A DNA stretch of 63,422 bases, the filler included, from Octopus bimaculoides (Eukaryota), in assembly GCF_001194135.2 (NCBI RefSeq). It is 6 parts of 5 records of this genome, joined end to end, with 100 filler letters (N's around TTAATTAATTAA, not from the genome) between each part and the next. Parts side by side here need not be neighbours in the genome. Positions count along the whole stretch, not along the records: positions 23,909 to 34,249 come from NC_068995.1; 5 more parts are not named here. One strand, given 5' to 3'. Positions within the stretch are counted from its first letter, which is position 1. Each line of letters opens with the position of its first letter. Positions 1-63,422 of this stretch are shown here, piece by piece. The position numbers were made by a program, and so were the translations under genes. Under the pieces are notes generated by a model. The model ran no database searches. It saw only the letters and a list, made by a program, of their open reading frames with translations, and was not told the origin of the DNA.

Positions 1-367
1 GGTTAGGGCAGCGGACTCACGGTCATAGGATCACGGTTTCGATTCCCAGACCGGGCTTTGTGAGTGTTTATTGAGCAAAAACACCTAAAAGCTCCACGAG
101 GCTCCGGCAGGGGATGGTGGCGAACCCTGCTGTACTCTTTCACCACAACTTTCTCTCACTGTTACTTCCTGTTTCTGTTGTGCCTGTAATTCAAAGAGTC
201 AGCCTTGTCACACTGTGTCACGCTGAATATCCCCGAGAACTATGTTAAGGGTACACGTGTCTGTGGAGCGCTCAGCCACTTGCACGTTAATTTCACGAGC
301 AGGCTGTTCCATTGATCGGATCAACTGGAACCCTCGACGTCATAAGTGACGGAGTGCCAACAACAAA
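1..367 (+). mobile_element. tRNA-derived SINE (head clipped by window start)
   Basis: tRNA-like head remnant with box-B-like GGTTTCGATTCCC, unique body and (CAA)-type tail. Decayed relatives of the 3' part occur near 5040-5200 and 15170-15310. Confidence 0.75.
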
Positions 368-1522
368 TACTGGAACTTATTGTATATATCCTAAGATATC
401 ACTCTTAACTGAATGGGAACATAAAGTTGTAAAACTATATACCTCAACACTTTTTTTAATAACCTACACTCCCTAATTGTTATAAGTGCTTCTAACAAAT
501 CACGAGGCAATAAGTTTGGAGGAAGTCTGATTAAATCAACCTAGTGCTTGACTGATATTTTATTCTTCTAAATCTCCCAAAAGGATAAAAAGCAAAACAG
601 CACTGTTAGGATTTTAACTCAGATTGTAAAAATCCACAACTCCATATTACAACAAGACATTAGATGCATTGTTTTTCCACTTTGGTCATTTTCTACCCTC
701 AAATAATACTAATGATATCTTAACTAGAGACAAGGTTTCACATTTAGGGAAAGGAAACTGTTGATAATAATGACCAACAGGACCTGTGGAAATTTCATGG
801 TTATTTTGAAAACTAAGATTGTTTATTGAAAATTATGAAAGGCATAATGTATCTTGAAAGTGTTGAATTTCTTTCTGATATATTTGATTCTTGAGATAGT
901 GTAAAGTTCTCATAGAGTGAACTGAAGATGCAGTCTTAGGAGTGATCATCTTTCAATATATATATATACATATATACATATATCGTTCTACATTTGTCAC
1001 TTCTTGCACCTTGAGAGTTATCTTTATCATTGCTACAAGAAGTGAAGATGTGTGGCCAAGTGATTATGGTGTTAGGCTTATGATCATGTGGTTATGGTTT
1101 TAATTCCTGGGCCAAGTAATGTGTTGTGTCCTTCAGCAAGGTACTTCATTTTTACATAGCTCCAGTATATTTAGTTGAAATGATGGGAGTTGGGTGTAAA
1201 GAGGTGTCTGCATCTACTGATGATTTACATATGTACCTAAAGCAATCTGAGAAAATACATAACATCAAGAAATAAAAACAATATTAACTATAGAGGAAAC
1301 TTGACAATTTATCTATAATATTCTGCTATACTATGACTGTATTGTATAAATCTTAATACACTGTATTGCCATCCATAGTTTCCATAACAGTAAAATGCAT
1401 TGGGCTGGACATGAACCTAAAGTTCCAGTGAATGAACCAGAGTAGCTGCCCATAGAGCTGTGGATTTTAAAAAGAAACATCAATTATATATTGAAATGTG
1501 TGTATCATGCATGTGTATATAT

Positions 1523-1870
1523 AGCTGTGTGGTTTAGAAGCTTGCTTTGCAATCACTTGTTTCTGATTCAGTCTCACTGTGCAGCACCTTGGCCAAGTGT
1601 CTTTTACTATAGACCTGGGCCAACCAATACTTTGTGAGTGAATTTGGTAGAGAAAATCTGGAAGCCCATTGCATATGTATGTGTGTGTGTGTCTGTTTGC
1701 ATTTGTTTCTCCCTCATCGCTTAAAACCAGTGTTGGTTTCTTTATGACCCTGTAACTCAGCAGTTCAGCAAAAGTGACAGATAAAATAAGGTTGATCTGT
1801 TTGACTATACCCTCTAATCCAGTGTCCCAGCATGACTGCACTCCTGTGATTGAAGCAAAAAGTAAAAGAT
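1523..1870 (+). mobile_element. CORE-like tRNA SINE with internal (TG)n tract (family also at ~23618, ~29955, ~44180; reversed copies at ~20800, ~28730, ~33830)
   Basis: Head AGCTGTGTGG..., central CACCTTGG(G/C)CAAGTGTCTT.TACTATAG motif, microsatellite and shared 3' body; multiple copies in the window. Confidence 0.7.
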
Positions 1871-2454
1871 GTATAAGTGTGTATATATAAATATATATAT
1901 ACAAATAATCAGAAAATGGTGAAAACTTCATATTAACAAACACATCGATTGGACCACATTTATAGCTTATTTTTTAATATACAAAGCGTGACATAACAAA
2001 TCTTACAGCTGTTTCTGCATCTGTTGCCAAGCGCTGTCTATAAATAATTGCGAAAATAAAATTCTTCATCTTCATAGGACATTCGGATTAAGGCATGGAG
2101 CTTCATCACAGTAAAAAACAAGAGCATCCAATATAAACAATGGGAAGAAGGAATAGGAAAGAAAACATGGCCTAGAAAAGAAGTCTAGAAGCCCAATATA
2201 TTAAAAGCATATAATCTACCATTCTTGGGGCTGTTTGTTAATCTGAGGTTTTCTCCATTTTCTGATTATTTGTATTTGTTTCCTGATAAACTCTTGTTTA
2301 TCCTGTTGTTACCTGCACTCTACATGCATAATGTGCCTCCACACCAATTTCCGGGGATAACACGGGTAATGGATATCAATAGTACATATAGATATTTTAT
2401 CCCTTAGTCGGTTATTACAACCGCTAATTCTGTTTACACTATATATATAACGTG

Positions 2455-2795
2455 ATTGATACCAGGGCTGCCTGACTGGTTCCTGTGCCAGTGGCATGTA
2501 AAAAGCACCATCCAAACATAGCCAATGCCAGTACCCCATGACTGGCTCCTGTGCTGATGGCACATAAAAAGCACGATCTGAATGTGATCAATGCCAGGCC
2601 TGCCTGACTGGCTCCTGTGCCAGTGGCACATAAAAAGTGCCCACTACACTCTTGGCGTGATTGGCATTAGGGAGAGCATCCAACTGTAAAAACATTGCCA
2701 GATCAGATTGGAACCTGGTGCAGCCTCCTGGCTTGTCAGTCCCCAGTCAAACCATCCAACCCATGCCAGCATGGAAAATGGATGTTAAACAATGA
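2455..2795 (+). repeat. RTE-LINE-type 3' tail with three ~65-bp imperfect tandem subunits (similar tails at 23909-24095, ~25400, ~30570, ~33400, ~45060)
   Basis: Three units sharing GACTGG.TCCTGTGC...TGGCA..TAAAAAG, followed by ...CCAACCCATGCCAGCATGGAAA...(GAT)n tail. Confidence 0.65.
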
Positions 2796-5409
2796 TGATG
2801 ATATATATATATATATATATATGTATGTATATGTGTGTGTGTGTGTATTTCCAAATATTTATCAGTCAAATATCTTATGAATAGATTGTCTTTGATTTCA
2901 TTCCATAGTTTAAAGTATTACATATTACATATGTAGCAGAATGATAATAATATAGATTATCATAAGGATTGATAATGAGAGGTAGCTAGAGTTATGTAAT
3001 CAAACTAAANNNNNNNNNNNNNNNNNNNNNNNNNNNNNNNNNNNNNNNNNNNNNNNNNNNNNNNNNNNNNNNNNNNNNNNNNNNNNNNNNNNNNNNNNNN
3101 NNNNNNNNNNNNNNNNNNNNNNNNNNNNNNNNNNNNNNNNNNNNNNNNNNNNNNNNNNNNNNNNNNNNNNNNNNNNNNNNNNNNNNNNNNNNNNNNNNNN
3201 NNNNNNNNNNNNNNNNNNNNNNNNNNNNNNNNNNNNNNNNNNNNNNNNNNNNNNNNNNNNNNNNNNNNNNNNNNNNNNNNNNNNNNNNNNNNNNNNNNNN
3301 NNNNNNNNNNNNNNNNNNNNNNNNNNNNNNNNNNNNNNNNNNNNNNNNNNNNNNNNNNNNNNNNNNNNNNNNNNNNNNNNNNNNNNNNNNNNNNNNNNNN
3401 NNNNNNNNNNNNNNNNNNNNNNNNNNNNNNNNNNNNNNNNNNNNNNNNNNNNNNNNNNNNNNNNNNNNNNNNNNNNNNNNNNNNNNNNNNNNNNNNNNNN
3501 NNNNNNTACATTATCTCCAGTACTTAACTGGTACTTAATTTATCAACTTTGAAAGGGTGAAAGACAAAGTCGACTTCAGTCGAATTTGAACTCAGAACAT
3601 AGCGGCAGACGAAATACCACTAAACATTTCGTCTAGCATGTTAATGATTCTGATAATGATAATTATGATTTCAAATTTTGGCACAGGGCCAGCAATTTTT
3701 TTTGCATGGTTTGGGTGGGGTAAGTCTATTGCATCGACCGCCCCCCCCTCCACTGATCAACTGGTACTTATTTTATCGACCCCGAAAAAGATGTAAGGCA
3801 AAATCAACCTCAGCGGAATTTGGACTTAGAACATAAAGCCAGAAGAAATGCTGCTAACATTTCTGCCAGCCAGATACCTTATTTTTTTAATAATAACAAT
3901 CCTTTCTACTATTGGTACAAGCCCTGAAATTTCAACTGGTACTTATTTTATCAACTCTGAAAGGATGAAAGGCAAAGTTGACCTTGGCAGAATTTGAACT
4001 CAGAACCTAAAGATGGACGTAATGCTGCTAAGCATTTTGCCTGGCTTGTTAATGATTCTGCTAGCTTGCTGCCTTAATAATAATGATAATAATAATGATG
4101 ATGATGGTGGTGGTAGTGGTGGTAATAATAATAGTAAAATGCCCTGATGCAATACCAGGCAGTGGCTCTCATGGCTTCAGACCTTAACTGATTGGAAGTG
4201 TTATCGTTGTTTTGTCTTGGTATAAAAGAAGGGCTACAGCAAATATTCTGATCAATATCACAGATTTGCTTGTCATTTGTCTGACCATAACCAGTTGAAC
4301 ATGTCCCTTAGTGGCTGACGATATGTGCATCTCTGATCATGAGCAGTAGTGGGGGAGCATGATAGCCATGTGTTGAGAGGAATTCTTTGGGGGTTTGGAT
4401 TATTCTCCTCTGGAAACCTGGGTGTTTCATTCAACATTCTTATACAATCCTTATTCAGGGACCTTTTGAGCGGGATAGGCTACTCAACCTGAAGAAAATT
4501 CTAACTGGGCCCCACCTGCAAGGTCCTGCACTGTTTATCTTGATATGAGATCATGATGTCGTGCACATATGGTTGTGATGCATGTACCTGGTGTCATCAG
4601 ACAGGTAGTTTTGATGGGTATATTGAGCTTTGTATATTTTTCCCCAGTGTCACTTTGATGGCATGCACTGCTCTCTCACTCAATAATAATAATGATAATC
4701 TTTTCTACTAAAGGCTCAAGGTCTGAAATTTGGGGGGAGGGGACTAGTACATTACATCAACCTCAGTGTTTTACTGGTACTTAATTGCTGAAAGGGTGAA
4801 AGGCAAAGTCAACCTTGGCAGAATATAAAGNNNNNNNNNNNNNNNNNNNNNNNNNNNNNNNNNNNNNNNNNNNNNNNNNNNNNNNNNNNNNNNNNNNNNN
4901 NNNNNNNNNNNNNNNNNNNNNNNNNNNNNNGCCACACTGTGGGACTGAACCCAGAACCATGTGGTTGGGAAGCAAGCTTCATATCACCCTCAGGCCAACC
5001 TTTACTTTGTATATGAAATTGGTTAGACAGAAACTATACTGAAGCCCGTTAGATGGAAAGTACTTGTAATTCAGAAAGTACAGCCTTGACATACAACTGT
5101 GCCATACATGTGTGTGGAATACCCAGCCATTAGTATATACTGGTTGAACAACTGATTCCTCATTGTTGAACAACGAAGATCTACTAACATTGCTTTTGAG
5201 CACTTATTTCAATGAACTCAGCTGAGTTTTTTGATTTTTGATATTCTATTTCCCAATAGAAATACAAGCCCATAAAATAAATAGAATTAAAGTGAAATCT
5301 ATTTAACTTTTCTCTATAGTAGCCATATATCAAATATACAAGTAGACAGGGCTGATCTCAAGATACTGAAATTTGAAGAAGAGTTGTGTTAGAGAAACTA
5401 CACAATTCA

Positions 5410-7850
5410 AGGGTTGCTGCTATCAACGTTGGCACTATGAAAGGTAGGTCTGGCGAGATTATTGAAATGCTGGAGCATTGCTAAGTCGATGTGTGTGGTG
5501 TGCAAGAAGTAAGATGAAAGGCTTCTCATGGGTAAGAAACAAGAGGTTCAAATTCTTCTTGGTATGCAAAAGTGATGGAGTGGGTGGTGTAGCAATACTC
5601 TTAACAGAAAAGTGGGTAGATGAGATAATTGAGGTAGTCAGAATATGTGATAGGGTTATTAAGCTGAAACTTATCATAGATAAATTAACAGTTACACTTA
5701 TCTCTGCCTATGCTCCACAGTCTGGTCTGACTGATGACCAGAACCAATTTTATGAGGTCCTTCTGCAGACTACCTCAACGTTAAATGATAGAAACTTCGT
5801 TATTGTGGCTGGTGACTTTGATGGAGATGTTTGGCAGCATTCCCAAGCATGGTGGTTATGGCTTTGGCTCTAGGAATGAGGAGGGAACAAGGCTACTGGA
5901 GTTCTGTGATGCAAATGATCTTGTGATCTGCAACCCTAACTTCAGAAAACCAACCAGCCACCTAATTACTTATCAGTCTGGTGGGCACATAAGCCATATC
6001 AATTACCTTCTCACCAAGCAATGAGATAGGCAGATGTAAGGAATGTACAACCCAACAAAAGTTACTAGTTAGTGACTTCAGAATCAGAGTTAGAAACAGT
6101 GATAAATAAACCATTCTGGAAAAGATTATGAAAGCTCAAAGATCCAGCAAACCAACAGAAATTTAGAGATATTCTAATGGAAGCCTCTAACAAAAGAGAG
6201 AGGAGGAGGCAGAGACATAGCTTAGAGGACAATTGAAAGTTCCTGTGGGACAATCTACTGAGAGCTGCAGACCAAATCTATGGCTGATGCAAAGTCCCAG
6301 CTATGCTAAGGGTGATATGATGGTGGAACAAGGAGGCAGACAGTGCTATAAAAGCAAAGATACAGGCCTGGAAAGACTAGAAAGAATGGTTGAAGCAGAG
6401 AATTATAAAGGTAGTCATAAGGGAAGATAGGTGACAGGTTTACATAGCAAAAGGAATAGCAGGCAGTCAGAGATTTGTCAATGTTCTACAGTGTGAGGTA
6501 TTCAGGATTGCAAAGCAGTTTATCAGAGAGAATAGTGTTGTGGTGGGTGAGAAATGTGTGTGAAGGGATAATGAAATGCTTGCATTTTGTGACTCAGAGA
6601 AGAAACATGCATGAAAGTGCCATTATGAAAGATTACTAAATGTGGAAAATGCATGGGAGAAGGAGAATCTTTCAAATATTGAACCAATTGAGGGACCAGC
6701 CATCAGAGTTGATAGTAGTATAATAGATAAGGCAATTATGGATATGAAGATAGGGAAAGCCCCTGGACCATCAGGAATCACTGCCAAGATGAATAAAATA
6801 TCTAGCAGTGTAGGATACAGCCTAGTTACTCATATAGTTAATCATGTTTTTCAGGAAGGTGTCATCCCCAATGACTGGTGCAGTTGTGTTATAGTTGGCT
6901 GCTACAAGAGTAAAAGTGATGCTTTAGATGGAAACAACTACAGAGGTATCAAAATACTAGACCAGGTCATAAAAGTTATAGAGAGAGTTATAGCCCAATT
7001 GATTAGAAATAGTATTAAACTAGCTGAGATGCAATTCGGTTTTGTACCTGGGAAGAGTATCACAAATGCCATCTTCCTAATGAGAAAGTTGCAGGAAAAG
7101 TGTTTGGCGAAAAGCAAGTCATTGTACTTCTGTCAACCAGAAGAAAGCTTTTGACAGAGTCCACTGCTCTGTTACCTGGTGGTCCCTAAGAAAATTAGGA
7201 ATAGAGGAGTGGCTTGTTAGAGCAGTACAAACCAAATGCAGCAGTGCTGTCAGTAAGTTGAGAGTGTTAATAAGAAAGCAAATAAGTCTCTCTTTCCATC
7301 AGGTAAATAGCTCTGCTCAATATGTAGGAAAGGAGTTGGAAGTAATTCCATTCACTGCATCCAGTGTAAGCTATGGACACATAAGAGGTGTAGTGGAATC
7401 ACAGGTAGATTTACAGATAAAGTCGCCTCCATGTGTGGCAGATGTGCAGGAACAATAAACACGAAGGGTACATGGGACCTAGACTTTCTCAAATGCCCAT
7501 TTGAGGCTCTCTTGAGGTAGTGGATGGTTTTTGTTACTTAGGTGACCAAATTAGCAATGGTGGAGGATGCTCTGAAAGTATTGTTTTTAAGGTAAGAACA
7601 AGACAGAGGAAGTTCAGAGAGCTATTGCCTCTGTTGGCAACAAAAGGACTCAGAGTAAAAGGTAGATTGTTTGATGCTTGTGTACAAACAGCTATACTCC
7701 ATGGTAGTGAGACATGGGCTTTGAATATAAAAGACATGTGTAGACCAGAGAGGAATAAAGGCATGTATGCTCTGCTGGATGTGCAACATTAGTGTGCATA
7801 TACGACAAAGCACAAATATGTTGAGAGAAAAGTTGGGCATATGCTTCCTT
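5410..7850 (+). mobile_element. Degenerate RTE-clade LINE (AP endonuclease plus reverse transcriptase)
   Basis: AINVGTMKGRSGEI; ISAYAPQSG; VAGDFDG; RNEEGTRLLEFC; GKAPGPSG; NNYRGIK; MQFGFVPGKS; FCYLGD; LHGSETW. Multiple stops and frameshifts. Confidence 0.92.
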
Positions 7851-8786
7851 GGCACATTACACAGTTAGTTCACTATTGCAATCCACTGGAGTTCCTTTTT
7901 TTTTCTACTCCTACAAGAGTAATTCAACTTTTTACTTTGAGTATCAGTTTTTATAAACACTGATACAATGCTATGCTCTAGATAAGACACAAAACCCTGA
8001 CTTCTTGACTGGGTATCTGCTACCCTTTTCCATTAGACCATCCAACAGAGTTCCATTTAGTTTCTGTCTATCAGATTTAACTCACTAAGTATTGGTCAGC
8101 CTGAGGTTATACTAGAAGGCATTTGCCCCAGCTGTTCTGCTGTGGGATAGAACTCAAAACTTGTACTAATATCTGATAAAGAGGACAACATGATCAATAT
8201 CCATCATCACTAAAGACTTTCAATATATTTTATCATTAGTGTTCTGATAACTTAGTAATATTTGTCTATATCTAGCATTATTTGCATTTCCAAATATCAG
8301 AACTAAATCACTATGATTAACATAAAGCTATCATCATCATTTAATATCCACTTTTTCATGCTTGCATGGTTTAAATGGAATTTGTTGAGATGGATTTTCT
8401 ACAGCTGGATGTCCTTCTTGTCACTGACCATTTCCAAGAAAGCTATTATTTCCTTATAGCCGGACATGTTTTTCACAGAAAACTGACAACCAACAACATT
8501 GCTGGATGTGCAACATGTGACATTGATGCTCATTTACAGCCATCAGTTTTTGTTTAGACAAGGGTGTATACACACACACAACAGGCTCCTTTCAATTTCT
8601 GTCTGCCAAATCCTCTCACAAGGTTTTGGTCAGTCTGGAGTAGGGTGTCACCAAACTTCTTTTACAGCAGGCCAGATAACTGAAAGAATGATGAGCGTGG
8701 GCTGCATAACCATTTTGTTCAATACAATACATTGAATACATAAAAAATAAAGACAAGGAACATGTTTATTTACCAAAAATTTATCA

Positions 8787-8862
8787 AAGAAGGTGACATT
8801 AGCAAGAAGGTGACATTAGCAAGAAGGTGACATTAGCAAGAAGGTGACATTAGCAAGAAGGT
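8787..8862 (+). repeat. Perfect 17-bp tandem repeat (AAGAAGGTGACATTAGC) x4.4
   Basis: Read directly from the sequence. Confidence 0.95.
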
Positions 8863-8999
8863 TGTTATCACACCTAGTGCACACATATCTGAATCTCACA
8901 AACTAAGCAGCAAAAAAGGTTAGTGAGTTTTGTGAAACTGGTGCTTAGCTTTTAAGATATCAATATTTCCTTTGGAATTGCTACATCCAACCAAGAGAA

Positions 9000-10915
9000 T
9001 TGCTTTCAAATGTTCATCAATTGACCTCGTTTGATATGCTGAGTTCACATACTTCACAGACATAAGTTGTTCCAAACACTGAAACCATACCGGAGGCAAA
9101 TTTCTTCAACTTTGAAAACTCATCAGCAGGTAAGCAATGATAAAATTCAACAAGTTTTCCTTCTCTGTGCTTCTCTTTCACCAAGCCATTTGCTTGCAAA
9201 TCAATGAGCTCCAACTGTAGGTCAATTGGCACATCATCATGGTTACAATCAAATGGATTCTGAAACAGAAGAATGTCACTCTCAATTCTGTTGAGATCTG
9301 AAAATCTTTCCAAAAAATGCTTAAAGTTACGAATAATCTTCTTCAGAAACTCAAGGCTGGCATCTGTGATTCTAGCATGAAACTCTTTGAAACACTGAAA
9401 ATGAGAAAAGTTTCCTCTTAATTGTGCTTCAAATAATGATAGCTTTCTCCAAAATCCTTTGATGATTCTGTAGAGATCTCAGAAGTTTTGAGTTCAATTC
9501 ATTCATGTGGAATATGATGTCAACCAAAAATGACAGCTTTATCTATTTCTCTTTGAAGCTTATAAAAACGAAACAGGACTTTACCACAACTGAGCCATCT
9601 CACTGTTATGTGATAAGGCAAGTCACAGAATTCAGAATCAGTTTCTTTAAGAAAAACCTGGAACTGGATGTGATTAAGTGCATAACCCTGAATGATGTTC
9701 ACCACAGAAACAACTGATTTCAGTACACAAGAAATATCTAAGTCTTTCCCACAGAGTGCTTTGCTGGTGTATAATGCAGTATAAAAAAAGTGCCTGGAAG
9801 TTGAAGATCTTCCAACTTAGTCCTGATCTGCCCCACCTGCGCATTCCTCACTCCAGCCAAATCTTTCCCTCCATCAATTGTAATACATCAAAGCTGATTC
9901 CACTGAAGGTTATAGCCTTGCAAAGTTTTCTGCACTTCCATCTTACACACTATTTTGTAACGAGTGACCTTCATTTTCAGCAAACATTCTCGTGAAGAGA
10001 TTCCTTTCAGATTCCAAACTACGTTTCATTAACTCAAATCTCTCAGAATGCAACTTTCCAGAAAATGTTAAATATATTGACAGGTGTTTTGTTTCATAGT
10101 GATGCTGAAGACTGTTCTCTTTCAAAACAGCAACACTTTCTTTGCATATCATACAACTAGCTTTCTGGTTGTTTGTTTTCACAAAAAAGTACTTTTCTCC
10201 CCATTCTTCATTAAAAAGGTGACACTCGGCATCTACTTTTTTTTTTATTAGTAACCATAACGATGAGTAAAAAAAACAAGATATGAAAATGAAAAACAAT
10301 TGTTTATTTACACATTGAATATTCCACCAAACAAATTTTAGAAAAATAATTTTTCTAAATTTTTTTGACATATAAACATCACAAACTAAATTGTAAATAG
10401 TTCATGACATTAAATTATGTTATTACATAATTAGTTTAAAAGTTTTTTTCCAATAAGTTATTTAATTAAGCAATTTTTATAATTGCTTAATTAAAAATCT
10501 TAATATATTTAAGATTTATTATGTAAGTTAATTAGAAAAGCTTCATAAAAAATAATTAAGATCATATTTAATAAAAATATTAAGAATCTTAATAGGCAAA
10601 TATAGTATTAAGAATTTGATACTAATTTAATTAAGTCATTTTTTTAGTGTATAGCAATAAAAATATTAGGGCTTAAATAGATACCAAAACTTGAAAATAT
10701 TAGATGCTTTATCTCTTGTGAGTTCTTTCGGCACTCAAATATGCAAAATATATAACATAATTCACTGAAGTCAGTCCCTTTTAGATACGGCACTCTTCAA
10801 ACCAGTTTAAACACGGCAATGCAAGTTAAAACACGGTTGCTGCAGAAATGAACTCTCATTGCAGGTACTTACACAAAAGGTACAGTGTGGCGGCGGGCCG
10901 CATGAACTGACCTCT
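9000..10915 (-). mobile_element. Degenerate hAT transposon, SPIN/GTF2IRD2-like transposase
   Basis: FNEEWGEKYFF...CMICKESVAVLKENSLQHHYETKH zinc finger; VRWLSCGKVLFRF hAT motif; VFGTTYVCE dimerisation region; subterminal ATGCGGCCCGC near 10890-10900. Confidence 0.9.
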
Positions 10916-11959
10916 AGCCTAGAGCTATAGTAGAAGAGTCTTTCCCACTCTGCCATGCAGTGGGACTGAACTCATGACCACATTGCCATACCAAGCCATA
11001 TGTTTCACTAATTAATGCAGGAACTTGTATACCATCTTAGTCAAAATAACAGCCAAATTTTCCTCAGACCACAACTTGTCATCTTAAAAAAACAAAGACA
11101 GTGTAACATAGGCTTAAAGTAGACAGCATGGTCAAGGCTTGAATATCTCTCATAGCAAGTCTGCTCAAATTTGGCAGACCTAGTGTTAAGTAATTGTCAT
11201 TCATACCATGATCAACAAACACGATTTCCTGAAAAGTTTGCTCTCTGACATAGTTGACATTTTTTTGTTCTTTATTGTTCTAAAAATCTACACTTGTACT
11301 TTCTAGTCATCTTGCAGTTATCTTTCCTGTTATTACTTTTCCATGTGGTCCTATATTGTCTTTGTTCCATGTTACAACAATTGTAACTATTAAGTATAAT
11401 GTGTTCATTTCCTCTTTGAGAAATGTACAACTTTTGTTATAAATATAGCTCTACTTGACAGTGGGTTGATGTATTTATTTTTCCACTTGTTTAGCATATG
11501 GGAAGATTCTAATGAGGTTTTACACTTTGTAATGTGGAAGCCATACTTAAATAGTGTCAGGAATAGTGGTTATATTCTTATTTGATCCTTGATAAGCCAG
11601 TTCAAGATTAAATATTCTAGGGTGCTTCAGTAAGTAATTGAATGAATTACTACTGAAGTTGTGAACTAGAAGCCTAACTCATATGAAGTGGAGTGTTCAA
11701 CTAGTATATCAGACCAAAGCTCAGAGTGACAAAAGAGGTACTTGTGAATATCTGTTGGGCCCTTCCTAAAGAGAAAGGAAAAAAAAATCCTCTTCAATCT
11801 CTTGAATTTAGAATAGGTTTTGCCTCAGGAGACCTTGACCAGATGGTGGAAGGGAACTTTCTGACAGTTAATATCTTTATTAAAAGGTTTCCTAAGTAGA
11901 AAGGGTTAATCTAAATTATCTAATTGTTTAGTGTGAATATATAGGACTGACCAATGTGC

Positions 11960-12292
11960 CAGAAGGGAGGCTAGGCGACAGGTTTATTTAGCCAGAGGGG
12001 AAGCAGATAAGGAAAGATTTGCCAATGTTCTGTGCCGTGAGGACCAAAGACTCGAGGTATTTCGTGTTGCAAGACAGTGTAGGAGAGAGAATAGTGATGT
12101 TGTAGGAGAGAAATGTGTTCGCATGGATGATGGTACGCTTGCATTAAATGAGGATGCAAAGAAAGAGGTCTGGAGATGCCACTACGATAGATTGCTTAAT
12201 AAAGAGAATGAATGGGAGAAAGAGAGCCTGCCTTATGTCGACCCAATAGAGGGACCAGCTATCCGAGTTGATAGTACCAGGGTAGATAAAGC
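11960..12292 (+). mobile_element. RTE LINE fragment, same family as 6420-6740, less decayed; runs into gap
   Basis: WRCHYDRLLNKENEWEKESLPYVDPIEGPAIRVDS aligns with WEKENLSNIEPIEGPAIRVDS at 6642. Confidence 0.88.
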
Positions 12293-12392
12293 NNNNNNNN
12301 NNNNNNNNNNNNNNNNNNNNNNNNNNNNNNNNNNNNTTAATTAATTAANNNNNNNNNNNNNNNNNNNNNNNNNNNNNNNNNNNNNNNNNNNN
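12293..12392. other. 100-nt scaffolding gap with TTAATTAATTAA linker (also 23809-23908, 34250-34349, 42804-42903, 52045-52144)
   Basis: Identical N-linker-N layout five times; the linker has stop codons in all six frames. Confidence 0.95.
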
Positions 12393-12662
12393 TAATCGGA
12401 AATGTCAGAACTAACGGGGATTAATACGATATACACCGTTACAGCGCTAACTGTTTTCAACTGAATAGACGTCAGTGATTAGTTGAAATTATCGAAATAA
12501 GACAATTTTTAACGTGAAATAACTTCGAATACAAATTTTTTTATCTGTTCTATACCACAAAATATACAAGTATACGAAGTTTGAAAGTGTTTCGGTACCA
12601 AAAACACTACATAAAAAATGTTGCCCGTCAAACCACAAAGATCCCTAATTCCTTCAAGCCAT

Positions 12663-13405
12663 ATACAGGGTGCGATGGTGTCATTTTATATTTTTAATTT
12701 CGCGTATTGTTTGTTTTTGGTTCTGTTGACTACGCAGCATAGTAGGATCAGTTGAAAACTGTCTGTGAGAAAAACAGCACCATGACGTAGTTCACTCTGC
12801 CAGAAATTTGGAAACGACATGCTGTACTGCTTGGCATTCGCACCGGAAGTTCCAATACAAGCATTTCAGAGTGTTTTGGGCATTAATCTGAGGACAATGC
12901 ATGTACCGAGAGGGATTAAAATCTAACAGCCAGTCAATACATGGTGTTTGGAGTGATCATTAGTGATGGCGACGTTATGCCTCCATTCATCTTCCCACAC
13001 GACCTCAGACTCAACACGGAAACCTACATCAAGTGCCTGGAGGAGGTAGTGCTGTCCTGGGTTAAGAGAGTGGCTGCTGGAAGACCCTATGTCTGGCAAC
13101 AGGACTATGCAGCATGCCGCACAAGCAGGAGAACCCAGTCATGGCTATCAGACAATTTCTGCGACCATACCACCCCTAACATTTGGCTACCTAACTCAGC
13201 AGACTGCAACCCCTTTGCTTATTATGTGTGGGGCGCAGTTGAGCGAGAGACCAACAAAACTCCTTGTAATACCGAATATGAACTGAAGGCAAGGATTATG
13301 GTATTATGCACAAACTTAAACAAGGAGATCGTCCTGAAGCGTTGCAAGAGATCCCGAAGTCTTCTGGAGACCGTGGTTGAAACCAATAAATTTATTCTTC
13401 AGTAA
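12663..13405 (+). mobile_element. Tc1/mariner superfamily, maT (DD37D) element, internally deleted
   Basis: TA-CAGGGTG start; QQD...WLPNSADCNPFAYYVWGAVE with exactly 37 residues between the second D and the mutated third-D position. Confidence 0.85.
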
Positions 13406-13644
13406 TTTCAAGATATTTTTATGTAATTTTGGTGAAATTTATGTAAATATTTTTATGTAATTTTGGTGAAATTTATGTAAACTTGGTGAAAAATGAGATG
13501 TCAGTATTATTTTCCTTTTTACGTAATTTAGACAATTTATTCATGTGTGTGCGTGTGTGTGAAACATACAACTTTCTGAATTGGGTTTTAATACAACCTA
13601 TATTCGTTAACGACATGCATTCACAAACACATAGAAATGCATAG

Positions 13645-13748
<104 letters not shown>

Positions 13749-16700
13749 TCATCATCATCATCATTGTACATAACCAACGCAGCCACTCCTTTTGAACATG
13801 AAAAAATATTTTTCAGCCTTCAGTTCAGCTGCTGTTATTTTATATTCACGCTTGACTGGGCTCTGGTATTTATTTAGCTTTTATTTATTTATCATTATTC
13901 TTAATGTTTATATTCATGTTATATATTTTAAAGTATTTTTTTCTTGTCATGTCAGCTACCCAACTTTCTACCCATTGAATTTTGTTTTCTGACCTTTGAC
14001 TCTCGTCATCAGATTCCAGCTGCCAATAAAATATAAACTGAGCACACACTTCTATTTATTGTAGCTATCCACCTGTTTCAGCGACCAAACCTAAAGCCTC
14101 AGTCAAAAAGAAATGCTATAATGAATTGATTCTATATTCAACATTGAGTCACACCAACAGTAAATATTCTGTTACTATTCTTGGTCGCGTTGCTTTCGTG
14201 GATTCCTATGACTCCCTGCTAGCATCCATAATAAATCTTTAATTAGCTGATTACAGAACCATGGACGCCAGCCCCATGGATGTGTTGCAGTTACTCTCTT
14301 AATAGAGCTTGATGATCCTGACCGCTGATCTTTTAGGGTTCCTCTGTATCCATGTACGAAGCACCGTTGGCTCTGTTGAGCTCTTGCGCTACCTCTTCAC
14401 AATCCATCATGCTGCAGTCCCATGATTTTACTGAATCTCTGGCAGGATGGCTGAACGGGTGGTATACCTTGTCAAAGAGCAACTCGAAACTATGTAGGGC
14501 ACGGTCGTCGCTCCGTGAGGTATTTTCAAAGTACCCGTATTTTTACACAACCTTTAAAATAGCTTTTTTCCAAACGCTTTAACACTACCTCCTACATTCA
14601 CGTTATCGCTACAAATACCGACTTCAGTGTGCTACGTCTAAACTTCAATGGTGTGGGAAAGGCCTGCAAACATTATGGATACTTCGTTTGGAATTTCATC
14701 ATCAGTTAATTTCATCACAAGCTATACATCTTATTCGCAGAGTAAAAATATCGCTAAACATTATTTAATGTTTTTATTTGCCACGTAACTACGATGCATT
14801 TCATAAATAATGAAAAAGAAATTCCAAGAAAAAAATTTCAATGTTACGTTTACACTTGCCATCCCCGTTCGTCACTTGTATTGAGAAGAGCGTTGTCGTT
14901 GGGAAAACGCTAAGCTTTCATCCAAATGATTTTATTTTTTACGTAACTTTATTTGATTTTTATTTGATTACATCGATCCCAGGACTCAATTTCGGGGGAG
15001 GGGGGGGGGTAAGTCTATTAAATCGACGCCAGTGCTTAACTGGTACTTATTTTATCAACCCTGGAAGAATGAAAGGCAAAGTCAGTACCATCATCATCAT
15101 CATCACCACCATCATCATCATCATCATCAGTAGTAGTAGTAGTATTGGCAGCAGTAGCAGAAGATTCCTTGTCACACTGTTACGCTGATTCTGATTGAGT
15201 GTTACATTAAGAGCACCTGCGCCTGTGGAATATTCTGCCCTTACATACTTATTCAATGAGTAGGAAATTCAATTGATTGAACAACTGGATAATTATCGTC
15301 GAAACCAACGGTGAACTGTTTACTTGGTAGACCTAGACTATGTCTTGGTCATTCTGTCTCCCCCGTCAATATATTCTTATTCTACATTAGTTTTCACTCT
15401 GTTCTGAGCCGGCAGATCAAGAAGCAACTGTTTGTTTTTATTTCTGAATCATTTTGGATCAAATGAGTTCTAGCTCCGACCATTTTATACTCCTTCCAAA
15501 CAAAATGTATTGAGTACTATATAACAGATTGTAACCTTTATTTTTACGGTGTATTTCTAAGGGAGATTTGATTGCTTTTTTTAGCATGCTGAGTGTAGAT
15601 GCTCTTAGATCGCTTCTTCAAAAACCAAAGATATACCGGGGTCAATTCAATACTCTCTATACCGCCCTTCTAAGTGTTTATTTACTATGTTATATACCCC
15701 TTAACAAACCTCTGTATATATTTAATATATTACACACCTTTTTCAAGCCGCTAGTTCTGTCAGTATATTCAGTTGAATTTCTTTTATTCTTTTACTTGTT
15801 TCGGTCATTTTACTGCGGCCACGCTGGAGCACCACCTTGAAGTGTTTTTGTCGAACAATTCGACACTAGGACCTATTTTTAACCTTAGTACTTATTTTAT
15901 CGGTCTCTTTGCCGAACCGCTAAGTTACGAGGATATAAGCACACCAACACCGGGAGACAAACGCAGACACACACACACACAAAGATATATATACATATAT
16001 GTATACAATAATTCCTTACTTTACGAGGACCCGCTTTACCACACCCTGGGTTTACGAGTTTTATTTTATAATAAATATAAAAAGGTTAAGCAGCCATTTT
16101 GTGGAGCAAAATGACAGCATAAAACTTCAATGTCTTAGTTTGCGCATGCGCTTTGTTGAGAGAGATTATTATAAGATAATTCTTCGTACCACATATTTTA
16201 TATTGTGTGGTAGAAAGGTATAGAACATTTCTTTTACAGACATCTGCCCATGTGTGCATATTCAATAGGTTATAAACCTTTTTTCAAAACTCTGCTTCTG
16301 TGAATACATTCAGTTGAGTAATACATTTCTTTTAGAAACCTTTGCTTTTCTGTATATATTCAATAGGTTATGAAACTGCTTTACAAACCTCGGCCTTTGT
16401 GTGTGTAATCAAGTTATTCACTCTCTTGCAAGTCCTTGCTTCTGTGTATATATTGACAATTCTTTTGTCAAAATATCAACGAAGTAGTCATAGTTGATTT
16501 ACAACTTTGCTCACCTTAACTCAAAGTGAAAGACGTCAAGGAAAACGACTAAATGCTATGTAGTCTTGACTAGTGTTAGATAATTGGAATTACTTAAGTG
16601 GTAGGCTTGTATTTCAGGTTCTGTGATGTGTGAGAAGGCTTTAAGCGAAGAAACATTCATACACATTCAATCATAAAATATATTTTGATTGTGAGAAATT

Positions 16701-16941
16701 TCGAGTTCAGTGGAAACTTGAAGTAAAATATTGCACAGATGTTTGAGGTACGTCTCTTGTCAAAAGTATTTATAAGTTTGCATGGAGGACGCATTATCAT
16801 CTTTTCAGTCCATTTAGATTGATAGATGAATCATGTGATGATACAATTCATCGCCGGAAAGTAGCGTGACCATAGACCTATATGCGAGTATTTAATTGTA
16901 GCCGTTAGTTCAATTAATCCAACAATAAAATCTACCTGTAA

Positions 16942-18722
16942 CACTGTACAACAAATTTCCGGGTCAAGCAAAAAACATAGTTCTCATGTACATTTTATTA
17001 TTAAGTTAATTGTGCTAAATTCGAATTTTATAACAAAAAACTCCCATCACGTCACATTTTCTTGTAAATTACCGACTTAATAACTCTGCAATTTATACCA
17101 ATTTCCACGATACCATAAATTTATTTTGCTCCCAAAGTCAGATTAAATAGGTCCGTTGTAATTAATTCATAAATATATAATGTATCGGCATACTTTTTTT
17201 TAGCATTATATAATGTATTAACCTACATTTTAGTATTTACTTTTTCGTTTATAAGACGTCTCAGGTGTGTGATGCTTCAGGCTCCAGCAGAAGTCAGCCA
17301 GCATAGCTGGGCTCCATTTTCCTTTATACTTGTTTTTCATTGACGCTATAACTTGATGAAACCTCTCTCCATGTTCATCACTCACATCTTCTGCATTCTC
17401 TGGGAAGAAGGACTGATGAGAAGGAAGAAAGTGTATCTTCAGTGACATATTGCATCCGAGATTTTGATTAGGCTCTCCACTATACTTTCTTGCTGGACCA
17501 CTCGGTGCTTTCTCAGAAATCCTTTGCATACATCTTTGAATGCATGCCAGGCCGCTAGCTCAGTTTCATCCATTGTCGCCTCGAAGTCTTCATCAGCTGT
17601 AAGTTGACGAATCCGAGGGCCTACGAATATGCCCGATTTAACCTTGGTGTCACTTATTTTAAGAAAGATCGCCTTGAGGTGCTGGAAATATGGCTTGTTA
17701 TGTTGCAGCACTTTGGTGAATTGCTTCATTAGGCCTAGTTTTATATGCAGTGGTGGCAAAATGATTTTTTCTTTCTTAATTAGTGGCTCATAATTTACAT
17801 TATGGCATCGAGGCATCATAGTTTCCCGAGGTGGCCATTCTGAGCGTGCATAATGTTCTGATCTGGCCCTACTGTCCCACAGGAAAAGGAAGCACACAAA
17901 CTTGGTGTATCCAGTTTGTAGCCCATTAAGTAGGGCTAGTGCTTTCAAGTCTTCACAAATTAGCCACTCGTGCTCCTTGTAACGTATACGGTCTAGAATA
18001 AAAGCGAGGACCACTTATGTCTCTCTTAAAATGACTGAGTGAACCAGTGGAACTGAAGGCATGGTGTTCCCAATGTGCAACAGAACCGCTTTTATGCTGT
18101 AAAGGGATGCATCTATGAATAACCTCAACTCATTTGGTCCATAGGTCAGCTCAAGGGCACTGAATAGGTCTCTGATATCATTACAATAAGTCAAATTGTT
18201 TTCCAGTGTGAAGAATTGCTGTAGATCTGCAGAACACTTCCCAAATACTGTAATTCGAACATCTTTATCCAACAGGTTCCAAGGTTGCAAACGTGAGGCC
18301 AGGACTTCACTCTGTTGCTTGGTAAGTGTTAGATCACGAACTAGATCATTGAGTTCATGTTGAGTCGTGGTTTCTTGTAAGATTTACCACGGATTTGGAC
18401 CCATATAACTATAAAAATATTGAATGTACTTTTATAATTTTCATAGGTTAGGTTGACATAACTTAGGAACACCCCATTAAAATTATATCAAAATCCGTTT
18501 ATAACTTTTAGAGTTGTCAGTTTCGACCCAATCCTGTTTGCATTCAATTCCTACGGAACCATCAGTGTATTTAACGTAAGTAAAATGGTAATTTACAGAA
18601 ATTGGAGGGTCATAGAAAGAAACGGATGTTATATTCGTGATCTACACACAACATGCCCCTAGAAAAGGTTATTCTTATTTCCGCATTTTTCCTCATTGTT
18701 ATACAATATAATTAAACCAGTG
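16942..18722 (-). mobile_element. Chapaev3-like (CMC superfamily) DNA transposon, internally deleted, frameshifted transposase
   Basis: LFIDAS..SIKAVLLHIGN, WLICEDLK, GYTKF.CFL.LWDSR, ILPPLHIKLGLMKQF and WSPAMLADFCWSL motifs. Termini CACTG (16942) and CAGTG (18722), flanked by TAA/TAG. Family assignment is from recalled consensus motifs. Confidence 0.7.
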
Positions 18723-19080
18723 TAGGTCAAAGGGAAGAGCTATCGTTCATGTTTTAAATATTTCAGAACTTGAATTGGAAAGTGGTTCTAATGGACGTTT
18801 TCAAGAACTAATGGAACTATGACCTATTTTACTATGTCCGAAGTAAGTGTACAGCTGCTGGCGATGATGATGATGTTGCAGCCATAATATTGAAGCCTTA
18901 TCCACTAAAACTGATGTGAGAACAAACTCCCTTGGTTAGAATGATATTTCTTGCCCTTTTGTCAGAAATACGTAACATGTTAATGAAATACTTTCAATAC
19001 CACAATCATCACACACACAAACTCGCTCACACACACACATTCACACAAACCACACACATATACACATTCACCCAGCAAAC

Positions 19081-19290
19081 AGGTGGCGAGCTGGCAGAAT
19101 CGTTGGTGCACCTGGCAAAAATTGTTTGGGGCATTTCATCTGTCTTTATGTTCTGAGTTCAAATTCTGCTGTGGTCGACTTTGCCTTTCGTCCTTACAGG
19201 CTCAATAAAATAAGTACCAGTTGAGCACTGGGATCGATGTAAACGACTTACCCCTCCCCCCCGAAAATGTTGCCTTGTGCCAAAATATGA
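19081..19290 (+). mobile_element. Abundant tRNA-derived SINE family A (representative; also ~3530-4075, 22045-22690, 27138, 34425-34830, 35942, 42345-42803, 44732, 48920, 49370, 50023)
   Basis: GGCGAGCTGGCAGAATCGTTAG head, GAGTTCAAATTC box B, central GTCGACTTTGCCTTTCATCCTTTCGGGGTCGATAAA.TAAGTACCAG domain; many copies on both strands. Confidence 0.88.
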
Positions 19291-20030
19291 ATTATCGTTA
19301 TCATCGATAGACTTTCAGAATACTTATCCCACTTAAGTTGGAATTTCTCTGTTTTAGCTGAGAGGAGGAGGAGGAAACGAGAGATATTTTGGGTTCCATT
19401 ATACTTTTTTCCCTTGGTTGGAAAATATTCTATTCTTCATTTTAAACGACTGAAATTATCGTTTTATAGATACTTCTTTCAAAATTTCAATTTTGTTATA
19501 CACATATAAGCTTGTAGTGTTCCACTTTTTTAATCATGAAAGGTACGATTTTGTTTTTAAAGGCAAATTACAAGTGTTTCACGATGTGGAATACAATAAA
19601 ATTATAAAAAGTAGCGAGAAGAAAGGTAAAAATATTTTAGTGGATATTGTTCATACATACACACATACATACATACATACATACATGCATGCATGCATAA
19701 ATACATGCATGCATAAATACATGCGTGCATGCATACATACATACATACATACATATACACGTCTTTTACTTTTCACTTGTTTCAATCCTTTGACTGCGGT
19801 CATGCTAGGGCACCGCCTTGAAAAAGTAATGAGGTCGCAAGTGTATGTGGTTATGTATGTGTGTTAAGCCGAAAAAGGCTTGGTAAACGAGTTTGATTTT
19901 CGAAATATGCGTCCTACAAACAATGTCGTTCGTAAATAATGATAAAAAAATAATTTGCTACTAGAAATAACTCAACTTTTAGACTGGCAACTCCCCACTC
20001 TTTATCTAACACCATCAATCTATCTTTATA

Positions 20031-20497
20031 TATAATCATAAATATATAGGGGTCAGCATGAGTTGCTTCACCAACATACTGAAAATTTAGAAATAGCAGT
20101 CAAAGAACTACTGATTCTAAACTACAATTTTTTCTTGGGGTGAAATGTTGAACTTACTAGCCGATAAATTTTGTGAATGCCTTTCCTCATGTGATTTTGA
20201 TGTCGCATGGTCAAATGCCCATGAGTATATAGACATTTTCAGATTTATCGTACATCATGCTGATGATTAGCAAAGAATAGTTTTATATTCTTAACCATGA
20301 AACGTCGTACATGATTAACTAAAGGCAGGTTTGTTTTTATTTTCTCTTCTGTTTTTTGTTCTATGTGTGCCATAAATATCGCCATCCGTTAGAGAAAAAA
20401 TTGTAGTTTAGAATCAGTAGTTCTTTGACTGCTATTTCTAAATTTTCAGTATGTTGGTGAAGCAACTCATGCTGACCCCTATATATTTATGATTATA
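20031..20497. mobile_element. MITE-like fold-back element with perfect 105-bp terminal inverted repeats
   Basis: 20031-20135 is the exact reverse complement of 20393-20497; 257-bp non-coding spacer; TATA ends compatible with a TA target duplication. Confidence 0.85.
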
Positions 20498-20620
20498 AAT
20501 GGTTTTACCGATAAAGGTTTTTTTCATACTGAACTACTTGGCAAAATTGTTAATTATTAATTTTATTACTAATTGGCAATTCCCTGCCCTATATCTGTAT
20601 ATCTTTATATATATGTATGT

Positions 20621-20661
<41 letters not shown>

Positions 20662-21961
20662 ACACTCTTTAACATTCACTCTCTTTGTATATGTATTAAT
20701 TCTCACGCATAACTTTCATTTTGTTCAAATCCCTTCTAATGTTTACTTTCATTTTATCATACACAGCTTATCACGCAGAAAATGCTTCTTTCAGTTTTCG
20801 TCTACCAAAGGCTTTGATCAGCCCAAGGCTATAGTAAAAGACACTTGCCCGAGGTGCCACGCAGTGGGACTGAACTCGGATCCAGGCTTCTTACCACACA
20901 GTCACGCTTGCGCCTGATGATTAAACATTGTTTACTTTATTTAAATGATTCATTCTATATATGAATAAAAACAAAATGTAAACTCTACTCATTTCAATGA
21001 TATAAGTTCAAACGTGAAAATTTTAATTAGTACTATGAAATCAGTTATTGATAAAATTTAATAAATTCACAAACACGAACCTTTCTTTATGTAAGAATAT
21101 TTTAGAAAGAAGTGTACCAGATCTCTTATACGGCTTCCAAAAATGCAGTATCATGAAAAATACTGTACCATGTATTGAGCAAACAGAACGTTTTTGAAGA
21201 TGATTCATTTGTATATGATGTGTTAAAAATATTTTATTTTTTTATTACTTCGTTTACGTGGATTAATAAAGATTAAGCATACTCCGCTTTGGAATTGCAT
21301 TAATTTCTACCTGTATGTGTTAAATAAAATCATGTTCTTTATTTTTCTTCATTTAATTTTCATCCTATAAGCATTATGTTGTATATATGATAAGATATTT
21401 AAGAATTTTAAAGGAATTAGTATGTCAAGCAGTCTATGTTTTAAAAGCTTATTAATTTGACTGTCTTAAATAATTTCGCTCTATACCTTTCATAGTTTAT
21501 TTCATATTTTAAGTATATATATATATAGACTGTCTCCTGAAAACTGGAAAATCCAAAAATCCAGGACATTTCCTGTCCCAAGCTTGCCGGATTATTGGTC
21601 CGATGGTATTACATATTATACTTTAATTAAGGCACTTTATTTATACTTATTTGATTATATGTTAAGGCTTGGTGTGGAGGGCCAACGAAAAAGCTTAACA
21701 TTCAAGAAGCGATCCATCTACGTTATCTGAAATGGAATTTTCAATTAACATATCTTAGAGTTGGATGCTTAGTAATGCTGCTCACAGTGCTGTGGCTATC
21801 TTCAATGAATCTAGTGGTTATTCTGCCCTTCTTCGGTTAGGATAGCTGCAAAATACTCACTAAAGGAACGAAATGATACGCACATTCACCTTTCACGACG
21901 AAGAACAAGAACTTGATCACCGTTGGTGTTCTACAGAATTATCACATGTAAATTGGTATAG

Positions 21962-21962
21962 A

Positions 21963-22045
<83 letters not shown>
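21962..22045 (+). repeat. (AAT)n microsatellite forming a SINE tail
   Basis: Read directly; abuts a minus-strand SINE A copy. Confidence 0.95.
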
Positions 22046-22046
<1 letters not shown>

Positions 22047-22734
22047 GGTTTCAAATTTTGCCACAAGAGCAGCAATTTTGGGGGAGGAGATGAGTCGATT
22101 ATATCGACCCAGTGTTCAACTGGTACCTATTTTATCGACCCCGAAAAGATGAAAGGCAAAATCGACCTCGGCGGAATTTAAGCTCAGGACGTAGCAACGG
22201 GCGAAACACCGCTAAGCATTTCGTCCAGCACGCTAATGACTCTGCTAGCTCGCTGCCTTAATAAGGATAATAATTCTTTCTACAATAGGTACAAAGCCTG
22301 AAATTTGTGGGAGGAGGATAGTACTCAACTGGTACTTATTTTATCGACCCCAAAAGAATGAAAGGCAAAGTCGACCTCGGCGGAATTTGAACTCAGAACG
22401 TAAAGGCGGACGAAATGCCGCTAAGCATTTATCCTGGCATGCAAACGATTCTGCCAGTTCAATAATAAAATATTAAGTAGCAAGCTGGGAAGATCGTTAG
22501 CGCGCCAAACAAAATGCTCAGCGGGATTTCTTCTGGTTCTTTGCGCTCTGGGTTCAAATTTCACCGCGATATACTTTACCTTTCATGTTTTCGAAATTGA
22601 TAAAACAAATACCAGTTGTACGCTGGAGTCGATGCAATCAATGAACACATCCCCACTAAAACTGCTGACAGATTGTCTCAAAATTTGAAACCTTTCTTAT
22701 AAATAATCAAAAATCAATTTTAAGATTTTGGGAC

Positions 22735-23560
22735 GTGTTGTACGCAAAAATAACTTTCGCTCAAAAAGTCAAACATACTCGCATTCACTTTGACCAGGAA
22801 AATAAGGATTGGACATCACCAAGCTGGTAAAGAATTTTATGGTAGAATGAGTTGAAATTTAATATGTTCAGCTCTCCTAAGAGGAAGAACTCTTTACAGA
22901 ACGCATGAATCAGACACTTGAGCACAGTAGCGTAGCCAGAACATGTGCCGCCCGTAGTGGCCCTTGAGTTTTGTGCATACCGGTCCTCCAAAACAGTAGA
23001 CCCAAAAGTGACGTCCTACTAAAGTGTCACTCAGGGAGGACCGCCCCCTTGTCCTTCGAGCACTCGTTTTGAGCAAAGTTTTGAAATTACATGTTTCGAA
23101 AAGGGTGGATTTTATTTATATGATAGAAAAGCATCTAGTGGCTCTTGGTCGGGAGAGTTGCGACATATTACTAAAGGAATGAAATGATACATTTATTCGC
23201 CGTTCATCGATACAGAACGAAAATTTGATCACCGTTGATATTTTGAACGATTTTCAGCAGAATATGGTGGATAAAGGTTAGTCTTATATGGTCTAATATG
23301 CTGCTGTATGCCAAGAGTCATTTGTGTCAGTCTTGACGTTTTTCAACATGCCAATGATCCGAACTATACAATTTTGATTATCCAAGAATTCACCCGAATA
23401 AAGAAAATCCGAGTACAGTAGTGGCCAGCGCAGTTTCCAGATTTAAATCAAAGAAAACTAATAGAAACTGGTCGATATGAGTATTCAATAAAGGAAATTG
23501 GTGACATTAAATTAACCTTAGAATTTGATGGTCACAAAACGTGAAGAAATGCTTGAGAAA
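22735..23560 (+). mobile_element. Highly decayed Tc1 transposase remnant
   Basis: Frame-broken motifs HTRIHFDQENKDWT..W*RILW*NELKFNMF (cf. ARLEFAKEHKDWT..W..VLWSDESKFNLF), FQHANDP and WPAQFPDLN (cf. WPAQSPDLN). Confidence 0.7.
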
Positions 23561-23776
23561 ATCAAATGTATGCATTCAATGTAGTGTAAATGTAATTAAA
23601 TTTTGAGAAATTTAGCAGGCGCAGCTGTGTGGTAAGAAGTTTGTTTCCCATCCACATGGACCCGGGTTCAGTTCCACTGCGTGGTACCTTGGGCAAGTAT
23701 CTTCTACTATAACCCCGGCCCGACCAAAGCCTTGTGAGTGGATTTAGTAGACGGAAACTGAAAGAATCCCGTCGTG

Positions 23777-23808
<32 letters not shown>

Positions 23809-24675
23809 NNNNNNNNNNNNNNNNNNNNNNNNNNNNNNNNNNNNNNNNNNNNTTAATTAATTAANNNNNNNNNNNNNNNNNNNNNNNNNNNNNNNNNNNN
23901 NNNNNNNNGACACGTAAAAGCACCCACTACACTCTCTGAGTGGTTGGCGTTAGGAAGGGCATCCAGCTGTAGAAACTCTGCCAAATCAGACTGGAGCCTG
24001 GTGTTGCCATCCGGTTTCACCAGTCCTCAGTCAAATCGTCCAACCCATGCTAGCATGGAAAGCGGACGTTAAACGATGATGATGATGATGATGATATATA
24101 AATGTAGGAGGTTGAAAAGGAACACATGAGTTGATATGTATTAGGAAAATAGACAAGGTAGAAAATGCTAAAATAGTTTTATCATGAAGAACATTTTAGT
24201 ACCGGTTTCAGTCTTTGCAACTTTTTCAACTTAGAGAAAAGCATGAAAAATAATTAAATTGTGGAAAAATTAAATGAAATGTTTTTTAAACATATTTCCA
24301 TAATTTTCAAATGCAAGGGACATTTTCCTCTTTTTCTATCTGTCTCTGTCTCTCTTTTTTTACTCTTGTGGGTTCTAAGTAGTTAGCAGCAGCTAGGTTG
24401 ATATGAATTCTTGTCTTTGATTGTTTAAGCAGCAGCAGTAGTAGTAGTAGTAGTAGAGAAAGGAGGCGGCGGAGAAGCAGAAGAAGGAAGAAGAGAAAGA
24501 ATAAAAATGCGGGAATGGTATGACAGTAGCAGGATGTTGGTGGAATCCTCTTAAATGGTCAAGTGACCTATTAAAAGTGACCTGTTGTGGTTATAATAGT
24601 GATTGGAATTATATGGAATAAATTTATGTGAAGTGACTGTTTTGAATATATTGTTTTCAATATTTGCGTGGGTGT

Positions 24676-25340
24676 TATTCTAAGGCCCTGGTGATAGTGT
24701 CATTTGTTGTGGGTGCATTCAAAAGGGGTTGGTACTTTGTGATAAAGAATGACTCTTTACTAATGTGCTGACTACAGAAGGTATCGTCCCTGAATTGATA
24801 GAGGGGGAAAATTCTGAAGCTGGGTTGTTTGTTATTGGCACAAACGTCGATGTGCTTGCTGAATGCTATTTTTCTGTTTTTCGGAATTTTGATCTGGGAT
24901 CTGTGCAGAGCCATCTTTTCATGTAGAATATTTTTGGTTTGGCCTATGTATTGCTCTCAACACCCAGAGCAGGTTAATAATTATATCAGGTTCTCCGAAG
25001 CACATGTGAAGTTGCTTTTCGCTGTGAAATGTTGACCCTGTTTGAAAGAGAATTCTGATCCCTCAATTAAGCTGACACATATACCACAGTTAGGTCTTCC
25101 GCATTTTTTCTACTGACGGCTTCAGTGTTGTTGTTGAGCGTATTCGGGTTTGCATTAGGAGACTTTTCATAGATTTGGGCTGTCTTTTGTTTTTTTATGA
25201 TGGTGTGCGTTTGGAGAATTAAATTCATTCTGTGGTCCCTTTTTAGTAGGAGAATGTTTTGGAGGATGGTGTCGAAAGCTTCATTGTTAAGAGGGTTGTG
25301 TGTTGAGATGTATGGTAGGGCTTTTAGTTGTAAATGCTAT
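24676..25340 (-). mobile_element. Penelope-like element 3' fragment (post-RT linker plus GIY-YIG endonuclease)
   Basis: LPYISTHNP, CG...CVSLIEG..F.F..G..F....NFTC..ENLI*LLTC.GC*EQYIGQT (GIY-YIG), KESFFITKYQPLLN. Confidence 0.85.
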
Positions 25341-25738
25341 TCCCCAACTCAGTCGAGGGGTCTTGACTTATAAATCATTTGATGACCTCACTGTTGCTGG
25401 TGCCACGCAAAAAGCATCCAGTACACTGTAAAGTGGTTGGTGTTATGAAGGGGCATTCAGCCATAAAAACCTGCCAAAGCAGACAGTAGAGCTTGTTGCA
25501 GTCTTCTGATTTGTCTGCTCCTGTCAAACCATGCAACCCATGCCAGCAAAGGAAACAGAAGTTAAATGACGATGATGATGATGAATAATCTGAGATTAGA
25601 CTATGTCACTCAATTTACCTCGGTTTTCCTCTGCCATGGGTACCTTTTTCTTTTCTTTTTTTTTTCGGCACATAGCACAGATACCTTAAGAAACAGGATA
25701 TTCAATTACTCTGACAAAGGGAAAGCATCCAAACAGAA

Positions 25739-26188
25739 TACAAGGGTGGGCTGAAAAGTTCACATGCCAACTATGAAGGAGTGATGCTAGAGCTGTGAAA
25801 TCTTGCATGCATTAATTTCAACTTCTTGATAATGGTATTGTTTCTTTTCAGGTAAACTGATGTCTCACTGTTCAAAGAATACTTCAAAAGTAACTTGTAG
25901 CAACTTCTCTTGAAAACTGATAAAATTTGGCATTGTGGTATTATCAAGTACCAGTAGAAAAATGGTTTAGTCTCCAAGGACACTCATGATGACATAGTTG
26001 CTACATTAAGAGATGATGCTCCAGCTTTTATATCAACAATGTAAAAGTAGGCAGCTGAATTTAGGAGAGGAAGGGAGAGCTTTCAAGATGACCCATGGTC
26101 TGGATGTCCCGCAACTGCCGCTGAGGAAAACACTGATCATGTCCACCACATGCTGATGGATAACAGGCGATTAACAGTAAACCAAATG
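25739..26188 (+). mobile_element. mariner-family 5' fragment (TIR plus HTH region)
   Basis: TA-CAAGGGTGGGCTGAAAAGTT terminus; decayed ..AEFRRGRESFQDDPWSGCP..EENTDHV..MLMDNRRLTV. Confidence 0.8.
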
Positions 26189-26260
26189 AGGTCTAATTGT
26201 GAAGGGTACCCGTGGAAGGGGTAGACCCAAGAAGACGTGACAAAGTGGTGAGAAAGTTAT
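26189..26260 (+). mobile_element. RTE LINE C-terminal fragment
   Basis: VKGTRGRGRPKKT motif. Confidence 0.6.
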
Positions 26261-26387
26261 TGATGGCCTATGTGCTGTAGGGAGTGAAGAGCTTAAATAC
26301 AGTTTGATAGTGTGATAAAGTACTGTGAAAACCAGAGGTGAAGTGGATTAGAGACATTGGAAGAGCAACATAATTTCAAATACTTAC

Positions 26388-26842
26388 GGTGATAGGAAGT
26401 GCTGCCTCAGTTGTTGGAGACGGTAAGGACTTGGCAGAACTAGATGGTGGAGCAGGGGTAATAAGGATCTTTTTATGGGTTTTCCTTTCAAAACTATATT
26501 TTGGAAGCTTAGCACCTCGAGTATGAATTTCTGAACGTGGAGGAACATGGTGAGTGTATTTTCTTTTAATTGCAGGTTTACTATCAGAAGTCTTTTTAGT
26601 ATCACTTTTGGAGGAATTATTTTCACTGGATGGTGAGGCAGACCGCTTCTCAGAGACAGTGTTGGAATTTTCAGCAGTAACATCATCAGCATAAATATCA
26701 TCCATGGACGATCTTGATTTACGACTCAAACTTCCTTTCCTTTTCTTTCTTCGTTTCCCAGTTTTCCTAGGACCATTCTCTAGATTGCTGTGACCTCCTG
26801 GAGGTCGACCGATTTTCCGCTTTTTCTTACCATAGTAATAGG
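26388..26842 (-). CDS. SFMBT: SFMBT homolog, exon encoding basic/Ser-rich linker between SLED and SAM domains
   Basis: catttccAG acceptor; the junction codon A|CC gives TKYTYYYGKKKRK, as in SFMBT2 (TKYTYYYGKRKK). Open frame of 455 nt ending ALPIT|gtaagta, phase 0. Confidence 0.92.
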
Positions 26843-28869
26843 CTGGAAATGTTGAGTAAAAAAGAGACAATAAAACAAGCAAGTCATGGTCAGGTGACAT
26901 ACTCTGCATATGATTTAAGAAAAAAGGAGAAAGAAAAGAAAAACAGTGCAATTATTTCTCAATCTATAAATACTCACATCAGCACACAATTTGTTAAGAT
27001 GCAATTTGTAGATTATGTAAAAACATTTTAAAAGAAGTTGTTACATTCAAGGAACAACGAACAAAAGATTAACTGCTCAGCTATTATACATACACACACA
27101 CCAGAAAATCCAGCTAGAATCACCCTTTTGACTAACATGGCAGCGAGCTGGCAGAACCGTTAGCACGCTGGGCGAAATGCTTAGCGGTATTTCGTCTGCC
27201 GTTACGTTCTGAGTTCAAATTCCGCAAAGGGTCGATAAATTAAGTACCAGTTACACACTGAGGTCGATGTAATCGACTTAATCCCTTTGCCTGTCCTTGT
27301 TTGTCCCTTCTATGTTTAGCCCCTTGTGGGCAATAAAGAAATAAGAATCACTCTTTTGACTAACATTTCTTAACCCTGTCACACTATATTCCCACTGTAG
27401 CAGGAATAGGTTAAACGTCATCTCTATTAGATTCTCAGTAAAACAGTAATGAACGAAACACGTAGAAAAAGAAGATATAACTGATTCTGTCGATTGGTTT
27501 GTCTGCTATCATTACTCTTGAGCTGTATTTCTTCTATTTGTTTGTCATTTGACTGTGGCCATGCTAGAGCACCACTTTTAGTCGAACAAATCGAACCCAG
27601 GACTCATTTAGAATGAGAAGTGTAAAGAGGACATTCGTAGGATTTGAACTCAAGAAGTAAAGTTTGAAACTAAATACTACAAGGTTCATTACTTTCTGAA
27701 GCATTATATATTTAACAAATGTCTTATTTGCATCACTAAGTTCAAATCCTCGAAACTAGACCAAGAAATCCTCAATATAATTCTAATTCATCATAAAGTC
27801 ACCAAGCTCAACTATCACAAAATTTGAAGGGACATAACTAAATACTGCAAGATATCTTGTTCATTATTGTTCTAATATTGATATAAGGCAAAAATATGGA
27901 GAGGAGTGAGTTAAATTTATAACAAATCCAGGACTTGAAAGGGTACTTGTTTCATTAACTACGGAGGGGTGAGAAGCAAAATCAATAATTATAAAACTAT
28001 TTGAAGTACAACAAATATATTTTTATTGAATACTCTCTTACCCACCCAACCGCAGACAAAAAAAAACCTATATGAAAAGAAGCGAATTATATTTGAATAG
28101 GAAAATGAAGTGGTACGAAAAATACACTGTAGTTTATAAAAGTAATACTGATAGAGTTCCTAGTTGCAAGGGAGATAATCAATGGAAGCTAATAAAATCT
28201 TAATGCATTACAATAGAATTTCTTGCTTTTAATTATGGATTAAACTGTGTAACTGTAACTTATAGCTGTCACCTTTTTAAATTTACCGCCTTATTTCCAC
28301 ACAAGAATAGATAACTGGCTGGTTTGGCTGGCTGGGATTTTAGGAAGATTATTTCTTTTTTAAATAAATTTGTACATTTCTGTATTAATGAAGCAATTAT
28401 TTTACACCTGAATGCCCTTTTCTACACTGACCACAAATTAGAAGTAGGACCTTGTTAATGAAACAGACTTAAAATTAAACTCTGTGCCAAGAAATAGGAC
28501 ACAATGAGACTACCAAAAGAGAGAGAGAGAACACAGTATGACTCAAACCTCATGAGGAGTATCTTCACTCTGTGACCACTGCACTCCAGTTCATAGATGA
28601 GAGGCAGATAAAAGAACAGAAGTGACATATACAAGCACAAAACTTGCTAAATGTTTAGCAGATCTGAAATTATTCAAGGACACTGAAGCATTTTACATCA
28701 TGGAGGTAACATGACAGCTGCTTCAAATGTACACTTCCTGACCACTCGGTTCCATGTTCAGTCCTACTGTGGGGTACCTTGGATTTGTGTCTTCTGCCAT
28801 AGCCTTGGGCTGACCAAAGACTTGCAGATGGATTTGGTAGACAGAAACAGAAAGTAGCCCATTGCATGT

Positions 28870-28900
<31 letters not shown>

Positions 28901-29678
28901 CATTGTCTCCTTGTCTTGACATTGCATGATTGTTGTAAATGAGTACCACCACCATACAAGCAGTGTCCATTTTCAATCTCCCTTGAAAACATGTTCAGTC
29001 ATGAGGAAATATTACACTGGAAACAGGTGGAGGTTGGTGACAGAAAGGGCATCTGGTTGTAGGAAAAATTTACCTCAACAAATTCTGTTCAACCCATGCA
29101 AGCATGGAAAAGTGTATGTTCAAACAATGATGCTCGTGACAACATAGGCTATCAAATTTACCTTTACTTAACATCACAACAGTATCATTGATTAAGCCAT
29201 AGTAACACAGTCACTGACACTACTCTTCTAATACAAGGAAATATAGTATCTGTATCCCAGTCATAAAATTACAACGAAACACTAAAAATGAAACCAAATC
29301 AAAGAGAAGCAAATATAACTGTGTATTTTAAATGGCTATCACAATGGTTTTAACACCAGTCATTCCAAGACTTGGAAGGAACCACTGCACCATCTCATCA
29401 CCACTCGTGTCTCAATCTTATCTATTGGTCCCAACATCCTTAAATCTGATCTTACTTCTCACACTTTCAATTGTTACCCATACATCCACTGGCAGCTCAA
29501 GACACATTTTGAACTCTCGTTATTCGTACTTGCCCCATTCATAAAACATGCTCATACCAACACAGCTAATTTATCCTCTTGCCGTCTTTAAACACCCACC
29601 AGGTCTCTCACCTGACTTCTGCTCCATCATTCAAACGGGTTAAAGCAAAATCCTTTCACACTTCCTATACATACTTAC

Positions 29679-29854
29679 TATATTTTGTTTTGGTGAGTTG
29701 AGAGCAGTTTTCGGGACAGTCATCATCAATACAGTGTGGACTAATCAAATTCGGGCAACATTCAAGCTTAATACATATCTGTCGACAGAACTCGTCAAGC
29801 TGTTTCACATTTCGGCACAGCTCAACAGCAGCACGATAACTCTTGCCCTTGTAT
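29679..29854 (-). CDS. SFMBT: SFMBT homolog, internal exon encoding C-terminal half of SLED domain (missed by ORF track)
   Basis: tttttcgttatttAG acceptor; reads (K)YKGKSYRAAVELCRNVKQLDEFCRQICIKLECCPNLISPHCIDDDCPENCSQLTKTKY; A|gtaagt donor. 176 nt, phase 2 in, phase 1 out, continuing the frame of the 31045 exon. Matches SFMBT YRGKTYRAVVKI...KLECCPNL...CPENCS..TKTKY. Confidence 0.95.
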
Positions 29855-31044
29855 CTAAATAACGAAAAAGAAAAGAAAAAAATTGTAGTTGTAACAATAA
29901 TTTCTTACATTGTCAATAATAATTAATAATAATAATTTCTCTGTCAGGTAGACATGGGTATGTAATTGAGCAGTTTGCATGCCAGCCTCATACTTTCGGG
30001 TTCAATCCCACTGCGTGGTAACTTGGGCAAGTGTCTTCGGCTACAACTCTGGGCGAATCAAAGCCTTGCAAGTGAATTTGGTAGACAGAAACTGAAAGAA
30101 GCCTATGGCTTGTGCATCCATGTGTGTGTGTGGTTGTCTTGATATTCATGACAGTTGTAAGTGAAAGTAACCATCATCCAAGTGGTGTCATTCATTTCCA
30201 ATCCTCTAGGAAAACATGTCTGGTCCAGGGAAAATATTCCCTTACTTGGTGAGGATCAGCAACAGGAAGAGAATCTGACCATAGAACTCATCATCCTCAT
30301 CATCATCGTTTAACGTCCGTTTTCCATGCTGGCATGGGTTGAACAGGCCACCCATGCAAGCAGGAAAATGGTGGTGGTAGTGGTGATGATGCACAAGGAA
30401 GAAAATTTTTTGAAGGACAAACAGCAGTGATTATATCAAGCATACAGTTGACAGCTACTTTACAGATCCAAGATAAATGAAAGGCAAAGGTATTGATGGG
30501 AAGATTTGAACTTAGAACATAAAAATATTAACTGGAACAAGGTATTTTGTCCTGCATTCTTTCATCATCACTATCATCATTTGATGTCCACCTTCCATGC
30601 AGGCATGAGTTGGACGGTTTGACAGGAGCCAGCCAGGTAGAAGACTACTCCAGGCAACTGTCTGTTTTGACTGGGTTTTTACAGCTGGATGCCCTTCCTA
30701 ACACTAATCACTATGCAGAGTAGACAGAGGGATTTTTACATGGCACCAGCACAGGCGGGATCAGTTTTGGCATGGTTTTTACAGCTGGATACCCTTCCAA
30801 ATGCCAACCACTTTACAGTGTAGACTGAATGCTTCAATCATTTTCTAATACAGAACAGACCTTAAATCCATCAACTCTGAGACCTGGCTATTAACAAAAA
30901 TTGACCATTAAAGTAGAGCCCCAGTGTTGGAGGGCCTACGAAGGTCATAGGTAAAGCTTAGTCTTCTTACTAACCCAGTAAGAAAAAAAAGACAAAGACA
31001 ACACCCTAAGATGTAAGATGAAGAAAAAAGGAAAAATGACTTAC

Positions 31045-31282
31045 TTTGCTTTTAAAACTTGTTGATGCATGTTAGGGTTGTCTTCTCCATCCACTTGTAA
31101 CTCACGTAACACACGACTGGATTTATAGGCCACATTAATCAACATAGTCAGTACTTCCGTCATGACTAGTTTGATGGGGCCAGGACCAATTGATTTAGGC
31201 AGCTCAGCTATGCGACTCTTTGCCAGATAGGGACCAGAAAAGCAACGGTGATTGTAGTATATCTTAGGGCACCACGTGTCCT
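31045..31282 (-). CDS. SFMBT: SFMBT homolog, internal exon encoding N-terminal half of SLED domain
   Basis: Translation [62 protein letters not shown]...VLKAK closely matches the vertebrate SFMBT1/2 SLED sequence as I recall it ([31 protein letters not shown]...LKAK). Polypyrimidine tract plus tacAG acceptor; AA|gtaagt donor. 238 nt, phase 1 in, phase 2 out. Confidence 0.95.
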
Positions 31283-33038
31283 CTGTAGAGATAGAAATAA
31301 AGACACAAATTTTTTTTAAATGCAAGGAAATAGATGATTATTAAAATAGTTTAAAAGTTTTTGACATGTATCGTAACAGTATAATGATACAATAACAGAA
31401 TGATATTGCTCTATATTTCTAAAACAATGGATTTTTTAAAATTTCGAAAGGAAGTTCAAGCAATTATATCAATCCAAAATTTGATTGAAACTTATTTTAT
31501 CAACCTTGCAAGGATGAAAGGCAAAGCTAATCATGATAGGATTTGAACTCAGAATGTGAAGGGACAACTAAATATTGCAATGCACTTTGTTCATCACTAT
31601 CAATTCTGATAACCTGTCACTCTATAAAATAACAGTTTCAAATTTTGGCTCAAGGCCAGCAATTTTAGGGAGATGGGGTATTTCAATGACATCTCTCCCA
31701 GTGCTCAATTGGTACTTATTTTATCACCTCATCCTCAACTTGGTACTTATTTAATTGACTCGAAAGGATGAAAGGCAAAGTCAACTCCAGTGAAATATGA
31801 GCACAGAACATGAAAAGCTAAAAAGAAAGTAGTTAAGCATTTTGTCCAACATTTTAAAAATATCTCTTTAAAATTCTTAAAGTTTAATAATTAGAAACTA
31901 AAACAAACACCTTACGACAGTTAATAAATATGTTAAAATGAAGCAATATTTACCTTCAATATTGACATTTTTAATTTTATTGTATGTATCTGTGGCTGAT
32001 AAATGACTTTCAATTGTCACTGGTCTACAATAAAAAGAATATAACTTGATGACAACATGAAACTTAAGCCAATATAGTCAGTATTATTTAAACAAAGTAA
32101 TAAAGAACCATTGTGTTAGACTACAGCAATAAATCATCACCATTTTACATCGATTTTTTCCAATACCAGTATGCTAGTTAGAGAGGTCTATTCCAAAACT
32201 TCTCTCCACTTGCTGTAGTCCATCACCTGATATATATACAACAAAGAAAATTATTAAGCTTTTTGTTCTGTATGTCATGTGGATTCCCTTTTTTGAATGC
32301 TCTTCTTCTCATCAACCATTAGAAAACGCACTCTGAATATGTTTTATTTTTGTGACTGACGCTAGAGAGGTTGCTCGTTAGAACCAAAGAGATCCTTCTA
32401 TTCTGTGTAAGCTTTTATACAGAGTTAGTGCTCTCCAAGACAAGATGCCCTTGCTACAGCTTGTTAAGTTTAAATCTTCAACATGTCTTCAATAAACTCC
32501 ATCAGATACATGCAATCATGGAAAGGTGAACATTAAAAAAAAAATCTTTAAAACTAAATCATGGCTTTTTTTATAGGGTTAAAATACATTAATGCAACAT
32601 GGTCTTAGAAACATCAAAATTAGGATGCCAATTAACCCTTTCACAACAAAATTGTAATGAAATACACCTACCTATGACTTGAAATAATCGCAGCTTGAAG
32701 GGATTTAGTAAAATAATTTTGTCATTATTCAGATGGAGCTTTAGACACAGTAAAATGAATCATATATGACCACTTTATAATGTGACAGGTTTTGTGTCAA
32801 AGGACAAGGGGTGGTCTCAGTTAAGTCGGTATAAAAACTTTAAAACAAACAGCCTCTGGCCATGATTTATGTATTTTCATCCATCAACATTATTCAATGT
32901 CTGTCTTCCATCCCAGCATGAGTCGGATGGCTCCATAGGATATGATAAATCGGAAGACCGCATTGTGAAACAATGTCTGCTTTAGCATGGTCTCTGTGAG
33001 CAAGAATGCAATGATTATGGGTGGGAAGTGAAAGAAAT

Positions 33039-33240
33039 TTTGTGTCATTATTTCTATCACTACAGAGGACATGTGGTGCCCTAAGATTTACTACAATCAT
33101 TGTTGCTTTTCTGGTCTCTGTCTGCAAAGAGTCACATAGCTGAGCTGCCTAAATCAATTGGTCCTGGCCCCATCAAACTAGTCATGACGTACGTACTGAC
33201 TATGTTGATTAATGTGACCTATAAATCCAGTCATGTGTTA
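33039..33240 (+). pseudogene. Inverted, 3'-truncated duplicate of the SFMBT SLED exon including its 3' splice site
   Basis: Manual alignment to the reverse complement of 31107-31309: 203 columns, 13 substitutions and a 1-nt deletion (~93%). Perfect 55-nt core at 33135-33189; no donor site; frameshifted. Confidence 0.95.
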
Positions 33241-36200
33241 TTTATAGTTGTGATAGAATGGTAGCAGAGAGTAACAGGGTCCAAAGCTAGTGATATTGGA
33301 GAGAGAAAAAGAGTCTTATAATCTTTTGCTGTACTTGAGAAGACACATCAAGCTGAGTAAAATTGCTGTCTTCCACACATATAGGCTCCTCCTTTCAGGT
33401 GCCAGTGCCACTTAAAAAGCACCGTGCCACTGCTGCATTAGCGCCTCTGTGCCAGTGCTGCATTAATGCACCCATACCAGCGCAGCATACACAGTGCCGG
33501 TGACACATAAAAATCACCCAGCACACTATGCTAAGGGCTTGGTGTTAGGAAGGGCATCCAGCCATAGAAACCATGCCACAACAGACAGCTGGAACCTGGG
33601 CAGCTCCCTGCTAGCCAGCTCCATGTCAAACCATCCAACTTATGCCAGCATGGAGAGTGGACATTAAACGGAGGTGATGATGAAGATGATTCATTTAGTG
33701 TCCATGTTCCATAGTGGCATAGGTTGGATGGCTTGACAAGATCTGATGGGCCCAAGGATAGCATCATGCTCCAATATCTACTTTGGTGCAGTGTCCACAG
33801 TCAGATGTCCTTACTCTTTCACTTGTTTCAGTCACTTGACTGTGGCCATGCTGGAGCACCGCCTCTAGTCGAGCAAATTGATCCCAGGACTTATTCTTTG
33901 TAAGCCTAGTACTTATTCTATCGGTCTCTTTTGCCGAACCGCTAGGTTACGGGGACGTAAACACACCACAATTGGTTGTCAAGCGATGTTGGGGGAACAA
34001 ACACAGACACACAAACATATACACATACATACATGTATATACATATATATATATATACACATATATACATATACATACATATATATATACATATACATAC
34101 ATATATATATATACATATATATACATACATATATATACATATATATACATATATATACATACATATATATACATTTATATACATACATATATATACATCA
34201 TATATACATATATATACACATATATACATACATATATATACATCATATANNNNNNNNNNNNNNNNNNNNNNNNNNNNNNNNNNNNNNNNNNNNTTAATTA
34301 ATTAANNNNNNNNNNNNNNNNNNNNNNNNNNNNNNNNNNNNNNNNNNNNTTCTTGTAAAATCATTCGATTTCATTGTACTGCCCTTTCTATGTATGTCCT
34401 TATGGATAATAAAAAAATTAAGAAACAGCACGCCGAGCGAAATGCTTAGCGGTATTTCGTCTGCCGTTACGTTCTGTGTTCAAATTCCGCCGAGGTCGAC
34501 TTTGCCTTTCATCCTTTCCGGGTCGATAAATTAAGTATCAGTTACGCACTGAGGTCGATATAATCGACTTAATCCCTTTGTCTGTCCTTGTTTGTCCCCT
34601 CTATGTTTAGCCCCTTGTGAGCAATAAAGAAATAAGAATCGTTAGCACACCGGGAAAAATGCTTCGTGGCATTTTGCCCGTCTTTGTGTTCTGAGTTTAA
34701 ATTCCGCCGAGCCTGATTTTGCCTTTCACCGTTTCGAGAACGATGGAATTAAGTATCAGCTATACACTCGGGTCGATGTAATCGACATAACCTTCCCCAG
34801 AAAATGCTGGTTTCGTACCAAGATGTGAAACCAGTATTACGTAACAGTTGTTAAATTGCAGTCCTGAGGTAATAAAAATTGTTGACAGCCTGCTTAATTT
34901 ATTATCTATTATTAACTAACTTGTCTACATAAATTAAACGGTAGTCAGCCACTATTTATTACACAACATACGTCCGACCAACGATTTTTTCTTTTATTTT
35001 AATCTACAGAATGAAGGCATCAGCGTTTAACCTATATTGCAACCACAAGTTCTTATTTATGGTTGCAATATGGATCCCTCATTACGTTTTACCGATAAAT
35101 CAACTAAAAGAGATTGTAAAGGCATTTGCTTACTTGTTGTAACACAATAAACTCCCTCTTATCCGATACTCAACCGGAAATTTTCAAGCAACCGACACTC
35201 AGGAAATGTGTTGCTACATGGAGTCAGGAGAATTTGTGCTAATTTGTGTTAATTGTCATTGTATTTAAAATGGATCGCTGCTTCTCCAAAGTACAATAAC
35301 TTATTTTACTGCATTAAGAATACCTATATTTTGTTAATAAAACATGTTCTCAAATTATATTTCCCGTTTCTCTCATTTCTACTATATTTGGAAAATTACC
35401 GATAATACTTACGTATAAATAGAGTTTTAATGCGTTTTGTAAGGTGTTAAGATAATTTCCAGATATCTGATCAAGAGATATCTGGAAAATTTAGTTATCT
35501 GGCAACCCTCTGGTCTCTGTGATGCCAGTTAAGAAGGAGATTTCTGTACTTGAAATAAATCATAATGCTGATGGAATTTACGAGCGATTACAATGAAAAT
35601 TTTATGAAACAATCAACGGATTTCTCATTGAAACGACTGCCAAGCTGCTTTAGATAGATATCTGTTGGAGGATCACGTACGCTGAAAAACGAAAGGCTGC
35701 AAAAGGTACTGGTTGGGCAATTTTGAGCATTTGGGGCGATATTAAAAGTAAACATTCTCTGCTTCCGTTATTTGTTTGGACAGATCTGTAGGATAGAGGA
35801 CATCTGGTGACCTCTTCATTACTTAATTACTGTGCATGGTTGCATTCGTTTCTGATTGTTCCTGTGGGTAATTCCCTTAACAATGACGACTTCCACATCA
35901 GCTTAGCCCAGTGTATTAGAGGCAGCAGTGTGCCAACCAATAAGGCGGCGAACTGGCCGACACGTTAGCACGCCGGGCGAAATACTTAGCGGCATTTCGT
36001 CTGTCTTTTGTTTCTAAGTTCAAATTCCGTCGAGGTCGACTCTGACTTTTATCCTTTCAGAGTCGATAAATTAGGTACCAGTTGCGAATTAATCGACTGG
36101 TCTCCTCCTCCAAAATTTCGGGCCTTGTACCTAGAGTAGAAAAGAATACTTTGGACGGGAAGGGTATTCACGGTTTGTCCTTGAACGACGGTCATTTTCT

Positions 36201-36561
36201 TTATTACTCTGCAAACCACCACCGCATTCAATGACATTAAAGAGAATGAGAGAATAGCGAGAGAGATAGAGGAGCAAGAGAAGAGCGAGAGAGAGAGCGG
36301 AGCGAGAGCGAGAGAGGGAGAGGAGCTCCTCTTTCTCTTGTTCCTCTCTTTCTTGCTTCTCTCTCTCTCGCTGCTCTCTCTCTCTCTCGTTCTTCTCTCT
36401 CTCTCTTGCCTAACCTGTCTTTAATGTCTTATCAGTTCTCGTGTCTTCAGGCTTGAGCGGAATTGATAGTAAGCATCTGTACGGAAAACTATATTTGATG
36501 GCATAGAAAAAAGCACATTTTCTCTACAAAAATGTCTCCAAAAAAACAAACAAAAAAAATG

Positions 36562-36715
36562 CCAAGTTGGCGAAAGTAAAGAATATGTACACCCGATGTT
36601 TAGGGTTAGGGCTTAGGAAGAGGGATAGAGTTTAGGGTTAGGGTTTAGGGCTAGGGTATTTGTTACACCGAAAACGGATGGTGTACGTATTCTTTATTTC
36701 CGCCTTCGAAATTGG
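36562..36715. mobile_element. Old fold-back element with internal TTAGGG-like repeats
   Basis: Arms 36569-36593 and 36680-36704 are complementary at 22/25 positions; interior holds TTAGGG/TTTAGGG/CTAGGG units. Confidence 0.65.
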
Positions 36716-36865
36716 TCCTCCCATAAGATAATTTAATCCCTGTTACTAAATATGCACAGTTGAAATAGGGGTGCGTCTAATGTGAACGTGACAATATGGG
36801 ATTATTCTGTTACTGGCTATAAACAGTAGTAGACACTTTCCTAATTGTAGAATATTATTCAGTCG

Positions 36866-37134
36866 GGTACTACTAAAGCAGAGTGGTCCCGAACGCGCAG
36901 TCGCGCAGTCACGCGTCCGCGCTAGCTAGTCGTGAGTGGTCGATCCTAATCCTAACCCTATCTCTATCCCTAACCCTAACCCTATCTCTATCCCTATCCC
37001 TAACCCTAAACACATGTATTCATTTGCACACGCGCGCACGTGCACTTTTTGTAGGATCGACCACTCACGACTAGCTAGTGCAGTCGCGCGACTGCGCGGG
37101 TGCGCGTTCGGGACCACTCTGCTTTAGTAGTACC
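36866..37134. mobile_element. Young MITE, Mutator-like (9-bp TSD), with telomere-like interior
   Basis: Perfect 34-bp outer and 27-bp inner inverted arms; ATTCAGTCG duplicated at 36857-36865 and 37135-37143; CCCTAA/CCCTAT hexamers inside. Confidence 0.88.
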
Positions 37135-37859
37135 ATTCAGTCGATGTCTTTTCAGCTTCCTGTATAATGCACCTTACTATAACTCAGAAAGAGTCAATGG
37201 TCAATGGAAGAGAATCTACCTAGTCAAAAAACTTCTTAGAAATAGTAGCCATGGCTGCTATTTCTAGGAAGTGTATCTGATACAAAACTTTTGCCCTCCC
37301 CCCTCACCAACTATGGTCATTTTTAGTACACTGTTACATTATGCCTTCGACTGTGAGGTTTTAGTTTTATATCTTCTGTAAATCCTCGTTCTAAATCATA
37401 TTTCACCTCAACATCATTCTCAAAGTTTTACTGCACTAAACTTTAAGAAAAAAAAAAATATAAAGCGAGTGAGCTACAAGTATTACGAAAAAATGAAATC
37501 AGTGATTCGAAACAAAATAATAAAATAATTTCAAAAACGAATTACGTGTGCAGGGAAAAGAATTTCGGTTTTCATCCATTAAATCCTCATTTATATATTC
37601 CTCATCTGGACTCGTTAAAACAGTCATATCTTACATGGAATTCATTGTTTAATGAAATTTTATTTTCGTTGCCATGGAAATATATTTCATTTATGACGTC
37701 ATCATATCACAAATCGAACTTAATGTATGTAGAAAGCGGACGAAAAAGACGATTGAGTTCTGTAGTATTTTCTCAGAGATGATCTGTTAAAATCGACTGA
37801 AAATATTTGGTTGTATTTCTGGATAGAATCTCATATCACATTTTATTAAATTCCTTGAA

Positions 37860-38030
37860 TGTAGGTCCACCAAAAGGCCCAGCTCTTATTGCAATATAGT
37901 GGGCTGTATGCCTCAATGAGTCTCTGAGGGATGCCAGCAGAATGCAAACTCTTGGCTGGACCTCCCGTGCTGGATAGGTCAAAGGATAGGGGCCAGACTA
38001 AAAGAGACTACCTGCTCCCAAAGGTAAAAA
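37860..38030 (+). mobile_element. Probable RTE-LINE 5' UTR fragment
   Basis: CCTCCCGTGCTGGATAGGTCAAAGGATAGGGGCCAGACTAAAAG resembles RTE 5' UTRs (from recall only). Confidence 0.4.
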
Positions 38031-41000
38031 TGGGTTTGCCTAGGACCAACAAATGTAGGAGAAAGAAAAAGCAAAGTTACAGACGCAGTGATGACAATTC
38101 AATATCAACAAAATCTGGGAAAGGAAGGCCTCAGGTCAAATCAGGTGTGGGTGCCTGCATCGTTGCAGTACTGCATTCACCATTTGTCCGGTGTATTCCC
38201 AGGTCCTTCCGGATGACTCGTCGAGCGGAATCCCAGTCCGTTCCCCATTTCTGCGTGATACTTCTTCTCATCTGCCGTGACCTTGTGGTATGTGGTCGAC
38301 CAACACGAGCCGGATCTTTAGTGAACAGAACACATTAAGCAGGGTCTAACTCAGAAAATCGAGCAACACAGCCAAACAGTCTGAGTTGGTGCTCCCAAAT
38401 CATACAAGTAACAGGACACATCCCAGTTTCTAAGTAGAGTCGTTAGTCGGATACGAAATCCCGATCAATGGAAACCCTTAATCCTGCAAAGGATTTTCCT
38501 CTCAGGGAGAATACGCCCACAAGATTGAAGACAGAACACCTTAAAATGTAGTTAAATGTAGGTATTAGGTCATCTTCGATTAATATATAAATCAATTTTT
38601 TACTCATCATAAAAATGGAGCTTAGTACCAATTCATAGAAAATATCTGTTATCTTTAGCAAAGCATGAATCTCGTATCACCCAAATTTTTACTTCGATAA
38701 AATAGAGATTTTTGTTCACAATACTACAATAGTTTGTCACAGAAATGTAATATTTTCATTATCAGAATTACTAAACAATTAATCATTTAGACTTCATGAT
38801 ATCAGATACGGCGTATTATATGGCAACTTTTAGCTTATCTAAAATATTTCCATATGGATTTGAACCTGCATAAGCAATTTATGGAAATAAAGTTTTTAAA
38901 ATGTTAGTGTATCCATCCATAAAACAACGACCAGCCGTGCAAAGGTTTTGTTATTGTTGTTTAGTTTCTACTTGTCTACTTAAAAATATTTGAGGCGACC
39001 TTGTCTTATTGCCTTTGTTAAAACGGCCAGATGCAGTAGAAAGGACATTAAGCGGCTGTTTCTAATAGGTTGAGCGTTGGTATACAAACTTTTTTGTTTG
39101 GTTTCAGCCATGAAAAGTTTTGTTGTTCGAGCATAGATGTGATCTCACCGCGATTTAACCATGACAGAATTAAAAAAAAAAAAAAATACAGTAAAGCTTT
39201 GATTTCAATTTTGTAAAAACTTATATTATGGAAGAATCATGACTATTGTTTAGGATTTGTATTTTAATATGGTTTTGTATTATATATCATACACATACGT
39301 GGTATATAAATATAATAAAAATTTTATGACAAAAAAAAAAAACGCTCGGATATATTGGGCACTCCCCAATTTCAGCAGCATATATTCAGAAAACAAGTTT
39401 TTCTGTGCATTAAAGCACGTAATATCTAAAGCAATCTAGCGCATCATAAAATATTACTAAAGTATCTTAGCTATAGCAAAGAACATTACAGTATATAAAA
39501 ATTAGTAACATAGCTTGAGCATAGAGTTGGAAATCGCCATAGTGAAAATACCTTACATGGTTACAATAATAAAACAAAGTAGAAAAACGTTTAATATTAA
39601 GCAAGCTTCACTACAGTTGAACACAATCTAAAATACAACAATAAAATATTTAATCATCTTCAATGTTTCAGTAAATATTATTACGGAGCCAGGTAAGGCG
39701 ACGAGCCGGAAGAATCATTACCATACCGGACAAAATGCTTTGTGTTATTGCATTTCTTCCGACTTTACGTTCTGAATTCAAATGTTGCTGGAGTCGACTT
39801 TTCCTTTCATACCTAGAATAATGACGAAAAAGCCAGGTCTATTAGTTCTAGATAGAAGATAACTAACTAATTGTCGTGACGTGGAATCGCTGTTTCTGAT
39901 TATTGTAATTATCGTTTATTCTTTTGTTATCCGCTGACGTCACTAAAAGTTGAATACTAAACTAGCGTTTCTTAGAATTTCTTCTTAACGTTCTTTTTGT
40001 ATGCGTTCGTGTTCTGGAGATATTTTCTTAGTTCATTTGGAATGTAACTAATTTTGGATTGCCTTGAAAACGTTGTGTTAACATGTATTTTCGAATATAT
40101 TTATTTGAATGATATTTTCTGTTTCTAAATGTATGTTGCTACAGCAGAGACGATCGACTGCATTGTATGATGAAGTCAACAATTAAAGATGTGATTTTCT
40201 CTATCCGTATTTTTGTTACCTAAAAACTCTGAATTTCTTGAATCTACTTGAATCTACTTGTCATACACAAGGAATTACTTTGGATGTTAATTCTACTTGC
40301 ATTTATTGGTCTTTGTTTGATATCGTTAACTAAGTTCGTTTAAAACTGAGTACTTAATTGATATCTACCTGAATTTTTTAATCCTTTTTTCTTATTATAT
40401 ACTCTTTAATTCTCTTCATTTAAAAGTGCTAACAGCAGATTATCTTTTGAAATGGGGAAAGTTTTTATGGACACATTTTTAAAGGACAACCCTGTACCGC
40501 CTTGGAAAGAATATATGAAAAATCACATTGATAAGACCAACTCACCTATTCATCGCATGAGGTGGATTGCATACTACTTCGACAAAAAGAATGACTGTAG
40601 TGGTCAATTTGACAATGATCCTAATAGTATTTTTTTCTACTCTAGGCACAAAGCCTGAATTTTGGAGAAGGGAGGGCCAGTCGGTAATATCGACCCCAGA
40701 TTTACAAGTTGATGATCAAACTGAACCGTACACACCCAACTCCACCAGAATTAACTTTAAAGACCATAAACCCAATCAGAGTAGTGGACACAACGGAGTC
40801 CAAATAACGGCCAAAGGCTAGCTCTTACCTACTACATTCAAATGCACGTATATATAATAAAGGGGAAAGATTCACAGAAATAACAATAGTATAGAACAGA
40901 GGTGAAATAAATATCAGAGTTGCTTTGCCTCACACAGAAACTGCAGGAGCTGATCAGAGGTGCTGCAAGTTTTTGCTGAAAACCTTTCTGTATCGTCAAC

Positions 41001-41371
41001 AGGTATCTCAGGACTGCAAGCGCTTCGCCCTTTAGCCTGTGCGCTTCGTCAGAGTGGAGCAGCGACAACTGACATAGAATTGTCTTGTATGACATTTACT
41101 AGTGTACTTGAGAATTAGTTTGTTTTGTTGCTATGAGAACATATATTGATTATTACGTCATCATATCACAGATAAATATTACGTAAAAGACATCGAGGCT
41201 GGATGAACATTTGTAATATATACATACGTACATACAAGTATACATATACATACATAGGCGCTTGTATAGGATGCAGTCTACCGCGGTGTCAAACAGGGTT
41301 ATCTACCTTATCTTTCAGATATTCCAGTGATCAGTTTTTTTCAGAATGATAACTTTAGTATCTAACCATGA

Positions 41372-41900
41372 TCACTCAATGCCCTGAGTGTGTGCATCGG
41401 TCACTGGATCCACATAATGTCGTTGATGGTTCACTATCAGATGGTGATAACCTATGGCATTTAAATTATTATAAGTGCACCACTCATCTGAAGGAATTAG
41501 TGAACCTTTTACACATTCTCTTTCGATAATTAGGATCAGACTATTGCCGTCACGCCGTTCCACATAAAAGTATAAACAGTCTGAGCCTTGTTGAAAACCA
41601 AAAATCCACGGCCGATCAATTCTACGTCCATGGTTCCTGTCGTTTCGTTGTTCTGCATCACTGTCTTCGAAGAGAGAAGCGCTGTCACCATTCAGCATTC
41701 TTCCTCAATCGTATTTTCATCGACCACCAACAAATCTTGCTTCGTCGATCTTCCCTCGTCGTTCATGATAAACTATAGCTCCACACACCTCGCGGCACAT
41801 ATTGTGCCAGTCAGTTATTGTATTTTTAGATTTTCCTGTTAGAGTCACTGCTGTGGTCATGGGTATAGCCATAACAAAGAAAAATATTAGTTCTAAAATC
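41372..41900 (-). mobile_element. Merlin (IS1016/ISXO2-like) transposase remnant
   Basis: DWHNMCREVC..IDEARF..GR...WIFG...FYVERRDGNSL..IIERE...GS.I.SDEW..YNNL...GYHHL.VNH....VDPVT.AHTQGIE. Confidence 0.88.
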
Positions 41901-42971
41901 TCACTCAGGCTCAGCTTGCAGTTTAATTTGTTGTTAATGTTTGTATAATGGAAAAATTGGTTTCCTTTATTAACTGAACGTTTAAGGTAGATAACCCTGG
42001 CTATACTGTTTGACAACGTGGTAGGTCGCAAAAATATAAATAAATAAAAAAGGAAAGGAAGAAAGAAAACGCGCCCCAACAAACTTCCGCAATATTCAGG
42101 ATCCCACATATATTATTCATGTACCACTGATTAATTTACCATGTTTTTCTCTCTTTTTATATTTTAACGAGACTGTCAATTACAACTCCAACCTTGTTTC
42201 TTTGGCAATAGAGATAAATGTATAAAATTTAGCATTACGTTACCCTTGGAGTTTATCTCCCTTAGATATTGCTGCTATTAAGAGTCACCTCCCTTCTCTT
42301 AGGAAACTCAACATCGGACACTTTTTTATTTATTTATGTTATTAATAAATCCCTTACGTTCTGACTTCACGTTCCGCCGAGGTCGATTTTGCCATTCATC
42401 CTTTTGGGATCGATAACTTAAGTACTAGTGAAACACCGGAGTCAATGTAATCGACTAATCCCCTTCTCCAAAATGTTCAGAGCCTTGTGCCTAGAGTAGA
42501 AATAATATTATTATCAAGTCTGTTATGTTCTGATTTGAAATTCTGCCAAAGTCGACTTTGCATTTCATCCTTTCGGGGTCGATAAACTAAGTACCATTTG
42601 CGTACTGGGGTCGATCTAACCGACTATTCCCTCCCCCAAATTTCAGTCCTTGTGCCTAGAGTAGAAAAGAATATTTATTAAGTCCTTTACGTTCTGAGTT
42701 CAAAATCCGCCGAGGTTGACTTTGCGTACTGGGGTCCATCTAATCGACTAGCCCTTCGCCACAAAAAAAAAATTCAGGCCTTGAGCTTAGAGTAGAGAAG
42801 ATTNNNNNNNNNNNNNNNNNNNNNNNNNNNNNNNNNNNNNNNNNNNNTTAATTAATTAANNNNNNNNNNNNNNNNNNNNNNNNNNNNNNNNNNNNNNNNN
42901 NNNCGATCTGTCTGTCTGTCTGTCTGTCTATATGTTTGCCTGCGTGTCTGTCTAAATGTTTATCTATGTAC

Positions 42972-43019
<48 letters not shown>

Positions 43020-43022
43020 ATA

Positions 43023-43053
<31 letters not shown>

Positions 43054-43270
43054 CTCTGTCTATATGTCTGTCTGTTTATCAATCTAAATTTCTATCTCAC
43101 TATATTTCCGGCGTTTTCTTTCTGTTCGCCTCACTTTTTCCTTTCTTTCTCTCTCTCTCTGTTATTTTTTCTTTAATTCTCTTTGTTTCTTCTTCCCTAT
43201 CTGTCTATCTACTTATCTATCTATCTCTCTACCAATCTATCTGTCTGTCTGTCTATTTATCCATCTATCC

Positions 43271-43317
<47 letters not shown>

Positions 43318-44426
43318 AAAATTTCTATCTATATGACCGGTGTTTTCTTTCTGTTTGCCTCATTCTTTTTTTCCTTTATTTCTCTCTTTCTTATGTCTTT
43401 CTTTGTTTCGCTTTCTTTTCTTCAAGCTGTGCCATTTCCTTTCAAGCTATCTCTGTCTTCTTTTCCCTCATTCCCCATTCAATTGCTATCTACTTTTCGC
43501 CAAGAAATCTTTCCTATTGCTTTCGTTCAGCGTACGAGGTGAGAGCTGCGGAGTTATATCAGTCGCGGAAGATGGATCCTTGAAGCTAAGCATCTTAGCA
43601 AATGCAATTTAAATCTGTAGTTTCTTTCCCTCCTTTTCCTTTTATTATCACTGATGCTGTTATTTACTTTTGTTGCTTTTTACCTCCAACTCAGTTCTCA
43701 TTGAGAAGACCTAAGATGAAAGTTCTTTTTTAACAACGCCATTCTGCTTTTTTTTTTCTTTTTTTGGACAAAATATCTCAAAGCCTACATTCTATAACGT
43801 ACCCTACTCTTTTTTTTTATCGTGGCATGGTGTAACTTTATAGAAATTTGGCTGCTATTTCTACCAGATGGATTGACAACATACTGGTTAATTACTATTT
43901 AAATTACTGTTTTGTTCTCAAGGCTTACACTGCTTCGTTTTGAGTTTTACTTTTGGTTTGTTTGTTTGTTTTCTTATGGATTATTTGGAGACTTTGTCAA
44001 CGAACAGATTCAAATTTCAAGAAGAGTGAACGGTTTCCCTCCACTGCCATGCAGGCTTCCTCACTGGTTGGGTTACTCTGATGTTGTTGTTGTTGTTGTT
44101 CTTAAGACCTCAGCCTTTTGCAGCTCAGCGTCCCTTTTACTAATTGTTTTTTTATAAATGTTCCCTCTCCTGCTTAGTTTAAGAAGCTCGCTTTGCAATC
44201 ACGTGATTTCGGGTTCAACCCTACTGCGCGGCACCTTAAGCAAGTGTTTTCTACTCTAGCCTTGGATCCTCCAATGTCTTGTCAAGGAATTTGGTAGACA
44301 GAAACTCTGTGGGAGTCCATGGTATGTGTGCGTGTGTGCGTGCGCGCGCATGTGTATGCGCGTGTGTGTATGTGTGTCTAAGCGCATGTGTGAGTGTGTG
44401 TGTGTATGTGTGAGTATATATCTATC

Positions 44427-44532
<106 letters not shown>

Positions 44533-45899
44533 TGTGTGTGAGTATGTATGTATATATATATGTGTGTGTGTGTGTGTATATATATGTTTATGTATGTCTT
44601 TCTACTTGTTTTCCCCACTACCAAGACCGCCATTGCCATTACCGTTTGACAACTGATGTTGGTTTGTTTAAGTCGCCGTAACTTAGCGTTTCGGCCAAAG
44701 ACACCGATAGAATAATTACCGAGTTATTTCTAAGGCGGTGAGCTGGTAGAATCGTTAGCACACCGGGCGAAATGTTAAGCAGCATTTCGTCCGTCTTGAC
44801 GTTCTGCGTTCAAATTTCGTCATGGTCAACTTTGCCTTCTTTTCCTTTCGAAATCGATAGAATAAGTACCAGTCGAGCACTGGGGTCGATGTAATCGACT
44901 AGCACCCTACCCACAAAATTTCAGACTTTATGCCCACATAAGAAATATTATTAATTATATTTCTTTGTAACAAAATTATGTATAACACACTTTTCAAGAC
45001 GATATATTAATGGCATTTTCAAAGGCTTTAAATTCTTCTTCAACATCAACATCATCATCATCATTTAATGTCTGTTTGTCATACTAGCGTGAGTTAGAAT
45101 AATTGGATGGTTTTGCAAGAACTTGTAAACCAGAGGACTGCACCACACTTCAATGTCTGCTTTGGCATGGTTTCTACAGCTAAAAGCCCTCCCGAATGCC
45201 AACCACTTTATAGAGTGCAGAAGTTTCTTTTTTATATACGTGGCACCGACACCAGTGAGGTCACCAAGTATCTCACAAGACAAGGATCTCCTCAACTGAG
45301 TGTGGTAGCAGTATTCGCAGCGAATCTAGAAACACTTCTTGTTGCTATTGTTCTTGTTGCTGTTAAACTAGACCTGTTGCGGCCATGGTTGTTGTTATCT
45401 TTCTTCTTGCTGTAGTTGCTGTTGTTGTTGTTGTCATCGTCGTTGTCGTTGTTGTTGTTGTTGTTGTGACTGATAGTGTCATGGTTGCATGTCTTCTACT
45501 GTAAGCAGGTTGCATCAACTCACGCGTCTCTCTTGCAATGTCTTCTTCATGTTCTTACATAGCTAAAAGTGTAGTGAATCGGCAAAATAATTTTAGCGTC
45601 AGAATAGATACTTTGCGTTATTTCTTCCGACACCTAAGGTTCTGCGTTCAATTCCCGTCAGAGTCAGCTTTGCCGTTCGTCCTTCCAGGGTCGACAAAAT
45701 AAGGTGCCAGTCAATTAGTGAAGTCGATAATATTGATTAATCCTTTCTATCAATATTGCTGGCCTTGGTGCCAACATCAGAAATCGTTCTTACATAACAA
45801 AAATTAATAAGCTCTTTTTTTTTCATATTGTGCATCTAGAACTACATTGTTCAATGTGTCTATCCTCAGTGTAGTTGTGGTTTAAAAAAAAAAAAGGTA

Positions 45900-46140
45900 T
45901 CTTCTCGAGTCATACTGACTCACAAGCGCCGGTCTCCTGGATTCCATAGCGTATAAATTCCCCACCTGGGTGGGACGCTGGTCCGTCACAGGATTACTCA
46001 TTTCACCTGGTGAGTGGACAGGAGCAACATGAAATGAAGTGTTTTGCTCACGAACACAACGCGTCGCCTGGTCGAGTAATCGAAACTACATTTTTACGAT
46101 CATGAGTCTAACATCCTAGCCACTAAGCCACGCACCTCCA
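45900..46140 (-). mobile_element. tRNA-derived SINE family C (second copy at 59251-59467, +)
   Basis: TGGCTTAGTGG box A, GTTTCGATT box B, GAGCAAAACACTTCATTTCA, ATGAGTAATCCTG.GACGG, GGTGGGGAATTTATACGC shared between the two copies. Confidence 0.8.
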
Positions 46141-46358
46141 CAGTTGTGGTTTAGCACAGGGCTAAATCTTATTCAGAAACCGTGACCATCATGTTTTTAT
46201 TAAACTGTAGACTTCTGTGCTCATCGTATCCTTATATTTTAAGCTGATAAAGCGTGAAATAGAAGAGATTTTACTGCCATTTCATGCAAACAGCAACAAG
46301 AATCATTATGAACATAATGATCTTGATAACGATGGCGTCAATATAACTGGTCTGTTCA

Positions 46359-46576
46359 AGGCGGCGAGCTGGTAGAATGGTTAGTACACCTGGTGAAATG
46401 CTTAGCGGTATTTCGTCTGCCTTTATGTTCTGAGTTCAAATTTCGCCGAGGTCGACTTTGCCTTTCACCCTTTTGGGGATGAAAGGCAAAGTACCAGTTG
46501 CGTAATGGGGTCGATCTAATCGACTGGACCCCCTCCCCCAAAATTTCGGGCCTTGTGCCAAGAGTAGAAAAGAATA
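46359..46576 (+). mobile_element. Full-length SINE A copy with flanking direct repeat
   Basis: Complete head and body; ATATAACTGGT(C/T)TGT occurs on both sides (TSD-like). Confidence 0.85.
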
Positions 46577-46679
46577 TAACTGGTTTGTGTGTGTGTATGT
46601 TTGTGTGTGTGTATGTTTGTGTGTGTGTGTGCTTTACCCATGGCGTTCTAGCAAAAATATGATGCTCGGCCTCGCATTG

Positions 46680-47015
46680 TTACTTTCTTTGTTGCTGTTG
46701 TTATTATGATGATGATGACGACGACGATGGTGATGATGACAATGATGATGATAACGATGATGATGATGATGACAGATGAATAGGAAGGTCTAGTTGTTCT
46801 TGTTAGTATTGTTGTTGTTGATGATGATGATGTGGTGATGGCGGCGGCGGCAACGACGATAAAGATAATGGCGGCTGCACTAGCGATGACGATGTTTTAC
46901 TAATCATCTTCTAGTTAGTTTTGAGGTTCGGTTACTTCTGCTTTTGTTATCGTTGTTTTCCCTGCTGCTGCTGCTGCTGCTGCTGTTGTTGTTGTTGTTG
47001 TTGTTGCTGTTGTTG
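46680..47015. repeat. Compound trinucleotide microsatellite cluster (GAT/GAC/GTT/GCT/GCG)
   Basis: Read directly. Confidence 0.9.
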
Positions 47016-47583
47016 CTAAGTACAGTCTCGTGTACCATATCAATGTTAAGGGAGCCTGAGCCGGTTCGTTCTCTATGTTGTTTATCTTTAAAAGAGAACA
47101 CACGGCGTCTCTAGAAACGCTCTCCCCACCAACCCCACCGCCATCTCTATCTCTGTCTGCCCTCACACACCTCAACAGTTAGTCTCCCTATTTAACAAGA
47201 CCCTTCTGACAGCTCCCGTTTCTCACACCATTTCTATACTATAACATCATCCATCTGTTTGTCTTGGCTGTGGGTTGTGCGTTGGGGAGAAAGAGAGGGG
47301 AAGAAAGAGAGAAATATAGGGAAAGAGAGAGAAAGAGTGGAGACAGATAGACTGAGAGAGAGAGAGAGAGAGAAAGTAAGATAAGACTATGAGTGTATGG
47401 AAAAGAAAAGAAGAAAAAAAAGAAGATAATCAGATAGAAAATAGAGTAGGAGGAGGGGAAGGAGAAAGAAAATATGTAGGTGAATATGAGAGAGGAAGAA
47501 AGAAAAAGAAAAAGAAATAGATCTGATTGCATGTTTATGCGTGTGTGCGTTCTTGTATGCGTGTGCATTTGTATATGCATGTA

Positions 47584-47656
<73 letters not shown>

Positions 47657-50600
47657 AACAGACAGACAGACAGGCTGTAATTGAGAAAGAGACGGCTAGA
47701 GAGAGGGAGAGAGAGTGAGAGTGACAAAAAGAGAGAGTGTGAGAGTGACAAAAAGAGAGAGAGTGAGAGTGACAAAAAGAGAGAGAGAGAGAGATTGCGG
47801 TACACAATATGTGTGTATGTGTGATTGTGCATGCGTGAGGTGGGGCATTGCAGTCCGTATAAGAAAATAACTTCACTTAACACTCAGCTATATCAGGTCA
47901 CGTGATAGCGTTGCTATTTGGATTATTGGACGTCATTGCATTGCATTCCACTTCTCTATCTTTTTTTTCTTCTCCCATTTCCTCCCCCACCCTCTTTTTT
48001 TTAAACTTATTTTCTTCCTTTCCTTCTTTCTTTTTTGCGAATACCTTTCAGTAGAGTTCCTTTTACGGCGAGTAGAAACCCTGGTCTGATTTCGACTCAA
48101 GGGAATACGCATCTCTGCAACTAATTCTTATTCTTCAATTATAAATGTGAAGTCTGTTTGAAGTAAGAAATTTTTAAAAAATGAAAAATTAGTCCAATAC
48201 TACGAAATCAGCTTGATTCCAGTATGATGTTGTAAAGGGATATTTTAGCGAAGTCCAACAGAAAGAAGTATGTTAACACTTCGTTCTTCCTCCTTCATGT
48301 TTTAAGAATACTTTATTCTTTAAACCAGTGGTTTTCAAGTGGGATCCATATGGCTTTGGGTATCCATATAAGATTTTGTTGTTAAAATGTATGTGCAAGA
48401 AATTGGTTACATACTTTTACAATACACAAAATATTTTTCAGATTTTTTTTTTTACAATTCCAAATATTTAATTACAAAAACAAAATAGGATTTTTGAAAA
48501 ATCGAATGGCTATAAGAGTGCATCTGAATAAAATAGAATAGAAATCAAAGTGGTCCATAGGTGAAAGAATGGTTGAGAACTATTGCTTTAAAACCATAAA
48601 TGTAGTAAACACATGCATATAGGAGACAAAGAATAAACCGAATCTGGAATGTCTTCGATTATAGATTGGTTCAATCAAATTTGACTTGAGGCTAAACAGC
48701 AACGTCAACATGAAACACACTGGCGTACATGTTCATACACACGAATATACACGGATGCACTCACACATACATACACATATTTTTACAAACCTCACTGAAT
48801 GCTCTTTTCTAACTATGCTTTATTCTAACACTAGCAAAAAATAAAATAGTCATACTGTATTGTGTTTGTGACAAGCCTTCTATTCTGCAGACAGAAACAA
48901 TATATCTTTAACTGAGAAAGATGGCTAGATAGCAGAAAGTTAGCATGCCAGGGGAAATACTTAGCATCATTAAGTCTGTCTTTATATTCTCAGTTCAAAT
49001 TCCGCTGAGGTCGACTTTACCTTTCATTCTTTCGAGATCGACAAAATAAGTACCAGTTGAGCACAAATTACTGACCTTGTGCTAAAATATAGAAGTAATA
49101 TATTTTTCATCTGACAGAAGAAACAATCCTCGTTTTGAAATTGGTTCTACAGCTTTCATTAAATATTGTTTTTACGTACTAATTATTTTTCACCATTTAC
49201 CAGGCTAATTTTTGCCGGAAATAAATGTCGATGTAGTCGATTGAATTAGTCGTAATACATGGACACAGCCAGGGTCTCGGCTAAGGGTGTTTTCAGTTAT
49301 TAAAATGAACCTATCGTTAACCGTCCTTTTCGTGCACACACACAAAATAATTAAAATGAATATTAAATAATACCTTCACATTTTGGCACAAAGATAGCAA
49401 TTTTAGAGGAGCGGGTACGTCAATTACATCAACCCCAGTACTTAACTGATACGTATTTTATCGACTCCGAAAGGATGAAAAGCAATGTTGACGTCGGTAG
49501 AATTTGAACTCAGATCGTAAAAATGAACGAAATACCACTAAAGCATTTCGCCCGGCGTGCTAACGATTCTGCCAGCTCGCCTCATTGTAAACGTTAAATA
49601 ATATATTTGCATGGAGCTGCGTGAAGGGCCGTCCGAACCTTTTTTTCCTATGTGTAGTGTATTATTCTTATTTACTAGATCGGTCCTCTGAAACTCCCTT
49701 CCAGCTCTTGTCTTCCCTGTAGAAATGGCATCAGTTCCATTGGTTTCGAAGGGCCTGCGAAGGTCATGAGCATTGGCCTTTCTTCCACACCAATCAAAGA
49801 AAGTCAAAAGAAAGTCAAAGTCGACGAATAGAAAGTTAAAATTCAGAATGTCGAGTAACTAGTAGGACACTATTGTTTCGGCCAACCCAGCATTATGACG
49901 ACGACGATGACGATGATGAATGACTTTATTTTAAGCCAAAAGGACTCGAAAGATGCAATGAAATAATAAAATGCGAAGAACGTGTTGTGTTTATACAAAG
50001 ACGAGGGGATGAATGAAAGAAAGCGGTGAGCTGGCAGAAACGATAGCACGCCGGTCGAAACGCTTCGTATTTCGTCTGCCGTTATGTTCTGAGTTCAAAT
50101 TCCGCCGAGGTCGACTTTGCCTTTCATCCTTTCGGGGTCGATAAATTAAGTACCAGCTACGCACTGGGGTCGATGTAATCGACTTAATCCCTTTGTTTGT
50201 CCCCTCTATGCCTAGCCCTTCGTGGGCAATAAAGAAATAAGAAACGATAGCACACCGGGAGAAATAGTAGTATTTCGTCTGCTGGGTTCAAATTCCGCCG
50301 AGATAAACTTTGCCTTTCAGGGTCGATAAATAAATTTCACTAATATTCTACCTTTAGGAAGTTTTATTTATTTATGTAGATTGATTCCATCTTCTGCCTT
50401 GATATTTGTGTGGAACGTTCACACACTTTTGGCATATATGGTGAATTGCATTTTCGTTGGCCTTTCGAATACATGCAAAGATTATTTCAGTGAGGCAGGG
50501 GAAATTCCTCGCTGGTAAGACTAACCCTTTAGCAGTAGTCAGATTGCTGTCAAATATGCTTATTTATTCACATTGTTTTGGATTAAGCACGCAGGATTTT

Positions 50601-51060
50601 GTTTGTAGATTGAGCTTTTGATAATGTGATTGCTATTTTTAAAATGACATTGAAAAGTAGGTGTGAGAGACTGAATCTGGCCAGTTTAAACATAAAACAA
50701 GATAAAACATAAAACAAGCCATATACGACCGGTTTAAATGCTAAAGGGTTAAAGCATTTAATTTCTATGGATGGAAGTCTTCTGGAAGACTCCTTCAATG
50801 TAATCGACGTGTCTGAGTTATACGGGATCCCTGGTTCAAGACTCGTAAGCAAGCAGCTTTCAGCCCTTTTTCCCGTCCAAGAGATTATTCACCCTACGTA
50901 TCATTTATTGCTGATTTCGATTGGAAATGCATCATTAATAAATCTTTTATCTTCTTGTTTCCGTCATTAGAGTGCGACCATGCGGGATCAGCTCCGTGAA
51001 CGGTTTTAACCGAAGAAATAACACTTAGTACTTATGTTTGCTAGTTTTTCCCTTTTGTGC

Positions 51061-51324
51061 ACATGGCTTAGTGGTTAGAGCGTCGGGCTCATAATCGTGA
51101 GGAAGTAAGTTCGATTCGGCGACCAGGCTGTGTTCTGTGTTCTTAAGTAAGACACTTTATTTCACGTTGTGTTTCCCTTGGATAACATCAGTGGCGTGGA
51201 GAGGGGAGACTGGTATGCATGGGTGACTGCTGGTCTTCCATAAACAACATTGTCTGAACTTGTGCCTTGGCGGGGAACTTTCTAGGTGTAATCCTATGGT
51301 CATTTGTGACTGAAGGCGGTCTTT
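51061..51324 (+). mobile_element. tRNA-derived SINE (family D)
   Basis: TGGCTTAGTGG box A, AGTTCGATTC box B, then TAAGACACTTTATTTCACGTTG body. Confidence 0.7.
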
Positions 51325-51537
51325 ACTCTTTATCTGAAGTTTGGTACTTGAGAGGCTAGAAATTCTTTTGCTAATGTTTTTAACTAAATTTTCAAACACT
51401 GTGTGGGGATGGCAGGAGCCTACGTTAATATAACTAAGTCTATCGTTGGGCTTCCAATAAGGTTTGTAAATATTCCTATATAAATCTAAGGATACATCTA
51501 GGAAATTGACAACCGTCAGGTTGGTATTTTCAGTCAT
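51325..51537 (-). mobile_element. Penelope-like RT C-terminal fragment
   Basis: VNFLDVSLDL..NIYKPY.KPND..SYINVGSCHP...ISKRISSLSS. Confidence 0.85.
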
Positions 51538-52822
51538 GCATAGGCACATGTACATGGATGTGCGTGCACGCATGTGTGTGTATGTATGTACAATGCACGC
51601 ATACGCGAATTCTATGAGCGTTTTTTGCTTTCTCTCTTTCTTAATAACAGTCATTTACATAGTAATTTCCCTTTGTTTAACGGTCATTTTATATGTTTTA
51701 TATATATATGTACGTATATATATATATATAAACAATATATGAGTATATGCATATATATGTACATGTATGTATATACGTTCATCCACATGTACATATAGAT
51801 ACATAACTGGGTACATGACGTGGCAAAAGAACAAGGACAAAAATGGTAAACAAGGTGCAACAAACAAGCAGGCCACATAGAAACATCCCCTTCATCAGCT
51901 GCCACCATTAAAACTCCGGCGTTTCGAAGAATTAAGGCAGTACGCATCGTTAAAATGGTTCTTCCCACGAACACAAATTAAATTGTTTTCGTGGAGGGTA
52001 GTGGCGGACGGAAAACAAGACAGGAAAACGAAACGGTGAAATAANNNNNNNNNNNNNNNNNNNNNNNNNNNNNNNNNNNNNNNNNNNNTTAATTAATTAA
52101 NNNNNNNNNNNNNNNNNNNNNNNNNNNNNNNNNNNNNNNNNNNNTATATATATATTTATATATATATCTATATATTTATATATTTTCAGGCTAAAAAAGC
52201 CGGGGAAATTCAGGCTAAATTCTTTGTAGGTAGCAGAAACTCGAAATTAGTAATTGCTCAACGAGGGGATTCTATCTTGTGTATCTGTTTAAATGTATAT
52301 ACACGGATAACACAATCTATTTATTTATTTCGTTGCATTTAACATTGCAAATGTCCCCAGCCTATATTCACAAAGACCTTCCATTAGCCAGCTTCAATCA
52401 TTCTTCACACATATGCTTTTCTTGTTGATCTCTCACTCCAAGCTTCCCACTCATTTGTAATGAAATCTGCTACGTTTTAACTTTGGATCCCTTGACGATA
52501 CTGTGACCTTCATTTAACTAAAGTATATTTGGCCTGATGAGTAACTAGTGGAGTATCCCTCGTAGAGTAATTTACTACTTCAGAGGTTCTACTATCTAGG
52601 AACAATATGTAGCCTGGATTTTACATGCTCTATTCACTAAACTATTTTTATTCGCATACCGTAGTTGCTAACCGTGGACTGTAAAATAACATTTTTTATA
52701 TCCATGTGCTTACTCCTTAGTCGCCTTGGACGGAGGAGACAATCTTATATACAAATATGTGAGTGTATGCGCGCGCGCGTGTATGTATAGTATGTATAAG
52801 TAAGACTCAAGAATATGCCCAC

Positions 52823-53090
52823 GGGCATATGGCGTAGTGGTTAAGAGCACGGGCTACTAATCTGAAGACTCCGAGTTCGATTCCAAGCAGTGACATTAAT
52901 AATAATAAGAATAATAATAATAATAATAATAATAACAACATCGAAAAATACCTTATGAATAAGAACCCAGGTTCGAAATTTCCCCGAGACACCTGAAGAA
53001 GGCTGGAGGTTATATCAGCCGAAACGTTGCGTTGAAAACAAACAAGATAAGGACAAATACCCGTCAAATGTAAATAACGTAGATAATGAG
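52823..53090 (+). mobile_element. tRNA-headed SINE-like element carrying a hammerhead motif (copy 2 at ~57433-57685)
   Basis: Box A TGGCGTAGTGG (52830-40), box B GTTCGATTCC (52875-84), (AAT)n spacer, then hammerhead-bearing 3' module. Confidence 0.82.
52989..53032 (+). ncRNA. Minimal type I hammerhead ribozyme motif (Penelope type)
   Basis: ACAC-CUGAAGA-A-GGCUG(10-nt loop)CAGCC-GAAAC-GUU^GCGU: intact core, 5-bp stem II, palindromic AACGUU stem III, one mismatch in stem I. Confidence 0.8.
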
Positions 53091-53655
53091 TCTTTTTTAG
53101 CCCAAACAAACTTCGGCATGGGAAAAAGTTACACCCTTCTATGCCAATAAACTAGTACTGTTCCTGAAAGTTGTTTTTTATAACTTCTACAGACTGGTCG
53201 ACGTTTACTAACTTCCAACACCTAGATACTTGGGTCTTACATTTACACATTATACACTCGCACACACACTCACACACACATACACACACACACACACACA
53301 TGCACACATACACACTCACGTAGATTTATATATATATATATATATATATATATGATTGTCTCCTACGTGCAAGACGTATGCCCATAGATACAAAACAAGG
53401 TGGATATAGTCGTATTCGGAAACCTAAGGTAGAGTAATATACTACTAATTAAGTCGTTACTAAGAGGTACTCATAACCGTTTGTAGACTTTTACGATGGT
53501 ATAATATTACATTATCACAACTGCCTGAGGAACGTTCGCATAAAACTCAGAGTTGCAGTGTTAAGATGTTATTCAGCTTTAAAAATTGTATATGCATGTA
53601 AGTAACTACATACAGTATTCACGCTCCGTAGCACCTTGCATTCACATATATTCAA

Positions 53656-56365
53656 CGTTAAAGGCTTCGTTGTTTCTAGGGTTATGTGTGGAGATGTATG
53701 GGAATATTTTTAAGTCTGGCTTAGTATATCGGTTGACTCTCCTTAATGATTGTATGTCTATTTCCTTAGCTCGTTTGATTCCATCATTTATTAAAGATAT
53801 TGGGAAATGTGTTTTGATTAGTATTGATCTGAGTTCAAGGAGCCTTCGTTCATGAGTATAGGAGTCCGAAACTATGGTACAGATTGTTTTCGCTAGATTC
53901 TAAGGTATATTAACTTTTATGTGTTAGGGGTAGCATGAGTTGAATAGTAGGTATTGTTTAGAATCTGTTGGTTTATAGAAGATGTCTGTTTCTATATGAT
54001 TATTGACTATTTTAATTAGGATGTCAAGAAAAGGGAGTTGCTTTCTGCTGTGCTCAATGGTAAATTGTATGTTACTCTTAATAATGTTAAGCATTATTTT
54101 GAAATCGAGGAATTTGTCCATGCTGTCTTTCCAAAGTATAAAGCAATCGTCCAAATACATCTTTCAGTTCTCCTTTTACTAGCAATGTTTTTGTAATGAT
54201 GATTGATATATTTGGAGCTCTAGGTAACCCATTACAAGCTTCGCAATCACTGGCGCAGCTCGGGTTCCCATTGCAATTCCACATAGTAAGCTGTATTGAA
54301 TATGAAAGAGCTGGTCAGTAGGATGGATTTGAGTGCTACGATTATGAATCTGTGGTTGATGCGCCCTGGATTCTCTTGTGGGTATTTTTCTAGCCAGAAG
54401 GTGATCGCTTCTATACCATAATCGTGTGGGATATTGGTGTACAAATTCACCACATCGAATGATACTAACAGGGTTCCTTCACTTATTGCCTTCGGGAGGT
54501 GCTTTAGCATATCTACGTCATCCCTGATGAAGCTTTGCACATATTCTAGAAACGGCTTGAGAAAGATGTCGTGGAAGTTGCTCAAACGGTGGGTTTCATA
54601 AGCAGGGCCAGCAATGATGTGTCTCAGTTTGAGGTGTGTAGGGGGAGGACAATTAATGCAGAGGCTTAGAGAAACATTTGCAAGCTTTACAAGTATGTGG
54701 ATTTTTGTGTACTGTAGGTAATCCATAGAATAGACAAGATCTATATTTAAAATCAGATAGTCAATTTCATGTTTAGTGAGGCCCTTTCCATGTATTTGAA
54801 GTAAAGAGGATACATTTTTAAGAGTCTTCTGTGAGTTGTATTGTACTATCAATTCGTAGTAAATATTATTTTCCAACATGGAGAGTATTAACGTTTTGTA
54901 GTACTTTGTGTCCATCACCAGTACCACTTCCTTTGTCGGCTTCTTTAATGGTCAGGTTTATATCATTTTTTAACTCGATTAGGTCTTTCCATTCATTTAC
55001 ATTAAGGTTGGATTTAATTCGTTGTTTTTGTAGGGTAATAAAAAGGAAAANNNNNNNNNNNNNNNNNNNNNNNNNNNNNNNNNNNNNNNNNNNNNNNNNN
55101 NNNNNNNNNNNNNNNNNNNNNNNNNNNNNNNNNNNNNNNNNNNNNNNNNNNNNNNNNNNNNNNNNNNNNNNNNNNNNNNNNNNNNNNNNNNNNNNNNNNN
55201 NNNNNNNNNNNNNNNNNNNNNNNNNNNNNNNNNNNNNNNNNNNNNNNNNNNNNNNNNNNNNNNNNNNNNNNNNNNNNNNNNNNNNNNNNNNNNNNNNNNN
55301 NNNNNNNNNNNNNNNNNNNNNNNNNNNNNNNNNNNNNNNNNNNNNNNNNNNNNNNNNNNNNNNNNNNNNNNNNNNNNNNNNNNNNNNNNNNNNNNNNNNN
55401 NNNNNNNNNNNNNNNNNNNNNNNNNNNNNNNNNNNNNNNNNNNNNNNNNNNNNNNNNNNNNNNNNNNNNNNNNNNNNNNNNNNNNNNNNNNNNNNNNNNN
55501 NNNNNNNNNNNNNNNNNNNNNNNNNNNNNNNNNNNNNNNNNNNNNNNNNNNNNNNNNNNNNNNNNNNNNNNNNNNNNNNNNNNNNNNNNNNNNNNNNNNN
55601 NNNNNNNNNNNNNNNNNNNNNNNNNNNNNNNNNNNNNNNNNNNNNNNNNNNNNNNNNNNNNNNNNNNNNNNNNNNNNNNNNNNNNNNNNNNNNNNNNNNN
55701 NNNNNNNNNNNNNNNNNNNNNNNNNNNNNNNNNNNNNNNNNNNNNNNNNNNNNNNNNNNNNNNNNNNNNNNNCCATAGTGTTATCCTTAATTTCATTTGG
55801 GTGCGATCTGCAAGGGGTTGGAGTAAACTTTAAACCTCTTGCTAGAATTTTAGTTTGTGTAGCACTTAAAATGTTCTTTGATAAGTTGATTATTTTCGGT
55901 TTTTGTTGTACATATTGTTCCATTTCACATTTCTGTTTCTCTGATTTAAGTCTAAAAAATGGTTGTAGTAGGTGGATTGTTGTGGAAAGTATGTATTGTG
56001 TTTGGTTTGCTGAGGGGAAATGGGTGTAAAGTGTGTCTGTGGGAATATGGTGGTTGTGGAGTGGCTGTGAAGCAGGCTAGATTATGGTATTGACGGTTGT
56101 TATATTGTCTATGTTTGATGTGGTTAGGGTTAAAATTATTTTTAATATTGTAATGTGGGTGGAGGGCGAAGTTATGTTGTCTAGTTAGGTTGTGTCTAGT
56201 TGAATGCTTGAAGTAACCATGTTGCGGGTTAAGTCTCAGAGGTAAATTCTTCCACTTATTGTGAGATGATGGAGGTGGATTGGTAGGTATCGGTTCCCAA
56301 AAGTTTAGATTAGTCTGCAGGTTTCAATGGAACGTTTGATTTGTATGTAGGATGACATGAGGATT
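53656..56365 (-). mobile_element. Penelope-like element: N-terminus plus RT, frameshifted, lacking GIY-YIG, gapped
   Basis: KIINLSKNILSATQTKILARGLKFTPTP; LVSFDVVNLYTNIP; GIAMGT..AP; YLDDCF; PFLDILI; TDIFYKPTD..QYL; ends at PYISTHNPRNNEAFN. Confidence 0.92.
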
Positions 56366-57110
56366 NNNNNNNNNNNNNNNNNNNNNNNNNNNNNNNNNNN
56401 NNNNNNNNNNNNNNNNNNNNNNNNNNNNNNNNNNNNNNNNNNNNNNNNNNNNNNNNNNNNNNNNNNNNNNNNNNNNNNNNNNNNNNNNNNNNNNNNNNNN
56501 NNNNNNNNNNNNNNNNNNNNNNNNNNNNNNNNNNNNNNNNNNNNNNNNNNNNNNNNNNNNNNNNNNNNNNNNNNNNNNNNNNNNNNNNNNNNNNNNNNNN
56601 NNNNNNNNNNNNNNNNNNNNNNNNNNNNNNNNNNNNNNNNNNNNNNNNNNNNNNNNNNNNNNNNNNNNNNNNNNNNNNNNNNNNNNNNNNNNNNNNNNNN
56701 NNNNNNNNNNNNNNNNNNNNNNNNNNNNNNNNNNNNNNNNNNNNNNNNNNNNNNNNNNNNNNNNNNNNNNNNNNNNNNNNNNNNNNNNNNNNNNNNNNNN
56801 NNNNNNNNNNNNNNNNNNNNNNNTGTGTGTGTGTGTATTGGAGCAGCCCTTTAATTTTTTTGAATCTGTTTAAATGTATATACACGGATAACACAACATA
56901 TTTATTTATTTCGCACATTTGACATAGGAAATGTCCCCAGCCTATATTCAGAAAGACCTTCCATTAGCCAGCTTCAATCATTCTTCACACATATGCTTTT
57001 GTTGTTGTTCTCTCATTCCAAGCTTTCAACTCATTTTTGATTAAATCTGCTGCGTGTTAACTTTGGATCCCTTGACAATAATGTAACCTTCATTTAACTA
57101 AAGTATATTC

Positions 57111-57195
57111 GGCCTGATGAGTAGCTAATGGAGTATCACTCGTAGAGTAATCTACTACTTCAGAGGTTCTACTAGCTAGGAACCATATTGAGCCC
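57111..57195 (+). ncRNA. Degenerate type I hammerhead with long stem II (copy 1 at 52531-52614)
   Basis: GGC-CUGAUGA-GUAGCUAAUGGAG...UUCUACUAGCUAG-GAAAC. The two copies together give the consensus GAAAC-(a)AUAU-GUA^GCC; each copy carries lesions. Confidence 0.55.
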
Positions 57196-57511
57196 GGATT
57201 TTACATGCTCTATTCACTAAATTATTTTTATTCGCATACATAGTAACCGTAGTTGCTAACCGTGGACTGTAAAATATCATTTTTTTGTATCGATGTGCTT
57301 ACTCCTTAGTCGCCTTGGACGGAGGAGAAAATCATATATATAAATACGTGAGTGTGTGTGCGTGTGTGTGTGTGCGTGTGTGTGTGTGTGTGTGTGTATA
57401 ATGTGTAAAATTAAGACCCAAGAATATGCCCACAGGCATATGGCGTATTGGTTAAGAGCACGGGCTACTAACATCAAGATTCCGAGTTCGATTCCAAGCA
57501 GTGACATGAAC

Positions 57512-57542
<31 letters not shown>

Positions 57543-57590
57543 TCGAAAAATACCTTATGAACAAGAATCCAGGTTCGAAATTTCCCCGAA

Positions 57591-57634
57591 GCACCTGAAG
57601 GAGGCTGGAGGGTATATCAGCCGAAACGTTGTGT
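57591..57634 (+). ncRNA. Minimal type I hammerhead ribozyme motif, copy 2 (core A9->G)
   Basis: GCAC-CUGAAGG-A-GGCUG...CAGCC-GAAAC-GUU^GUGU: stem I intact (GCAC/GUGU), one core substitution. Confidence 0.7.
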
Positions 57635-60600
57635 TAAAAACAAACAAGATAAGGACAAATATCCGTCGAATGTAAATAATGTAGATATTGAATCTATTTT
57701 AGCCCTATCAAACTTCGCTTCGTTATAGGAAAAATTTACACCCTTCTATGCCAATAAACTAGTATTGTTCCTGAAAGTTGTTTTTTATAACTTCCAAAGA
57801 AATTTACTAACTTCCAAAACCTAGATTCTTGGGTCTTACTCTTACACATTATACACTCGCATACACTCACGTAGATTTATATACATATACATATATATNN
57901 NNNNNNNNATATATATGATTGTCTCCTACGTGCAAGACGACCAAGAAGTGAGCCCATAGATACAAAACAAGGTGGAAAAAGTAGTATTCGGAAACCTAAA
58001 GTAGAGTAACATACTACTAATTAAACTGTTACTAAGAGGTTCTAATAACCGTTTGTAGACTCTTACGATGATATAATATTGCAATATTAGTCTGAGGAAC
58101 GTTCGCATAAAACTCTGAGTTACAGTGTTAAGATGCTTTTCAACTTAAAAAATTGTATATGCATGTATACATGTATGCATGTAAGTAACTACATACATTA
58201 ATCACGCTCCGTAGCACATTGCATTCATATATATTCAAGGCAATTCCTCCCGACACATGACAATTATTTGATGGAAAAGTAAAATGGTGCCGTCTTGGGA
58301 TTTGAACTCGCAAAGTAAACGAAGGTCAATAAACTATGCAGTCTAAAGAGTCTGTTTTACATCAATTTATTGACGTTTGAAAATAGTGAGAGAAATGTTA
58401 TCACCTATTCATTAGACTAATTAGTACAGCAAATATTGCGATATTATTACACCATCAGGTTAAATGAGGGTCAAATAATTATTTAACGGAGTTAAATTGA
58501 AATTTCAAAGCTATTTCTAAAGTTAATTTCTAATTATATAAAAAAAAATCTTCAAAACACAAATTTCGTAATTATAAATTTGCATTAATTAATTCATTTC
58601 AACATTCTTCGATGTGTTTCAACATTTAAATTACCAATCTAAACAGGTCTAATTAATCAGAAACAATTTTTATTGGATAAAGCTACATAATTAACACTAA
58701 CTTCTCATTTCTTGCTTGCTGTTTCAATTTAGACATTTCTACAATGCATAAAACGTTCGTTCACTTTGGTTTTTGTTTTGTTTAGCTGTGAAAGTTTACG
58801 GAACAATTAAATATTTAGTCATAGGCATCACAGGTGTGATCAGCATAGATACCCTGTACGCAATACTGTATCCATGACTATTTTATCAAATATGTCATGT
58901 CTTAGTTTAAGATGAAATAGCATAATTTCAAAGAAAATTTATTAGTATTCCTAGCAGAGCTGAGACTAGATACACCGGATGCGATGCTTCTGGTTACAGA
59001 TAACGTACTGGAGCGCTGCCTCGAATATTGTATGTCATAAATATGTTGCTACTTTTGCTACCATATTTGCATTTCAAGAAAACTAGTACATTAATGTTTA
59101 ATAAATGAGACATTTTACTGTACACATCTGGTACATATTTGATACTTTCTCTATCTTGCTTTTTGAATTTAAGTATGTGTTCAATGATCTGTACAGTTAA
59201 CACCGCACGTGGGCATATGTATATTTCAATGACTTATTTTTGATTGAAATGTGGAGCCGTGTGGCTTAGTGGTTACGATGTTGGACTCACGATCGTAAGA
59301 TTGCGGTTTCGACTCCTGGACCGCACAACACGTTGTGCTCTTGAGCAAAACACTTCATTTCACTCAGTTGACAAAGATGAGTAATCCTGCGACGGTCCGG
59401 TGTTCCGTCCAGGTGGGGAATTTATACGCATGGAAACCAGAAAACCGCCCCTAATGACACGAGAAGGTAACTATATTTTCCTGAATGAAATACAATACGA
59501 AGTTAAAGAAACGCCACTGGAACGGCAATGTTATTGATTTCCACATTATTTCTATAAGATGGTAGGATTTGTTCCAAACTAGATTTCATTGACAATGTCC
59601 TACTTAAATCATACCATCCTGTTCCTGTCCAGGAGAAGCATTTCTTAAACTATTTTTATACACCATTTCCACTATCCATAGCTGGACAATGTAGACTCCA
59701 GTCTCCCGGCTACGTCTCTCAGCTGAAAGCTTGTCACAATGACCTAGTCACTTTCGCAGGTAGGTACCCCGCTTATTTCCCTAATACTGTTAAAATACCT
59801 CTTAATACCAGAGGAGTTATAGTATTTCCTTCTGTAACTCCTCCTGTCCTTCATTCAGTTGTATGAAGTTAGAGACTTTGGTTACTGGCTTACTTGCTGA
59901 CCCGTCAAAAAAAAAAAAACCCTAAAAAAGCACAATCTCCTGCAAATGATACGGCCCATAATTCCCTTTTCTTATCAAGAAGTCCTCATCTCTCCACACA
60001 TGTAGCTTAAGCTTGAACATCACGCTAATAAATCTCCGTTGACAGCTCCAAATTTTAGATCCCAATGCTGCCGTTGATTACTTTCGTGAAACACATATAC
60101 ACACACTGTTGAGAGAGCATTTTAGAAAAATGCCTTTTAGTATAAAGAAATAATTTTGGAATAGCAGTTACTAATATACTACAAGACTCACACAATACAA
60201 ACATATGAAAATTTCGTTCATGTTTGGTCAGTATATTTGCTAGTGCGCACATTAACATTCTAGACCGCATTCACAGGAATTCCACTTAATTTCCTAATAG
60301 TCTTTACGGACAGATTTCAATCTCTGTCTTGTTAGCATTCACTCTGTTAGAGTTATAATGCTCTCGGATGTGGCTAATTTCGCACCATGATCACTCAAGA
60401 AGTCCCTATTCATTACTTTGCGCAACCATGTTCTTTCCAACACGTAATTCACCTCACTGTTCGTTTGATTCTTGCATCTTTTGATAGTTTAGGCGGTGCA
60501 TAGCAGTATTAATTTTACCCGTGCCAGAAAATTATTTAGTAAATAATTAACACAAGACATATTAAGTCGCTTCCTTAGAAAGAAACATTAAAACTTTAAC

Positions 60601-60798
60601 TGACATTATTTTGCAATACTTACTCGAACAATTTTAGACGTGAACGTGTAAAAACAAAGAAGTGTGTTTTCTGAAGCGAGTTTAGGAATATCAATGCTCT
60701 CTCCCACATCTATCTCCCCACCGCTCTCNNNNNNNNNNCTCTCTCTCTCTCCCTTTTCCTCTCTATCTTCCACCCTCCGTTTTCTTTCTCTCTCTTTT

Positions 60799-60850
<52 letters not shown>

Positions 60851-63379
60851 ACTCTCATTCCTTCTCTTCTTTCGTCCGTTTATTCCATTCTCTCTATCTT
60901 TCTATCTCCCTCCCACTGTGTTCTCTCTCTCTTTCTCTCTATTTCACACACTCACACATGATCCCATACATATATGTACACTAGCATTCGAACAGGTGCG
61001 TATGAATGAATATATTTGTATGTAAGTGTACGTGTCTTTGTACACATGATTTTGTGTGCGCGTTTGTGTGTACAGATTACACAGATATATTGAAATGTAT
61101 TATTTATTACATCGAATAATGTAATTAATCATCGGGAAATGAGTCGAAACATGGTGTCATGCTATCCAACATCCCATCTTTAATGATTATTATTAAGTTA
61201 TAAAATATTTGTTGTATTGTGCATATATAATTCCTTTACGGTTGTACAGCAATCAATGCTATTGTGTAAGGGGTATAGGTTGTTGAATTATGTAATCTTT
61301 ATTCATTGTTATTGACAGTAGTTCTGTATCATTACATACATTTCCATAAGTTCCCTAGTTTCTGCCCTCATATATCATCGATACTATAATTATATATTAC
61401 CCATAAAGATAACCATATATACTTTAATGGCAATTATATAATTATTATGATCTTCCTGGAAATTAGGAGCAATAGATATAATGCGTTTCCTACTTGTGAG
61501 ACACAGCTACACACGTTAGTAGAAGCCCTATTCGAGGACATAAACCGCATGTATTGAAGAGAGATTTAATATGTCCCCGAGATACAGATGAAAGACAAGC
61601 GTCGTTCATTGCAATCTCACATCTGTAAATAAATAAACTGCAAGACATTCTGGTGTGACACTCTAAGGATAATCACGTGGTGGGTATTATATTTATTAGT
61701 GTTAGATGATCATGACATCCACCTCGTTAGAAAGCCAATGACTGTAATATTGTTGTCATCGTGCTTTTAGGTCCTGTTCCCTAATGATTGGAAAACGTAA
61801 CTCCAAAAGCGTACCAGCAATGCAAATTCGAGATTTTTCTATATATATCGAAGTATACGTATTCGTCCCTCTTTTTATGGACACTTGAGCATTCCTTTTT
61901 TATTAATGTAATTATGATAGCAACCTGCAAAACCCACAGCCGTCTTCTATTTCAACAAACTAGGCTGGGTTTCTATTCGTTAATTGATCTTTTAAACAGA
62001 TTTACCCTTCGCAAGCTCTGTTCTAAAACCACGTAGCAGATACTAGAATATGTTTACACTTTCGGGCCATACCATGCATTTCCACTGTCATTCTACGTAC
62101 GCATTGAATGATATAATCACCAAAGCCATCCAAATATTATCCTCAATATTGTTTTCGAAGTTCTCGGTAAGAATTCCATTAAGGGATGAATCTAGCCTTA
62201 AATTTTCTGTTATGCACACCACGCAACCAATTTTCTGCTAGACAGAGAAAAATAGATGCCTATCCTTGCCAATGAAGCTGGCTGACCGATTTTGCGGATG
62301 AATTCGACTGATAGCCAGATGCATTATATACGTGTTAACAGCCATTCAAAAAATCGCTGTCCCTCAGAAACTGATTGCAAAAACATTTCATCATTCTTCG
62401 ACAAGCCAGGTTGACAGCACGTCCGTTACCGTAAAATGTATATCCGACCGAAAATGTTCCCCACTGTTAATAGTAAGTTAATAAATTCTTGAGTCATATC
62501 AAAGAACATCGACCAAACGTCCTTTGGAATACATAGCCTTCTTTCATTTTGCCTGAGAAAGTCGACCGTTTTCTCTACACTCTTCGATAGTTCTATACAA
62601 GGAGGTAAGTTCGAATTTCCGTCAGTCACATTGACAGTTAGAAGAATGTTTTGAATGCTTCGTAACATTCAACACAGCAGTGCCTGAATCATGATACTCG
62701 ATTTTGGACAGCAGTCCTGACAATTAGACAAGATTTGATAAAACATGACTAGCAACCGGTAAACATGTCATTACCCCACCCAGAAATAAATTCATCTTCC
62801 TTTCACACAAAGTGTAATAAAATTTATTCAGTGCAAATATTCCATATGTTTCCCTACAACTGATTCTATTTTGCCCAAACGAATTAAATTCCAGTAATCA
62901 AAACTGTTTATCGGGTAAAATCTTGTCAGATGAGTATAAAATACGTATCGTTAGGTTATTACATGTAATTATTGCAAAACATCTCAACAGACTGAATCTC
63001 ATCTAATTACTTAGACTGGTATAAACCTTTGCCAGTGGGTAGGTCATATAATGGTAATAATTGGTAAATAAATGTTTGATTGTTAGTTATGGCAAATATA
63101 GAATCATATGAGTAAAAGAAGAAATAAGTGATCAGTTGTATAATTTGTTAAAGAAATTCATTAAACTAAGATGAAAAATAGATAAATTACAATATAATCG
63201 TAGTCAGAAGGGACAGCAGTCTTATGATAGATGCAACGAGCACACAGATACACACATTTACATGTATACAAATACACACACACACACATATATATATATA
63301 TGTTCATACGTACAGGCACACATACATATATATAAACATATATATATATAAATATATGTGTGTATATATATATGTGTGT

Positions 63380-63422
<43 letters not shown>

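What the first reader, a model, noticed from the sequence alone, without database searches (positions are those of the whole stretch)
31107..33240. Inverted copy of the SFMBT SLED exon in the upstream intron: candidate built-in antisense/editing-complementary sequence
Seen: 33039-33240 (+) is a ~93% identical inverted copy of 31309-31107, covering the polypyrimidine tract, the AG acceptor and the first 176 nt of the exon, with a perfect 55-nt core. I found no upstream SFMBT exon between 31282 and the contig end, so the copy should be intronic and transcribed antisense ~1.73 kb before the exon. Established: long intramolecular dsRNA is an ADAR substrate, coleoid cephalopods recode mRNA extensively by A-to-I editing, and duplexes over 3' splice sites can alter exon inclusion. 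Inference: a local exon inversion-duplication created a ~200-bp exon-complementary stem that could drive editing and/or skipping of a Polycomb protein exon. Caveat: 4 of the 5 exon CpGs are lost in the copy, which looks like neutral decay.
Basis: partly seen in the sequence, partly recalled or inferred. Interest (0 to 1): 0.85.

Follow-up and report, generated by a model that had tools for sequence, protein, structure and literature searches.

The report
Decaying inverted exon copy in intron
A 211-base backwards copy of part of a Polycomb-type gene's exon really does sit in the intron just upstream and should pair with that exon in the unspliced RNA, but the copy looks like a slowly decaying duplication relic, not a purpose-built regulatory element.

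Summary
Bases 33031-33240 (+) are an inverted copy of 31317-31107 (211 columns, 15 substitutions and a 1-nt deletion, 92.4% identity, blastn E 8e-85). It covers 35 nt of intron (polypyrimidine tract and AG) and the first 176 nt of a 238-nt exon. That exon, joined to the next one, encodes a complete SLED domain, so the exon arm belongs to an intact MBT/SLED Polycomb-group gene on the minus strand. No coding exon was found between the exon and the piece's edge, so the copy is most likely intronic and antisense in the same pre-mRNA. Folding predicts a 191-bp stem (about -344 kcal/mol) that buries the acceptor and most of the exon. The copy behaves as neutral DNA: it has a frameshift, every polarisable amino-acid change is derived in the copy, 4 of 5 CpGs are lost, and three related loci have no such copy. 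My best reading is a lineage-specific local inverted duplication that incidentally makes a long dsRNA. That dsRNA is a likely substrate for promiscuous ADAR hyper-editing and may impair the 3' splice site. Nothing shows that it is a selected editing or skipping device. Editing, skipping, conservation in sister species and the cephalopod origin could not be tested here.

The parts
31107..31317 (-). Exon arm of the inverted repeat: 35 nt of the upstream intron (polypyrimidine tract, AG acceptor at 31284-31283) plus the first 176 nt of SLED exon 1
   Evidence: alignment; acceptor AG paired, 88% of the polypyrimidine tract paired in the MFE fold
33031..33240 (+). Inverted partial copy (pseudo-exon fragment). 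It reads like the exon on the + strand, so it is antisense to the exon in the minus-strand pre-mRNA. It has a 1-nt deletion at the position matching exon G31224, 15 substitutions, and 4 of 5 CpGs lost
   Evidence: tblastn hits in two frames across the frameshift; all polarisable changes derived in the copy
31318..33030 (-). 1713-nt spacer, the loop of the predicted hairpin. It is intronic, holds fragments of short repeated elements (about 31490-31600 and 31745-31810), and has no coding similarity
31045..31282 (-). SLED exon 1 (238 nt, SLED profile positions 1-72). Donor GT at 31044-31043. The length is not a multiple of 3, so skipping it would shift the frame
   Evidence: (all homologues end at ...LKAK, so the boundary is conserved)
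29679..29854 (-). SLED exon 2 (176 nt). It completes the SLED domain and is in frame with exon 1
26388..26842 (-). Next exon (455 nt): basic linker (YYYGKKKRKIGRPPGG ... KRKYTHHVPPRSEIHTRGAKLPKYSFERKTHKK), in frame, conserved in related loci
33490..33686 (+). SINE-like element in the upstream intron. It is the outer arm of a second, nested inverted pair that brackets the whole exon
   Evidence: I3; 170 predicted pairs with 30558-30757
30558..30757 (-). SINE-like element in the downstream intron, inverted relative to 33490-33686 (75% identity)

Best explanation
This is a real, lineage-specific, roughly 211-bp inverted partial duplicate of the 3' splice-site region and the first three quarters of SLED exon 1 of an MBT/SLED (SFMBT- or Scm-type) Polycomb-group gene. 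It lies 1.7 kb upstream in the preceding intron. It arose by a DNA-level local inverted duplication or templated repair event (inferred). It is not a retrocopy, not a transposon insertion and not an assembly error. Since then it has drifted as non-coding DNA while the exon stayed under protein-level constraint (shown). Because it is transcribed in the same pre-mRNA before the exon and in antisense orientation (inferred from the gene structure), the nascent RNA is predicted to form a 190-200-bp nearly perfect stem that buries the polypyrimidine tract, the AG acceptor and 176 nt of exon (shown in silico). From established ADAR biology, such a stem should be promiscuously hyper-edited on both arms wherever the gene and ADAR are co-expressed. 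The exon A31228, a Tyr codon opposite C with a 5' U, is the most favoured single site. The stem may also lower use of this 3' splice site, and skipping the 238-nt exon would shift the frame (inferred). I judge these effects to be incidental, tolerated by-products of a neutral duplication and not a selected editing-complementary sequence.
For: The repeat is real and highly significant. Homology ends sharply. The copy contains intron sequence and the acceptor, which excludes a retrocopy. No TIRs or target-site duplications flank it. The exon arm is part of an intact gene: three in-frame exons and a full SLED domain. The copy has a frameshift, and 7 of 7 polarisable amino-acid differences are derived in the copy at positions conserved in 16 homologues. 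Four of 5 CpGs decayed to TG/CA in a piece whose CpG observed/expected ratio is 0.36. Difference density does not differ significantly between the intronic part, 4/35, and the exonic part, 12/176 (P = 0.31). Three related loci have no inverted exon copy. The MFE fold of 2.3 kb and of 3.25 kb of pre-mRNA keeps 191 bp between the arms, about -344 kcal/mol for the arms alone, with the acceptor AG paired. The pair exceeds the published operational criterion for an intramolecular dsRNA editing substrate (>=80% identity, >=50 nt, within +/-2 kb), and the same paper regards coding edits in hyper-edited clusters as mostly non-adaptive (PMC9989829).
Against: I could obtain no RNA data, so transcription of the copy, duplex formation in vivo, editing and skipping are all unobserved. 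With only 7.6% divergence the stem would still be intact whether or not selection maintains it, so the decay signature does not exclude a function that needs only 'enough' complementarity. A small, poorly conserved exon or an alternative promoter between 31283 and 34249 cannot be ruled out by similarity searches. The source organism, and therefore its ADAR activity, is unverified. Long loops (1.7 kb) reduce the effect of structure on splice-site choice in some experimental systems (from my own knowledge, not checked here).
Confidence: 0.6

Rival explanations
1. One reading: the copy is a selected, built-in editing-complementary or splice-masking sequence that drives A-to-I recoding and/or regulated skipping of the SLED exon.
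For: The geometry is right: intronic, same transcript, antisense, a 191-bp predicted stem over the 3' splice site. An A:C mismatch sits at a Tyr codon with a 5' U, which is the context ADAR favours (established knowledge). Distant intronic duplexes are known to induce exon editing (PMC3479170).
Against: The copy has a neutral-type substitution spectrum, a frameshift and CpG decay. Three related loci lack it. Known selective ECS duplexes are short and imperfect, whereas 200-bp near-perfect stems give promiscuous hyper-editing that the field regards as mostly non-adaptive (PMC9989829). Skipping the 238-nt exon shifts the frame, so skipping would only lower output. No editing record for this gene was found.
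Confidence: 0.12
2. Inert relic: the copy is real, but the long-range duplex seldom forms in vivo, or forms without measurable consequence. Possible reasons are co-transcriptional protein loading, helicases, fast splicing, or no ADAR where the gene is expressed.
For: The loop is 1.7 kb. The gene is intact and conserved despite carrying the copy long enough to accumulate about 7.6% divergence, which suggests the copy does little harm.
Against: Inverted repeats separated by kilobases are the main edited substrates across animals (PMC9989829; PMC13019027 and PMC8330042, for their effects on splicing). The predicted stem is extremely stable and dominates the MFE fold.
Confidence: 0.2
3. A hairpin-RNA-like source of endogenous siRNAs: the stem is diced into small RNAs that silence the gene's own mRNA in trans.
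For: Drosophila hpRNAs arise from inverted duplications of their target genes (PMC10317233). The 55-bp perfect core and 191-bp stem are long enough for Dicer.
Against: One arm is the target's own exon inside its own pre-mRNA, not a separate hairpin locus. No small-RNA data exist. This pathway's use of nuclear intronic hairpins is not established in the presumed taxon (my own knowledge).
Confidence: 0.05
4. Assembly artefact: a false inverted duplication, for example from a chimeric long read or a haplotig join.
For: Inverted duplications are a known class of assembly error (my own knowledge). No raw reads are available here.
Against: Artefactual copies are near-identical and usually abut. Here the arms differ by 15 substitutions and an indel with a CpG-decay spectrum, are only 211 bp long with sharp ends, and are separated by 1.7 kb of unrelated sequence.
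Confidence: 0.03

Closest known systems
Intronic editing-site complementary sequences (ECS) and intronic editing-inducer hairpins, e.g. GRIA2 Q/R and R/G sites, and the Gabra-3 distant intronic element (PMC1920255, PMC3479170)
   Same: An intronic sequence in the same pre-mRNA pairs with exon sequence and creates the dsRNA that ADAR needs. It can lie hundreds to thousands of nt away. Editing and splicing of the adjacent intron are coupled.
   Different: Known ECS duplexes are short (tens of bp), imperfect, conserved and site-selective. This one is a roughly 200-bp near-perfect stem made from a copy of the exon itself. It is lineage-specific, decaying, lies upstream of the exon and covers the 3' splice site. 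No editing has been shown.
Inverted intronic repeat pairs (IRAlu / reverse-complementary matches) that are hyper-edited and promote loop-out exon skipping or back-splicing (PMC13019027, PMC8330042, PMC4201285)
   Same: A long intramolecular dsRNA forms from inverted repeats within one transcription unit, and promiscuous editing with effects on exon inclusion is expected. The nested SINE pair 33490-33686 / 30558-30757 at this locus is a textbook example of that architecture.
   Different: In the copy/exon pair, one arm is the exon and its acceptor, not a transposon in the opposite intron. The stem therefore masks the splice site and coding sequence directly; it does not merely loop the exon out.
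Drosophila hairpin RNA (hpRNA) loci born by inverted duplication of their target genes (PMC10317233, PMC10292708)
   Same: Origin: an inverted duplicate of genic sequence gives a long perfect-ish hairpin that is complementary to a protein-coding gene.
   Different: hpRNAs are separate transcription units with both arms non-coding and with documented siRNAs. Here one arm is the functional exon itself, and no small RNAs are known.

Membership tests
Intronic ECS / ADAR substrate hairpin | An intronic sequence complementary to exon sequence in the same transcript and in antisense orientation | tested here: met
   inverted repeat; no exon between the copy and the exon; gene on the minus strand. Intronic status is an inference from the gene structure.
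Intronic ECS / ADAR substrate hairpin | A stable duplex is predicted in the context of the pre-mRNA | tested here: met
   191 bp between the arms in the MFE folds of 2.3 kb and 3.25 kb; about -344 kcal/mol for the arms.
Intronic ECS / ADAR substrate hairpin | A-to-I editing is observed at the paired exon sites | not testable with these tools
   No RNA-seq access. Literature and supplement searches found no record for this gene.
Intronic ECS / ADAR substrate hairpin | The complementary element is evolutionarily conserved, or pairing is maintained by compensatory change | tested here: not met
   Three related loci lack it. The copy shows neutral-type decay with all polarisable changes on the copy side. 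Close relatives could not be obtained, so conservation among sister species remains open.
Flanking inverted-repeat loop-out / back-splicing architecture | Inverted repeats lie in the introns on both sides of the exon | tested here: not met
   For the copy/exon pair, one arm lies in the exon and acceptor. The neighbouring SINE pair 33490-33686 / 30558-30757 does meet the feature.
hpRNA / endo-siRNA locus | Small RNAs of siRNA size come from both arms, and the hairpin is an independent transcription unit | not testable with these tools
   No small-RNA data. Structurally, the hairpin is not independent of its target.
SFMBT (as opposed to Scm/SCMH1/SCML2) gene | SLED domain present | tested here: met
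   PF12140 positions 1-111 of 112, E 1.6e-37, on spliced exons 1+2. Closest solved structure: SCML2 SLED, 2MEM.
SFMBT (as opposed to Scm/SCMH1/SCML2) gene | Four MBT repeats upstream and a C-terminal SAM domain | not testable with these tools
   Both lie outside the 10.3-kb piece. Related loci have an MBT exon 2-4 kb upstream of the SLED exon, which fits either SFMBT or Scm-type genes.
Processed pseudogene (retrocopy) | The copy lacks intron sequence and starts or ends at exon junctions | tested here: not met
   The copy includes 35 nt of intron with the polypyrimidine tract and AG, and ends in mid-exon.
Transposon-captured gene fragment | Terminal inverted repeats, target-site duplication, or membership of a repeated element that flanks the fragment | tested here: inconclusive
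   No TIR or TSD at the ends, and the immediate flanks are single-copy within the piece. No repeat library for the source genome was available.
Assembly artefact (false inverted duplication) | Near-identical arms, usually contiguous | tested here: not met
   7.6% divergence with a CpG-decay spectrum, a 1.7-kb unrelated spacer and sharp ends. Raw reads are not available.

The most novel reading that the evidence does not exclude
The exon's own inverted duplicate is a newborn, self-made editing-complementary sequence. It turns the first SLED exon of a Polycomb-group gene into an ADAR target (for example Tyr-to-Cys at A31228) and/or gates use of its 3' splice site. That would tune the amount or the DNA-binding domain of a chromatin repressor after transcription, and it would be a snapshot of how ADAR substrates for coding exons can arise by local exon inversion-duplication.
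Probability: 0.1. Interest if true: 0.7.

Novelty: new member of a known kind. Interest (0 to 1): 0.3.

Why it matters
How dsRNA substrates for coding-sequence editing originate is poorly understood. Nearly all long intramolecular dsRNAs come from transposon pairs, and the known exon-pairing elements are short and ancient. An exon paired with a young inverted copy of itself would be a clean natural experiment. It makes sharp, cheap predictions: A>G clusters on both arms, a hot spot at one A:C mismatch, and frameshifting exon skipping. It also concerns the DNA-binding SLED domain of a Polycomb-group protein. If the copy proves to be only a tolerated relic, it is one more example that genes can carry long self-complementary stems over a splice site without losing function.

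Tried and rejected
1) A longer duplication. A SINE-like pair (30751-30831 / 33515-33595) lies on almost the same diagonal as the exon/copy pair, but the 275 nt in between are 25% identical, which is random. This is coincidence helped by a 100-nt tandem SINE unit, and I rejected it.
2) Retrocopy. Rejected, because the copy contains intron sequence and the acceptor.
3) Transposon capture. No TIR or TSD was found; this remains unresolved without a repeat library.
4) Assembly artefact. Rejected on the divergence pattern.
5) Gene conversion keeping a perfect core. The 55-nt run is not unusual (P = 0.11).
6) Orthologues from close relatives. The protein search gave nothing above 80% identity. A codon-degenerate DNA scan of the metagenome collection gave 0 hits. 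The bacterial, viral, plasmid and E. coli collections are irrelevant. So conservation in sister species and the cephalopod origin stay untested.
7) Whole-frame Pfam scans by DNA reference failed because of stop codons. I replaced them with ORF listing and tblastn using ORFs from related loci.
8) The Rfam and tRNA scans found only sub-threshold microsatellite artefacts.
9) Literature and supplement searches for SFMBT editing in cephalopods found no record, and Albertin 2022 had nothing on intronic pairing.
10) A mariner-like transposase remnant that I suspected at 26051-26221 (+) was not confirmed by Pfam.

Full report
OBSERVATION. The inverted repeat is real. The repeat finder lists 31107-31223/33124-33240 (117 nt, 96%) and 31224-31317/33031-33124 (94 nt, 89%) as the two longest inverted pairs in the piece. 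They are offset by one base, and a gapped alignment merges them into a single 211-column match with 15 substitutions and a 1-nt deletion in the copy. Self-blastn of the 10.3-kb piece gives 92.4% identity and E = 7.9e-85. Every other repeat in the piece is a SINE-like fragment of 68-93% identity. There is a perfect 55-nt core (31158-31212). The match covers the polypyrimidine tract, the AG acceptor (31284-31283) and the first 176 nt of the exon. Four of the 5 exon CpGs are lost in the copy. The match extends 8 nt further into the intron than stated, and the copy's frameshifting deletion was not mentioned. Homology ends sharply at 31107/33240: the next 275 nt are 25% identical.

WHAT THE EXON ARM IS. 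The minus-strand ORF across 31282-31045 matches Pfam SLED (PF12140) positions 1-72 at E = 3.8e-23. Sixteen homologous ORFs from eukaryotic contigs in public assemblies (68-80% identity) all begin their similarity near WCPKIY and all end at ...LKAK followed by a stop that comes from a GTAAGT-type donor, so the exon boundaries are conserved. I ran tblastn against the piece with ORFs from three related loci (L001-L003). This found two more exons on the minus strand. With splice sites placed, they are 29854-29679 and 26842-26388, and the three exons join into one open frame of 289 codons. Exons 1 and 2 together give a full-length SLED domain (1-111 of 112, E = 1.6e-37). The only solved relative is the SCML2 SLED domain, 2MEM. 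The exon arm is therefore part of an intact MBT/SLED Polycomb-group gene. Whether it is SFMBT proper or an Scm-type relative cannot be decided, because the MBT repeats and the SAM domain lie outside the piece.

WHERE THE COPY SITS. No ORF from the related loci hits anything between 31283 and 34249 except the copy itself, which appears in two frames because of the frameshift. None of the stop-to-stop ORFs there looks like coding sequence. In the three related loci an MBT exon lies 2-4 kb upstream of the SLED exon, whereas the piece ends 2.97 kb upstream. The SLED domain follows the MBT repeats in this protein family, so the gene must start further upstream. By inference, the copy is in the intron that precedes SLED exon 1. 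It reads like the exon on the + strand and the gene is on the minus strand, so in the pre-mRNA it is antisense to the exon and is transcribed about 1.7 kb before it.

WHAT THE COPY IS. It contains 35 nt of intron and the acceptor, so it was copied from DNA and not from spliced mRNA. It has no terminal inverted repeats or target-site duplication, and its immediate flanks are single-copy within the piece. That gives no sign of transposon capture, although no repeat library was available. It is not an assembly artefact of the usual kind, because the arms differ by 7.6%, are separated by 1.7 kb of unrelated sequence and end sharply. The differences are one-sided. At all seven amino-acid positions that 16 homologues can polarise, the exon keeps the conserved residue and the copy carries the change: R>C, P>L, Y>C, R>H, E>Y, A>T, R>H. 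The copy also has a frameshift. Four CpGs have become TG or CA, in a piece whose CpG observed/expected ratio is 0.36. Differences are not significantly denser in the intronic part, where both arms are free to change (4/35), than in the exonic part (12/176; P = 0.31). The perfect 55-nt run is within expectation (P = 0.11), so nothing points to gene conversion or to selection for pairing. None of the three related loci carries an inverted copy of its SLED exon. All of this fits a lineage-specific local inverted duplication or templated repair event that is decaying neutrally.

HOW IT MOST LIKELY WORKS. The MFE fold of the minus-strand RNA from 33300 to 31000 contains 191 base pairs between the two arms, and the arms alone give about -344 kcal/mol. 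In a wider fold (33750 to 30500) the same 191-bp stem persists. The acceptor AG is paired, 88% of the polypyrimidine tract is paired, and the donor is not part of the stem. At the RNA level the 15 mismatched positions are 3 G:U wobbles, 4 C:A with the A in the intronic arm, 2 A:C with the A in the exon arm (one intronic, and one at exon A31228 in a UAU Tyr codon with a 5' U), and 6 others. The exonic part of the stem has 46 adenosines. The pair far exceeds the operational definition of an intramolecular dsRNA editing substrate used in a 22-species editome study (>=80% identity, >=50 nt, within +/-2 kb). The same study concludes that coding edits inside hyper-edited clusters are mostly by-products (PMC9989829). 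From established ADAR biology I therefore expect promiscuous editing of both arms wherever the gene and ADAR are co-expressed, with A31228 (Tyr to Cys) as the most favoured single site. The stem may also compete with recognition of the 3' splice site. Exon 1 is 238 nt, so skipping it would shift the frame and could only lower functional output. These steps are inferred, not shown. Given the decay signature, I rate them as incidental consequences of a neutral duplication and not as a selected device.

A SECOND, NESTED STEM. The same fold predicts 170 pairs between a SINE-like element in the upstream intron (33490-33686) and an inverted copy in the downstream intron (30558-30757, 75% identity). 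This outer pair brackets the whole exon. That is the classical arrangement for loop-out exon skipping or back-splicing (PMC13019027, PMC8330042, PMC4201285). Any experiment on the exon copy needs to control for it.

COMPARISON WITH KNOWN SYSTEMS. The feature would work like an intronic ECS or editing-inducer hairpin (PMC1920255, PMC3479170) and like inverted-repeat dsRNAs. Its origin resembles that of Drosophila hpRNAs, which arise by inverted duplication of target genes (PMC10317233). It differs from each of these. It is much longer and more perfect than known ECS duplexes, it is not conserved, and it has no demonstrated editing. One arm is the exon and its acceptor, not a transposon in the opposite intron. 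It is not an independent hairpin locus. I file it as a new member of a known kind: dsRNA-forming inverted repeats within a transcription unit.

LIMITS. No cephalopod sequence, RNA-seq or small-RNA data are reachable with these tools. The protein collection holds nothing closer than 80% identity, and a codon-degenerate DNA scan of the metagenome collection found nothing. The cephalopod origin, conservation in sister species, editing and skipping therefore remain untested. The literature I could search has no record of editing in this gene.

VERDICT. The structural interpretation is supported, and the functional interpretation is unsupported and, on current evidence, less likely than a neutral relic with incidental dsRNA formation. 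Interest is modest: 0.3 overall. I give about a 10% chance that the copy is a selected, newborn ECS or splice gate, which would be considerably more interesting.

Noticed in passing
window 33490-33686 (+) and 30558-30757 (inverted): An inverted pair of SINE-like elements (75% identity, 170 predicted base pairs) lies in the introns on either side of SLED exon 1, nested outside the copy/exon stem. This is the classical architecture for loop-out exon skipping or circular-RNA formation.
   Followed up: partly
window 23909-24095, 25395-25585, 33495-33690 (+); 30561-30752, 30761-30834, 30288-30344 (inverted); fragment 29085-29132: A short interspersed repeat family (about 190 nt, ending in a GATGAT-rich tail) has at least six copies or fragments of 73-93% identity in 10 kb. 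A tandem pair of units 100 nt apart sits at 30661-30828. No tRNA-like match was found by ARAGORN or Rfam.
   Followed up: partly
window 31228 (minus strand A, codon UAU): The only exonic A:C mismatch in the predicted stem falls on a Tyr codon (GPYLAK; Y, F or L in homologues) with a 5' U. Editing there would give Cys, the same residue the copy encodes at that position.
   Followed up: partly
window 28756-29013 and 30000-30238: Direct repeats (about 260 nt, 68-75% identity, each with a (TG)n tract) flank SLED exon 2 (29854-29679) on both sides.
   Followed up: no
window 33990-34249: A long (ACAT/AT)n-type microsatellite at the edge of the piece produces many self-complementary 'palindromes' in the repeat finder and spurious sub-threshold Rfam hits (mir-297, mir-3149).
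   Followed up: yes
window 26051-26221 (+): A short ORF (…FQDDPWSGCPATAAEENTDHVHHMLMDNRRLTVNQM…) reminded me of the N-terminal region of mariner-type transposases, but Pfam gave no match. It lies in the intron downstream of the linker exon.
   Followed up: partly
window 31280-31288 (minus strand ...CTACAGAG|G...): Two AG dinucleotides lie 2 nt apart at the acceptor (CAGAG). The frame across the exons fits the upstream AG (exon start 31282); using the second AG would shift the frame.
   Followed up: no
window 23909-34249: The piece is AT-rich (37.6% GC) and strongly CpG-depleted (observed/expected 0.36). This fits germline methylation of the gene body and the CpG decay seen in the copy.
   Followed up: partly
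L001 15152-16336 (-); L002 16014-20249 (+): The related loci carry large ORFs with HTH_animal (L001) and YqaJ (L002) Pfam hits in introns or flanks of the homologous gene. These are probably transposon-derived.
   Followed up: no
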